A DNA stretch of 64,000 nucleotides from Diadema antillarum (Eukaryota), in the NCBI RefSeq assembly GCF_040938485.1, contig NW_027271666.1, positions 1,736,001-1,800,000 of the forward strand. Reading direction: 5' to 3'. The first letter of the stretch is position 1. Every line of letters starts with the position of its first letter. The position numbers were made by a program, and so were the translations under genes. Shown here in pieces: positions 1 to 64,000 of this stretch. Under the pieces are notes generated by a model. That model was not told the origin of the DNA, did no database searches, and worked only from the letters and a program-made list of their open reading frames with translations.

Positions 1-271
1 ATGTGAATATAATGACGCAGATTTGATTGATTCTGGATTCTTCACTTTCACTTGAGAGAGAATGGACATACAAATGTATTCTCTACGAGCTCTGCTATGT
101 TGAATAGTTAATAGGCCTGTATTTGTTATTCACTCTGTATTCGACATGTAGCTGAGGATAATGCGGAGTTTATACGTGTATCGGCAGACTGGGACTGTTT
201 GATTTGTTCAAATAAATATATGCAACGTCAAATGGAGACTGTCAGTGTCATCATTAACCCGGCTTACAACA
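1..271 (+). repeat. 5' LTR (3' part only)
   Basis: Matches 3428-3697 with about 4 substitutions and 2 small indels. Ends in ...TACAACA. Confidence 0.92.
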
Positions 272-273
272 AA

Positions 274-291
274 TGGTGTCAGGAGTGGGAT
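274..291 (+). promoter_or_regulatory. Primer-binding site complementary to the 3' end of tRNA-Leu(CAG)
   Basis: TGGTGTCAGGAGTGGGAT lies 2 nt after the LTR. It is the reverse complement of ...ATCCCACTCCTGACA-CCA, the recalled 3' end of metazoan tRNA-Leu(CAG). Confidence 0.88.
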
Positions 292-853
292 GATGACAGC
301 CTGACGGAGTGATCCACTTCATCCAGTTGAAGAACCCTGATCGACGAATAACAGCCTCGAGTATGACGGAATAATGGTCCACGTTTCGCTCCGAGGAGAC
401 CTGCTGTTTTAACTACACTTTGGTAGCGGACAGGAGTGCTGGGTAATCTTGATCTTGATCTTGATGGTGTATGTTGATCAGCCCTGGTAGAGCAGCACTA
501 CTCTGTGAGGCAGCTTCAAGATGATCAGGCTCGTCGATGGCGGGCTGGAGACTGGAGCTGATGGTGCGTCGGGAGTTTTGCTGTGGACGTCGGAGTGCGC
601 TGGCGTGCGTCGGGGGCGGCTGAACATCAATCGGGATGCGAAATCGACGGTTACAGAGCTGCGATATGGCATCTCACGCACTGAGCAAGTATTTGGTAAC
701 TGAAATAATGGATGATGCTGAACTTTCGTCTAACCGATTGGACTTCATGCAGAGTTTGGACCTATGATGCCATTTGGGCATTACGTTTCATGTTTGAAAA
801 TGACGTGTAGGCCCTATTAGAGATTTCTAATTGGTCAAACTGCGTAATTAGTC

Positions 854-2068
854 ATGTGTGAACAGTTTGTTTATAAGGATGTGCAAATTGATAATTTCTC
901 TTCGACATCATTTGGACAGGCAATGAAAGGGTTGTGTGTAAATCTCGCTCTAGGCCATGCACTGATTGAAAAGTTTAGTGGGTATTGTGAAGATGGCACA
1001 GAAACACCTTTTTCTAATTGGATGGAAATGTTTAATCTGACAGTTGAGCCTTTCAGTTTAAGTGATGAGGAAAAGGCTAAAGTTTTAGTGAGCAACCTCA
1101 CAGGGCCAGCAAGAGAGGAGATTATCTATTGCCTGTCTGAAGAGAAGAGGAGGAGTTTTACAGAGGTTGTAAAAGCTCTCCGTCTGTGTTTTAGTCGAGA
1201 GAATTCTCACTATTTGCGGTGTTTGTTCTATGAACGTGTTCAACGTGATGATGAAGACTTGGCAGACTTCAGTAGGGCTCTCATTCGTCTTTATGCCAAA
1301 TTGGTAGATGCTGCAGACGATGAGAAGGAAGCTGCGGCTCTGAGGCAGCTTAGGGATAAAGCTCTGTCAAATCAGTTTGTCAGTGGAACACGGGAGAGAG
1401 AACGAATTTTGTTAAGGCGTTTGCACATGAGAAATAGGGGAGACCGATTTGAAGTGCTTAGGAGAGAAGCATTGTTAGTTCTCCGTGAAGACTGTATGCT
1501 TGAGGGAGATGGGCTGAAAACTGGGAGTGCTGATGCTGGAACACAAGGAGTGTTCACTGACCCGGTTGCTCAGCAGCTAGATCTTTCCTCAGATACAGCT
1601 GTACAGGAGGAGGAGGATGCCATATCTACTCTTTTGAATGGGGGATCGCAGATGCTGGGTTGCGTTGATGTAGATGAGGGTGGTGCAGAAATTGATGCTA
1701 GGGGACATGGACATGAGTCATGTGATGAACAGGTTGATGCAAAGGATTTAGATGCTGGGGTGCTTCTAATTGCAAATCCTGTAGGAGAGGGTACCAAGAG
1801 GGTTCCCGAATTATCACTTGAAGGTCAGGATGTCCAAAAGCATGCAAAAGTGCAGCCACTAAGAACTAACGTAGCGCCAAAGGAGCGGTCAATTCCAAAA
1901 GGGGAGAATATTTCTCATGGTGACATTGTTGTCAATAATGTAACAACAAGGGAGGCATGCATACCTAACTGTAACATGTGGAAGCATGGATGTCATGTTC
2001 AGGGAACGGTATGGGGGCCCTGGGAGTCAAATTGGAGACCGGATTTTGGGTTGGTCGCTGCAGGTTAG
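854..2068 (+). CDS. Retrotransposon Gag (capsid-like) protein, 404 aa
   Basis: Intact ORF inside the LTR pair. It has gypsy/PNMA-type capsid motifs (FSG..F..W, L.G.A, F..R.Q...E.L.DFS..L..L) followed by an acidic linker. No canonical CCHC knuckle. Confidence 0.85.
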   Translation: MCEQFVYKDVQIDNFSSTSFGQAMKGLCVNLALGHALIEKFSGYCEDGTETPFSNWMEMFNLTVEPFSLSDEEKAKVLVSNLTGPAREEIIYCLSEEKRRSFTEVVKALRLCFSRENSHYLRCLFYERVQRDDEDLADFSRALIRLYAKLVDAADDEKEAAALRQLRDKALSNQFVSGTRERERILLRRLHMRNRGDRFEVLRREALLVLREDCMLEGDGLKTGSADAGTQGVFTDPVAQQLDLSSDTAVQEEEDAISTLLNGGSQMLGCVDVDEGGAEIDARGHGHESCDEQVDAKDLDAGVLLIANPVGEGTKRVPELSLEGQDVQKHAKVQPLRTNVAPKERSIPKGENISHGDIVVNNVTTREACIPNCNMWKHGCHVQGTVWGPWESNWRPDFGLVAAG

Positions 2069-3296
2069 AAATCCGCTGTCCGTTCATGGAATTTATTGTG
2101 AGTGGTAATTGATTCGCTTACAGTGTATACATTCATGACTGCAGCTGAAACTTGTGTACCATCTCAAGTAGCAATGGAATTAGGAACTATGCGCATTTAG
2201 AGATGCAATATCAATGCGAGAAAGGATTATCAATATGATATGCTTGTTTTAATTGATATGTGATTGATAAGAAGTTTTTAATGAGATACTGGAATAGTGA
2301 TGTGAAAGTATTTGAAATCACTATTACGTGGAAAAACGAAGGAACTATTATTGTTTTAATTGTTTTGTTGGCAGCTGAACAACATGGCATTCTGACAATA
2401 TTAGTGGTTGTTCAGTGAGTCAAGAACTTTTGATAATGAGAATAGTTGGTCGAAAATTCACGCTTTGAATGATCCCTTAATTTGTGTGAAGTTTTGTCAA
2501 TGAGCAAATTGTCAACTGTGACGATATGACACATTAAAAAGCGGGGAAGTTATCTTTATCATTCGCTTGCTAAAGCGGGGAAGCTCATATTTGTTATTAG
2601 TGAATTCTAACATTCCGTGACTTCACTTTGTTTTAACTGTTGCATTTCCTGATATGTGTTATATTGATTCATTGAGAAATACATTACTTTTAGAAAATCG
2701 ATTATTATCATACGGGTCGTATGATATAATCGCAGGGAAGTTGTTGTGTTGTTGTATGTACTTACTACAGGCATTAATGTATGGTCGTATGCGACGCAGT
2801 AAATGTTCTGTTACGGCACGGTTGACATGATTTTTCTGTTCTTTTATGCATCGTTGTCTCGAAGAATCTGTACATAACTGACAATGTGGGACGACTGTGC
2901 TTTACATCGAAACGGAACTGACGAAAATTGTAACATTAATGTGTTATTCTCTTTGCCCGAAACGTTTATGCCATGTATCAAACATGAGTTTGTATGATTT
3001 TATACTGTAAATTTGGAAGGTTCAAAGAGTTTCAGCTCTTGGCAGATTTCATATATAACGTTCAATTTTGTAGTTACTAGTATTTCAACGTTTGTATATT
3101 TGACTGGAAAAGCGGGGAACACACGCTTTCCTGAAATATATTTTTTTAATTATCTACTGTTAATCCGCTCTGTATGGAATTGCTGTAAAGTGTAATGATT
3201 TGACATGAATTTTTTGTTATGTATTATTATGTATAATGATATGAAAATGATATGATGTAATTGGGATTATATAACCCATGGTTGTGTTATATAATC

Positions 3297-3307
3297 GCGG
3301 GGAAGTT
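3297..3307 (+). promoter_or_regulatory. Polypurine tract (PPT)
   Basis: GCGGGGAAGTT lies immediately before the TG that opens the 3' LTR. Confidence 0.7.
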
Positions 3308-3697
3308 TGTGGTAAATGGAAATATGCGGTCTGTTATTGTTGCGTCAATGCGTTGAGGCGCGTTGTGTCCATGCCATGGCGCAGTGTGCGTGTGGTTGGC
3401 ATGGGCACAACGCAATTTTTATTTTTCATGTGAATATAATGACGCCGATTTGATTGATTCTGGATTCTTCACTTTCACTTGAGAGAGAATGGACATACAA
3501 ATGTATTCTCTACGAGCTCTGCTATGTTGAATAGTTAATAGGCCTGTATTTGTTATTCACTCTTTATTCGACATGTAGCTGAGGATAATGTGGAGTTTAT
3601 ATGTGTATCGGCAGACTGGGACTGTTTGATTTGTTCAAATTATGCAACGTCAAATGGAGACTGTCAGTGTCATCATTAACCCGGCTTAGTTACAACA
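3308..3697 (+). repeat. 3' LTR (390 bp)
   Basis: Starts TGTGG after the PPT, ends TACAACA, and contains the copy of 1-271. Confidence 0.9.
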
Positions 3698-3860
3698 TTA
3701 GTATAACACATCATTGAAAGTTTGAGGGAAACAAATTTTACAAGCTATGCAGCCTATGCTTTTAGTTGGGTCACCTCATTTCCGTTTCGTATAGTAACTC
3801 TATATTCTGTTAATTCATGTTGTTATATTACTGTAATATTATGTGTCAACATGTAATCAT

Positions 3861-3958
3861 CAATGCAATGCAATGTAAATGAAAAATGCAAATGCAATGT
3901 AAATGCAATGTAAATGCAATGTAAATGGAATGAAATGAATAAATTCAATTCAATTCAA
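3861..3958. repeat. Simple repeat (AATGCAATGTA / AATTC-type)
   Basis: Tandem aatgcaatgtaa units followed by aattc units. Confidence 0.8.
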
Positions 3959-4644
3959 ACCAAAGAGATTCTGAGTGGAACATGCTTTGTTTATTGAGGT
4001 CACTATGCATTCCTCACCTGTGGATTAGAATCCTCGTGGTAGTTATTCGCTATGTTGAAGGGACTGGGACCAAGCGCCGGTGGCGTTTCGAAAGATAACA
4101 TTCGATTGATTCTGCTGGACAGATCGGAAAATGCCATGTTTCCTCTGCTCCCAGGCTCAGCTCAACATGCGATCCTTGAACCCTGTGAAGTGCGTCGTCA
4201 TTGAAAGAAACTGGTGTCAGTCGCCTAGTCGCTGATGGAATGGATCGGAAAAATATCTCGGTCTTCTTAATACCAGTAAGTTTATGTACTGTAGGGATGT
4301 GATTAGACAGAAAGATCCGTCTGTCCGGAGGACTCTTTTATATTTTGCCATTGACGCTGTCCTCCGTAGACAGACGGAAGGTTGCAGTACCCATTGCTGT
4401 GTGGATGTTCTTAACCACTGTCTCTATGGAAAATTGGGTGAGGTACCTCACCCTTCTCGATTGCGTCTAATTCACGGCCCTAGGTCGGCAAATTTAAGCT
4501 TGTATGGTGAAATTATTTTTTTAAGAATACGTTACACTCACCAGATTAATGAGTAATCCAACATTTTAGGAGAATTTTCAACGTAAAACACAGCCTGTCG
4601 CGTCGTCACATTCAAACTGCAGAAACATACACTATGAGTCTATT

Positions 4645-4714
4645 AGCCAATCACATGCGAGGTAGTTTCTACGTGTTTGTTTTACTAAAACACGTACCTC
4701 GCATGTGATTGGCT
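4645..4714. promoter_or_regulatory. Perfect 20-bp inverted repeat carrying two opposed CCAAT boxes; candidate promoter of the ACCS-like gene
   Basis: agccaatcacatgcgaggta (4645-4664) pairs with tacctcgcatgtgattggct (4695-4714). Downstream are CAAAATGGCG and a GTGAGT donor at 4808. Confidence 0.4.
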
Positions 4715-5088
4715 TAGCAATTGTTACAGATTCAAAATGGCGACTTACTGCTCGCGAACGGCGATGTTGCGATATCGATAAAATTTCTGCATTATAACCG
4801 AGGTTATGTGAGTATTTCGACTGCACAATGTGAGAAATTTATCCCAAATATTGCTGCATAATGTGTCATGTCATGTCATACTTGTTTGAATGTAAAAAAG
4901 CTGTCTGAAATTTGGTTTATCGTAATGTTTGATCTGTGCGCGACTGCTCCACACAGGAGCCGCAATCATTGACTTCGGTCTGTATACGGAGGGGATCCGT
5001 GAAGCCAGACGCAGTCTCCGCGGAACATTCCACGACGGACAGATACAGACCGATCTTTCGGTCAAGGATGTGATGTATACAGGATATA

Positions 5089-6555
5089 CAGTCAAACCTG
5101 TCTATAGCGGCCACCCAAGGGAAACAACAAAAGTGGCCGCTATAGACAGGTGGCCGTTATAGACAGGTTGGCGGCCATTTTGAATTTCATTACTTGCATT
5201 TTATAGTAGCCGAAAATACCGCATGTTATTCTTTAAAAAAAAAAAAAAAAAACAACCAACATATAAGTTTGCATGTGCAGCAGCTCTGCTATTATGGGGA
5301 TTTTCGTTGTACAATTCACTTCATTTTTTTTTTTTTTTTTTTGATCATTGCCTCCTTCTATTCTTTTGATGTTAAAAATAATATTTCGGGCCTGAGAAGT
5401 GCTCTGGTTCATCCCTATACAGTCCACTCCCGTTACAACGAACAGGGTTATAACGAAATTTCGTTATAACGAAGTAAATCTTCTGGTCCCAAAATTATCA
5501 CCATTAAAGTCTATGGTACAAAATTCGCTTACAGCGAACACGGTTATAGCGAAATTTCCGTTATAACGAAGTCTTTTCCGAGCGCCACAGACAAAGAAAA
5601 ACAAAAGAAATGTGCTCCGTTATAACGAAATGCGAATTGCTTTCGAAAATACGTAGCGGAACAAGCATTTATAGCGTCTCTGCATGGGTGAACGCTTCAC
5701 ACCACTGAGTCTTCGCTCCTTGTGTCACGCACAGTTTCTGAGGGGAACTTGCGTTTATTATTGTATTACAGCTATCTCATCACATTTCACATAGCTTTGC
5801 ATGCAGTGTATGATGAGTATTCAGCAAGCAGAATAATATGATATATATACGTGGTTTCCTTGTTTTCGTTATAGATCGTATTTGTTCGGTTATAACGAAA
5901 TTTCGTTATAACGAAAGAAAACTGCCGGTCCCGAGCATTTCGTTATAACGGGAGTGCACTGTATACCGGTTGGCATGAACGGGGTTCACGAGAGCTGAGT
6001 TCGATGGAGGATTGATAATGTGTAAAAATTTACGTAAACTATAGAAACAATACCAGTGAATACCCAGACAAGTACCATGTTGTCCTTATTGAAAGGGACT
6101 TAAACACTAATAAGTCTGCATTTTGGTAACAGTCTAAGTTGTTATTAGGAGTTGCCTTTGCCTTTGTAGCATCTATTCAGGGCTGCATTACTGAAGCCTA
6201 GATCTAATCTAGTCAAGTTGGTGGTAAGATGGGTTTTCGTGGCAAAGAGCTGCATTAATTTTGTCAATCATGTCTGTGTGATTGTGACTGAGCAAGGACT
6301 CGGTAGAAATCACGCAATGAACGTAAAAGACATCGTACTCATTGCTGATTTAATGGATCAACTCAATTTTTGTGGCCGCTATACGCAGGTTGATATTCAC
6401 CACGGGAGACAAAATGAGTGGCCGCTGGCCGCGTTAGGCAGGTGGCTGCTATATAGAGGGTCTATAATACAGCAATTGCGTTCGGGGGAATTTTCAGTGG
6501 CCGTTATAGGCAGGTGGCCGCTATAGAGAGGTGGCCGCTAAGACAGGTTTGACTG
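5089..6555. mobile_element. Tc1/mariner-pogo-type non-autonomous element (MITE)
   Basis: TIRs CAGTCAAACCTGTC...GACAGGTTTGACTG, TA duplicated on both sides, and subterminal gtggccgctata repeats. Confidence 0.88.
5420..5961. mobile_element. Nested pogo-type MITE (CAGTGCACTCC family)
   Basis: TIRs CAGTCCACTCCCGTTA...TAACGGGAGTGCACTG, TA TSD, and many cgttataacg motifs. Confidence 0.88.
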
Positions 6556-7061
6556 TACCCACACAACCCTGAGCAGGTACTGTAATACACCGTACAGCTG
6601 TCCGCTGGTTCTCGTCGCGCCCGGCTGCGCCGCCCCCACACGGGGATCCACCTGGCGCCTCCTACCGGCTCTGGCGGCATACCACACTCTCCGCAAGCCG
6701 AACCCGGAAGAGGGAGTCCTCCATACGTCATGACCAGCTGGGAGATGTTTAGGCCCTCACCTAGCACTAGCGTACTGTACACTTTACCTGTCCCTGGCCG
6801 GTGGATCGCGCACACTTTGACAGCCGCCAAAGAGTAGCCAAGCGCAAACCCTGGAAAGGACCCTGGGCTTTTGATAAACTTTGAAGCATCCACCGTTAGA
6901 TGCATCAGATGCGCAATCAGTCTCATCAGTTTAGATGGTCTATGGTCTTCGTAATACCCTTCATATGTCACGGGTGATTTCTTCCTGTCTCGGCCTTCAA
7001 TCTGATCTAGTTTTCTACTAAAAACAACTCGCTAAGTACTCAAGGAGCAGAGCAACTCGCA

Positions 7062-7175
7062 ATGGAGGTAGAGTTGGCCGGAAGAACAGCCCGTGTGTTA
7101 TCCTACGTGGACCCAGTGCGTGAGTCAAGTGGTAAAGTCGAGGCAAATCTTTACCATGAAACCGAAAATCCAAAG
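7062..7175 (+). CDS. ACCS: ACCS-like coding exon 1
   Basis: MEVELAGRTARVLSYVDPVRESSGKVEANLYHETENPK, followed by a GTAATT donor. Confidence 0.75.
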
Positions 7176-10100
7176 GTAATTCAGCCTTTTATCATCATTT
7201 GATTCATTGGAGTAGCTTGAGTAGAGCCTCTAGGTCAAATTCTCAATTGGTCAAGCGTGCTTATTAATACATCAGTATGTCAAATTATTCATGGACCTCT
7301 AATAAATAATTATAGTACACTAGTATAAAAATTACACAATTGTCATTGACATTCATCGCTCGTTAATTAATTCATGCACCTGTTTCTGTCAAAAGCGTCA
7401 CAAAAGCATTTCAAACTATAGGCTTAAAGGGATAGTACAGTTTCGGCTGAGATGGGGCTTGTGAGGTTTTCAACATTTTCTGATGATGATTTTTTTGACA
7501 TAATGAGAAACCTCTAATTGAGTATGAAAAAGCATATAATTCTAAGAGGAATTCAAAGTTTGTAATTGATGAAAATTGGTTTTGAAATGGCTGAGATATA
7601 AAAAACAAAGCGATACTAATAAAAGATGGGATCCACCTTCAATTAGGATATTGCTTTGTTTTACTCTGTTTTTGAATACCTCAGCCATGTCAAGACCGAT
7701 TTTCATCAAATAAACATTGAATTTTATTTAGAATTGTATGCTTTTTAGCTCACCTGAACCGAAGGCTCAAGTGAGCTATTGCGATCGCCCTTCGTCCGGT
7801 GTCCTATGTGCGTCGTGCGTAAACTTTTTACATTTTCATCTTCTTCTTGAGAACCCCATGACCGATTTTCACCAAACTGCTGTAGGCAGGTACATGTACC
7901 ATCCCTAGGCGAATAGGATCTCAATTTGTTCAAATGGGCACCATGGCCCACCTGGGGGGCCCCTGGGGGGCCCAAACCCCCTACAATTAAGGAATCTTTA
8001 ACTTCTTCTCTAGAACCAGAAGTGATAAGACTTAGTAAATACTATGATTTAGTACATTGATGACTGTATAGTTTCAAGTTTGTTCATGGGGGAAGCAGGG
8101 GTGCCCCCCTTGGGACCCAGGGGAGGGGGGGGGGGTGGGGAGGGGTCAATGGGGCCTAAATTGTGAATTTTCATCTTCACTTTGAAATACCCATGTCTGA
8201 TTTTCACCAAACTTGGTAGGTAGCATCCCTAGGGGGATAGGATTTCAATTTGTTCAAATGGGCATCATGGCCCACCTGGGGGACTCCCAGGGGGACCCAA
8301 ACACCCTAAAATCAAGGAATCTTTAAAAATCTTCTCTAGAACCAGAAGTGATAGGGCTTAGATAATACTATGAGTTAGTACATTGATGACTTAGATTCAA
8401 GTTTGTTCATGGGATTGGTGGAATCAGGGGTGCCCCCCCCCCATGGGCCCATGAGAGGGGATGGAGATGGGTCCTAATGGGGCCTGAACTGACATGTTCA
8501 TCTTCTTGAAAACCTCATGATGAATTTTGACCAAACTTAGCTGGTAGCATCCCTAGAATCTCAATTCCTTCAAATGGGCACCATGTCCCTCTTGGGGGGC
8601 CCCTTGCTTGGTTGCCCCTCCCCCCCCCCCCCCCAACACACACACACATTAAGGAGTATTTAAAATCTTCTACTCTAGAACCAGAAATGATAAAGCAAAG
8701 TTAATACCATGAGTTTGTACATTGATGACTTTAGTTCCAAGTTTGTTCATTGCAGATCTAGGGCTGCCTGCCCCCAACCCCCCCCCCCCCCCCCACCCTG
8801 GAGTTGGGGGGGGGGATCCATATGCAGACCTAAGTTTCCAATGTTCTCAGGTAAGAGTGTGAAAGAATGCATGGAAGGTGAAATTGCGATACTCGGGTGA
8901 GGGCGTGACCCCCGGGTCTCTTGTTATCATTTAAAGTGGTTTCTAAGTATACTGTATCTTAATTGCAAAAAAGTTAAAAGCTGTCCTTCTCACCTCGACC
9001 AAAAATAAAACTATCCCTTTAAGCATGCTTTCCTGCATTGATCTTTTCATCACTGCTGTTAGCCAGCCTGGATAAACAAGACAACACTTTGAGAAATCTA
9101 AAAAGTATACCTGCACAGAAGAGTGGATTAATTAGTAATTCTCTTAAATCAAGAAAAATGCATGTGCAGTTGTACTAGTGTACATTGGTAAATCGCTCTA
9201 AGTATCAAATTCCATAATTTGTGAAATGCACGTACTTTACAAGAGAAAGCACCTATTTTGGCAGATTGGTTGTGATTTGCAATCTGATTTTTTCCCATTT
9301 TTCGCACATTGTTCCTGAGTAAACATGGACAGTAACCGTAGATGAAATGTGTCCTATCATGATTAGGCCATGTTACATACACGGTACAGAGTTTGTATGT
9401 CATGCTTGTCCACAAGTGTCCACTTCAGTAATTTTCAATTTTGTGACAAGAAAACTGTCATGTTTTCGGGTTTGCTGAGCACTAGTCTCCCTTTCATCAG
9501 TGTTTACTCAGAGGCAGTTGAGTCTGAAAAGGCACCTCGGCAAAATAAGGCCGCAATGAGGGAAATGGTTCTTTTGTCAGTGACGATGCACAATTACACA
9601 GATACTAGGCTTACTGCACTAGCTCTGAAGAATGTTGCTTTACATTACAATTATGAAAGCTGTTTTCTTTTCCCCTTTTTTCCTTCTTGTTCTATCTCCC
9701 CTATCTCTCCCTCTCTCTCTTTTCTTTTCTACAGGGCATTGTCGATTTGTGTATGTCGCAAAACACTCTGATATCAGATGTGCTCCTAGAAAAGGTTTGT
9801 GTTAGTTGATCATTCATTCTCAGTCTTATTTTATTCTTTCTTGAGTAGAGCTGCAAACCAGAATGATTTTATTTCAAATACTGTTTTCTCATGCATCTTT
9901 TTATCCAGCCCGAGAACATGTTTTTGTTCTGATTTGTTTCCGCAGTTGCTTTCATAAGAAACAAAAACAAAATGTTCATCAACAAGTATTCCTTATTTTC
10001 AATGCTGTAAGTATTTTGACAGAGTTTTAGTTCAGTGCTATGAAAGATGAATGCCTTAATCATACTTAACACCTAGATGCCGACTACCTTTGTGTTTCCA

Positions 10101-13100
10101 GGGTGCGCAAAAACAAGAAACGATACTTTTTTGTGAAAAGTTATTGCAGGATGAAAAAAATAGAAAATCTCCAAGAAGGTTAATTTTGCAAAGAATGTGG
10201 AAAGAAAGAGGCATCTCATTGAGAGTGATTTGAAGTGTATTGATACGAATGCTCAGTTTAAATCATTGTGTGCTATGTACCTATTAAACAGGCTTTAAAA
10301 TATTTATGAATGATTAAAAAAATGCAAACAAACAAATTAAAACTAAAAATTATGAACAAAGTTAAAGTGTTAGGCCCAATTCTATTTGTTGTTGAGTTCA
10401 TTCTGCTGCATCGTTTTTAATTTAAAGGACCTGTTTACCTTTGGAAGCAGTGATTTAAAAAAAATGTCCAAGTTATCACACTTGATGCTGCATCCAAAAT
10501 GTGTGTAGGTCAGTTGTTTTCACAAAACATCCTACTATATAAAATGTTTGCAATAAAGCCTAAAATATACGGAGATATCACTATCTTTCTCAATAAACCA
10601 TAACAGTAGACGGTTTAGTCTGGAAACATTATTATTATAACTATTGTTCACATTTTGTATATTTAACAATACTTAACATTGACTATACTGATTCAAATTT
10701 TTACATTTTTTGTTTCCTTCCTTGACTCACATTTTAGAACTATTTTGAAATACTAAAGCTGGGTTTTTATTTCATCTGCAAATGGTAAATAATGCCTCTA
10801 AGCTTCTTTGGTGACTCCTCCGCAGCTCAACCAGCCAGATGTGACCCGATGGGAGGAGGGGATGTTGGTGTACACTGAGAGGAATGGTGCCAGGCGTCTC
10901 AGGGTGGCCTTGGCGGACTTCCTCACGTCGCAGACGGGCGCCCCCAAACCTCTCGACCCGGACAAGGTCAGGTGTCAGTGTCTGTCCGCTTCCACATCTT
11001 CAGTCCAGGGAAAGGCCATCCATCATTAGGCTTGAGAACTCGCATGAAGTTAGATAGAAACTACCACGATCTTTACTACACCTTTGCTTTTTTTGACAGG
11101 AATAACACAATACAAACTATCACCCTCAGATGATATGGATTACTGGGTATGCCATATATTTTGCATGGTTTCTATATTTGCGAATTTTGTGAGTCTGGTG
11201 CTATTAGCAAATTCAACAACATGCAAAGTTAAACTCTGATCCCAACATGAATGCAATGTGCATGCCTCTATTTCTCTGTTCATTACTGTTCTCCACGATT
11301 GCTGGTCTACAAGTAGCCACTCGCGAAATTGTCTGGAAGTTCTGCTTTGCGAAAAATTGGACTCACTATATGTATGGCGTATACAGTATCTCATGGTTTG
11401 GGTATTACTGCATTCCATCAAAACATGGTTGTATCATCAGCCTGAAATATGACTTTATATTCATGCGCAGGGGGTTTGACAAAAACAAATTTTGTTAATT
11501 GTATCCTTTTTTATCACAGAACTTGATTTTGTTACTTCTCAAATTAGATTATTAGAACAAATTATTTCAATTTACATGCAACATGATCTCAGGTGTGAGC
11601 TCCCAATATTTTCCACCATCCCATTTCAGAAGTTCTTTTTAATTTACTTTTTCTTCTACATGTATAAGACTGTATGGAAAGCAAACAATGGAAAAGTGTG
11701 TTACAGTGTATAGAAGTCCCAAGGCAGTCAGATATTTGTGTATATTCAGGCTAGGCTTCATGATATTGCAACTCATTCAAGTACAGGCTAAAGTTTTTAT
11801 AGTTGTGGCTCTTTTTCTTTCTTTCTCCCAATACTTTCTATAGTTCTGCATCATGAATGGAGTTACAGGAATTATGAATCTTCTCTGTTTTGTGCTGTTT
11901 AACGATGGAGGTGAGACTTTCCTTCTCCAAGTTTGGTTCGAAAATATTTTCAGATGAGTGAATCAGATACTCAGTAATTTGGATCCTGCAGCAAAAAGGA
12001 TAAAAAAAATGATAGATTTCTGGTAATGAGATTGTTATTATGGCCCATTTCATTTTAAATGTTAGCAGTTATCATATTAAGATGCAATGATTACTGTAAA
12101 ATGCGGAATGTTCACGTGTATTTTCATTTCGCAAATTTTGCAAGAGCCAAGATTCGCGAAATTAAAATGCACACGAAAGTTCTTGTCTACACTGTATGTA
12201 TTAAATGTTAGAGGCAACTTGCGAAGATTTCATGCCCCGAAGAAGGCTGTCGGCTCCAATTTGCGAAAATTTCATGCCGCGAAGATATTGTGTTTTACAG
12301 TACAGGCTTTGAGAGCACTGAATTGATGATTGGCATACAGCCAATTTGTAGCAATCGACGGTAGGCGAGGGTTACTTGGATGTTTAAAACTCTACATCAA
12401 CTCAAGACCCTTTCACTTTTAGTCTTCATTATGCATGAGTTGAGTCTGGAGTTGCGAGTAAATCACACTGTGTATGTGACTTTACTTTATCCAGGCGAAT
12501 GGTTTTGTTCATGCCAAGCAATAATGTGTGTTTTTTCTTCTTTTTTGGGGGTTTCATTTTCTTGTCCAATGTCCACTCCTTAGACACCCTGCTGTGCCCA
12601 GCGCCATTGTACTATTCCATTCCTCGTGACATCATGGACGTAGCCGGGGTCAAGATATACCCTGTCAAGCTCAGCAGCAAGGTAAGAAAGGAAAATAGTT
12701 CATGTGAAATTTTTCCCGTTTCTGTTGCAGCTTGAGTGAACAGGTCATTGTCCAAATGCCAATCAAGGACTAGCATTATAAAGAATTGATTTTCTGAAAG
12801 TCGAAAAATGGAATAAGAAGCCACATGAAAAAAAAAAAAAAACAGAATGAGTATAATGACAAATGTTAGTCACAACATTATTCATGCCACCTATCTGAGA
12901 ATAATGATGATAAATTGTCTTTAACATTGTGCATTTCCAATGAGATACTGATCATGTGATATGTTGCAGTTACTGTATAAGCTGTTATTTTCGCGAGGGT
13001 TTAATTTTCGAGAATTTCGCGAATCACAGTTGGATCGCGAATTTAACAACATGCGAAGATGTCTCTATGCACTTGGATGATAGTGCATTTATGTTACGTG

Positions 13101-16100
13101 TAGCATCGGCGTCAGTTCGCGAAAATAACAGCATAAACAGTAGTACAAGCTTGTATATCTTTCTATCCATGAATACATTTTGTAGTGGATGGTAATATGT
13201 GGGTTTGCAGCACTGTGATGTGTAATGGAGAGCAGGTCTGTATGGACTTTGCGTATTTCCAAAGCATTTCATTTTAATTGTGCCCTTTGATGTTTGTTTT
13301 TACTTGTGTTCAGCCTGGTCCCAATGGAGAGAAACCATTTGAATTGACTGCGGAGCACCTGAAGGCAGCACTAGAGAAAGCCACTCAGGAGGTAATGGGA
13401 TTTTTTCTTTCTTCTTTTTCGTCTTTCAAATCATCCTCCATCATCATCTATTTTCATTCAAAGATATAATAACTGAAGAGGGATTTACCTACAACATGTA
13501 TTCAGTGAATGCAAAAGTATGAGTAGAACACATCAGCGAAGTTTGTGGAAAATCAGACAATCTGTTAACCCGTTGAAGAAGAGTCCTGAGAATACTTGGG
13601 CAGATGCCTATGGGAAATGTGTGTTATACCAAAATCAGTCCATCCTCAATGGGTTAAAAAGGCTTTTAAAGGCTGGGTTAATTTCATGTGCCATCATTAC
13701 TGACCGTTAGAAGACTACAACAATTTGTGATGCCACACCTATCGAACTACTCCTATATAAAGAAAGTGAAAAAGGAATGTTTTCTGAAAGGAACACATTC
13801 CTGTGACTTGTTACTGAAGTGTTTGAAATAGCTCCCAGGAGCCCCCAGGAGTTCTTCCAGGGGCAGTATGTGCAGAAAGTTTCAAAATAATTAACCAGAA
13901 TTTTACCCAGGATATTACCTGCGAGATATTTTGATGCTACAAGATCTCCCTGTAAAAAATTTGTTAAGCGTGTAAGGGGTATACAGTGGACTCCGGTATA
14001 ACGAAGTCCTCGGTACCGGCAATTTTCTTTCGTTATATCGAAATTTTGTTATTACCGAATTTATAAACAATAAAAATACATAGAGTTGATAATATTGCAG
14101 CCCTAAATTTTACTTCGTTGTAACCAGAATTTCATTATAACCGTGTTCGTTATTAACAGGAGTGCACTGTACATGTAGTTTTGATGAGTTAGTGTTGACA
14201 ACATTGCGTTTCTTGTCATCTATGCACAGGGCCATAAAGTGAAAGGTGTCTTCCTGGTCAACCCAAACAACCCCATTGGATGTGTGTACACCAGAGATGA
14301 GGTTCTCACTTACCTTGACTTCTGCAAACAGTAAGATGGGATGAAAGTATTCCTCCTGTTTATGAATTAGTTAATCAAGCAAGTACTATATCTTTATATG
14401 ACAGACCATTTTGGATGAAATTTGTTCCAATCTTGTGTTTTATTTGTTGCAATTTTTGTACATATTCACTTTTTAAATACATGTACTTTTATTTTCCAAA
14501 CTTTCCCAATATAAACAATGAGTTATTAAAAACTTATACTGGTATTCAATAATAATCTTATGACTGTTCTATTTTATGTTATCGTATATTATGACATATG
14601 ATCTCATATTTATATAGAAGTCTATTTGGTCATTTTTCTTTTTGAGTGAGAGAGGGAGAATTTAGACACAGCATTAAGATGTTTTCTTCTTCTTCTTTTT
14701 TGTATTTACTCTGTATGGAAATGAGTTGTATATGAATATCTAAAAATGCATGAAATTTCAGGCACAAGCTTCATGTCCTCATGGACGAGATTTACCAGTT
14801 CAGCAACCACGACGAGTCTGTGCCAAACTCCAGTGTACTGGGAATTCCCCTAGATGACATGCCTGACTTGATGAGAACCCATGTGTTGTATGGTTTTAGC
14901 AAGGTGTGTTGGACTTGTGCATTGAGGAGTTGTACTGTGCCAATTGTGTTTTTTTGAGGGTGCGTTTTGGTGTGTTTTTTTTCCCTGTAAGCTCCCTTTG
15001 TGCTACAGCTGTAAACCCCCTGTGTACCACATTATTTTCACAACGAATGAGCTCTTTATGATTTTTGTTTTACATTATTTATCAATATGACATTTTTCAA
15101 GGCGATGTAACATTTGGTAGAAATGTTTATGCAAGAAATGCAGTAGGCCTACAGTTGTTAAGTGGTATAGAAACTTACAATCTTTGCCGTGATATGAATA
15201 TATGGCAGACCTGTGCTAGGACTCTTGATGTACTGTGGTATATTGCAACTATAATTGATCTGTGTTGTGCGTTTGAGCAAAATTTGCTAGAAACAAAAGT
15301 TGGCAAACCGTCGACTGATTGGGCATGCGAACACGGCAGACAAAGAGTTATTTGGCAACACAAAATACACTATTATGATATATGCATGGACTCACAGCTG
15401 GAAAAACAAAACAAAACAGATTTTTTTTTTTTTTAGAGCAAGAAATAATTTGTAGCAGTTCCATAATGTTGTATTATAGTATCTAAATTGATATTTGATT
15501 TTATTTTGGTATTTGTATGATGTTCAGTTGATCAGTTGTGTGTAATATTGCAATTCCTTTTATCATCCCTGTACAGGTATTTAATTTTGTTTAAAAAGAG
15601 CATACATACCAGTTTTGTACCTTAAAGGGACTGTACAGTACTGGTTGAGGTGGGGATTCAGGTTTATAACATTCCTATTAAAGTGAGATAATGAGAAAGC
15701 TCTTATGAAATATGAAAGAGCATGTAATTCTAAGAAGGATTCAATATTTATTTGATGAAAATTGGTTTTCAAATGGCTGAGATATCCAAAAAAGTGATAA
15801 TAATAAAAGGCGACAGGCCACGCCTTTTATTAGGATCTCTTTGTTTCACCTTGGTTTTGGATATATCAGCCATTTCAAAACCGATTTTCATCAAACAAAC
15901 TTTTGATACCCCTTAGAATTGCATGCTCTTTGACATCTCAAAGAGTGGTTTCTGAATATCTCGCAAAACGTTAAAAGCTAAATCCTCACCTCAACAAGAA
16001 TAGTACACACCCTTTAACTCTTATTAACATATGTATGTATTTATGCTCTAGTTTGTATCATCAAATGAGGATCTATGTATCATTCTTTCATGTATTCATT

Positions 16101-19100
16101 TATAGAGCAGCAGTTTCTGTACTCATGCACACTTTTCATTCTGAATCATGTTTGGATCCAGTAAGTCTCCTTACCAATTACTTGTGGTTGCATTTTTTTT
16201 AAATTTTACATTGCCTTGTAGCTTATTTGGTTGATTTTGTCAGGACTTTGGTATACCTGGATCTCCTCTGGGCGCCCTCTACACGTGGAATCCAGACGTT
16301 CTGAAGGTCTGTGTTCGGCTGAATGACTTTCAGCAAGCCGCCAGCTCAGTTCAGATTCCTGCTGCTAGACTTCTGGAAGATAAAGGTCTGTTTACAATTA
16401 CCTTCCTGGATTCATGATTACAGCTTNNNNNNNNNNNNNNNNNNNNNNNNNNNNNNNNNNNNNNNNNNNNNNNNNNNNNNNNNNNNNNNNNNNNNNNNNN
16501 NNNNNNNNNNNNNNNNNNNNNNNNNNNNNNNNNNNNNNNNNNNNNNNNNNNNNNNNNNNNNNNNNNNNNNNNNNNNNNNNNNNNNNNNNNNNNNNNNNNN
16601 NNNNNNNNNNNNNNNNNNNNNNNNNNNNNNNNNNNNNNNNNNNNNNNNNNNNNNNNNNNNNNNNNNNNNNNNNNNNNNNNNNNNNNNNNNNNNNNNNNNN
16701 NNNNNNNNNNNNNNNNNNNNNNNNNNNNNNNNNNNNNNNNNNNNNNNNNNNNNNNNNNNNNNNNNNNNNNNNNNNNNNNNNNNNNNNNNNNNNNNNNNNN
16801 NNNNNNNNNNNNNNNNNNNNNNNNNNNNNNNNNNNNNNNNNNNNNNNNNNNNNNNNNNNNNNNNNNNNNNNNNNNNNNNNNNNNNNNNNNNNTCCTCGTT
16901 CTCTTCCTCTTCTGCTTCCTCCTCCTCTTCTTCTTCTTTTGCATTGGAGATTGCAGCTTTTTCTTCATTAACACACTCCATTTCTTGCATTCATGAAGGA
17001 GTGTTATATTCTACACTGAAGCTTAAAAGAATAAAATATCAAGGCAGAGACAATTTTACCATACACAAATAATAGACCTAGTTTCATGAGCAGTATACGA
17101 GTTACTCAAGGGAAACAGGCAGGCTGAGTTTATAGCGGGCTTGGCCTACTGATGCCTTGTTCACTTTTATCAATATACCGCTGATAATCTGATAATTCTT
17201 CAGCTTTTGATAATGCTGCTTCAAAAAGGTTCATTCATTCATTCATTCACTGACAATGTATATGAAATATTTCCCAGTGCCCGAAGTATGTTAATCTTCA
17301 TACCTCACGATTCATTGTAAGGTATCTTCTTGCAAGTAGAGGAAAAAACATTTGTCCATTCCTTAGTGCCCAAAGGATGTGGTTACAAGTAACCTCTCTC
17401 CAAGATGTACCTCAGTGATTAAAGAAATGTTTCAAGGCACCTTCTTTCGAAGGACTTAATCACTTTGCTTGTACTCTTGATACCCCAAAGACTGGCTGCA
17501 TGGCACCTTCTTCCCCACCAACCTGTTCAGGCTGAGGGCGGCACTTCTTGTTGCCATGGAAACCCTGGATGAGATAGGAGCCTCATACTTCAAGCCCAGT
17601 GCTGGGCTCTTCATTTGGACAGATCTCAGCAAGGTCAGTTTATTATCATTTTCTTTAATCTTTGCATGTCTGGCCACAAAAAATGCAGTTCAAACTCTCC
17701 TGAGCCTCATAGGCACGCACTCAAAATATGTTTTCCGTCGGTTTCAATGGTAAATGAATGGGGAGTTATGTCCTCTTGTTGCTAAGATAGTTTTTGTCTG
17801 TGAAACCTTCTTTAAAGGTTACAGAAATTAGTTTTTCCAAATATTTATGTGTGTAGCATATAGATTTTTTGAATTAACTCTAGTCTTGTCAAATGAAAAA
17901 CTTATGCTTTATAAATTTTAGTGGCAATAGGGGACTCCGGAGGCATTTATTTTCTTGTCTGTTTATTTTCAACAGTATGTATGACGTTCTTTGAGTTCAT
18001 GTATATTGGGTATTTTTGTGTGATATGTCAGTTGTTGTTTGTAAATATCTGATAGATAAGATGAGACCAAAATTTGTGAGTTTACCTGAGTTCCAAGGTT
18101 GTCATTCATTGTCAGAGTTTGGTATTAATTTGCAACAGCATAATTCCATTTGTATTGGACAAACTGGAGTCTGTGTATGCACAATGAAAAATACATTACT
18201 GGGATAACCTGACCCAACCCCCCCTTCCACCCCCCTTCCACCCCACTCTCCCCCTCACCCTCCATTTGAATGTTGTTGGATCCAATGGATGATGCCTTGT
18301 GCAGCATGTACTGTAAAAGTGGTTTCTTTCGCGGTGGTTTTATTTACACGCTTTTCGAGCTTTGAGTTTGAACCGCAAATTTAACATCACGTGAAAATGT
18401 TTTGAAAAGTCACGCAAAATTAACCATGCAAGAAAATGTTTTGAACTCGCCGCTTGTTACAACGCTATTGTGCACATGCACACACAAAGATTCCGCACAT
18501 TGAGTGTAATGATGGTCAACACACACAGAGCGATACCGCGCAATGTCATGTTATAAAGTACTCGAGAGACGGGATTTCAGATAAGCCTGCATTTAATTTC
18601 AATTTCTATTCGATAGATAAAAGAATAATTGGATTGTAGTTTGGGTTTTCATGTGCAAAATAAAACAGTTTATGCCGACTGTGAATTCACAGATTTTGCC
18701 GACCTCAAATTTTAACACACGCGAAAAAGTCGGCACCGATGGAAACTGCGAAAGTATCTGTATGCGAAAGAAACCACTTTTACATTATTAAAAAGAAAGT
18801 CTTCTGGTCTGCTATGGTTAGTTTCTTGCAGCTAATACGCCGGAGGAAGAAGCAAAACTGACCGATCATCTGCTGAAGTGCGGGGTTGGTTTGTCGCCCT
18901 CGGCTGGCTACTGTGGCGGAGAGTTCGGCTGGTACCGGATCATGTTTGCAGTGCCCCCGCATCAACTCAGAGAAGGTAGGATAACGAAATAATGTTGTGA
19001 TTTTTTTTTAAAGAAATAGAAAAAGGAGAAGGCTGACAATTCTGCTGCCATTAAGAATAAAAACTAGCAAACCATATTCCATGATTTTATTTTATGAGAA

Positions 19101-20078
19101 ATGAGAGTCATATTTGTTGAAAATGATTTATGATATAGTTGTAAAGATGGGTTTTGATTATTATAATATGTCGTGGGGGTATGGGGCACAGAGCCAAATA
19201 AAAATCTGTGTTGGTGAAGATTTGATGAGATGATGATGATGATGATAATAAGGCTTAAGTATTATATGTTTGTATTATTTTATCATTTTTTAATGCGGAT
19301 TATTGTATTAATACTGTGGAAGATAATTACACCACTGTTGTTATTGTTACGTAGAAATAGTATATGTATTGATATTTGATTGATTGATTACCGGTAATAT
19401 TTGATATTTTATGTTTGATATGATAGCCATGTTTTTGGATGCAGTAATGTAAACTCTAATGTTGTTTTTTTTTTTGTACCCCATGTATGTGTCTAAACCT
19501 GCCATTCGTTTTGAATGAAATGGTGGACCTGGTTCTTTTGTATACATGTCATTCTAACACTTTCTTGAACTTGAATAAAGTCATAATTAAACAACTACCC
19601 TGAGCTGGAGAAATATCACACAGCATTCCAATCCTCATCGTCAAAAGTGTTGATGTTTTTTGAGTTACTGTAAAAGTTGAAATTTTCACGGTGTTCAAAT
19701 TTTTGCGCATTTCGCGCAACCAAAAGCAAGCGCGAAAATAAAAGCATGCAAATATTTTTGCCCGCCATATGTTCCAGTAGTTGATGTCTTGATTCCGCGG
19801 TATTGAAAACATGTGAATTTCTTCTTACCCGGCCAAGCGCGAAAAATTAGTACAGTATTTGTTCATGTATATAGGGTTAATGTGTATAACGATCAAACTT
19901 TACATTTTGATGTCTCACATAATATTATTCTATGTCACATCCTCTTAAATAAAGACTAGAGTTAATCCAACATGTTCCTTTCTTTCTTTCTTTCTTTCTT
20001 TTTTTACCAATGTTGCTCATGTATTCAGGACTGAAGAGGATGAAGGAAGCTTGCTTGTCGTTCCCATCAAGGACCTAG
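7062..20078 (+). CDS. ACCS: Gene span: ACC synthase-like PLP-dependent class I/II aminotransferase (ACCS-like), 12 coding exons, 429 aa
   Basis: join(7062-7175,9735-9794,10826-10966,11844-11910,12584-12681,13314-13391,14230-14330,14762-14903,16244-16385,17491-17633,18822-18975,20029-20078) = 1290 nt. All introns are GT-AG and the frame is continuous. Motifs NPNNPIG, DEIY, FSK/DFG and GWYRIMF align to recalled human ACCS. Confidence 0.9.
7428..9018. mobile_element. TTAA-target MITE (Kolobok-like AGGGAT termini), interrupted by a Helentron-like insert
   Basis: TTAA|AGGGATAG ... CTATCCCT|TTAA. Related copies at 15626, 21722 and 56557. Confidence 0.8.
7742..8925 (+). mobile_element. Helentron-associated non-autonomous element (HINE-like) with ~300-bp internal repeats
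   Basis: 5' T-run plus AGCTCACCTGA, 3' TCGGGTGAG, hairpin GACCC-CC-GGGTC, TCTTGTT end, and three internal repeats. Confidence 0.65.
9735..9794 (+). CDS. ACCS: ACCS-like exon 2
   Basis: GIVDLCMSQNTLISDVLLEK; AG/GT flanks. Confidence 0.88.
10826..10966 (+). CDS. ACCS: ACCS-like exon 3
   Basis: LNQPDVTRWEEGMLVYTERNGARRLRVALADFLTSQTGAPKPLDPDK. Confidence 0.9.
11844..11910 (+). CDS. ACCS: ACCS-like exon 4
   Basis: FCIMNGVTGIMNLLCFVLFNDG. Confidence 0.85.
12094..12300. mobile_element. MITE, TA|CTGTAAAA...TTTTACAG|TA family
   Basis: Terminal inverted repeats, TA TSD, and internal ttcgcg/cgcgaa motifs. Confidence 0.75.
12584..12681 (+). CDS. ACCS: ACCS-like exon 5
   Basis: DTLLCPAPLYYSIPRDIMDVAGVKIYPVKLSSK. 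Confidence 0.92.
13314..13391 (+). CDS. ACCS: ACCS-like exon 6
   Basis: PGPNGEKPFELTAEHLKAALEKATQE. Confidence 0.92.
13984..14169. mobile_element. pogo-type MITE (CAGTGCACTCC family)
   Basis: TA|CAGTGGACTCC...GGAGTGCACTG|TA. Confidence 0.8.
14230..14330 (+). CDS. ACCS: ACCS-like exon 7
   Basis: GHKVKGVFLVNPNNPIGCVYTRDEVLTYLDFCK. Confidence 0.94.
14762..14903 (+). CDS. ACCS: ACCS-like exon 8 (ends at the PLP-binding Lys)
   Basis: HKLHVLMDEIYQFSNHDESVPNSSVLGIPLDDMPDLMRTHVLYGFSK. Confidence 0.94.
15626..16013. mobile_element. TTAA-target MITE (Kolobok-like)
   Basis: TTAA|AGGGAC...CACCCT|TTAA; same body as 7428-9018. Confidence 0.8.
16244..16385 (+). CDS. ACCS: ACCS-like exon 9
   Basis: DFGIPGSPLGALYTWNPDVLKVCVRLNDFQQAASSVQIPAARLLEDK. 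Confidence 0.92.
16427..16892. other. Assembly gap (466 N) inside ACCS-like intron 9
   Basis: Run of N. The flanking exons join in frame, so no coding exon appears to be missing. Confidence 0.98.
17491..17633 (+). CDS. ACCS: ACCS-like exon 10
   Basis: DWLHGTFFPTNLFRLRAALLVAMETLDEIGASYFKPSAGLFIWTDLSK. Confidence 0.92.
18311..18784. mobile_element. MITE, CTGTAAAA family
   Basis: CTGTAAAAGTGGTTTCTTTCGC ... GCGAAAGAAACCACTTTTACA inverted termini. Confidence 0.8.
18822..18975 (+). CDS. ACCS: ACCS-like exon 11
   Basis: FLAANTPEEEAKLTDHLLKCGVGLSPSAGYCGGEFGWYRIMFAVPPHQLRE. Confidence 0.9.
19668..19855. mobile_element. MITE, CTGTA family
   Basis: TA|CTGTA...TACAG|TA with gcgcgaaa motifs. Confidence 0.65.
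20029..20078 (+). CDS. ACCS: ACCS-like terminal coding exon 12
   Basis: GLKRMKEACLSFPSRT*; the phase matches exon 11. Confidence 0.82.
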
Positions 20079-21721
20079 ACCAACATCACGGATGCTTTCT
20101 TTCATCATTAGCTGTCCTGGCCTCGTTTGATCCCCATCCTTTTGGGCTCGGCTGTTTCCAGCTTCAATGATTTACATTACCTCTCCTTGGCAATTACATA
20201 TGTCAGCATAGCAAATATATCATTTAGATTCAAATGCTGCTCTAAATTTTTGAGAAAAAAGGGTTGTACTTTTGTAATTCACTTCTCTTTTTTTATTGCG
20301 TGTGTGTGGGGAGTATGATAAATTATAATCTGAATAACCAGAATACTAATTATTCATGTTTGCCCTTGACATATGAAATATGTCACAGGATTGATCTCTT
20401 TAATTATATCCATCATATTTGATTATGAATATACAACACATAAAGTTCTTTTCACTGTTGTTGTACTCAGTGTAATCAGTATCTATATCATGATTAATTT
20501 GTGTTTGCTCAAAACATTGCCATATGATAACTTTTAGTTTTATAAATTGCTGAACTTGTCTGCAGTCACATAATTCACTGCTTCTTTCATTAATTCATTC
20601 AAAAGCCAAAGCACTAAAAACCAAAGAAACATAAAGGAATAGTCTCTTTGTATACCTCAGATATAGCTTACAAGGGAATTTGCATAAAACTTACAAATGT
20701 ATGTGGATTCGTAATGGTCAGGGCACAAGGCAGCTGTTGTGGTAGACAGCCTAGCCATGTTTACCATAGAGGAGGGGACTCTAAATTATCTCGGCGTGAG
20801 CACAGCACACACTTCCAGTGGCCTGCGCTGTTTGTGGCAGAGTGCACATACGCGCCCAGAGAAACTGCCGCCTCTCTTCAGGTGAAATGCCCACCCACTG
20901 GTTTTCATAGAAACATATGCTGACCTTGCGCTAGACAACCAGGGAGCTCTAAACGGGGGGTCTCTCTTGAGTAGTATTAAACAAACACTCATTTTTATGT
21001 CGTCCGGATGTCCTCCTGAAGTCTACCTAGTTAGGGGGACTCTAAACAGAGTACATTTGTATCATTCTACCTGTATGAAGGAGGTCTCACCTACTGTGTG
21101 ATTATGTACCGAAGGTAATGTAGTCATGACAAGAATGACACTAATACAGCAGCTGCTTTGTGATATAATATTTTGTCTTTTAATATTTGTTCAAGCTATT
21201 TCCCTAAGTCCTAAAGTAGATATTTTGACAATTTTTCAAGGAGCAGAGATTCATTTGTTGTATTTTTTTAAAACTAGAAATCAGAAAATCTTCACGAAAT
21301 GTTGTATAGAAAGTGTATTAAATTTTGTTACTTTAGTTGTTTTTTTACATTAAGTTCTAATGACATCTTCTTATGGTAATTTTAGGTTGTGTAACGTATA
21401 GTGTGGTTTGCTTTAAATTTGTTTAACAAAAAACAAAAAACAAAAATCAAAAGAAGACAGGTCTGACTGTTCACCTTTATACTTGCCCAAACTGTATGAT
21501 ACCTTGGATCATGTGTAGAGAGAACGTATTATCAAATTTGTGTACACAGTTTTAAACAATAATTCCTTAAAATGACAGGGGTTTGATGCACTGTGTAGGC
21601 CTACCCATTCTCAGTAAGAGAGTGAACTATATATTATAATCAATATTTTTTACATGTACAATGCAATGCAACAATGTGCCTTCTTTGGTGTCACCTGCAA
21701 GAAAGTGTGAGCGTAACTTAA

Positions 21722-22066
21722 AGGGATTGTATAGTTTTGGTTGAGATGGGGCTTCAGATCTCTTTTTTCTTGTAAGATAATGAGAAACTACTTGCGAAAT
21801 ATGAAAGAGCATACAATTGTAAAAGGAAGTCAAAGTTTATTTGATGAAAATAAGAGTGGTGCTAATAAAAGGTGGTCCCCAACTTTTATTTTACTTTGTT
21901 TTTGGATATCTCAACCATTTCAAAACTTATTTTCATCAAAATAAACTTTGAATTCCATTTAGAATTGCACACTCTTTCATATTTCATAAGTGGTTTCTCA
22001 TTATCTTACAAAAAAAGTTAAAAACCTGAAGCCACATCTCAACCAAAACTATAGGCTAGCGTCCCT
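21722..22066. mobile_element. TTAA-target MITE (Kolobok-like)
   Basis: TTAA|AGGGAT...GTCCCT|TTAA. Confidence 0.8.
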
Positions 22067-22219
22067 TTAATGATGATGAGGTTGTAAAGCACCTGGCAGT
22101 GAGTGATACAGTGGAACGTCATAACTAGGATGGGTACATGAATAGTCTGCAAGAATCTTCAGCCTATTGAAGGAGGCAGACTTAATCAGAAGAAGAAGAA
22201 GAAGAAGAATAGTAAGATA

Positions 22220-22391
22220 CAGTGCACTCCCATTATAACGAACATGGTTATAACGAAATTCCAGTTACAATAAAGTAAAAATTCAGGCCGCATCAGTATC
22301 TACTCTACATATTTTTATTGTTTATTTGTTCGGTTATAACGAAATTTTGATATAATGAAAGAAAACTGCCAGTCCTGAGGACTTCGTTATA
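22220..22391. mobile_element. Truncated pogo-type MITE (CAGTGCACTCC family)
   Basis: The left TIR TA|CAGTGCACTCCC and the body are present; the right end is missing. Confidence 0.65.
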
Positions 22392-22555
22392 TTTTCACAG
22401 GTCCATTTCTGTTTTTATTGATGATGTCATGAAATGCCCAACACAATGAAGAGATTTCAGTGGTCCCATTCAGCAGCTTGTTAATTGGTAACATGAGGTT
22501 CCTTTGTAATCCCCGAAATTTTGGGAGTGAGCTTATAGTTGAGGATGATTCGATG

Positions 22556-23047
22556 CAGGGGTGGATCCAGAGGGGGAATTGAGGAATTGACAGTGCATGC
22601 CCCTTCCTTATTTTTTGTGAAAACAAAAGAAATACAAGAAACGAATGGGGGGTGGGGGGGGGGGGAAAACATCCATACACCTCCCTTTTTGTAAAGGCCC
22701 CTCCCCTTTACAGAGACTCCAACCCCAAGTACCTTCTGATCTGGAGATTCTCCCTGAAACCCCTAGCAAACGGGAGACTCCAACTTGATGTGCGCGAAGC
22801 ACAAAGTTCCTTGCTGCCGGGGTCCAACTCTAGTGTTCTAGATGTTATCTTGTGCTATCTAAGGCTTATTTTTCTACATATATATGATGACACTGAGTAA
22901 AAAAATCATTTCAAGCGGGAGAAATTAAATCTCAAGCGGGAGAACAGGAGATTTTGCAAAAATGGGCTTTTGGCAGGAGATCTCCTGTTGAGAGCGGGAG
23001 AGTTGGAGTCTCTGCCTTTACAGAATTCCTAGCTGGATCTGACCCTG
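22556..23047. mobile_element. CAGGGG-GGATCCAG TIR element with a nested insert
   Basis: CAGGGGTGGATCCAG ... CTGGATCTGACCCTG. Confidence 0.7.
22711..23014. mobile_element. MITE with CAGAGACTCCAAC TIRs and a 6-bp TSD
   Basis: CCTTTA|CAGAGACTCCAAC...GTTGGAGTCTCTG|CCTTTA. An inverted sister copy lies at 43689-43991. Confidence 0.85.
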
Positions 23048-24334
23048 TGATGTGGAAGTAACATGTATAGGCCTAAGCAATTTACTCTGAAATTGATGAT
23101 GATCAATGTGTTTCTGTATAATAAGTGATGATAGTACTACATGTATATAATAATAAAAGGTTGATAAAGATGTAGAGGATGATGATTGTACAGTAGTTAT
23201 GATAGATATCTAAAAACGATGATAAGTTGATGACTCTCACGATAATGATGATGTTGATAATAATAATGATAATAAAGATATGATTAAGATGACAAGATAA
23301 TGATAAGATAGAAGCTTGTCTGTGTTGAAAATTTGTGTGACAGCTGGAAATTTTGGAGGCAGATATTTTGTATTGAGATCAAAAGTTTAACACCAATTTC
23401 ATAGGATGATGATTGTGGTAGTGCTGTAATTATAATGCAATTACATTGTATATTGACAATTTGATATCTGTTATGAAAAATGATGGAATGTGTACCAGTC
23501 ATAAGAATGATGGTATGATGTATAACTGGTGATGGTGGTAGGTGACATGGAGGTATAATGTTATAGCTCTCTATTTGGAACCAAATATAAGACTATGTAT
23601 GAAGACTATGGCCCATCTGTTCTATTATGGATACTTTTTTTTTTCTCTCTCTCTCTCTCTTTCTCATGAGCTCCTTTTGAATATGGAGACTGCTATCATT
23701 ACTATAAGTTCCCTCATGGAGACATCTTATCAGCACAGGTTTAAATTATGATATCATTTGATATGTTCACGATGCTTGATTCGATATCAACTCTGGTTGC
23801 ACGATGAAGCAAATTATTTTTCACATAGGGCCCCACTTTTTTCATTAAAAAAATAACAACAGCATAAGACTACAGAACTATTTCATTGTTTTTTTATGTA
23901 GGAAATTGCTCATGGGAATTCATACATTTTGTAAAACTAACTACTGTTAAAGAAATACTACCTCCACATTTTGGAAAGATGAGTTCTAAAAATAATCCTT
24001 CACTCCGTTGTATCATACATGTAGGCCTACAGGCCCTACTGGACTAAGAATTGACAGACACTTTAGAACATGTGTAAATGTTCAATCCTACACGGAGAAT
24101 GCCAATAAATCCAACAAAACACAAACAAAAAGATCCTGTCTTTTCGTTTGAATCAGCTCATCTCACGTAGGCCATTACCCTCGCCTCTCTACCAACTTCC
24201 CTCATCAATAACAACAGTTACATCCCTCCTGCTCGTATTGGTATAATCCCCTCCAAGAACAACAAGTTGCTAGTGACTGTATCCGTACGGCCGGAACGGC
24301 GGCGTATACTACTCTAGTACTGTATGTGTACACG

Positions 24335-24449
24335 ATGTCCGCTGCTGGTGGTGATGATGGCGATGCGATTGCAGACGAACTTCACGTATTGGAAGCAGTT
24401 TATTGTCAGGATGGCGAGTTTGTGCTGCATGATATCCGGCAAGATGTTG
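24335..24449 (+). CDS. RWDD3: RWDD3 exon 1
   Basis: MSAAGGDDGDAIADELHVLEAVYCQDGEFVLHDIRQDV, followed by a GTAAGG donor. Confidence 0.88.
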
Positions 24450-27400
24450 GTAAGGTTTCTTGTACCTCTTATACTAACTACTGCTAGATTTGCTTCGAAA
24501 GTTTTGCTTTTTGCGAGTGCACGCGATGGAAAGTGGTTTGAACAGTCCCACGTATTATTAACGCCGTTAGCAGTAACTACGCACGGCCACTGCTGCTGGT
24601 TTGACTGTCACACAACAAAAGCACTGACAATAATGATGATTTATATAGCCCGGCAGCCTGACCAGACGCCGCACGACTGCATATAATATCAGGTTCCCGA
24701 AATTTAGGATGTAGACAGGACAAGAGTGTCTCCATTATTTGTGGCCGAAATTCAATTCCTAAAATGGCTTTATGGAACCACTTGGCGTTGCCCTTGTTTT
24801 GTTTTGTTTGTTTTTTGTTTTGCACTAGACATTCTATTCTACTTTATTCTAGACCTTCTTGTAGTAGAATTAGAAATCTATAGAACTTTCAAACTGATGA
24901 ATTTATAATAGAATAGAAAGATTAGAGTTGATTCTATCAATATCAGTTATCTTTCTGTATAAAAGCAGTATTGTTTGCCTTTTTTTTTCCAGTGTGCATG
25001 GTGTGCTTGTTTTGCTAGAGACTGTAGAGTATAGGAACTAGAGTCAAGAGACAGAGTAATTGTTTGAAGAAGATTGTACCGGTACATACTACATAGCAAG
25101 CAACGACGAGGCTGATCTCAGTAGATTTTTGCGTTTGCTGCCCCACTCAGGTGCCTCTTTTGTGTAGAACAAAATATTTTGGGAGCCCATCAGTGCAGTG
25201 CAGGCTGCATTCATACCTAGCACCTGGTTTTTCATTGTTTCCATGGCACATGTATAGTTGACTGTCAAAAACTGGTAAATTTTACAGTATCCCTTGACTG
25301 CTTTCGCACAGGCAGATTACAAACCTGTTTGTTCTCCAGCTGTCGCCCTGCAAAAAAAGAATTTCGTTTGGGTGCATTGATGATTGAAGGTGCTCAGAGA
25401 ATTATGGGAGGAACGGGATAACTGCAGAAGTGATGCAGGATATATGTCTCATGTTGGGTCACACCACATGCTCTTTTAAATGAAAAGGCACATAGAATCT
25501 ATTTATGTATTTATCTTTTAAATTTGTACACTATGCATGGGCACTTTTATATCTGTACATTTAGTAAGATTTACACTTGCCTTGAGGGTGTTTCACGAAG
25601 ATTTTAAGTTGAACATAAAATCTAAGATTGACTAAAAATTATGGTATGCTGTGTACGTGTGTCCTCAATGTTGCCCAACTTTCTAATGAAAATTAAGATT
25701 TTGGAGACATTTTTCATGTATAATAGCCATTGATAATACAAGATAAACTAAATAACAGTGGAATTATTCTGTGAAACATAACTAATAATTTGAAGTGGGT
25801 GATGATTTAATAGCCTTAAATGAAATTGAACAGGGAAACCAGTGGCATACCATAATATTTAGTCAATCTTAGATTAAGTTCGACTTCGTGAAACAACCCC
25901 CCCCCCCCTCGAGTTGGAATTCACCACAGAGCTTGCTCTCAGGTATTGATCATATCATGTCATGTAATTTTTGTTTGTTGGTTTGTTTGTTAAGAGTGTA
26001 AGAGGAAATTCATACTGCGATGACAAGACTGGGATTTAAAACTTCTGTCTGCAATGCATGTTGTAGTGAGCTGGAGTATCTGTATCGTACCGTACTTGAA
26101 TTCAAATCTGCACATCTTTTGTCTCATTTTACAGGTTCAGCCTGTTTTACCATTACTCCGACTGTGAGTCTTGAGGGAAATCCTGCCAGCAGAGATGCCG
26201 ACGGTATACCCTTCGCTGCCAAGTTCGTCATCGAGCCAGGCTATCCGCTCTCACCGCCTCAAATCATGGTGACATCCAGTGCCTTGACCCGAAAGGCTGC
26301 CGAAGAACTGAAGAGAGACCTAATGACATTCGTTAGGGAGCATTTGTTAGGAGAACCTGTGGTCATACAGACATTGGAATGGATCCAGCAACACATAAGC
26401 AGCTATACAGCCAAAGAAAAACTGTCAGCAGGAATGGCTTCACAGGGAGATGATGTAAATGGTGAGACTGTCTTGGCTATCCCTACAATAATTATGCAGA
26501 AAGCCAGTTTTCACAGAGTATTGGTGTACCCTGTGTCATCCCACAGAGTAGTATTGTAATCATTGTGATTATTAAATGCTCTGCACTAAATTATGATTTA
26601 CACAGTACATTATTATTGGTTGTTGCAAATGAAGCTGTATAAAAAGACAGAGCATAACAGAAGTGGTGTACATGCATGTGTCTGTGTTTGTGTGTATGTG
26701 TTTACCGGTGAGGGCAATGGGTTGAGAGATATCTATGTTGCCATGGCAACCTAAATACCCACAATAGTTTGACATTGAATGACAGTGTTCTCATACCAGA
26801 GATAGAAGTAAAATTGTAGCATACACTGTAGTCCTGTCACTTCATGATTAACAGTGAGTGCAGACGAAAGAAAAGAGAAAAAAGATTGTGAGTGCAAAAT
26901 ATTATGAGAAGGGCTACGAGTAGGACTTATACATGTACAAATGATGCATGTCGAAGAACAGAGTGGATTGGTAAGAGTTGGATGCATAAGTTTATCTTTG
27001 AAACTGCTTATCCAAACCCATGAGTGTAGTGAGTGGGTTTTAGACTGTTACAAAGTTAAAAGAAAGCATCAAATTCTCACTCATTCATGAAATAGGCCTG
27101 CAGTGCATCATTTGTTTTATAACATGTGCCTGTAAATTCACGGAATTCATCCTTTTTCCCCCATCATGCATCCGGTATACCTACAACTATGCAAGGCTTG
27201 AGCCACTTGTTCGGATTTTACTGGATGCATGGCTCAGTGTGGATCAGTAGAAATCAATTGCATGATAACTGACCAATCAGATTGCAGAGATTCTAAAGCC
27301 CTTTTTTTTTTCTCAACCTAGATAGCAGGATGATATCTCTGCTGAGAATAGATCACATGAGGGCGAAGACTCGCTACATCCGGACTCTACAAGGCTGGGC

Positions 27401-29216
27401 CTCCGACTTGTCCCTAACGGGGAAGATCTTGTTTGTCGACAAACTCATTTTGGTCCTTTTGGAGGGTCAGCAGAAAAATGTCAAGGTCAGTGGTAATGGC
27501 AAGATGTGGAGGATAGCTATGAATGTCAGGGATGTGGCAAAAAGGATGTTTGTCTCATACACAAAGCCAGGTTTTGTAGTGAAATGCTCCATAGGTTTTC
27601 TTGTGTATGCCCTTTTATATATATATATACACACTAGTTTGTGAAGTAAGATTGCAGTAAAATTAACAGAATTTAAAAACAGTAAGGGAAATTGTACATT
27701 TTGGTCAAATTCATGAAATCCTTCTGTCAAGTTTCTTGTTGTTGTTTGTTTGTCTTTTGAGTTGACATCGATGTCGGGTAATTTGTTACTCAGTTGCAGG
27801 AAATTGTAGCCATTTCTTGTTGTTATTGTTATTGTGTTCGTTGTCCAATGTGATTAGTTGTGACATTGTGTATACATTTTAAAAAGGTTCCACTGTATCT
27901 GAACATCATATCCCAATGCACAGAAACTAGGTACATGTTTGTTGTAACACTCCAGTTTTTGCTGCGATATATCATTTGATCCAGTAAATTCTACTTGTTG
28001 ACAACCATGTATACATGCTATATGTGGTTGAGTTTGCAGGGTGCGGTGTTGATTCTGAACATGGAAATTACTCTTGATGCCAAGTAACCCATTGAGGATA
28101 AGTCCTGAGTATACTCGGGCAAGTGTCTGTAAGGGAAATGTGTGTTGTAGCAAAATCAGCCCGTCCTCAATGGGTTAAGCTTATGAGGTCATTTTTGTTT
28201 GGTATTTGTTCAGGAATTTGTGTTGAGACTGCGCACCCAGAAGGTGGACGTCGACTCAAGCGGCAAAAGTTGCAAGGAAAAGATGATGACAGTCTTAAAA
28301 GAAGCACCCTCTGCTGGTGACAGTCCTAGGTGAGTTTATGACCTACCTGTTACATAAAGAATTGCTTGCTTCGCCAAGTGATCACTGGATACAGTAATAT
28401 ACAATGTATGTCATAAAATCTACATCGCACAAATCAATTTTTGAACTCCTTTGCTAGGCACAAACTGATACCTGTACACCTGTCGTCTACTAACATCACC
28501 TAAGAAAGCTCTTTACTCAGTTTGAAACTTTTTTAGCCATGTGTGTATGTATTTTTTTTAGCCATTTCCTCGCAAAGCTGTAGAATATCCCCTAAACCAA
28601 TGCTTCTCAACCATTCTTCAACCCGAGGTCCACTTTGGCTCCTACATGTTTTTGAAAGGCCTGTTAGATAGAATACAAGTATTCTTTATTTTTTTTGGGC
28701 CAACACCGCAGCTCACTAGTCAAGAAGCAGGGCCCTGAACTGTGACTGTTAGGCATCATTATCTCACAATTAATTGTTTATACACAGAGTTGCATTTTAT
28801 ATGTGAGCAATGAAGTAAAGGCAACATGCAACAAGTGCTTTGATTCATAAATATCCTTCAAATGATATCTCTGTAATGCTCACAATGAAAGGGGAAATCT
28901 CAAAGCAGAGTTTTTCCAAATGAATGAAAAACAATTCATGAAATGATGTTGGAAAAAAAAGTGCACTGTATACCCATAAATTGAATGTGTCCTAAATGCA
29001 CATTGCTTCATTGTAATTAGGCATTTTTGCATTTTTCTTTCTTCCTTGAATCTTTTTTTTTCCCTATGCAGTGACAGGTTTGAGTCTTTTGATGTTGCCG
29101 AGTTGAACAGCATACATGAACTGAAGTGTGCATTTGATGTAGTGGATTTAGCAGAGCTATACTCACAGTGCGTTCAACCTCTTCTACGTCACTCGCATCA
29201 AGGAACGGCCTCATGA
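24335..29216 (+). CDS. RWDD3: Gene span: RWD domain-containing protein 3 (RSUME), 5 exons, 286-288 aa
   Basis: join(24335-24449,26135-26461,27322-27485,28214-28329,29072[or 29078]-29216). It has the RWD YPxxPP motif, and IDHMRAKTRY and VDVDSSGKSCKEKMM match recalled RWDD3. Confidence 0.93.
25586..25899. mobile_element. MITE with GGGTGTTTCACGAAG TIRs (PIF/Harbinger-like termini)
   Basis: GGGTGTTTCACGAAG...CTTCGTGAAACAACCC plus subterminal tctaagattgactaaa inverted arms. Confidence 0.7.
26135..26461 (+). CDS. RWDD3: RWDD3 exon 2 (RWD domain)
   Basis: ...KFVIEPGYPLSPPQIMVTSSALTRK...LLGEPVVIQTLEWIQQH... Confidence 0.93.
27322..27485 (+). CDS. RWDD3: RWDD3 exon 3
   Basis: DSRMISLLRIDHMRAKTRYIRTLQGWASDLSLTGKILFVDKLILVLLEGQQKNVK. 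Confidence 0.95.
28214..28329 (+). CDS. RWDD3: RWDD3 exon 4
   Basis: EFVLRLRTQKVDVDSSGKSCKEKMMTVLKEAPSAGDSP. Confidence 0.95.
29072..29216 (+). CDS. RWDD3: RWDD3 terminal exon 5
   Basis: (SD)RFESFDVAELNSIHELKCAFDVVDLAELYSQCVQPLLRHSHQGTAS*. Confidence 0.88.
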
Positions 29217-29345
29217 CAGGAAGAGATTCTATGTCAAGCTAGATGAACCGAATGCCGAAGTAAACCAGAGATTGTATCATGGACGGTGTGAAAATCTTTA
29301 CACGATTTACACTCTTGTCTAGCCATGCACTGTCAAATAGAACTA

Positions 29346-29530
29346 CAGTGCACTCCCCTCATAACGTACACGGTTATAACGAAATTCTGGTTGCAGCGAA
29401 ATAAAAATTCAGGCCACGACATTATCCTCTCTATGATTTTTATTGTTTATTTGTTCGGTTATTACAAAATTTCGTCATAACGAAAGAAAATTGCCGGTCC
29501 CAAAAACTTTGTTATAACAGGAGTCCACTG
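29346..29530. mobile_element. pogo-type MITE (CAGTGCACTCC family)
   Basis: TA|CAGTGCACTCC...GGAGTCCACTG. Confidence 0.75.
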
Positions 29531-29627
29531 TGCCAGGGCACATGTAATGTTCTTTCATTACATTGCTTCGTCAAGATGAATTTACAAAGTGTATTCACTT
29601 TCTTGTAAGGCAAAGCGATCTGTAATA

Positions 29628-29805
29628 CAGTGCACTCCTGTTTTAACAAATGCAGTTTTCACAAAACTGTTGTGACAAAGTAAAAATTCAGGTCCCCAAA
29701 TTATCATCTACATGTATATATCTTTATGTTTGGCTGCAAAGAAATTTTGATATAACGAAAGAAAACTGCCAGTTCTAGAGAATTTATTACAACGGGGGTC
29801 GCCTG
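29628..29805. mobile_element. Diverged pogo-type MITE (same family)
   Basis: TA|CAGTGCACTCC..., with the shared body gaaagaaaactgcc and a degenerate right TIR. Confidence 0.6.
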
Positions 29806-30994
29806 TAGTAAAAACACATGAATTCAATCTTTTTCAACTGAGTATGAAAATTTATCACATGACTACTAGCACTTTTACAGTCAATCATTTAGATTATATA
29901 TGAGTAAATATCCTAAATGAAAGTGTGCTAGTACTAGGCTATTTTTACTCATAATGAATTCACAGTGGAGGATATTTATTTCTTGCAATATCTCCTCTCT
30001 GTTTTTTAACTCAATGTGGTTAGTACTAGGTTGGTAGGTTCTGGGAAACATGCACTATAGATATGATCGTTTCAATGAAATTACTATCATACCTATAATG
30101 GTCATAATGATAATGGTAACTGTATTAATGATAATGATTATTGTGATGACTATGACTCCAAGGTTTTATGTCTAGTCATCATTTTGTTTAATATCGGAGG
30201 GTGTGGGAGGGAGTTCCCCGCCCCCCCCCCCAACCTTTTTTGCCTTATTGAGCTTTTGCCTTATTGAGCTGTAAATACACGTAGTGTGATTTGGTGTGTA
30301 CCAAATTTTGTAAAATATTTTCACTTATTCTGATTAAAGAAGAACAACAAAAAGATTGTAAAAATTTAAACCTATGGTTGGAAATCCATGTTTCAAGTTT
30401 TTGTTTTTGTTTTTGTTTATGAGGTGTGAGGAAAAGCTTTTCAGGTGTTTCAACGCGAGAGAGACTCCAAAGATGGGAGACTTGGTAGGACTGGTAAAAT
30501 TGTGTATCCATTCTGCAATTATGACAGATATCACAGTTCCTAGAAGACGTGTTAAGCATAAAAATACAATGTAGCTTTGCTTTGTGCTGTAAAATTCAAA
30601 GACACCAGTAAATTTGTTTGTTTGTGGTATTGCAGGTGGAATTCAGAGCTCAAAGTCTACACCAATGGTGATGATGATGGTATGGATAATACATTTGTAT
30701 TGACATTGATGGTATTGATGATGGCGATGATGATTATGATGATGAAAATGGAGTTCAGGTAAATGATGTCCATCTCCACCCTGCCCATGTCCAGGCCAAG
30801 CAGACACACGGTCACATCGTCCACGAGTACCATATCTTTGGTCCATCACATGGCCAATCTGACCCCATGAAATCACATCCCAAGACACTAGGTTGGTTAA
30901 TCCAGCATCTTTCATACGGTGATTTAGCGGATACATCCATCTTAGACACATAAGAGACATCAATGCCAACATTTGTGTGAGTGTACATGTACTA

Positions 30995-31192
30995 CTGTAA
31001 AACGAGATATATTCGCGACATGAAATTTTCGCGAATTGGAGCTGACAGCCTTTTTCGCGGCATGAAATTTTCGCGAATTGCCACTGGCATTCAATGCATG
31101 TATTGTAGACAAAAACTCTCGCGTGCATTTTAATTTCGCGAATTTTGGCGCTCGCGAAATTAAAATGCACGCGAAAATTTCTCGTTTTACAG
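30995..31192. mobile_element. MITE, CTGTAAAA family
   Basis: TA|CTGTAAAACGAG...CTCGTTTTACAG|TA. Confidence 0.8.
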
Positions 31193-31265
31193 TATGTACA
31201 GGTAGTCTGTTTTGTTTGGTGGAATGTAATTCTTTCCCCTTCCTTTATCCCCAACCCCCCTTTTA

Positions 31266-31408
31266 CATGGGCGTCACCAGGGGGGGTGCGTTGGGTGCGA
31301 ACGCACCCCCCTTCAGATCCTTAAAAAAAAAAAAATCAGTCTGCGAGCGACCTCAATGCCGGACGCTAAATAATTACTCTTTTCTATTTTTTTTTCATAT
31401 TTTGCACC

Positions 31409-31450
<42 letters not shown>

Positions 31451-31893
31451 AATTCGCACCCCTGGTTCTGGCAGCACTGATTTTATACATATCTATTAGT
31501 ATTCTACAGTGTTTACTATTTATCGACCGTACTGTACATCCCTACGATACCGAGCACTTATACCTCCCCCCCTCCATAATTCCAGAGACGAGAAGATTTT
31601 CTTATCTTTTTTTTTGGACCGAAAAACAAAAAGTTACCCTCATAAAATATTGGAGGGGCAAGCATATTTAATTTTGCCCCCCCCCCCCATAATTAATAAT
31701 TCCCGAAATGAGAAATTTTCTTGCTTTTGAAATAAAACAAAAATGTTGCCCCCATAAAAATATTGGAAGGCAAGCGCACCATTTGCCCCACCCCTCATGA
31801 TCATAATTCCCGCGATGAAAAGATTGTCTTGCTTTTTTGTTAGAATTCAAGAAATCTGTCCAATTATTTCACCCAAAAGCAGTGGCGTAACTA

Positions 31894-31925
<32 letters not shown>

Positions 31926-34632
31926 GCGCCCCCTCATAATCCGCTGGTAAAAAAAAAAGACTTACCGAAATAGTAATTCAAGTGTTAGTAAACTGCTTTT
32001 GAATGAAAGGGTGATCAAGAAATAAGATATTTTTCTATGATTTCTTTTAACCATAATTAGATAGGTATATAGTGTGAAACATTGTTCAAAAAGCCCGGAC
32101 CCGACAAAAGATTGTGATTCAGCGTGATTCCTGGTTGGCATTCTGCATATAAGCAGGATGTGCGCAGTGTACTCAGTACATCCGAACGAAGAGTCGCTAC
32201 AATGGTTCGCAATGTGATGTAGAATGTACAGCACCTTTGTACCTTACGCTTCGTTGTATCAAAGCTAGATCATTGCTTTTGCAGTGTTGCTTTACATATT
32301 AGTCTATGTAAAAATGTCTTGCATTGCCAATAAAAAGACTTGACCTGGGCTAATTCCTAACTTTTCCATGTACATATAATACACACACACAAACAAACAC
32401 GCACAATTAGTTTAGGGGATGCTCTAAAGTGCAGATTTTGGACATCCTTTCCCCGCTTGGTCACTTCGACGCCACCTCGCTATCATACCTCCCCCAGTCA
32501 TGAACATAAACCCACACCCTTGACTACCAGTGACGGATCCAGGGGGAGGGGCGCACCGGGCGCGCCGGGCGCACCGGGCGTCCGCCCCCCCCCCTTTAAT
32601 TTCCAAAGCGAAAAAAAAAATAATATAGCTTCAAACGGCAGTTTTTGGACAGTAAAATGTCAACATTTTCAAGCTCGCTCGCTCCTCTCGCTCGCATTTA
32701 GTCGTAATGCCATTCTCCTGAAGTTGCTGCCAGTAATTGCAGGCAGTTGCGCCTGGTGCGCCCCCCCCCCTTAATTTCCAAAGCGAAAAATTATAGCTAC
32801 AAACGGCAATTTGGGGACTGTAAAAATGTCAAAATTTTCAAGCTCGCTCGCTCCGTTCGCTCGCATTTAATCGTTATGCCATTCTTCTGATGTTGCTAGA
32901 TACCAGTAATTGCGTGCAGTTGCGCCCGGTGCTCCCCCTTAATTTCCAAAGCGAAAAAATATGGCTAAGAACGGCAGTTTTTGGACTGTAAAATGTAAAA
33001 TTTTCAAGATCCCTCTCTTCGCTCGCTCGCATTTAATCGTTATGCAATTCACCTGATGTTGCTGCCAGTAATTGCCAGCAGTTCCGCCCGGTGCCCTTCC
33101 CCCTTAATTTCCAAAGCGAAAAAATATGGCTAAGAAAAGAACGGCGGTTTTTGGACTGTAAAATGTAAAATTTTCAAGCTCGTTCGTTCTGCTCGCTCGA
33201 ATGTAATCATTATGCTCTCCTGATATTACTGCCAGTATTTGCCAGCAGTTGCGCCCGATGGGCCCCTTAAATATAGAAATATACCTACAAACGGCAGTTT
33301 GTTTTTTACTGTAAAATGTCAAATTTTCAAGCTCGCTCGCTCGCATTTAATTGTTACCCAATTCTCCTGATGTTGCTGCCAGTAATTGCCGGCAGTTGCG
33401 CCCGGTGAACCCCCCCACCTCCTTTATTTCCAATGCGAAAAAATATGCCTCCAAATGGCAGTTTTGGGACTGTAAAATGTCCAAATTTTCAAGCTCGCTC
33501 TCTTCGCTCGCTCGCATTTAATTGTCATGCCACTCACCAGATGTTGCTGCCAGTAATTGCCAGCAGTTGCGCCTGGTGCGCCCCTTGATTTCCAAAGCAA
33601 AAAAATACGGCTACAAACGGCAGTTTTGGGACTGTAAAATGTCAAAATTTTTTAGCTCGCTCGCTCGTATTTAGTTGTTATGCAATTCTCCTGATGTTGC
33701 TGCCAGCAATTACCGGCAGTTGCGCCCGTTGCACCCCCACCCCTCCTATATTTCCAAAGCGAAAAAATATGGCTCCAAATGGCAGTTTGGGACTGTAAAA
33801 TGTCAAAATTTCCAAGCTCGCTCTCTTTGCTCGCTCGCATTTAATCATTATGCCATTCACCTAATATTGCTGCCAGTAATTGCCAGCAGTTGCGCTCGGT
33901 GCGACTCCCCCTTAATTTACAAAGCAAAAAATTATGGCTACAAACGGCAGTTTTTGGACTTTAAAATGTCAAATTTTTCAAGCTCGCTCGCTCGCTCGCT
34001 CGTATGTAGTCGTTATGCCATTCTGATGTTGCTGCCAGTAATTACCGGCAGTTGCGCCCGTTGCGCCCCACCCCTCCTTTATTTCCAAAGCGAAAAAATA
34101 TGGCTCCAAATGGCAGTTTTGGGACTGTAAAATGTCAAAATTTCCAAGCTCGCTCTCTTTGCTCGCTCGCATTTAATTATCATGCCATTCACCTAATATT
34201 GCTGCCAGTAATTGCCAGCAGTTGCGCTCGGTGCGCCCCCCTTAATTTACAAAGCAAAAAAATATGGCTACAAACGGCAGTTTTTTGGACTGTCAAATGT
34301 CAAAATTTCCAAGCTCGCTCGCTCGTATGTAGTCGTTATGCCATTCCCCTGATATCGCTGCCAGTAATTTGTCGTTTCACACCGTCATTCCATCATTCAT
34401 TTATAAGGGATGCAACCCTCTCCGGCACTTCCACACCCTCCCCCCCCCCCCCCTCCCGATGAAATCCTAGCTACCGGCGCGCCGTTGCCCTTTCCCCGCT
34501 TGGTTTCCCTCAAAAAACAGTAAAAGTCTAGGGATTGAGAGCTTCCTATATTCCAAATGTCTGTCCAAAAAAATCTCGTAAACATTTAGTGTCAAAACGC
34601 ACCCCCTTGAAAAAAAGCTGGTGACGCCCCTG
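31266..34632. mobile_element. 3.4-kb composite TIR element (CA[T/G]GGGCGTCACCAG termini) carrying nested MITE ends and a satellite
   Basis: CTTTTA|CATGGGCGTCACCAG ... CTGGTGACGCCCCTG|CTTTTA. No transposase ORF seen. Confidence 0.78.
32588..34370. repeat. Tandem satellite, ~165-bp unit, about 11 copies
   Basis: Repeated unit ccccttaatttccaaagcgaaaaaatatggct...caagctcgctcgctc...gttgctgccagtaattgccagcagttgcgcccggtg. Confidence 0.93.
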
Positions 34633-35505
34633 CTTTTACAATTCAACCCTTTACCTTACAGGAATCATAATTCCCTGTCGAATGTAAGCATGCCACCTGT
34701 GGTTCTTGTAACCAACAGGTTAATATGAAAAAGGACAAGTGGAAATGATGCACAAGGGAATGTCTCTGAAGTTTCAAGGCATCATTTCTTTATTGTGAGC
34801 ACATTTGTTGCTTTTCACATACATGTACATTTTCCAGGGAAATTCCGTTACAGCTGTATACCTAAACAAGCTCGCTGACAATGAGGCACCACTTTCAATA
34901 AGGTGAATATGGCAGTCCCGATTTTTCATTACTACGTATATTCAGCAGGTATCATTTTTCTCATACTTTTATGAGGTACCAGATTTAATGAGGTAAAATC
35001 AGCTGTTTTAGTGACCTCGTTATAGGGGCTTCCAGTATATACATATACTCTTATACTCGTAAACACACAATGTACATTGTACATCCATGCATAGCAATTA
35101 TGAAAAGTGTGCATACAATGTACATTATGCAATTACATCTTAGCTCGATCAGTATTCCACATGCACGCATTGATGAAAAGTGTGGTGGAAAGTGTAAGGC
35201 CATATCAAGTATGAGGCAATCATGTGAAATATGTTAGTTTACCTGAATAGTTCTCCACATTGTGTATGACACTCATTCAATGTTTATCACAAGGAAGAAG
35301 GTAGAGTGGATAGCAAAGTGACCAACCAGTAATACACTTTTGATTGTTATTTTTTTAAATGTCAATTCAATACATGGCACAGTGTACTCGCCCAAGTCCA
35401 TAAATATATTCAGAACAATAAACTTACATGTTGCTGAACTGGAAAAATAAAAACAATAACATAAGACAATTTTACAGTAAAATATTGGATTTAAATTTGT
35501 GAGAA

Positions 35506-35723
35506 ACACTTGTCCGGCGACACAACATTTGCTCCTGCGACAATTGCACTGGTCTTATTTTCTCCAAAGACTTGGGGTTAGGGTTGTGATAGGGTTTTAG
35601 GCATAGTTTGATGGGAGGATTAGGATAAGGGTTTGGGCTATGTTTGTGTGTAGGTTTTATGTTTGGCTTAGCGTGCAGATATTTCATGGGAGCAATTGCC
35701 GCAGGAGCAAGTGTCATGGAACC
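35506..35723. mobile_element. Short interspersed IR element with internal ggttagggtt repeats
   Basis: ACATTTGCTCCTGC...GCAGGAGCAAGTGT inverted arms; second copy at 52590-52804. Confidence 0.7.
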
Positions 35724-36202
35724 CACACACATGCATCCCCCCCTCCCATGGCACATTCTAAAACTTCGTCAAAGAATCTGGTGCATGTCAGAAGTAGCTT
35801 GCCTTTGAGCTTTACAACCCACATGCTCGCAAACACACACACACACACACACACAGAGTGCAGTACTTCATAAAAGAATCAGGGACCTTTTGTCTGTCGT
35901 ACCTTTAGTCTATAGGGCTGTAACCCTCAGTGATCTGATATTGGCAACTCCCTTTAAAATGAAATCCTCAGGACCAGCGTTTTCTTGTTATATTGAAAAC
36001 AAGATTTTTCATGGATGACTGTTTGTTACAAGGGGAGTGCACCGCATTTAAGTTCTCTCCAACTCTGGCCACGTAGGAAATACACTAGACCAGTGGTCTG
36101 GTGACCACGCCCGACTGATCCCTTCCTCCACGGGTGGGTGGGTGTAGTCCTTCCTATGTCAGTACGTAAATCCTGATGTAGTCCACTTGACAAGACTTCA
36201 TT

Positions 36203-36235
36203 TCACAGCCACCCAACACTGGTCCATGGCCAAAC
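36203..36235 (-). CDS. IMMP1L: IMMP1L terminal coding exon
   Basis: VWPWTSVGWL*, after a strong polypyrimidine acceptor. Confidence 0.85.
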   Translation of the reverse strand, partial: VWPWTSVGWL

Positions 36236-39200
36236 CTACGGATGCAAAGGGGCGGGAAAAAACCCTTTAGGGCATTTTCTACTTAAACAAAGGAATTTAA
36301 GGTGCATGGTCCCGGTGTTTTAGTCAAATGCGTATGCGGGCGCACGGCGCAAGTTTCCTATAGAGACCTACGCTATCGACTTCTCTTTGGCGCTTACGCT
36401 TTGGCCCACTTTCCCCGAGTCCGAAGAAGTCCGATTCACTGTAGTCAGTGGTCCAATCATAGTTCGGCTCATGATTCGGCTGAGGGGAATGACAGCTTTA
36501 GCAAACTTCTTTGTGATGTCATAATAACAAGCACATATTCACGCATCCTGGCATTACTACAGACTGCGTGATGCGCAAAGAAGACAACGAAGGCAACGTT
36601 ACTTAGCAACACCTACGCACTTTACTTTTGATGACAGCTCAACTTCGGTAATCTTCGTATCAATGCTAACGGTGATCGGCAGTTTTATCAACAGCGCCAT
36701 CTACACTACCGGGACTATGCCCCTTTAATATAATTACACTGTATGTTTATATCCATCTAGGGAAAATATTTTCTCAGCTAATTTTTTTAACTTGTGAGAG
36801 GTTGCCTTATGCAAGATTAAATGTGCACGAGTACAAAAACAAACAACAAAGGTGGTTGACAGTAACATTAGGAGGTCATTTCTGGCATCTTGCTATAGGA
36901 GAAAGGCTGTCATTAGTGTCAATCAGTGTTGAAAGAAGCTCATCATCAGCCATATATATTACTTAACTATTGGGAAAAAATACTCACTCTGAAAATGGCT
37001 CTTCCCCGAATGAGGCCAAAAGGCACGGGACCAAAAACTCTGGAGTCAGTGGAGTTGTCGGTGTTGTCACCCTGGAGCCAAACATGTCCTCGTGGGATCT
37101 CGAAAAAAAAAAAACCAAGAAATTTAAAAACAAAATGAGAATTAAAAAACAAAAATCCAGAGGAATTCATACATTTTCCTACCATTGCAAAAGGTTCAAG
37201 GCAAGTACCTTGGATATATGTCAAGATGCTGATTTTTCCTTTAAAACGAGAAACCTCATTAGTCATTCTACATTTATCTTGAAAAAAAAAGAGCACTGCT
37301 GTCATCATAGTCATGAGCGCCAGCAGTTACAGACTCACATATTTGGTAGTCTTCAGAAACTTCCAGGAGGTATCCGTGGGGATCTCGTCAAACTCCATGG
37401 CAACCACCCTTTTGCAGAGGAATTGTCTTGGGTCTGAAGGGGATTTGAAGATCACTATGTCACCCCTGCAAGAAACGAAAGAGATCCAAGGCAGTCAAAT
37501 TGGGAAGAAATTGATAAAAACTCCTTGGGCAGAGAAACTTTGTGGGATGTCTGCAATGATTGATGCAAAGTGAAATAATGAGAGTGATGTGTGGTGTGAA
37601 AATATGAATGGATTAAAAAAGGCTGCATGAGAACATGATGGAGATGCCAGGGTTGAAACATTATGTTGAAGATCTGGTAAGGGTGAATGGAGTGTGGTGG
37701 CATGGGCATGTGTTGAGGAAGGATGATGATCATAGTACGAGAAAAGTGCTGGAGTTTAATGTGAATGAACACCCAAAGCGAGGACAACTGAAGAAGATGG
37801 AGGACATAGGTAGACGAGGACCTTGGGAAGGTTGGCTTTTAAGGAAGGAGGATGCCCTAAATCAGGTGAGAAGGTGGGAAAGTTGTGGTTGCTGGTAGAG
37901 TGAGGTAAATTCCTTATGGGCAATTCCACGGTAACTCGCGTTACAAATAATGGGTACATTTTTGGGATAATGTGCCAATATCTTTGTAATTGGTAGGATC
38001 TACAAGTTACTTTTTATGCCTCCGCCACGAAGTGGTGCCGGAGGCATTATGTTTTCGGGTTGTCCGTCCGTCTGTCCGTCTGTCCGTCCTTCCGTCCGTC
38101 CGTCCGTCTTTCCGTCCGTCCGTAATGAATTTTGTGGACAAGGTAACTATCAAAAGCTGTTGAGGTATCTTAATGAAACTTGGCATGTATGTGTATTAGG
38201 GGGTGAAGTTGTGCCTATCAACTTTTGGGTGCACATGCTCAAGGTCAAAGGTCAAAAGGTCAAGGTCAAATACATACAATTTCACTATTTCCACCCTATC
38301 TATGCAATGCCTGAAGATATTTTCTTGAAACTTAGTGTATACATGTATTACCCAGTTTAGATTCTCTGGTGAAAGTTTGGGTCATGAGGTCAAAGGTCAA
38401 AGGTCAAAAGGTCGAGTAAAAGTATTAAAACTTCTTTTTTTTCTCTGTAAATTGGAAAATTGTTCAAGGTATCTTCATGGAACATAGTATATACATGTAC
38501 TGACTGGCAGTGATTATCTAGAGAATGTAGGGTTCATGGGGTCAAAGGTCAGGGGTCAAAGGTCAAGTGCAACACTTCAAAATTTTACTTTTTCCCTCAT
38601 GTTCATGCAATGCCAGCAGGATTAGTATTCTTTTTTTTACACTTGGTGTATGCATGTGTAACCTAATAGAAATTCTCTGGAGAGTTTTTTTTTCTTTTTC
38701 TTTTTTTTATTGCCTCAAAGGTCAAAAGGTCAAAGATCAAGTGAAAGTGCTGAACTAACTTTTTCCTCCATATCTCGGAAGTGGCTCAATTTATCGTGAA
38801 ACTTACTGCATATCTATGCATGTTCTTCCTGAAAGTGATTATCTTATGAATTTTAGGGTCAAAGGCCAGATGAACATGGTAACAAATACTATTCAGTACA
38901 GAAATTGCACTTTTTCTCCATACCGGTACCATGAAAATTACTCATTGCATTAAATGTATGAATGGGTCAAAGTCAAGTTAAAGTCCTTAAATCCCCAAAT
39001 ACATGCTCTCCTATTCATCCAATTAAACCAAGGTCAAGGAAGGTGAACATTCAACACATTTGTGACAAACTTGTCATTTCAATATTTTGCCAGTTTTGTG
39101 AAAATGTAATCACACATTGTCCACATGAACTATCTAGACCTATTAGGAGAATCATGCATTATGGCGGAGGCATACCAGTCGCCATAGCGACATTTCTAGT

Positions 39201-42200
39201 TTCATCATGGGTTAAGTAGACATACACCAACTAAATGAATCCAAAAAGAAAAATAAAGGACAAACATGTTGTAATTCTTGAATCATTTAATTTCAGTAAC
39301 TTGCGTTACACAAAAAGGACATGGTCAATTCTATGAAGACCTCTTTTTGGAAAGTCTCCTCATACTAGACAATCTTGATAAAAGTTTTCCTACCTTGAAT
39401 TGATAGTGGGTGAGGACTCATAAATTAACAATATCAAAGTTGAGTAACAATGACCTGGAAAAACGTAGGGAGCCTTTATGTCGGTAACTCGCGTTACGGT
39501 AACTCGCGTTACATTATGTCCACTAACACAGGGTGACACAAATTGATGACATACAATTGTTCTGATGGCACTGAATCTTGTGTTGAATAATCTGAGAGAT
39601 GCTTATTTGTGTAGATAGTAAAACGAATAAATGTTAAACAAATATTTTACTAATAAACCCAATAGAAGAGTGTGTTTAAGACTAATAAGAGCTTCACTCC
39701 TCATAGAGACCTTGAATATGTTTGAATATATACTAGATGATATAGGTGTATTATTACATTGTAAGTTTCAGAGTGTGAAGATGAAAAATGTTGAAAGTCT
39801 TTAAAAAAAAACATAAAAGTATCAAACCCTTTGTATATACAAGTTTACGAAACAGCTTACAATCTTTCAAAAATTCAATATCTTTGTGAGGAGTGAAAAC
39901 TAGTACATTTCTTTGCAACTGATTGACAAAAAGACCAGTTCGTAATTCCACTTTGTGCATGAACAAAAAAAGATCATTTGTACGAACAGGCATTTTGGTT
40001 TGTAAATTCACTGACATAAGCATCTGTGATGCGATGATTATTCATGCGATCCGTATCTAAATGATGCTTGCCAGCACATCCACCTGACAGCAAGAATGGT
40101 ATTTTGCAATATAAACGGAAATAAGCTGTTACTGCATTCAATACAAAACAATGAAATGGATGCCTGCTAAATTATAAACTGATTGGAGTATTCTGATCCC
40201 CTGATCTAAATGCAAGTTCATTCTTTTTTTTGAACAGAAGTTCCATAAATTGTTATGTCATGCAAGCTTATGCATTATGCTGCTTTGAAAACAAGTGAAG
40301 TGCCGAACCAACTGAGGAAAATGTGTACATGAGCTACAGTGTATACGAACTGGCTTATTACCCTACATCGACGTAAATAAGCACTGAATTGATCAGTGTT
40401 TTAGTAGTAGCCATGATAAAAAAGTCATGGGCGTACATACTCAAGCAGTATTCAAACTTACGACCTCCTGATCACCGGACAGGTGTCATCTCCACTAGAC
40501 CACCGTGCTTTCGCCCGACAGCAAGTGCTGGTTCTAATCCTTATAACATGCAGTGGGTACTGCGTAATTATTCAAATTCATGAAATTCTTCCGTTGAGAT
40601 GTTTTCATTGCAACTGATTGACAAATTGCCCTACATCAATGTTAATAAGCTCACTGAATTGATCAGTGTTTTATCAGTAGCCATGATAAAAAATTATGGG
40701 CATACACCCTACTTGAGCAGGATTCGAACCCACAACCTCCTGATCTCCGGACAGGTGTCATCTTCAGTAGACCACCGAACAAGGATTAGAACTAACACTT
40801 GCTGTGCTTTATAGCATTCTGTAATAAAAATTCTGTAATACTGATGCAGGAAATTCAAAAGATAAATCTAATGGTCTCATTCACTGCTGGATACATGTAC
40901 AGTACCGGTATGCAGTGAAAGCCAGGCTAGACTCTTCAATGTGGCATGTGATCAGTGGCCTTGATGCTAATCACAGTTTATTAGGCTGCCCTCCTTTGTT
41001 TCAGTCCAGCACAGTGTGTATAGCACTGCATTTGATTGTTTACACCACAGTCTAGCTCAATTAAGTGCTAAAATTTGCTTATGTTGGGGGAAACTTGTGT
41101 TTATAGTTGGTAACTCGCGTTACATGCCGGTAACTCGCGTTACATGGTAACTCGCGTTACACTTTTCATTGACATTTTTTAATGTGATAACAGTGTTTAT
41201 TCAAGTCAACATCCTGTGTACAGTATCGGGGTGTGATGAATTTAGAAAATTATGATTCCCAACAAATTACCTCCACTGCTTCCTTCAGAATGAAAAATAT
41301 TTCTTGTTTCGGTAACTCGCGTTACATGGCTCAAGGGCTGAACTTTCATGTGGTGATTAGAATTTTTTGAAGGTGGCATAAAAATTTCCTCATGGGAGAC
41401 TGAAGTAGAACCAATTTGCTTCTTTAAAATAAATTAATTGAAGTGCTAGCAGAATTTTTCTATTAAAAAAAATTATATCAAGTTGCGCATGCATTTTAGC
41501 AATTTGGATGACTGAAAAATTGTCTTCGACATTTGTAGCTGTTTCTCGGGAAATATTTGACCGATTGATATAATTCTTTGAGTTTCTTTAACTTCAATAT
41601 ATGGGTAATACATAATGAGTAATTCTTTTGCAATATGATAAAGTTGAAATTTTAGTGCCATGTCCACATTCCCATGGAATTGCCCTTATAGGGAACAAAC
41701 CAGGATCACTGAATACCTTTTGACATTGAAGAAAAACCTGGTGCTGATGTGCTCTGTAAGAACAATGTCTTCCTCCTGGATTGTGGGACGCATGGACGGA
41801 CCTGTGCACTGTCAAGAAACAAAAACAAAACAAAAACAAAAAGAACATGATCACTCCATCATGGCAGAAGTACAATATCAACACAGAAGTCTTTCTTTAA
41901 GAGAACCTAGTACCGTAAGATTTTTTTGTTGTTGTTCTCCCATCTATTGAATGTGCAGCATTGGTATTATTGGATATTTGATTTACTGAAAAACATGATA
42001 TTTTTGCGGCATGAAATTTTTGTGAGTTGCCTCTAACATTCAGTGCATAAAGTGTAGACAAGAACTTTCGCATTCACTTTAATTCTGCGAATTTCACAAA
42101 ATGAACATGTATGCGAATATACCCCATTTTACAGTACACTAGCTCTGAACTTTCATGAAAACTGAGAGAGAGAGAGGGGGGGGGGGGGAGACACACATGG

Positions 42201-42572
42201 GAATTGTAATTTAAAAGAAAGAAAAATAAAAGGAACAATGTTTGAACAATTCTAAATTCACAGCTTTCAACATCTTCAATCCAAGAAGACCAGCTTAATT
42301 TTCATCAATCCATGCCACAGGTCAATAACTAAAAATATTACCTCCTTCCCCCACCCTCCCCCCCCCCCCCCCCACCGCAACGAATAAAAAACAAACAAAC
42401 AAACAAACAAACAAAAAAATTAAACAAATTATACTAGACCTTGCAATGATCTTTGTTTTGATGGTCATTGTCTTACCAGAGTGAAGTCAAAGACGTACTC
42501 GGAGACGCAGTAAGCCCCACAGTAGAACAGTACAGAATACTTGACAACTCTTCCGAAAAGTTTAGCTGCCAT
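36203..42572 (-). CDS. IMMP1L: Gene span: mitochondrial inner membrane protease subunit 1, 5 coding exons, 152 aa
   Basis: complement(join(42477-42572,41717-41808,37339-37465,36988-37098,36203-36235)) = 459 nt. Catalytic Ser is in GPSMRPT and Lys in CKRV. GHVWLQGDN..NSTDSR is the S26 peptidase signature. Confidence 0.94.
36988..37098 (-). CDS. IMMP1L: IMMP1L exon 4
   Basis: IPRGHVWLQGDNTDNSTDSRVFGPVPFGLIRGRAIFR. Confidence 0.96.
37339..37465 (-). CDS. IMMP1L: IMMP1L exon 3
   Basis: GDIVIFKSPSDPRQFLCKRVVAMEFDEIPTDTSWKFLKTTKY. Confidence 0.95.
37560..37917 (+). mobile_element. Decayed 3' fragment of an RTE-type non-LTR retrotransposon
   Basis: Translates to ...MMEMPGLKHYVEDLVRVNGVWWHGHVLRKDDDHSTRKVLEF...PKRGQLKK, resembling the RTE ORF2 C-terminal W.GHV.R...R.RGRP motif. 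Confidence 0.7.
38011..39201 (+). mobile_element. HINE-like element with (CCGT)n and AGGTCAA repeats
   Basis: subTIRs TATGCCTCCGCC / GGCGGAGGCATA, 3' hairpin GTCGC-CATA-GCGAC, and T-rich ends. Confidence 0.75.
40330..40780 (-). mobile_element. Two decayed tRNA-derived SINE-like copies in tandem
   Basis: B-box-like GGATTCGAACC on the + strand and TGGTCTA[G/C]T A-box-like heads on the - strand. A shared tail recurs near 51280-51480. Confidence 0.55.
41717..41808 (-). CDS. IMMP1L: IMMP1L exon 2 (catalytic Ser)
   Basis: CTGPSMRPTIQEEDIVLTEHISTRFFFNVK. Confidence 0.95.
42477..42572 (-). CDS. IMMP1L: IMMP1L first coding exon
   Basis: MAAKLFGRVVKYSVLFYCGAYCVSEYVFDFTL, followed by a GTAAGA donor. 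Confidence 0.88.
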
Positions 42573-42879
42573 CCTGTTTACTCGTCTAGTGTCAGGAGAA
42601 TCATCTAGTACCTTCCGAGGCGGTAAGGTCAAGGATAAACCTGACAGATAGTTATGTCTTCTGAGTCATCAAAAACACTGTGTGTGAGATTCTTCCTGCA
42701 AGAAGAAAGAAAAGTTTGGATTCAGTTTACAGTTACAGTTTAGTCCAGCCCTGTAGATACTGAATAAGGCAAACAATAAAAGGAACATAAACGGCTTCCA
42801 TTAATTATAGATTGTAAATTGACTACGTAGTTGTTTTGTTGTGTGATTATTACACGTTTACTTTGAATCATTTATACCT

Positions 42880-43365
42880 TACAGTCGACAATAGCATAGC
42901 AACGTCCTGGAAAAGAAATTTGTCAAAAATCATCAGCTCACCACAGTCTAAGGAGCTGGGTCTTCATCAGTTATTTTTTAGTCGCGCGAGATCGAAGATG
43001 ATGCAACCATCGTCCCACCACATCACATCCGATTGTACCCGCAGAGCCGCCCGTGTTTTTCTGACCGAAACTGCAGCGAGCACTATAGCATGCAGCTAAC
43101 GGGACTGCAGCTGGTTCGAGCGTTGATTCTAGTAGCCTCATTTAAGACCTCTTTGATTTCTGAAAATATGATCTTCAGGTAAATTGTTTCATTGACGTAA
43201 CAAGATAGATTTTCTGGTATCTTTAAATCAAAGAAATAAAAAAAATGATTAATTTTAGCGTAAAAATACAATCTACACTTTTGTCGAATGATTTATAGAT
43301 AGCTTGACTGTTTATTGATGTCTAGATCAGGCTCGAAGAAGACTAGAATAAAGCACATTTTCAAT
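42880..43365. promoter_or_regulatory. Shared (bidirectional) promoter / 5' UTR region of IMMP1L and ELP4
   Basis: The divergent ATGs are 794 bp apart. There is a CpG-richer block at 42980-43120, a minus-strand donor near 42880 and an acceptor near 42695, consistent with a non-coding IMMP1L exon 1. Confidence 0.6.
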
Positions 43366-43510
43366 ATGGCCGCGCCCATGGAGGCACTCAAAACTAGCTT
43401 CCAGAGAAAGTCGAAACCCAAAACCATAGCTGTCAGAGGTACAAGACCTTCACTTCACAATGGCCAGCTTCTTGTGTCAACCGGCGTCCCATCACTGGAC
43501 CATCTATTAG
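43366..43510 (+). CDS. ELP4: ELP4 exon 1
   Basis: [48 protein letters not shown]. Confidence 0.95.
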
Positions 43511-45051
43511 GTAACATATGAGTGGAATAACGAAGCAAACTTGTTTCATGTGGAGCTGTAGTAGTAGAGACCAGTCTAACAAGTGACAGCACAGGCCACA
43601 GCGTCTGCCGCCGTGCCGTGCCTACTTCTAGATAGCACGGCCGCGGCCCGGCGGCGTTTTTTTTTAAAGACCTAATAAAATGGTTTAGCAGAGACTCCAA
43701 CTCTCCCGTTTTCGACGGGAGATCTCCCGCCGAAAGCCCATTTTTGCACAATCTCCCGTTCTCCCGTTTGAGATTTGATTCCTCCCGCCCTGACTCTGTG
43801 TCTCCCGGTGGAAAGGATTTCTTACTTATTTCTATCGTATGTTGAAAAAATAAGCCTTAGATAGCAACAGAGAACACCTAGAATCCTAGGAACTTCGCGC
43901 TTCGCACACATCAACTTGGAGTCTCCCGTTTGCTAGGGGTTTCGGGCGGGAGAATCTCCAGATTAGAAGGTGCTTGGGGTTGGAGTCTCTGGTTTAGGCA
44001 TTTTTTTCTCAATGATGTAATAATATTAAATGTTAAATTCTAAGTAATTCTATGGTTGTGCGGGGTTTTTTACTGTTCTGAATTTTGTTCTATATTTGTT
44101 AACATAATGGATGCAATTTCCTCGGTTTTGGAAAACTTGCTATACTTTCGCCGCATGCGGCGCACTATCACTTCTAAATTGTGATGACGTCTAAGAACGG
44201 AGTCGTTCACGACCAGTCTAGCCGTAGCCTCTAGCCAGCGAGCTGGCAAGGCTATGCTAGCGCAGCGCAGCGACAGCCGGCCGGCGGCTGCACTGGCTAG
44301 CGCTGGCGGGGGAGCGAGCTAGCGAGCGCATAGCAGGTGCTGCGCTGCACTATTGTCATTGGCTAAGCCTTTAGACAAAAGAATATTTAATGAACTGTAT
44401 CGGATTTAATACTGCCAATAATACAGATTACAACTGTGGTACGCTTGGATATCCATTATTTTCGGCAAACTCGTGAAATAGGCCCCACCACTGCGTGTCT
44501 GTACTAATAGTAATACTAGCGTTACGGCGACTCGCCTGTTTCAGCCCCACCGTGTGGCGTTCATCTCGGTAGGTAAGCACGGCGGTGGGGCTGCCTTCCA
44601 CAGTAAATACTCGTGAATGCGGCGAAAATGACTTCATAATATGGCCCTCGACTAATTTAACGGCCAATTTAACCATAAATACAACCCTACCTAACCCTAA
44701 ATCCTAGGAGGACCTACCCTTGCTTGCTATAAACGCACGGGTACGGTGCACGCGCACTGCGGTGGGGCCTATTTCACGATAGCCCCACCACCACTGCGTG
44801 TTTGTACTAATACTACGGCGACTCGCCTGCTTTATAGGCCTAGACCTACTCGTGAATCCAGCCCCACCGTGGCATTCATCGGTAGATAAGCACGGCGTTT
44901 GGGCTTCCTTCCACAGTATGATTTTTAGCATAAAACAAAAACTACTCGACCAAAATTGACGATAATTCTTGGTATCGTTTTTCTTAGAAAATGGTGCATC
45001 TAAATTACTGATAACAAATGTTGCAGAAACTGACTATGGGAAACTGGTTAG

Positions 45052-45086
<35 letters not shown>

Positions 45087-48000
45087 AGCCACGACCCACC
45101 CTGTAACAACATATCCCCCTAACCGTTAGGCGTTAGAGTGTAGCCTCTGTACTACTACCAAAGATTCTGCTATTACTACTTACTAGTCTACTAGACCTAG
45201 AGCCGTAGTGGTAATAGTACTACTACTAGCAGTGTTAGTAGTAGTACTAGTAGACTACTACTACCGGTACTAGTAGACTACTATAACTACTAGTAGACTG
45301 CTACTAGATCTACTACTAGACTAAGTACTACTGGTAGTTTATATTGTAAGCGCCGGCCGACGGGCCAGGCCACGGCCGGGACGCTCCCGCTTGCTTGCTG
45401 CGGCCGGAGTAGCCGCTCACTTTGTGAGCGAGCTGGGCCTGTTCTTCTACTTACTAGACAAACAGTTACAACTTACAATGTCAATCATGTAGAATACAGT
45501 ATATCCTTTCTAACGTTAAACTATATGGGGGCATACCAGACATACCACTCTGTATTTCCCAGGCGATCGTTTCCGTGAGGTCTATTCTCGGGCTTGGTGC
45601 CATGTTCATACGCTCTTGCACTGGCAGCGGGGGAGATGCAGCTGGTTCATATCGGTATTAAAGGTGCAGCCCCACGATAACGTTCTGGTTCATCGGTTGC
45701 CTCTCCCTCCCCATCTTCCCCTTCAACTTCATGTGCCTCCTCTTCTTCTCCGCTATCGTCAGAGCTGCAGTCTTCATCATCATCATCGATGTCGAAGTTA
45801 ACCCATATAGGGGAAGACATTATGCTCGAGGTACCAGGTATCTGTGCAAGCTAACTTAGTGATAATGTACGTGGTAATGCGTACATGTCGACAGTCAGTG
45901 GGTCGATGGGGAGCGCACATCCCGCGGGGCCCGGGCCTGGCCGGGCTAGCTATCGTGTACGCGCGTGTACCAAGCTACAGTAGTAATCTGAGTGCTTGTG
46001 CTGAGCGGCGTCTGCTAACTGAGCACAACTCCGTGCTTATACGTCATCAATCGGTTCAGGGGTGTTGGTCACGTGACTATCTTTTTCGCAAAAGCTGCAA
46101 CGGGGTCCTCCAAAAATGTGATATTTGGGGGAGTTTCTAGAAGCGATAAAAACCGGAACGACACTGACAACCTATTTACATTGATAATCATACATATATT
46201 TTACATTTCTTTTGCATATTAAAACATTTTGCAAGCATTTTATTAGGTCTTTAAGACGGCACAGATTGGGGCATGGCGCGTGTTAAACCTATGGGAAAAA
46301 CGTNNNNNNNNNNNNNNNNNNNNNNNNNNNNNNNNNNNNNNNNNNNNNNNNNNNNNNNNNNNNNNNNNNNNNNNNNNNNNNNNNNNNNNNNNNNNNNNNN
46401 NNNNNNNNNNNNNNNNNNNNNNNNNNNNNNNNNNNNNNNNNNNNAAATTTTTAGTTTCCCCAATCTGTGCCGTCTAAAAAAAACACGCGGCCTGGCGTAG
46501 CAGCAGCGAGCGGCAGCGCAGCGACACTTGTGTTCAGCGCGGCGACGACGTACCGTACACAGATCTAATAGCTGTACACTGACTTGTGAGTTGTATCATC
46601 AGCAGGGCCCTGTTTTAATGAAGAGTAATTGACTAGTCTATATAAAGTTGATTGCTATGATAAGTCTGTGGCAGGCTGTGTGTTAAGGAAATTTAAAATT
46701 GATTTTATCTTTTGATAAAACAGGGCCCAGGGAGGTGGAACCCACGTCGTCGATCTAAAAGATGGGTGGTCGACGAGGAATAGACTTACTAACTGAACTG
46801 TTATAACGTGTTCTAGGGCTTTCTATAGCTCAGTCGGTAGAGCACCGGTCTAGCAATCCGGAGGTCTCGGGTTCGAATCCCGATGGAATCCCATTTTCTT
46901 TGCTCACTTTTCCACTAATAATTTATATTCTTTCTGGTCAGTTTATTCTGTCTTTATTTGTTACAAACTCAAAAAGCTGCATCACTTCGGTGATCCCTCG
47001 CATTTATCCCCAAGTTGAATTATCCTTCGGGTTTATGCCAGGTTCAAGTGTGTGCGTGTGTGTCACACACAAACACACTGCTATAGCTTCTGACCACCCG
47101 AGCATTGAGAATTAAGGGTTTCTGGGACGAACACTGCACTAGGGCTTTCTATAGCTCAGTCGGTAGAGCACCGGTCTAGCAATCCGGAGGTCTCGGGTTC
47201 GAATCCTGATGGAATCCCATTTTCTTTGCTCACTTTTCCACTAATAATTTATATTCTTTCTGGTCAGTTTATTCTGTCTTTATTTGTTACAAACTCAAAA
47301 AGCTGCATCACTTCGGTGATCCCTCGCATTTATCCCCAAGTTGAATTATCCTTCGGGTTTATGCCAGGTTCAAGTGTGTGCGTGTGTGTCACACACAAAC
47401 ACACTGCTATAGCTTCTGACCACCCGAGCATTGAGAATTAAGGGTTTCTGGGACGAACACTGCACTAGGGCTTTCTATAGCTCAGTCGGTAGAGCACCGG
47501 TCTAGCAATCCGGAGGTCTCGGGTTCGAATCCCGATGGAATCCCATTTTCTTTGCTCACTTTTCCACTAATAATTTATATTCTTTCTGGTCAGTTTATTC
47601 TGTCTTTATTTGTTACAAACTCAAAAAGCTGCATCACTTCGGTGATCCCTCGCATTTATCCCCAAGTTGAATTATCCTTCGGGTTTATGCCAGGTTCAAG
47701 TGTGTGCGTGTGTGTCACACACAAACACACTGCTATAGCTTCTGACCACCCGAGCATTGAGAATTAAGGGTTTCTGGGACGAACACTGCACTAGGGCTTT
47801 CTATAGCTCAGTCGGTAGAGCACCGGTCTAGCAATCCGGAGGTCTCGGGTTCGAATCCCGATGGAATCCCATTTTCTTTGCTCACTTTTCCACTAATAAT
47901 TTATATTCTTTCTGGTCAGTTTATTCTGTCTTTATTTGTTACAAACTCAAAAAGCTGCATCACTTCGGTGATCCCTCGCATTTATCCCCAAGTTGAATTA

Positions 48001-51000
48001 TCCTTCGGGTTTATGCCAGGTTCAAGTGTGTGCGTGTGTGTCACACACAAACACACTGCTATAGCTTCTGACCACCCGAGCATTGAGAATTAAGGGTTTC
48101 TGGGACGAACACTGCACTAGGGCTTTCTATAGCTCAGTCGGTAGAGCACCGGTCTAGCAATCCGGAGGTCTCGGGTTCGAATCCCGATGGAATCCCATTT
48201 TCTTTGCTCACTTTTCCACTAATAATTTATATTCTTTCTGGTCAGTTTATTCTGTCTTTATTTGTTACAAACTCAAAAAGCTGCATCACTTCGGTGATCC
48301 CTCGCATTTATCCCCAAGTTGAATTATCCTTCGGGTTTATGCCAGGTTCAAGTGTGTGCGTGTGTGTCACACACAAACACACTGCTATAGCTTCTGACCA
48401 CCCGAGCATTGAGAATTAAGGGTTTCTGGGACGAACACTGCACTAGGGCTTTCTATAGCTCAGTCGGTAGAGCACCGGTCTAGCAATCCGGAGGTCTCGG
48501 GTTCGAATCCCGATGGAATCCCATTTTCTTTGCTCACTTTTCCACTAGAAATTAATAGAATTTAGAAAGGCAATGATTTGTTATGTCTTTTTTGTCCCCA
48601 AATTATTCCTCAAAATCATGAGAGAAATGTCAATTTTGAATTAGGCCTATGCTAACTTCAATCACTTTGTTTACATTCATTTAATATCCAGGTGGTGGAC
48701 TAGCAGTTGGTACTGTTCTCCTTGTGGGTAAGTGATGTCATGAAATAATAAATAAAATGTTCAATGTTCAATGTGCAATGTTCAGGTTCATTGTCAAGAA
48801 GAAGAAGGACTAAGGAGGAGGAGGGGAAACATATAAGACACAAGTTTGTTAAAACTTTCAAAGATAAATAAAATGTCATTAACAACGGAAGAAGTGCAAT
48901 GTCATAAAAGAAGGAGGAGGAGGAGCACATGAGATACGTGTACTTGATAAAACTTTGAAAAATTAGATGTCGAAAAACGGTAGACCAGCAGTGACTTTAC
49001 ATAAGAAAAACATCTAATGTAATGGCATTCTCTTTGGAGATCTGCAAATAGATGGTTGTCTGTATAGGCCTACTCCAATATGCAAAATGGCACATTGCAG
49101 ATTAATTTTTTAAGTAAAGATGACCTGTTGTCGTTATTGATTAGCTTTTCCATTGATATGGAATGTTCAATAGAGCATAAATTTTATTGCAGCATTAATT
49201 GATTTCAGACCTCCCAACTATTTTGAAGTTGCAGGAAAGAATCAGAATTTTAACCATTTTCAGCTCTTGTTTCAATAGGACTTTCCTATTTTTCTGGACA
49301 ATGTTTCTACACTTTTCAATTGGAACTGCTCTTTCTTTCCTACTCTTGATCCAAATCATCCCTATTTTTCAGTCAGAAAGATTGGGAGGTCTGTGATTAC
49401 CTGTATATTGCAACTAGTGACACAAAGAGGTAAATATGTATGTATTTTAATATAATAGTATGTTAATGATGAATGAATGAATGATATTATGAATGAAAAG
49501 GTATTTTTATTTGGCAACATCTCTTGCAGCCCTCAGGCTGAATTACAGATATTTTACATTAGTAAATGTGAGAACATAGGAATATGAAGAAAAATACAAG
49601 ATATTGAACAATAAATATCAGGGATACAATATTGCACATGGAGATGGAACCTCATAAGAATAGTCAAGTCATGTACCTCCACACATGTATCTATTCAAAA
49701 AAAGAAAAATCTTACAGATACTTGATTAAGAAAACATGCGAAAAACAAACAAATCAAATCAAACCAACGCCAGTACTGAAATCAGATGCATAACAATTTT
49801 GCTCACTGTACATGTATATAATGTACATAAAACCCACGAGAGTTGTAGGGCCTAGTGTGAAGTTGGAGAAAAGAGAGATAGAGAGAAAGAGAAAGGGAGG
49901 GAGTGGAGAGGGAGGGGGTGGAGAAAGGAAAACGTTTCATTGCGCGTTTCAGAACTGTTAATTGAGACCTAACACAAACTTCCGAATAAAATTCAGAATT
50001 GTATACATATCAATAATTATTACACTGAAAATAATACTATACACTTCGTTTACATTGATAATGATAATGTAAGGCAGTGAGCAAAAGATACAAATATGTA
50101 TATTTTTACCAAAGAGAGAGGGAGAGGCGTGGAAAGACATGGATAAAGAGAAAAATAGATAGAACGCTAAAATGTTTTCATTTCTTTGCTCTGTCCAATT
50201 CCAGAGGAAGACACATTTGGCAGCTATGCCAATTTACTGCTCCGCTATTTTCTGGCTGAAGGCATAATGAGTGGCCATGGACTGATGGTAGCTAGTGCAG
50301 AGGAGCAGCCAAAAAAGTTGCTGAAGGTAAAGTCATTTGCTTTGCATGCAGCAAATGGAAACTTCTGACATTTTCACCTTGCAAACGTATATTTCTATGT
50401 GTGTAAGTGTTGTTCACACACACCCTGAATTTAACGTTTTTGAAACTCTAGTTTAACAATGCAATTCAAAAAACATTAATTTGTGTTCAGGGACACACAC
50501 AACAAAAGTGTTAATTATTGCGATCCATGTCATGATCCAAATATTGACTTCACTTATTATTTTTTCAATTCTTTTTAAACATTGTAACAATTTTCCCTGA
50601 GCGATGTATGTGAGCAGTATGTGAAGAGAAACTTAAGTCTTTTTAATCCCACAGTACAATGTGCCACAATAGGTCCATACACATAGAAGCCAGGGGTCAC
50701 ATTCTTGTCACTGTTGATTTTTGTTGTTGTTGAAACATCTAAATAAACTTGACTTTGACATTGTGATGCAAAAAACGTTAATTCATGAATGGTGGATGCG
50801 GCTATAGTCTTTCACTTCATAAGCATGATGTTTACCATTCTATGTGATTTTTTATTTTCATCATTGAGGATTATAGTCGACACTTTCGAATCCCCAAATA
50901 GGTTTAATATTGATAGAGAATATAGGCCCTTATTAGTATTATATGAGCTTGGCATTGTAATGCAACAATAGGGGATAATTCTGGAGGATCTGCAAGTATT

Positions 51001-54000
51001 GACTTCTTTGAATGATGCAAAAGTCTTCCTAACATGTTTTATTTTTGATAGAGGTTACCACGCCCTCTAGAGGATGACCAGAACCAGGCTAGTGGAGGCA
51101 AGTCAAACCCCTCGGCTCAGGGTGAACGAACTCCAGCAGGGACAGGGGAGCAGATGAAAATTGCGTGGAGATATCAACATCTTCCACAGCACCAGGTTAG
51201 TAACTTACTTGAGATGTTTACGGAACTTATAAACTGTAGATTTATTCAAATTAACAAAACTCTTGTGCCAGGTTGTTTACATTGCAACTGATTAACAAAT
51301 TGCCCTACATTGATGTAAGTAGGCACAGAATTAATTAGTGTTTTATTCAAATTAAGGAAATGCGTGTGTCAGGATGTTTTTACTGCAACTGACTTACAAA
51401 TTGCCCTATGTAGCTACAAGTAAAACACTGATTGATGCTGTGCTTATTTATATCGATGTTGGGCAATTAAGAGTTTATTCCATATGTTGAATGATTTTGT
51501 GTTCTCATCTTCAAAGAACAGCAAGACCAAAAAGACTATAAAAGGACACACTGAAGTAAAGAAGGCTTGATCTGTTTTCGTCAGATGTATACCAAGGCCA
51601 TGCGGCATGGTTTCCTCTTTATGGAACAAGGCATAGATATTATATGGACCTTGACTTTCATCAAGTCACACATGTAGTTTGTTTCACTGTGGTGTTTGGT
51701 GTCAGACCTACATGTCTTCATTTTTATGTGACAGGGCCAATATTTTGATATGATGCACGATTGTAGAAATGATGCTTCCATGGTTTTCTGCATTTGACAT
51801 TCTTGTCAGATTGTGGATCCCTCGAACCAGTTCGGGCACAGCTACGATGTCAGTCGGACCATGGAGGAAGGGAGGTTGGGGGCGGCAAACTGCGCCTGCT
51901 TCCACCTCCAGACGGGACTAGGCCAAGCAACGGACTCCGAGTGAGCGTTTATCTCTTCCTCTTTAAAGGGGAAATCTAGTCCAAAAATAAGTTGAGTCTG
52001 ATAAAAAAAAAGAGTAAAACCTTACAAATTTAACTGTAAGACTTTGACTGAAATCGGATGAAAAATAAGGAAGTTATGAAATTTTGAAGTTTTGCTTATA
52101 TCTGCAAAACAGTTCTTGTACAGTGGATATGAATCTATATGCAAATGAGTGAGCTGACCATGTCATACCCTCACAATTTTCCATTGATCGTGTATAAAAA
52201 ATGACAAAAATTCAATGTTTCTGTCATGGAAGTCTAAAACATTAATAACTTTATAATAGTGATCACTTAGATATACCAGGATTTGAGCCTCAGGCATAAT
52301 TGGGTTTGAATGAAAAGCTAGAAATTCCAAAATTTTATGTACAAACTATATGGCAAGTTGTGAGGGTATGACATGCTCACTTTGGCATTTGCATATTCAT
52401 ATTGACCGTTCAAGAACTGTTTCCTGAAAAATAAGCGAAACTTCAAAATGTCATAACTTCCTTATTTTTCACCCGATTTCGATCAAGATTTACTGTTGAA
52501 CTCGTAATATTTTACTCCTTTTTATCAGACTAACTTATATTTGGACTGGATTTCCCCTTTAATACTGCCAGCCAGCCTGTCTAGGTGTCTACATCGGTGA
52601 CACAACATTTGCTCCTGCAAAAATTGCTGCGGTGGTATTTTCTAAAAAGGACTTAGTGTTAGGAATTTGATAGGATTTTAGGTTTAGTTTGATATGAGGA
52701 TTAGGATTAGGGATAGGGTTATATTTGTGGATAGAATTTATAACTGGCTTAGTGTGCAGAAATTTCATGGGAGCAATTGTCGCAGGAGCAAATGTCATGG
52801 AGCCATCTTAGATCATACAGTGCCGGCAGACCTTGGAGAGATTCTAGTAATCATGCCAAATTTATCAGTCGATTCTACTTTGTTCCTCATAGATTGCATT
52901 CTCTGTCAGCCTTGACAGTATGAGCAATGTAACAGCTTAGGACTGTAAGCCATCGAGGCAGTGCAGTGTAAACTGGATTTTATACCCCCCTCCAATAAAA
53001 AATTGTCGTACAGATTGACATAACCAACCCAACCCTAAAATATCCCAGACACTGCTTTTTGAGGGGTTGTTTTTGTCCCCGCCGAATGAGTTCGAGCAGG
53101 GGACTATGAAACGGGCTCCGTACGTGTGTGTGTCCATGTGTCCGTGCGTCCGTGTGTCCGTGTGTGCGTCCGTGTGTGCGTCCGTGTGTGATCAGTCTTC
53201 AATTTGCTACTTCTCTGTCATTTATGAGCCAATTTTGATTCTGTTTGCTTTATATGATAGCACTACATGGGAGCTTTGAAACTTCTACATAGAATTTCAG
53301 TTGTGACCTTTGACCTTGACCTTTGACCTATATTTTACATTTTGCTACAAAATGCTACTCCTTCGCCATTTCTAACCCAATTTCGATTCCATTTGCTTTA
53401 TGTGATGGCACTAGGTGAGGGCTTCAAAACTTGTACACAGAATTTTGACCTTTGACTTTTTTGACCTTTGACCTTGATTTTTGACCTATATTGTACATTT
53501 TGCTACAAAATGCTACTCCTTCGCCATTTCTAACCCGATTTCGATTCTGTTTGCTTTATGTGATGGCACTAGGTGACGGCTTCAAAACTTGTACGCAGAA
53601 TTTTGATCTTTGACTTCTTTGACCTTTGACCTTGATTTTTGACCTATATTGTACATTGGCTACAATATGCTACTCCTTTGCCATTTCTAAGCCGATTTCG
53701 ATTCCGTTTGCTTTATGTGATGGCACTAGGTGAGGGCTTCAAAACTTCTACACAGAATGTTGACCTTTGACTTCTTTGACCTTTGACCTTGATTTTTGAC
53801 CTATGTTGTACTTTGGTTACAAAATGCTACTCCTTCGCCATTTCTAACCCGATTTCGATTCCGTTTGCTTTATGTGATGGCACTAGGTGAGGGCTTCAAA
53901 ACTTGTACACAGAATTTTGACCTTTGACTTCTTTGACCTTGATTTTTTACCTATATTTTACATTGGCTACAAAATGCTACTCCTTCGCCATTTCTAACCC

Positions 54001-54688
54001 GATTTCGATTCCGTTTGCTTTATGTGATGGCACTAGGTGAGGGCTTCGAAACTTCTATACAGAATTTTGACCTTTGACTTCTTTGACCTTTGACCTTGAT
54101 TGTTGACCTGTATTGTACATTTTGTTTAAAAATGCTACTTCCGGCGGGGACATATATTACTCACCGCGTAATTTCTACTTTTCCTTGTTTTATTATATTT
54201 TGCTTATCGATATTGTTATAATCATGCTGCCTTCGCAACTTAATTTGCTGTGGAGAAAGCCCCAGGAGTATTGTGGACAGCTTCCCACCATGAAGTGTGT
54301 GAGTTGAGCAGTTTTAGTGAGAGTTGAACCGCTTTTTCCTTTTAGCACACATAATGCCACTTCTGTGGGTGATATCTACTCCAGTATTAAGAGAATACAA
54401 CATATATTCATTGATTCTCTTCTCTCAGATTTGAGGGCATTTCCCTGAACCCAGCCTACCGGAGTTTGTTTGGTGACCTGGAGAAGGCTATAGAGGAAGG
54501 TGGATACAGTCTCACCCCAGCTGCTGTCAAGGCACAGGTGATATTACAATGTTTTCCTAGAAATATTGTATTTTCTCAACAACAACAACAAAAAAAGAAT
54601 AACAATGGAACCCTCCACAATGATAACTTTGATAATAGTGAATCCATCCAAACAATGTCAAGTTACGAAACTGTAACTTATTTCCCAG

Positions 54689-54754
<66 letters not shown>

Positions 54755-57700
54755 TTGCTTCAGTGGTCAAAGAGATTTGAGGATCTTTGTAAAGCATGTC
54801 AGGAATCCCTTCCCTCCATGTCCTGTCCAGTTGTGTTCACACAGTAATATGCAGTTTCAAGAGCATCCAAGTGCTTAACTTGAAAGAAACAGACCCATGA
54901 CATGCTTTACAACAATCCACATTTCTCTGTGACCACTGAACCAAATTGAATGGGGTTTTCTGCAAAATATTCGTAAGATGAACATTATATTCTAGACCCC
55001 GAAATAGCATTCAGACTGTTCAATCATACTGAAAGTTATCAATGCAGAAGTCTGATATTGTATTTTTTTTTTGGATGTGCTGTACAGTCAATTCTGTCTA
55101 TAGCAGCCACTTAGGGAGGTGAAAAGAGTGGCCTCTATATGCCACTATATTCAGGTTCTTTGACATTTTGTGTGAATCACATGCATATGTGTAAGCATGC
55201 CCATGTTTCATGGATTGAACAATGATTGATCACATTATTACACACTAGCGTGCTGACACCTAGCAAGCTTTTACGAGTGCATCACGGGCGGATCCAGGAA
55301 TTCCATAAAGAGGGGGTGCCTTTACAAAATCAAAGGGGGGTACATGCACCCCACTCCCATTTTTTCTTTTTATTTCTTTTGTTTTAACAAAAAACAAATT
55401 AAAGGAGGGGGATGCACGCGCCCAGTGCGTCCCTGCCTGGATCCGCCACTGCATCATTATGCCTGAATTAAGGCTGATTGCAACAGTGGCTATCATTGAA
55501 CTGTTCCTTGTGCATGACCAGGCACAGGTGAAAATTTGTCATGTGATTTATTTTCTGTTGACATCAGTCATTATTAAGATATAAGCAAAATTTACGAGAA
55601 GTTATGACAGCTGTTGCCAAACTAATTCTTAGTTTTTATCCTCAATCTCACCCTCAATAAACAGAGTAGCACAGATCGCAGTGTTTTACGGATTGGTCTC
55701 CACTCCCTGGCTTCTCCTCTGTGGGAGGTGGGCGGGAGCTCTGGTAGTCATGGCGATGGCCAGGCATGTGTAGATTTATGCAGATTTCTCCATGCTCTGC
55801 GGGGTCTCCTGAGAGTCTCATTGGCAGCATGTGTGGTTACCATGCCAACACACCTGTTCCAGGTATTATAATTAACTTGTTGTCTTTTTGTTTTGTTTTG
55901 TTTTTTGTTTTTAGAAGTAGGAAGCACAAGTTTGAAATTAATCAAACTTTAATTTAAGTTAAATTCATTTGAAATTAATCAAACTTTAATTTAAGTTAAA
56001 TTCATTTGAAATCAAACATTCTATTTATATATCTTTATATCAAATTTCAGCACCTTTTTTTGCTACATTAATGAAATTTAGTTACAGTTGACTACCATTA
56101 CAACAAACACTGTTATAATGGGACTCTTGTTACAATGAAGTGAAAATTCAGGTCCCAAGATTTTATGTATATATCTTTATATTATTTATTGTTCTGCTCC
56201 TAACAAATTTTCAGTGTAACGAAAGAAAACTGCCAGTCCTGGGGACTTTGTTATAACAGGAGCCACCTTTATTAGGATTTGTTTTAAAAGTAAAGGCAAT
56301 AAAGCATGTACGCACATACCAAACAAAAGCCCAAATATGAATACCAGGTAGTCGTTGTAGATGTATTGAAATCCTGATGGATTTGTAGGTGAGCATTCCA
56401 GAATCATTCGGGGGTATTTGAAGTCACATTGGTTTTAATCATGAATATCAAATTTGATCAATATGTTATTATTATTATTATTATTATTATTTATTCGGCA
56501 ATTCAATATACAATGTACAAATGTTCAGATATGTTCTTCCTTAATGATTATTTTGAAGGGATGGTAGGCCTATAGTTTTGGTTGAGATGGGGATTCAGGT
56601 TTTGACTTTCTGTGAGATAATTAGAAACTATGTATATGAAATATTCAAGAACCTACTCTTCTATTTGTAAAGGAATTCAGAGTTTATTTGATGAAAATTT
56701 GAAATGGCCGAGATATTAAAAAACGAAGATGTCTATTAAAAGGTTTGACCCACCTTTTATTAAGACCGCTTTATTTGGCTTTGTTTTGAATATCATTTAG
56801 AAGTGTGTGCTCTTTAATATTTTGAAGTGGTTTCTAATTATCCCGCAAAAGTTAAAACATAAATCCTCATCTCAACCAAAACTATACCATCCCTTTTAAA
56901 AGCAATTGAATATTACTTCAAATTTTATGGGATGCAATGTGTGTAGCAGTTTGTCTAATGTGTCTAATTTGGAGAAGACAGTTCCTTACCTCAATATTCA
57001 GGTATTTCAAATAATGAAGATTCAACCTTTAACATCATTGAATGAAGCATCGGCATGAAATTTATGAATTTCAATGGGCAAGGAAGAAGATTTATGGTCA
57101 ATTTGCATAATTACATCACAATACAGTGAGAAAATATTGACTGGTCATTATTTGTGGATATTGCCCCGAAGGGTTTGTGTTCTGAGGGTGTACTGCTCTC
57201 CTTGCTCTCAGTTTGTCCTTGTAGCCTTTTTGTCAGCCTTGAATGGTTGTTATCTTCTTACTCTTTTTTTCCCTTTTCTCCTTCCCCCTCCCCCTCTCCC
57301 CTCCCCCCTCTCCCCATCCCTCCCCCCAAAGGATGGAAGCACAGTTCGGAAGGTAGAGAGGTTGTGTGACTCGGCAGTCCTGCTGGAATCATTCGCTGGT
57401 TCTGACATGGAGACCAACCCTGCCTACAAGGAATATCATGGTAATATAAGAAGGTTCTTGAATGGGAGTGTCAATGTTCCAACTTACCCCAAATTGCTAG
57501 AATATGAATGCCTCTGAATCCCATACTACCCTCCCCACCACCCCATATTCATCTATTCCAAGGTCCTTGTGGTAACTATGTCAAAATATTTCATCCAGTT
57601 ACATATACCTCAGTTCAACAATGTACAAAAGATCAGTTAATTTCTATCATGGACTAAACCCTTGGACTGCCATGCTGTGGTTGACTGTATTACAATACCT

Positions 57701-58991
57701 GACTTGACTCGTGATGTAGCGTTTAGTACTATATAAAAAATATTTACATCGGTGTATATATACAGTATATATATATATATATGACACTATGTACTCATTA
57801 GATTCAATTATTCTGTCCTAATGCCCTTGGAAAAAAGGTATGAAGTTGAAATCAAACTATCTTTCAATTCTACATTTGATGCCTGTCTGGTCTTTTCTGG
57901 TCTTAAATAGTCATCCATGTATCTGAATGTTGAATTCAAGACTAATTTGTTGATGTTAATATTTGGAGGAGAGGTGCCTTTCCCAATTAATCAAACATTT
58001 ACTTCAAATGTGTGTTTGCCAGGGCTGTTTCACATTCGAAAGTTACCACGGCTGAACTCCCTGACGGCCTGTTTACCAGACTCAGTAGATCTTGCCTTCA
58101 AACTGCGCAGGAAAAAGCTCACGATAGAGGTAAGACCATTGAAACATTCTTATAAAGAAACGTAAGATATTCATCTGTAAGCCAGGAATGTCAGACTTTT
58201 GTGAGTAAGTTAGAAGCTGCTCCATTTATGAGATAGTGAGAATACATTAGTGTCTTCATTAATTCCCCTTCATACTGTTTTCTGGGTTGGTTGTCCCCGT
58301 TTGACCAAGCATGCAGTTCTTTCTGTCGATCATTTCTTGTGTTTTATGTGCTTGAAACTAGGTAGAGGGTATTGATTCTTGCTAAACATAGATGTTGATG
58401 ATCAAACTATCTCACATCCTTTTTGGAAAGTAGGTCCACTGGTATGGGTTTGTGAGAATGTCATAAATGTTCCAATATTTATACAGTCAACCTTGCTTAT
58501 GTTGAATCCAAAGGCAAATCCAAAGTTACCAGAGAATATCCTTTGTTTTCCATAAATTTCTGCTTATGCAATAGAATTACTACATATGACTATATCTGTC
58601 ACGGACAGAATTTTCCTGTGACTTGGCAGATTTTTTGACTTGTGTGAGGTCGACTAAGATGAGGTTGACCATTTGTGAATATGAAGTTAATGTAATTTGG
58701 AAGCAATGCTGTATGCATAAATCACATACATTTTTTCAGTGTCATTCCATGATTTGCATTGGGAAGGATAATTTTTTTTTGTATGCTGGATCCAGAGTTT
58801 CTTCCGCTCATCTCACATTCCATTTCCCATCTTCCTTTCTCCAAATCTGGCAGAAGCTGCATCTACCTCCCAACCTGTCGGAGACAGTGAGTCGCTCCCA
58901 GGAGGACCCCGCCAAGCTTGCAGCGCGAAGTGCCGCAGCCGGTGCCTTTTCCTGCGCTTCCTCGCTCTCGGACAGAAAGCTGGACTTCTGA
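43366..58991 (+). CDS. ELP4: Gene span: Elongator complex protein 4, 10 exons, 412 aa
   Basis: join(43366-43510,48692-48727,50205-50326,51052-51195,51810-51940,54429-54537,55665-55862,57332-57440,58023-58129,58854-58991) = 1239 nt. [39 protein letters not shown] and the C-terminal LDF match recalled ELP4. Confidence 0.96.
43689..43991. mobile_element. MITE with CAGAGACTCCAAC TIRs and a 6-bp TSD
   Basis: GTTTAG|CAGAGACTCCAAC...GTTGGAGTCTCTG|GTTTAG. Confidence 0.85.
44471..44779. mobile_element. Foldback/MITE-like element with a perfect 19-bp IR and an internal cctaaccctaa tract
   Basis: TCGTGAAATAGGCCCCACC (44471) / GGTGGGGCCTATTTCACGA (44761). A partial duplicate follows at 44780-44915. Confidence 0.65.
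45546..45820 (-). pseudogene. Frameshifted first exon of a P2X7-ballast/nanor-like (KolX-like) transposon accessory gene
   Basis: The ATG frame gives an acidic N-terminus ([28 protein letters not shown]...). Shifted frames give RYEPA and NDRLGNTEW, ending at a GTATG donor. Confidence 0.45.
46254..46475. mobile_element. Small TIR element spanning the gap
   Basis: AGACGGCACAGATTGGGG / CCCCAATCTGTGCCGTCT inverted arms flank the N run. Confidence 0.55.
46304..46444. other. Assembly gap (141 N)
   Basis: Run of N. Confidence 0.98.
46605..46727. mobile_element. Short MITE with GGGCCCTGTTTT TIRs
   Basis: GGGCCCTGTTTT...AAAACAGGGCCC. Confidence 0.6.
46816..46893 (+). tRNA. tRNA-like gene / SINE head, copy 1 (AGC anticodon, defective acceptor stem)
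   Basis: D arm GCTC-AGTCGGTA-GAGC, anticodon arm CCGGT-CTAGCAA-TCCGG, T arm TCGGG-TTCGAAT-CCCGA, then TTTT. Confidence 0.55.
47142..47219 (+). tRNA. tRNA-like copy 2 (T-stem C>T variant)
   Basis: As copy 1 except 47207 T. Confidence 0.5.
47468..47545 (+). tRNA. tRNA-like copy 3
   Basis: Identical to copy 1. Confidence 0.55.
47794..47871 (+). tRNA. tRNA-like copy 4
   Basis: Identical to copy 1. Confidence 0.55.
48120..48197 (+). tRNA. tRNA-like copy 5
   Basis: Identical to copy 1. Confidence 0.55.
48446..48523 (+). tRNA. tRNA-like copy 6
   Basis: Identical to copy 1; not followed by a spacer. Confidence 0.55.
48692..48727 (+). CDS. ELP4: ELP4 exon 2 (36 nt)
   Basis: [12 protein letters not shown]; AG/GTAAGT flanks. 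Confidence 0.94.
50205..50326 (+). CDS. ELP4: ELP4 exon 3
   Basis: [41 protein letters not shown]. Confidence 0.96.
51052..51195 (+). CDS. ELP4: ELP4 exon 4
   Basis: [10 protein letters not shown]...[17 protein letters not shown]. Confidence 0.94.
51810..51940 (+). CDS. ELP4: ELP4 exon 5
   Basis: [43 protein letters not shown]. Confidence 0.92.
51967..52558. mobile_element. TTAA-target MITE (AGGGGAAAT termini)
   Basis: TTAA|AGGGGAAATCTAGTCCAAA...TTTGGACTGGATTTCCCCT|TTAA. Confidence 0.82.
52590..52804. mobile_element. Second copy of the 35506-35723 IR element
   Basis: ACATTTGCTCCTGC...GCAGGAGCAAATGT. Confidence 0.7.
53061..54181 (+). mobile_element. HINE-like element with a (GTCC/GT)n tract and a ~157-bp internal tandem repeat (about 6 copies)
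   Basis: subTIRs TGTCCCCGCCG / CGGCGGGGACA, 3' hairpin ATTAC...GTAAT, T-rich ends, and tgacctttgacc-rich repeats. Confidence 0.75.
54429..54537 (+). CDS. ELP4: ELP4 exon 6
   Basis: [36 protein letters not shown]. Confidence 0.9.
55283..55451. mobile_element. MITE with CAC/GTGGCGGATCCAG TIRs
   Basis: CACGGGCGGATCCAGG...CCTGGATCCGCCACTG. Confidence 0.7.
55665..55862 (+). CDS. ELP4: ELP4 exon 7
   Basis: [20 protein letters not shown]...[27 protein letters not shown]. Confidence 0.96.
56557..56894. mobile_element. TTAA-target MITE (Kolobok-like), degenerate TSD
   Basis: AGGGATGG...CCATCCCT; same body as the 21722 copy. Confidence 0.7.
57332..57440 (+). CDS. ELP4: ELP4 exon 8
   Basis: [36 protein letters not shown]. 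Confidence 0.96.
58023..58129 (+). CDS. ELP4: ELP4 exon 9
   Basis: [36 protein letters not shown]. Confidence 0.96.
58854..58991 (+). CDS. ELP4: ELP4 terminal exon 10
   Basis: [45 protein letters not shown]. Confidence 0.96.
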   Translation, partial: KLHLPPNLSETVSRSQEDPAKLAARSAAAGAFSCASSLSDRKLDF

Positions 58992-60526
58992 CACTGGAGA
59001 AATGTTTAGTGTTCGTTCCAAGTTTAACTCAGAGCAGGCCAGGATATGTGCACGCACAAATGCCTCAGGAGGCCAGCCACTTTTCCACATGAGCGCATTC
59101 GAACTGGCAACTCTCAAAACAACTGCTTTGTATTGGCAAACAAAAAATGTAACATGGACATGTTATGTATCATTTTAATGAGAAGTAAATTGTCTTTATT
59201 TACATTATGAATCACTGGCTTTCAATTCATTCAATGAATGTAGCATTCAACGTAGTTCTGACTAGCAGCTGCATCACTGCTTTTTCAACTACTTGTACTA
59301 GGATGGGATATCCCGTTTGTGGCCTCTGAGGGCATTTGTGCCCACTATGGGATATTCCGCATCTGGGATGATATGGGTTAATAGATTGTTGGTTCTTTGC
59401 TGCCAGTCCTGGAGGGGTCTTTCTCAAGAGTCTGTGGTGTTAAACATCGTAGCATAGTATTCCTTGGGCAAATCATCCCTAGCCTTGTAAAATGAACTAT
59501 TGCACACGAGGGCATTATTCGCAGGCTGGTCTGGACTTGCAACCATACATGTTATGAAAGCAGGACCAGTGCCAAAACCCACATAACCAGCACACAAAAT
59601 ATAAGAACATAGCCACTCCAATTGTTATTCATATAAATTCTGAAAATATGTCTGTCTGTCTGTCTGTCTGTCTATCAGTATGATCAACATTGAGAATTAT
59701 AAACTAGTGGGGTGCAGTTTAACTACCTGGTATTTGCTGAGTTTAAGCATTGGAGGAACATAAGGAAGACATGTTCTAGCAATGTGATGTACATGTGAGA
59801 TTCCATTCCAACCCTCTCCTGTTAATTTATTTTATGCATCAACACATATCTTAGACCCCAAATTCTGCCAGCAGTAAGTTATGCTATCAAAATTCTTCTT
59901 TCTTTCTTTTTTTAACAGATATCTAAACATGTTCTAGCAATGTGATGTACATGTGAGATTCCATTCAAACCCTCTCCTGTTAATTTATTTTATGCATCAA
60001 AACATGTCTTAGACCTCTCTGACAGCAGTAAGTTATGCTTTCAAGATTATTATTTTTTTTTTATAAACAGAAACCTTTCTTCTTCTTTTTTGTATTTCAG
60101 CAACATCACTTTCTACTAAGGTTTTCAGTTTCAATGTCTACGACGTTGTCAGGGTATCTTGCTGCTGGGTTGCACCTGTAGCTTGTTTCTTTGTAAAAGA
60201 GTTGCCAGGAATTGTTGTCATTTAAAACTGAAGGTATCATCAAAACAATCTTATTTCAAGGTAAAACTCCCTTTTTATTCAGTAAATCTCAGAGATGATA
60301 CTGCCCTCTTTGTTACTCTTGGTACCAGTGTCTCTGTCCGCTCACGTACAACTCGGTACCAAACTAGTTTTTTGTATAAATGTACATTGCAAAGAATATT
60401 ATGTCAATGGTAATAAAATGTTGATGACATTACAGCATGATTATGTTCCTGTCAATTGACATTTGCTTGTGAGTTGATGATGTAGAGACAATGTGATGAA
60501 TTGACGGAGTAATTAAATTCAGTATA

Positions 60527-60975
60527 CAGTTCAACCTCTCTTATCCGGCCTCCCTTTATCCGGATCTCTCTATTATACGGACGCAATCTCGCCGTGATTT
60601 TTTTTTTTTATAATTACGGGAGGAAAGGGGGATTCCCAACTCCTTGAGAACTCCTACACAAACACACATGAATTACATATACTTGATACATTTCTTAATA
60701 ATTATTTTAGGTAAATCATCCCAAGAATTTATAAAGGAAAATGATTTCATTCTTGCAAACACGAACCTCTATTTTGGAGTCTGTTACTGAGTGTAACAAT
60801 GAAAAGGTTGCAGTATACACATTACATTGTACTACATGTGGTACTACAATGGGCTACATCAGTACATGTGTATGTATATGTACATGTATAAAGCATTGAG
60901 TCTCCTGTATCGGGCCAAATCCCTTATCCGGATGAGCCCCGGTCCCGACTTGTCCGGATACGAGAGGTTCAACTG
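60527..60975. mobile_element. Tc1/pogo-type MITE
   Basis: TA|CAGTTCAACCTCTC...GAGAGGTTCAACTG|TA with tatccgg subterminal repeats. Confidence 0.82.
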
Positions 60976-61938
60976 TAATTGATGACAGTCAATCAATATA
61001 AACAATACAAAAGAGTTGGTTACCCACCAGCGTCAAAACACCTCAGAAATGGGCCCCAAATGGTATATTACAGCCATCAACTGTGCACCCCTGAAAATGG
61101 TGTAAGACGTAGCCCAAATGTCCTCACCACAGGATTCACAATCCCCTATATGCAGTATTTCATTATGGTACCATGTGCATGTCTAAATAACATTTTTATT
61201 GTAATGTACTTCTCTAGTTTGAAAGTAACTAATAAACACTTTCCTGGTATTCAATGTTGAATTCAGTTAAAAAGATGTCAGATCTACATGTGAAGAGTTT
61301 GTTCGCAAAAACCGATAAGTCCATATTTGCCAAATGGAGATATTTGCGATTAAAGGTCAAGAAAAATAAAGAGAATAACAAAATTTTTGCTTCTTTTGAC
61401 CATAACTTCAAAAATGTACCTTTATATGTAGCGACCAATATATCATTTAGAAGGTATTATTTTGTACTTTATGACAGAGACCGTACTTCAAAATCTTCAA
61501 AAAATCGGTTTTTGCAAACAAACCCTTCATGTAATTACATTTAATCCACAACACTCACAGTGAACTTCATATTATTCTTTTGAACAGACTGTTTCTGTAT
61601 TGCATTAAATTTTTGGATGTTTATTTTGCGAGGGCCTAGTAACAAAATAATTCATTTGTTTTCTCCCAACCATCCAGTTCCATAGGCAAGAATTCACTTA
61701 AATGTTGCTATGTAGGACTAGCCTTCGACAAGCTTGGTGGTTGTTAAGGGCAGCGTATGTTAACAAAGCATGCACAAAATCTGAATACATTACAGAACTA
61801 GCCTATTCTACCTCCCTGAATGTTAAAAAAACATACATGCTTAAGTATTTTGTGAAATGGGAACCCTACAATGACAGAAAAAACAAACAAACTTTTTTTT
61901 TCTTTTTTAAAGGAAAATGTTGATGCCATTGTATATAT

Positions 61939-63184
61939 GTGACCGTGCACTTCAAAACGAACATAAAGTTGCACACACTGATTTTGCGTGAGGACTGAAA
62001 ATAAAATGGAGTCAAAAGGGGCCTGAGCTTTCGATCCTAGCAGAATCTTCGTCAGAGGCAAAATGACAAACAGGCAGGGAAAGCAATCACATATAAGGAC
62101 TTCACACAACAAGAACAGACAGGGACAGGCTGGGTACACAAAACAAAGAAAACAAAGGAGAGGGTGGGAAGTCATGGGCAAGGAGCCCAACAGGTAAAGG
62201 GAGGGGATTAGAGCGAGCAGGAGGGTGGACAGACAAAAGGCAGAGGAGAGCGGACAGACAAAAGGCGGAGGAGGGTCAGTAATGATCATGAGGATCAAGG
62301 AGGCAACCATTGAAGGAAAGGATGAATAGGGAGGCAACATCAAAGAAGATAAGGAACACCAGAAGGATATGGAAAGGGAAAGAGTGAAAAAAGCAACAGC
62401 AAGGGAAGGGGGGGGGGGGGGGGGGGGGGGCTGAACAAACAGGGAGCCCTAAAGGTGTACCAGGAGGAGGCAACAAAAGGAAGTAATCAAACATATCAAA
62501 GTATATACACATATAGTAATGGCAAAAGTGACAAAGGAATAACAGTAATGAAAATAAGTGAAATGGGTCAACCTAGCCGAACTTGACTTTTTCCTATTTT
62601 CTGAAAGAGCGGGTCTTCTTTTACATTATGCTAAAATTTGGTATCATAAAACCAACGGGCAGGAAAGTGTGGTTTCTAAGCAGTTTATCTCGAACATTTT
62701 TGGTAGAATAGTGTGATCAGGTGTGTCTTTTGAATCCCTTTTTCATTTCTGAGAAACCTTGTCCATACTCCTCACTTTCAACTCTAATAACTTTTGAAAG
62801 GATAGTGCTACTGCTTTGAAAGTTGGCATTGATTATGGCAAGAATGTGTTAATGAGGCATGCTTAATTTCAGTTTAATCTGATAATCCCTTCATTGTTGT
62901 TACTCTGGTGGTTTACTTCCTGTTTTTTGTCCCATTCATCGCACAGCCAGCACGGTTTGGTGAAGATTAAGCACTTGAATAGACATTGTACTTCAGAGCC
63001 TCTTTTCTCAGTTCACACTTTTCCTGAGTTTGTGCTTTCTTTCCAATATTTAGATAGATAAGGAGAGTCCATTTGATTTGATTCATACATCATTTTAAAG
63101 CTTAAAGTCTGCTCTTTCAGAATATGGTCTTAACTAAAAATTCATGTCTGGCGACTTTTTGTTTGTTTTGAGGTGCAGGGTCAC
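61939..63184. mobile_element. Non-autonomous TIR element with an ATAT TSD (Sola1-like), carrying a purine-rich insert
   Basis: ATAT|GTGACCGTGCAC ... GTGCAGGGTCAC|ATAT. Confidence 0.65.
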
Positions 63185-63202
63185 ATATATAAGAACAGAA
63201 CC

Positions 63203-63233
<31 letters not shown>

Positions 63234-63236
63234 ATT

Positions 63237-63269
<33 letters not shown>

Positions 63270-64000
63270 TTTTTTTTTTGGGGGGGGGGGATGCAGGTGT
63301 ATGGCATGTCAGATGGAAAGTGCCCCCCCCCCCCTTTGACAGTAGAGGGATGATGTTGGTGAAAGTGATGAAAAAAGTGAGAATGAAGGGAGAGATGGTG
63401 GTAAGTGACTTTGTTATTGGATGTCTTGATTGAGTGTAAAGATAAGAATAAAGGTGTGTTACTGATAGCATTAATATGAAAGTGAAAGGTGATGGCTTAG
63501 TTACATGTGGCAGACATTGAGAGAGAAATAATGCTGATATATGTACTGAAATTGTGAAGAAAGATGCTGTTCTAAGCAATGATGATAATGCATCCACTTG
63601 AGGCACTTTATGTCAACAAGGCAATTTTCATGAGGATATACGATAGTGCATATGCTGGCAACATTCTTACAAAATTCATTAAAACAAATACATAATGTTT
63701 ATGGTACATGGATAATGAGCCAGCAGATACCTAAAATGTAAGGTAAATACCCTATAGATGAATCTGGAATTTTCAACAATTAAGGCTTATTTTGTATACA
63801 AAATTGATTTAGAGCATAAAAATGTTTGTGGGAAAGACCAAAATAAAATGGATATTTTGCGTGAGTAATTTTTCACACAGTGTTGAGGTAAGATGAATTT
63901 CACATGTTATCAATTCTGTGGTTGCATGAAATGAGAGAAAATGTCCACACTGCAAAAATTTTCACTTTTACAGTGAATGACAATGAGAAGCATATGCCTA

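What the first reader, a model, noticed from the sequence alone, without database searches (positions are those of the whole stretch)
46813..48548. Array of six near-identical tRNA-like Pol III genes with a chimeric identity, inside the Elongator subunit gene
Seen: a 78-nt cloverleaf with an intact A box (TAGCTCAGTCGG), an intact B box (GGTTCGAATCC) and an immediate TTTT terminator, repeated every 326 bp with one variant base. The D arm equals that of tRNA-Lys(UUU), and the anticodon/variable region resembles tRNA-Thr(AGU) but reads AGC (Ala). The 7-bp acceptor stem has two terminal mismatches and no G3:U70. It can instead be extended as GGG...CCC. Inference: not a decoding tRNA but a very recently amplified unit able to make a discrete ~80-nt tRNA mimic, possibly a source of tRNA fragments, a decoy, or a Pol III/TFIIIC insulator block next to the IMMP1L-ELP4 promoter. 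Its location in ELP4, a tRNA-wobble-modification gene, may be coincidence. Copy number could be affected by assembly, since a gap lies 370 bp upstream.
Basis: partly seen in the sequence, partly recalled or inferred. Interest (0 to 1): 0.75.

Follow-up and report, generated by a model that had tools for sequence, protein, structure and literature searches.

The report
tRNA-derived satellite repeat in ELP4 intron
The six tRNA look-alikes are real, but they are a short, young local array of a tandem repeat present in thousands of copies in this sea urchin and its relatives, so the locus is an ordinary passenger in an ELP4 intron and not a special tRNA-mimic gene cluster.

Summary
Positions 46813-48547 are 5.3 head-to-tail copies of a 326-bp unit with one differing base. 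Each unit has a 73-nt tRNA-like cassette with an A box, a B box and a T4 run. ARAGORN calls it Ala-AGC. Rfam tRNA scores 55 bits, but only over model positions 3-68. It is not a decoding tRNA: 1:72 and 2:71 are mismatched, 3:70 is U:A rather than G:U, the discriminator is C73, and 31:39 is U·U.

The array sits in ELP4 intron 1, 144 nt upstream of exon 2. It is not locus-specific. In independent runs, summed contig depth on the unit is about 10^3-10^4 times that of the flank. Thousands of contigs are 85-100% alike, and head-to-tail junction contigs occur in three runs. Runs under at least four species labels hold the unit alone. A metagenome contig carries a homologous ~291-bp tandem unit whose cassette is 70/73 identical, against about 68% for the spacer, with the terminator kept.

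Best reading: a high-copy tRNA/SINE-derived satellite-like family whose monomer keeps a complete Pol III cassette. This array is a recent DNA-level amplification or insertion. Transcription and the exact local copy number could not be tested. The scan had already noted this stretch (s1-215309) and another tRNA-derived array elsewhere in this genome (s1-211321).

The parts
46813..48547 (+). Tandem array: 5.3 copies of a 326-bp unit, laid out A-B-A-B-A-B-A-B-A-B-A. A is a 105-nt tRNA-like module with trailer. B is a 221-nt spacer.
46819..46891 (+). tRNA-like cassette 1 (73 nt, positions 1-73; anticodon AGC; 5-bp acceptor stem). Its T4 run is at 46894-46897.
47145..47217 (+). tRNA-like cassette 2. 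It carries the only variant, 47207 C>T (C63>U at a CpG), which keeps a G51:U63 pair.
47471..47543 (+). tRNA-like cassette 3
47797..47869 (+). tRNA-like cassette 4
48123..48195 (+). tRNA-like cassette 5
48449..48521 (+). tRNA-like cassette 6. The array ends 26 nt later, at 48547.
46966..47047 (+). Conserved spacer core (repeated every 326 bp). It is 85% identical to the metagenome homologue and holds a 5-bp hairpin closed by a UUCG/CUCG tetraloop with one compensatory pair change.
47048..47082 (+). Palindromic (GT)n(CA)n microsatellite inside the spacer (repeated every 326 bp). It is absent from the homologue L001.
43366..43510 (+). ELP4 exon 1 ([15 protein letters not shown]...). The array lies in the intron that follows.
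48692..48727 (+). ELP4 exon 2 (encodes [12 protein letters not shown]), 144 nt downstream of the array
46305..46444 (.). Assembly gap (left unfilled), 368 bp upstream of the array. It lies between 22-nt inverted repeats at 46250-46271 and 46458-46479.

Best explanation
The block is a short, young, euchromatic array of a high-copy, tRNA-derived (SINE-head-like) tandem-repeat family of this sea urchin and its relatives. Each 326-bp monomer has two parts. The first is a self-contained Pol III-type cassette: a tRNA-like sequence with A and B boxes, followed at once by a T4 run. The second is a roughly 250-bp spacer with an approximately 80-nt conserved hairpin-forming core and a GT/CA microsatellite.

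The repeated unit extends far beyond the Pol III terminator, and the copies are identical, so the array most likely arose at the DNA level and not by retroposition of the small Pol III transcript. Candidate routes are rolling-circle or extrachromosomal concatemer integration, or unequal exchange, with CTA(G) microhomology at the borders. This step is inferred.

The cassette is not a chargeable tRNA. It most likely still binds TFIIIC/Pol III and yields an ~80-90-nt tRNA-like RNA. This is also inferred, from intact boxes, the terminator, and family-level conservation confined to structurally neutral positions. Its presence in ELP4 intron 1 is incidental.
For: The array and cassette are confirmed.

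High copy number:
- Summed contig depth on the unit is 16,000-43,000 against 3-7 on the adjoining flank in X2 (same species label, a different study from the best holder).
- It is 356,000-880,000 against about 15-31 in X3 (another species label).
- 2,671 and 5,860 contigs were laid, spanning from under 90% to over 99% likeness.

Tandem organisation beyond this locus:
- 'Goes back 326' joints appear in X3, X11 and X14.
- X14 holds a 356-nt contig (326 plus 30) that closes on itself at 100% identity.

Distribution:
- Many runs, including very small ones of 6-43 million letters, hold about 0.20-0.26 of the sampled words. That is the share expected for the unit alone. They fall under four organism labels plus echinoderm and marine metagenomes.

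Homologue L001:
- It has a period of about 291 bp and 1.1 copies, with the same cassette (ARAGORN Ala-AGC; Rfam 50.5 bits, again model positions 3-68 only) and a T5 run.
- The cassette is 70/73 identical, differing only at positions 1, 16 and 59, which are unpaired or variable. The spacer core is 85% identical and the rest 42-68%. Fisher p is about 1e-6.

Not a decoding tRNA:
- 1:72 is C·C, 2:71 is U·U, 3:70 is U:A, the discriminator is C73, and 31:39 is U·U.

Other points:
- The right flank is single-copy right up to the border.
- There is no other copy in the 64-kb window.
- The D. setosum genome paper lists 5,384 tRNA genes, consistent with abundant tRNA-like cassettes in the genus (PMC11066563).
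Against: Depth summed over contigs is not a calibrated copy number, as the tool itself warns. No raw or long reads were available, so six units at this locus, and the proportion of tandem to dispersed copies genome-wide, are unverified. No RNA evidence exists: the only 'RNA' run that holds the unit is labelled a guess and may be DNA. The cross-species constraint rests on one outside sequence of unknown organism. The tRNA-like part has about twice the depth of the spacer, so the cassette also occurs outside this unit. Earlier first-reader notes, unchecked, mention similar cassettes inside TIR, fold-back and Helentron elements, so a transposon vehicle is not excluded.
Confidence: 0.75

Rival explanations
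1. A cluster of working tRNA-Ala(AGC) genes, a tandem tRNA gene array of the kind seen in Xenopus or zebrafish.
For: ARAGORN calls Ala-AGC. Rfam tRNA scores 55 bits. The A and B boxes and terminator are intact. The cloverleaf lies within 1.6 kcal/mol of the MFE.
Against: The acceptor stem has only 5 pairs (1:72 C·C, 2:71 U·U). Position 3:70 is U:A, not the G3:U70 needed by AlaRS (established knowledge). The discriminator is C73 and 31:39 is U·U. Rfam aligns only model positions 3-68, in both species.
Confidence: 0.02
2. A classical tRNA-derived SINE, retroposed by a LINE, that was then duplicated locally. Alternatively, a multimeric read-through RNA that was retroposed with 5' truncation, which would explain why the array starts with a partial unit.
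For: It has a tRNA-like head plus a conserved core domain and is high-copy. In the B-then-A reading, the array begins with a truncated unit and ends at a unit end. In L001 the unit abuts a LINE RT.
Against: A T4 run (T5 in L001) follows the head directly and is conserved, so Pol III would stop before the body. There is no poly(A) or simple-repeat tail at the array end. The only possible TSD is a 3-4-nt CTA(G) that also belongs to the unit. Head-to-tail junctions are common in other runs. The LINE in L001 is 5'-truncated and looks like an unrelated insertion.
Confidence: 0.1
3. Cargo of a DNA transposon (a non-autonomous Helitron/Helentron element or a MITE) whose internal tandem repeats expand, as in oyster Helentron-borne satellites.
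For: CTAG or CTAA stands at every A/B and flank junction, which recalls Helitron CTRR ends. Unchecked first-reader notes on this genome describe tRNA-like cassettes inside TIR, fold-back and Helentron elements. The cassette has about twice the depth of the spacer.
Against: The right flank is single-copy from the first base after the array. No terminal inverted repeats or Helitron hairpin-plus-CTRR geometry were found around the array. The left flank could not be assessed.
Confidence: 0.1
4. An assembly artefact: the copy number, or the array itself, at this locus was created by mis-assembly near the gap.
For: The gap lies 368 bp upstream and the units are perfectly identical. No listed contig bridges the array border.
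Against: The family and its head-to-tail junction are real in independent runs. The right flank is matched at 100% by an independent run. One X2 contig stops exactly at 48548 and then runs on unlike the array, which suggests a real border, possibly an array-less haplotype.
Confidence: 0.05

Closest known systems
SINE-derived satellites (sSats) of squamate reptiles (Vassetzky et al. 2023, PMC10702118)
   Same: Both are tandem repeats built from tRNA-type SINE sequence. Both form short to long loci with high homogeneity within a locus, and both are shared or variable among related species.
   Different: Here the monomer keeps a whole Pol III cassette with its own terminator and adds a non-SINE-like spacer. 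No parent dispersed SINE has been identified. The host is an echinoderm.
Tandem tRNA-gene arrays (Xenopus 3.18-kb tRNA repeat, zebrafish chromosome 4, Entamoeba tRNA arrays); from my own knowledge
   Same: Pol III tRNA-type genes are embedded in a tandemly repeated unit with a spacer rich in short repeats, at hundreds to thousands of copies.
   Different: Those arrays carry canonical, chargeable tRNAs. This cassette fails the acceptor-stem and identity tests.
Rodent 4.5SH RNA genes (a SINE-related Pol III gene inside a roughly 4-kb unit repeated hundreds of times); from my own knowledge
   Same: A SINE-like Pol III mini-gene is amplified as part of a much longer DNA unit and ends at its own T-run.
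   Different: 4.5SH is 7SL/B1-derived and its expression is proven. Nothing is known of expression here.
Hammerhead-bearing satellites and retrozymes (newt satellite 2 and related); from my own knowledge
   Same: Tandem units of about 300 bp carry a structured RNA module that could define unit-length RNAs.
   Different: No hammerhead or other ribozyme match was found at E up to 10. The module is tRNA-like.

Membership tests
Decoding tRNA-Ala | Cloverleaf recognised by tRNA detectors | tested here: met
   ARAGORN Ala-AGC six times. Rfam RF00005 scores 55.4 bits, above the gathering score of 29, but the match is local, over model positions 3-68.
Decoding tRNA-Ala | Seven-pair acceptor stem | tested here: not met
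   1:72 is C·C and 2:71 is U·U, leaving 5 pairs. L001 shows the same defect.
Decoding tRNA-Ala | G3:U70 identity pair and A73 discriminator | tested here: not met
   U3:A70 and C73, read from the sequence. The requirement itself is from established knowledge.
tRNA-derived SINE | tRNA-related head with A and B boxes | tested here: met
tRNA-derived SINE | Body readable by Pol III (no T4 or longer run between head and tail) | tested here: not met
   TTTT starts 3 nt after position 73, with more T-runs in the next 60 nt. L001 has T5 at the same place.
tRNA-derived SINE | A-rich or simple-repeat 3' tail and variable target-site duplications | tested here: not met
   There is no tail at 48547. Only CTA(G) is shared at the borders, and it is also part of the unit. 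This rests on a single locus.
Satellite-like tandem-repeat family | Head-to-tail units at this locus and elsewhere | tested here: met
   'Goes back 326' joints in X3, X11 and X14. Tandem junction in L001.
Satellite-like tandem-repeat family | High copy number | tested here: met
   Summed contig depth is about 10^3-10^4 times the flank in two runs, and thousands of contigs were laid. This is not a calibrated count.
Satellite-like tandem-repeat family | Long arrays or heterochromatic blocks | not testable with these tools
   There was no genome-wide access and no long reads.
Helitron/Helentron-borne repeat | Defined element ends (CTRR 3' end with a nearby hairpin; shared flanking arms) | tested here: inconclusive
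Hammerhead satellite / retrozyme | Hammerhead ribozyme motif in each unit | tested here: not met
   No ribozyme family matched at E up to 1 over 44000-51000, nor at E up to 10 over the spacer.

The most novel reading that the evidence does not exclude
The family is not junk. On this reading, thousands of tandem monomers are kept as working Pol III mini-genes for a non-decoding tRNA-like RNA, comparable to the 4.5SH gene arrays. Alternatively they serve as TFIIIC landing pads, or as the DNA stage of an RNA that is cut to unit length at the tRNA-like module. Three observations point this way but prove nothing: substitutions in the cassette are confined to structurally neutral positions, the terminator is conserved, and an isolated self-closing 356-nt contig was found in a run labelled RNA.
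Probability: 0.12. Interest if true: 0.7.

Novelty: new member of a known kind. Interest (0 to 1): 0.33.

Why it matters
For this locus, very little: it is an intronic passenger, and the link to ELP4's role in tRNA modification is coincidence. For the genome it has practical value. Thousands of such cassettes will be called as tRNA-Ala genes by tRNA finders and will inflate tRNA counts in Diadema annotations. One published Diadema genome lists 5,384 tRNA genes. The family also appears undescribed in the papers I could search, and it may account for part of the large 'unclassified' repeat fraction. If the cassettes are occupied by TFIIIC/Pol III, the family would be a convenient natural system for studying Pol III-bound satellites.

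Tried and rejected
- Functional tRNA: rejected on stem and identity features.
- Known RNA family in the spacer: none, only chance microRNA-like hits on the GT/CA palindrome.
- Other copies in the window: none.
- More family members from public collections. The exact 45-mer found nothing in metagenome contigs. A 24-mer gave one locus, L001. Three scans of viral contigs and two of prokaryote genomes found nothing.
- Using the mechanical 71-aa ORF of the spacer to pull repeat-bearing contigs through the protein index: no candidate.
- Association with a LINE: the RT ORF next to the unit in L001 lacks its endonuclease half and a start codon, so I read it as a 5'-truncated LINE inserted in or beside an array, not as part of the unit.
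- Literature: no paper found on this family, whether searched by topic or by sequence strings.
- Earlier notes by sequence: blank.
- Steps left out. The assembly gap was not filled. The ELP4 exons were searched one by one and not joined. I laid one unit plus the flank, not the whole array, because the reads tool turns away long repeats.
Full report
**1. The observation**

The sequence at 46813-48547 is a tandem array with a 326-bp period, 5.3 copies and 99% matches. The five full units are identical except for one base, 47207 C>T at a CpG. The sixth unit is only the first 105 nt.

ARAGORN finds six tRNA-Ala(AGC) genes at exactly 326-bp spacing and no other tRNA in the 64-kb window. Rfam's tRNA model scores 55.4 bits (52 for the variant copy), with E about 4e-10 and a gathering score of 29. 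The match covers only model positions 3-68, so the two outermost acceptor pairs are not matched.

Read directly, each cassette is 73 nt (46819-46891 for the first). It has:
- U8, A9 and a canonical D arm that holds the A box;
- a 4-pair anticodon stem plus a U31·U39 mismatch;
- anticodon AGC and a 5-nt variable loop;
- a T arm with a perfect B box;
- a 5-pair acceptor stem (3:70 to 7:66), with C1·C72 and U2·U71 mismatched and C73 as discriminator.

TTTT begins 3 nt after position 73. The cloverleaf costs -19.1 kcal/mol against an MFE of -20.7, so it is accessible but not the predicted optimum. The fold as a whole is not unusual (z = -1.0).

**2. Surroundings**

ELP4 exon 1 is at 43366-43510 (Pfam PAXNEB, 2e-8). 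Exon 2, which encodes [12 protein letters not shown], is at 48692-48727. The array therefore lies in intron 1, on the sense strand, and ends 144 nt before exon 2. An IMMP1L-like gene (Peptidase_S26) lies head-to-head upstream on the minus strand.

The intron is full of other repeats. The assembly gap at 46305-46444 sits between 22-nt inverted repeats and I did not try to fill it. Earlier notes of this scan call the genome Diadema antillarum. I did not verify the species, but runs labelled 'echinoderm metagenome' hold the unit.

**3. The unit is a very abundant family**

The run search listed two runs that hold most of the stretch. It also listed many runs that hold about 0.20-0.26 of the sampled words. 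That share is what the 326-bp unit alone contributes once its repeats are collapsed. These runs carry four organism labels plus echinoderm and marine metagenomes. Several are tiny, at 6-43 million letters of contigs, and only a high-copy sequence would assemble from so little data.

I laid one spacer, one cassette and the right flank (48222-50400), not the whole array, because the tool turns away long repeats. The results:
- In X2 (same organism label as the best holder, a different study), summed contig depth is 16,000-43,000 on the unit and 3-7 on the adjoining flank.
- In X3 (another organism label), it is 356,000-880,000 against about 15-31.
- 2,671 and 5,860 contigs were laid, ranging from under 90% to over 99% likeness.

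The tool warns that such sums are not copy numbers. I take them only as 'thousands-fold above single copy'.

Head-to-tail junctions ('goes back 326') occur in X3, X11 and X14. In X14 a 356-nt contig, which is 326 plus k-1, closes on itself at 100% identity. The cassette part has about twice the depth of the spacer in both large runs. The right flank is single-copy from the first base after the array and is matched at 100% in X2. One X2 contig of about 85-90% likeness stops exactly at 48548 and continues for at least 24 nt unlike the array. That hints at an array-less haplotype or paralogue, and no more than that.

**4. A homologue from elsewhere**

A 24-mer of the anticodon arm found one JGI metagenome contig, L001, of unknown organism. 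It carries a homologous unit with a period of about 291 bp (1.1 copies, positions 1-325). It has the same cassette: ARAGORN calls Ala-AGC, Rfam scores 50.5 bits, again over model positions 3-68, and a T5 run follows.

Right after the repeat comes an open frame with an RVT_1 domain (8e-30). It lacks an endonuclease half and a start codon, so I read it as a 5'-truncated LINE beside or inside the array.

Conservation between the two units is uneven:

| Segment | Identity to L001 |
|---|---|
| tRNA-like cassette | 70/73; differences only at positions 1, 16 and 59 (unpaired or variable in tRNAs) |
| Spacer core, 46966-47047 | 85% |
| Other spacer segments | 42-68% |
| GT/CA block | absent from L001 |

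Fisher p is about 1e-6. The core contains a 5-bp hairpin closed by a UUCG/CUCG tetraloop, with one A:U to G:C compensatory change. One pair in two sequences is only a hint. The defective acceptor end, the U·U mismatch, the AGC anticodon and the immediate terminator are thus features of the family, not decay at this locus.

**5. What it is**

The repeated unit runs about 250 bp beyond a conserved Pol III terminator, so the array cannot have been built by retroposing the cassette's own transcript. It was amplified as DNA.

The event could be integration of a rolling-circle or extrachromosomal concatemer, or rapid unequal exchange. The choice of mechanism is inference.

The family fits 'tRNA/SINE-derived satellite-like tandem repeat', a kind already described in squamates (PMC10702118). 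Tandem tRNA-gene arrays and the rodent 4.5SH gene arrays are analogues (from my own knowledge). It fails the tests for:
- a decoding tRNA, on the acceptor stem, G3:U70 and A73;
- a classical SINE, because of the terminator after the head, no tail and no clear TSD;
- a hammerhead satellite, because no ribozyme match was found.

A transposon vehicle (Helentron or MITE) cannot be excluded. Unchecked notes on this genome mention similar cassettes in such elements.

**6. How it likely works**

Shown:
- intact A and B boxes at normal spacing and an immediate T-run;
- conservation of exactly these features in a second species;
- substitutions confined to neutral positions.

Inferred:
- each monomer can recruit TFIIIC/Pol III and make an ~80-90-nt tRNA-like RNA that cannot be alanylated;
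- constraint on the cassette acts at the level of the family, through propagation or a host use;
- the copy in ELP4 has no role tied to ELP4.

Because the cassettes lie in sense within the intron, they could in principle be cut by RNase P/Z in the pre-mRNA or interfere with Pol II. This was not tested. No RNA evidence was obtainable. All runs were served as contigs, and the one 'RNA' run that holds the unit is flagged as a guess.

**7. Novelty and verdict**

I found no paper that describes this family. The D. setosum genome paper reports 5,384 tRNA genes and 26% unclassified repeats (PMC11066563). That is consistent with many such cassettes, but it was not shown to be this family.

The finding is a new member of a known kind. 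The locus is ordinary. The family is mildly interesting because a complete Pol III cassette is conserved in thousands of tandem copies.

Noticed in passing
window 49171-49462 (peak 49317-49389): A second high-copy repeat lies in the next ELP4 intron. Summed contig depth reaches about 3,900 in X2 and 33,000 in X3, against single digits nearby. Most contigs differ from the window copy at the same positions, so this is an older copy of an abundant dispersed element.
   Followed up: no
window 46250-46271 / 46458-46479, around the gap 46305-46444: The assembly gap sits in the middle of a 22-nt, 95% complementary inverted repeat. This is probably a fold-back or MITE-like element that broke the assembly.
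   Followed up: no
L001:321-1640: The metagenome contig with the homologous unit continues into a 440-codon open frame with a LINE-type reverse transcriptase (RVT_1, 8e-30). It is 5'-truncated and has no start codon.
   Followed up: partly
run X14, laid on window 48222-48547: In a size-fractionated library labelled RNA-Seq from an echinoderm sample, the unit forms an isolated self-closing 356-nt contig (326 plus 30) at depth 26, while the flanks have none. It could be tandem DNA carry-over or a unit-length or circular nucleic acid.
   Followed up: no
window 48548-48760, run X2 contig 14: A diverged contig (11 mismatches and 21 gap letters in 213 nt) aligns to the right flank. It stops exactly at the array border and continues unlike the array. 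It may be an array-less haplotype or a paralogue.
   Followed up: no
window 45055-45085 and 45207-45336: A (T)31 run and a degenerate 23-nt tandem/palindromic repeat rich in TAC/TAG lie in the same intron, upstream of the gap.
   Followed up: no
window 40720-40757 (minus strand): A weak 38-nt, 76% match to the D-arm/anticodon part of the cassette. ARAGORN finds no tRNA there. It may be the head of another tRNA-derived element.
   Followed up: no
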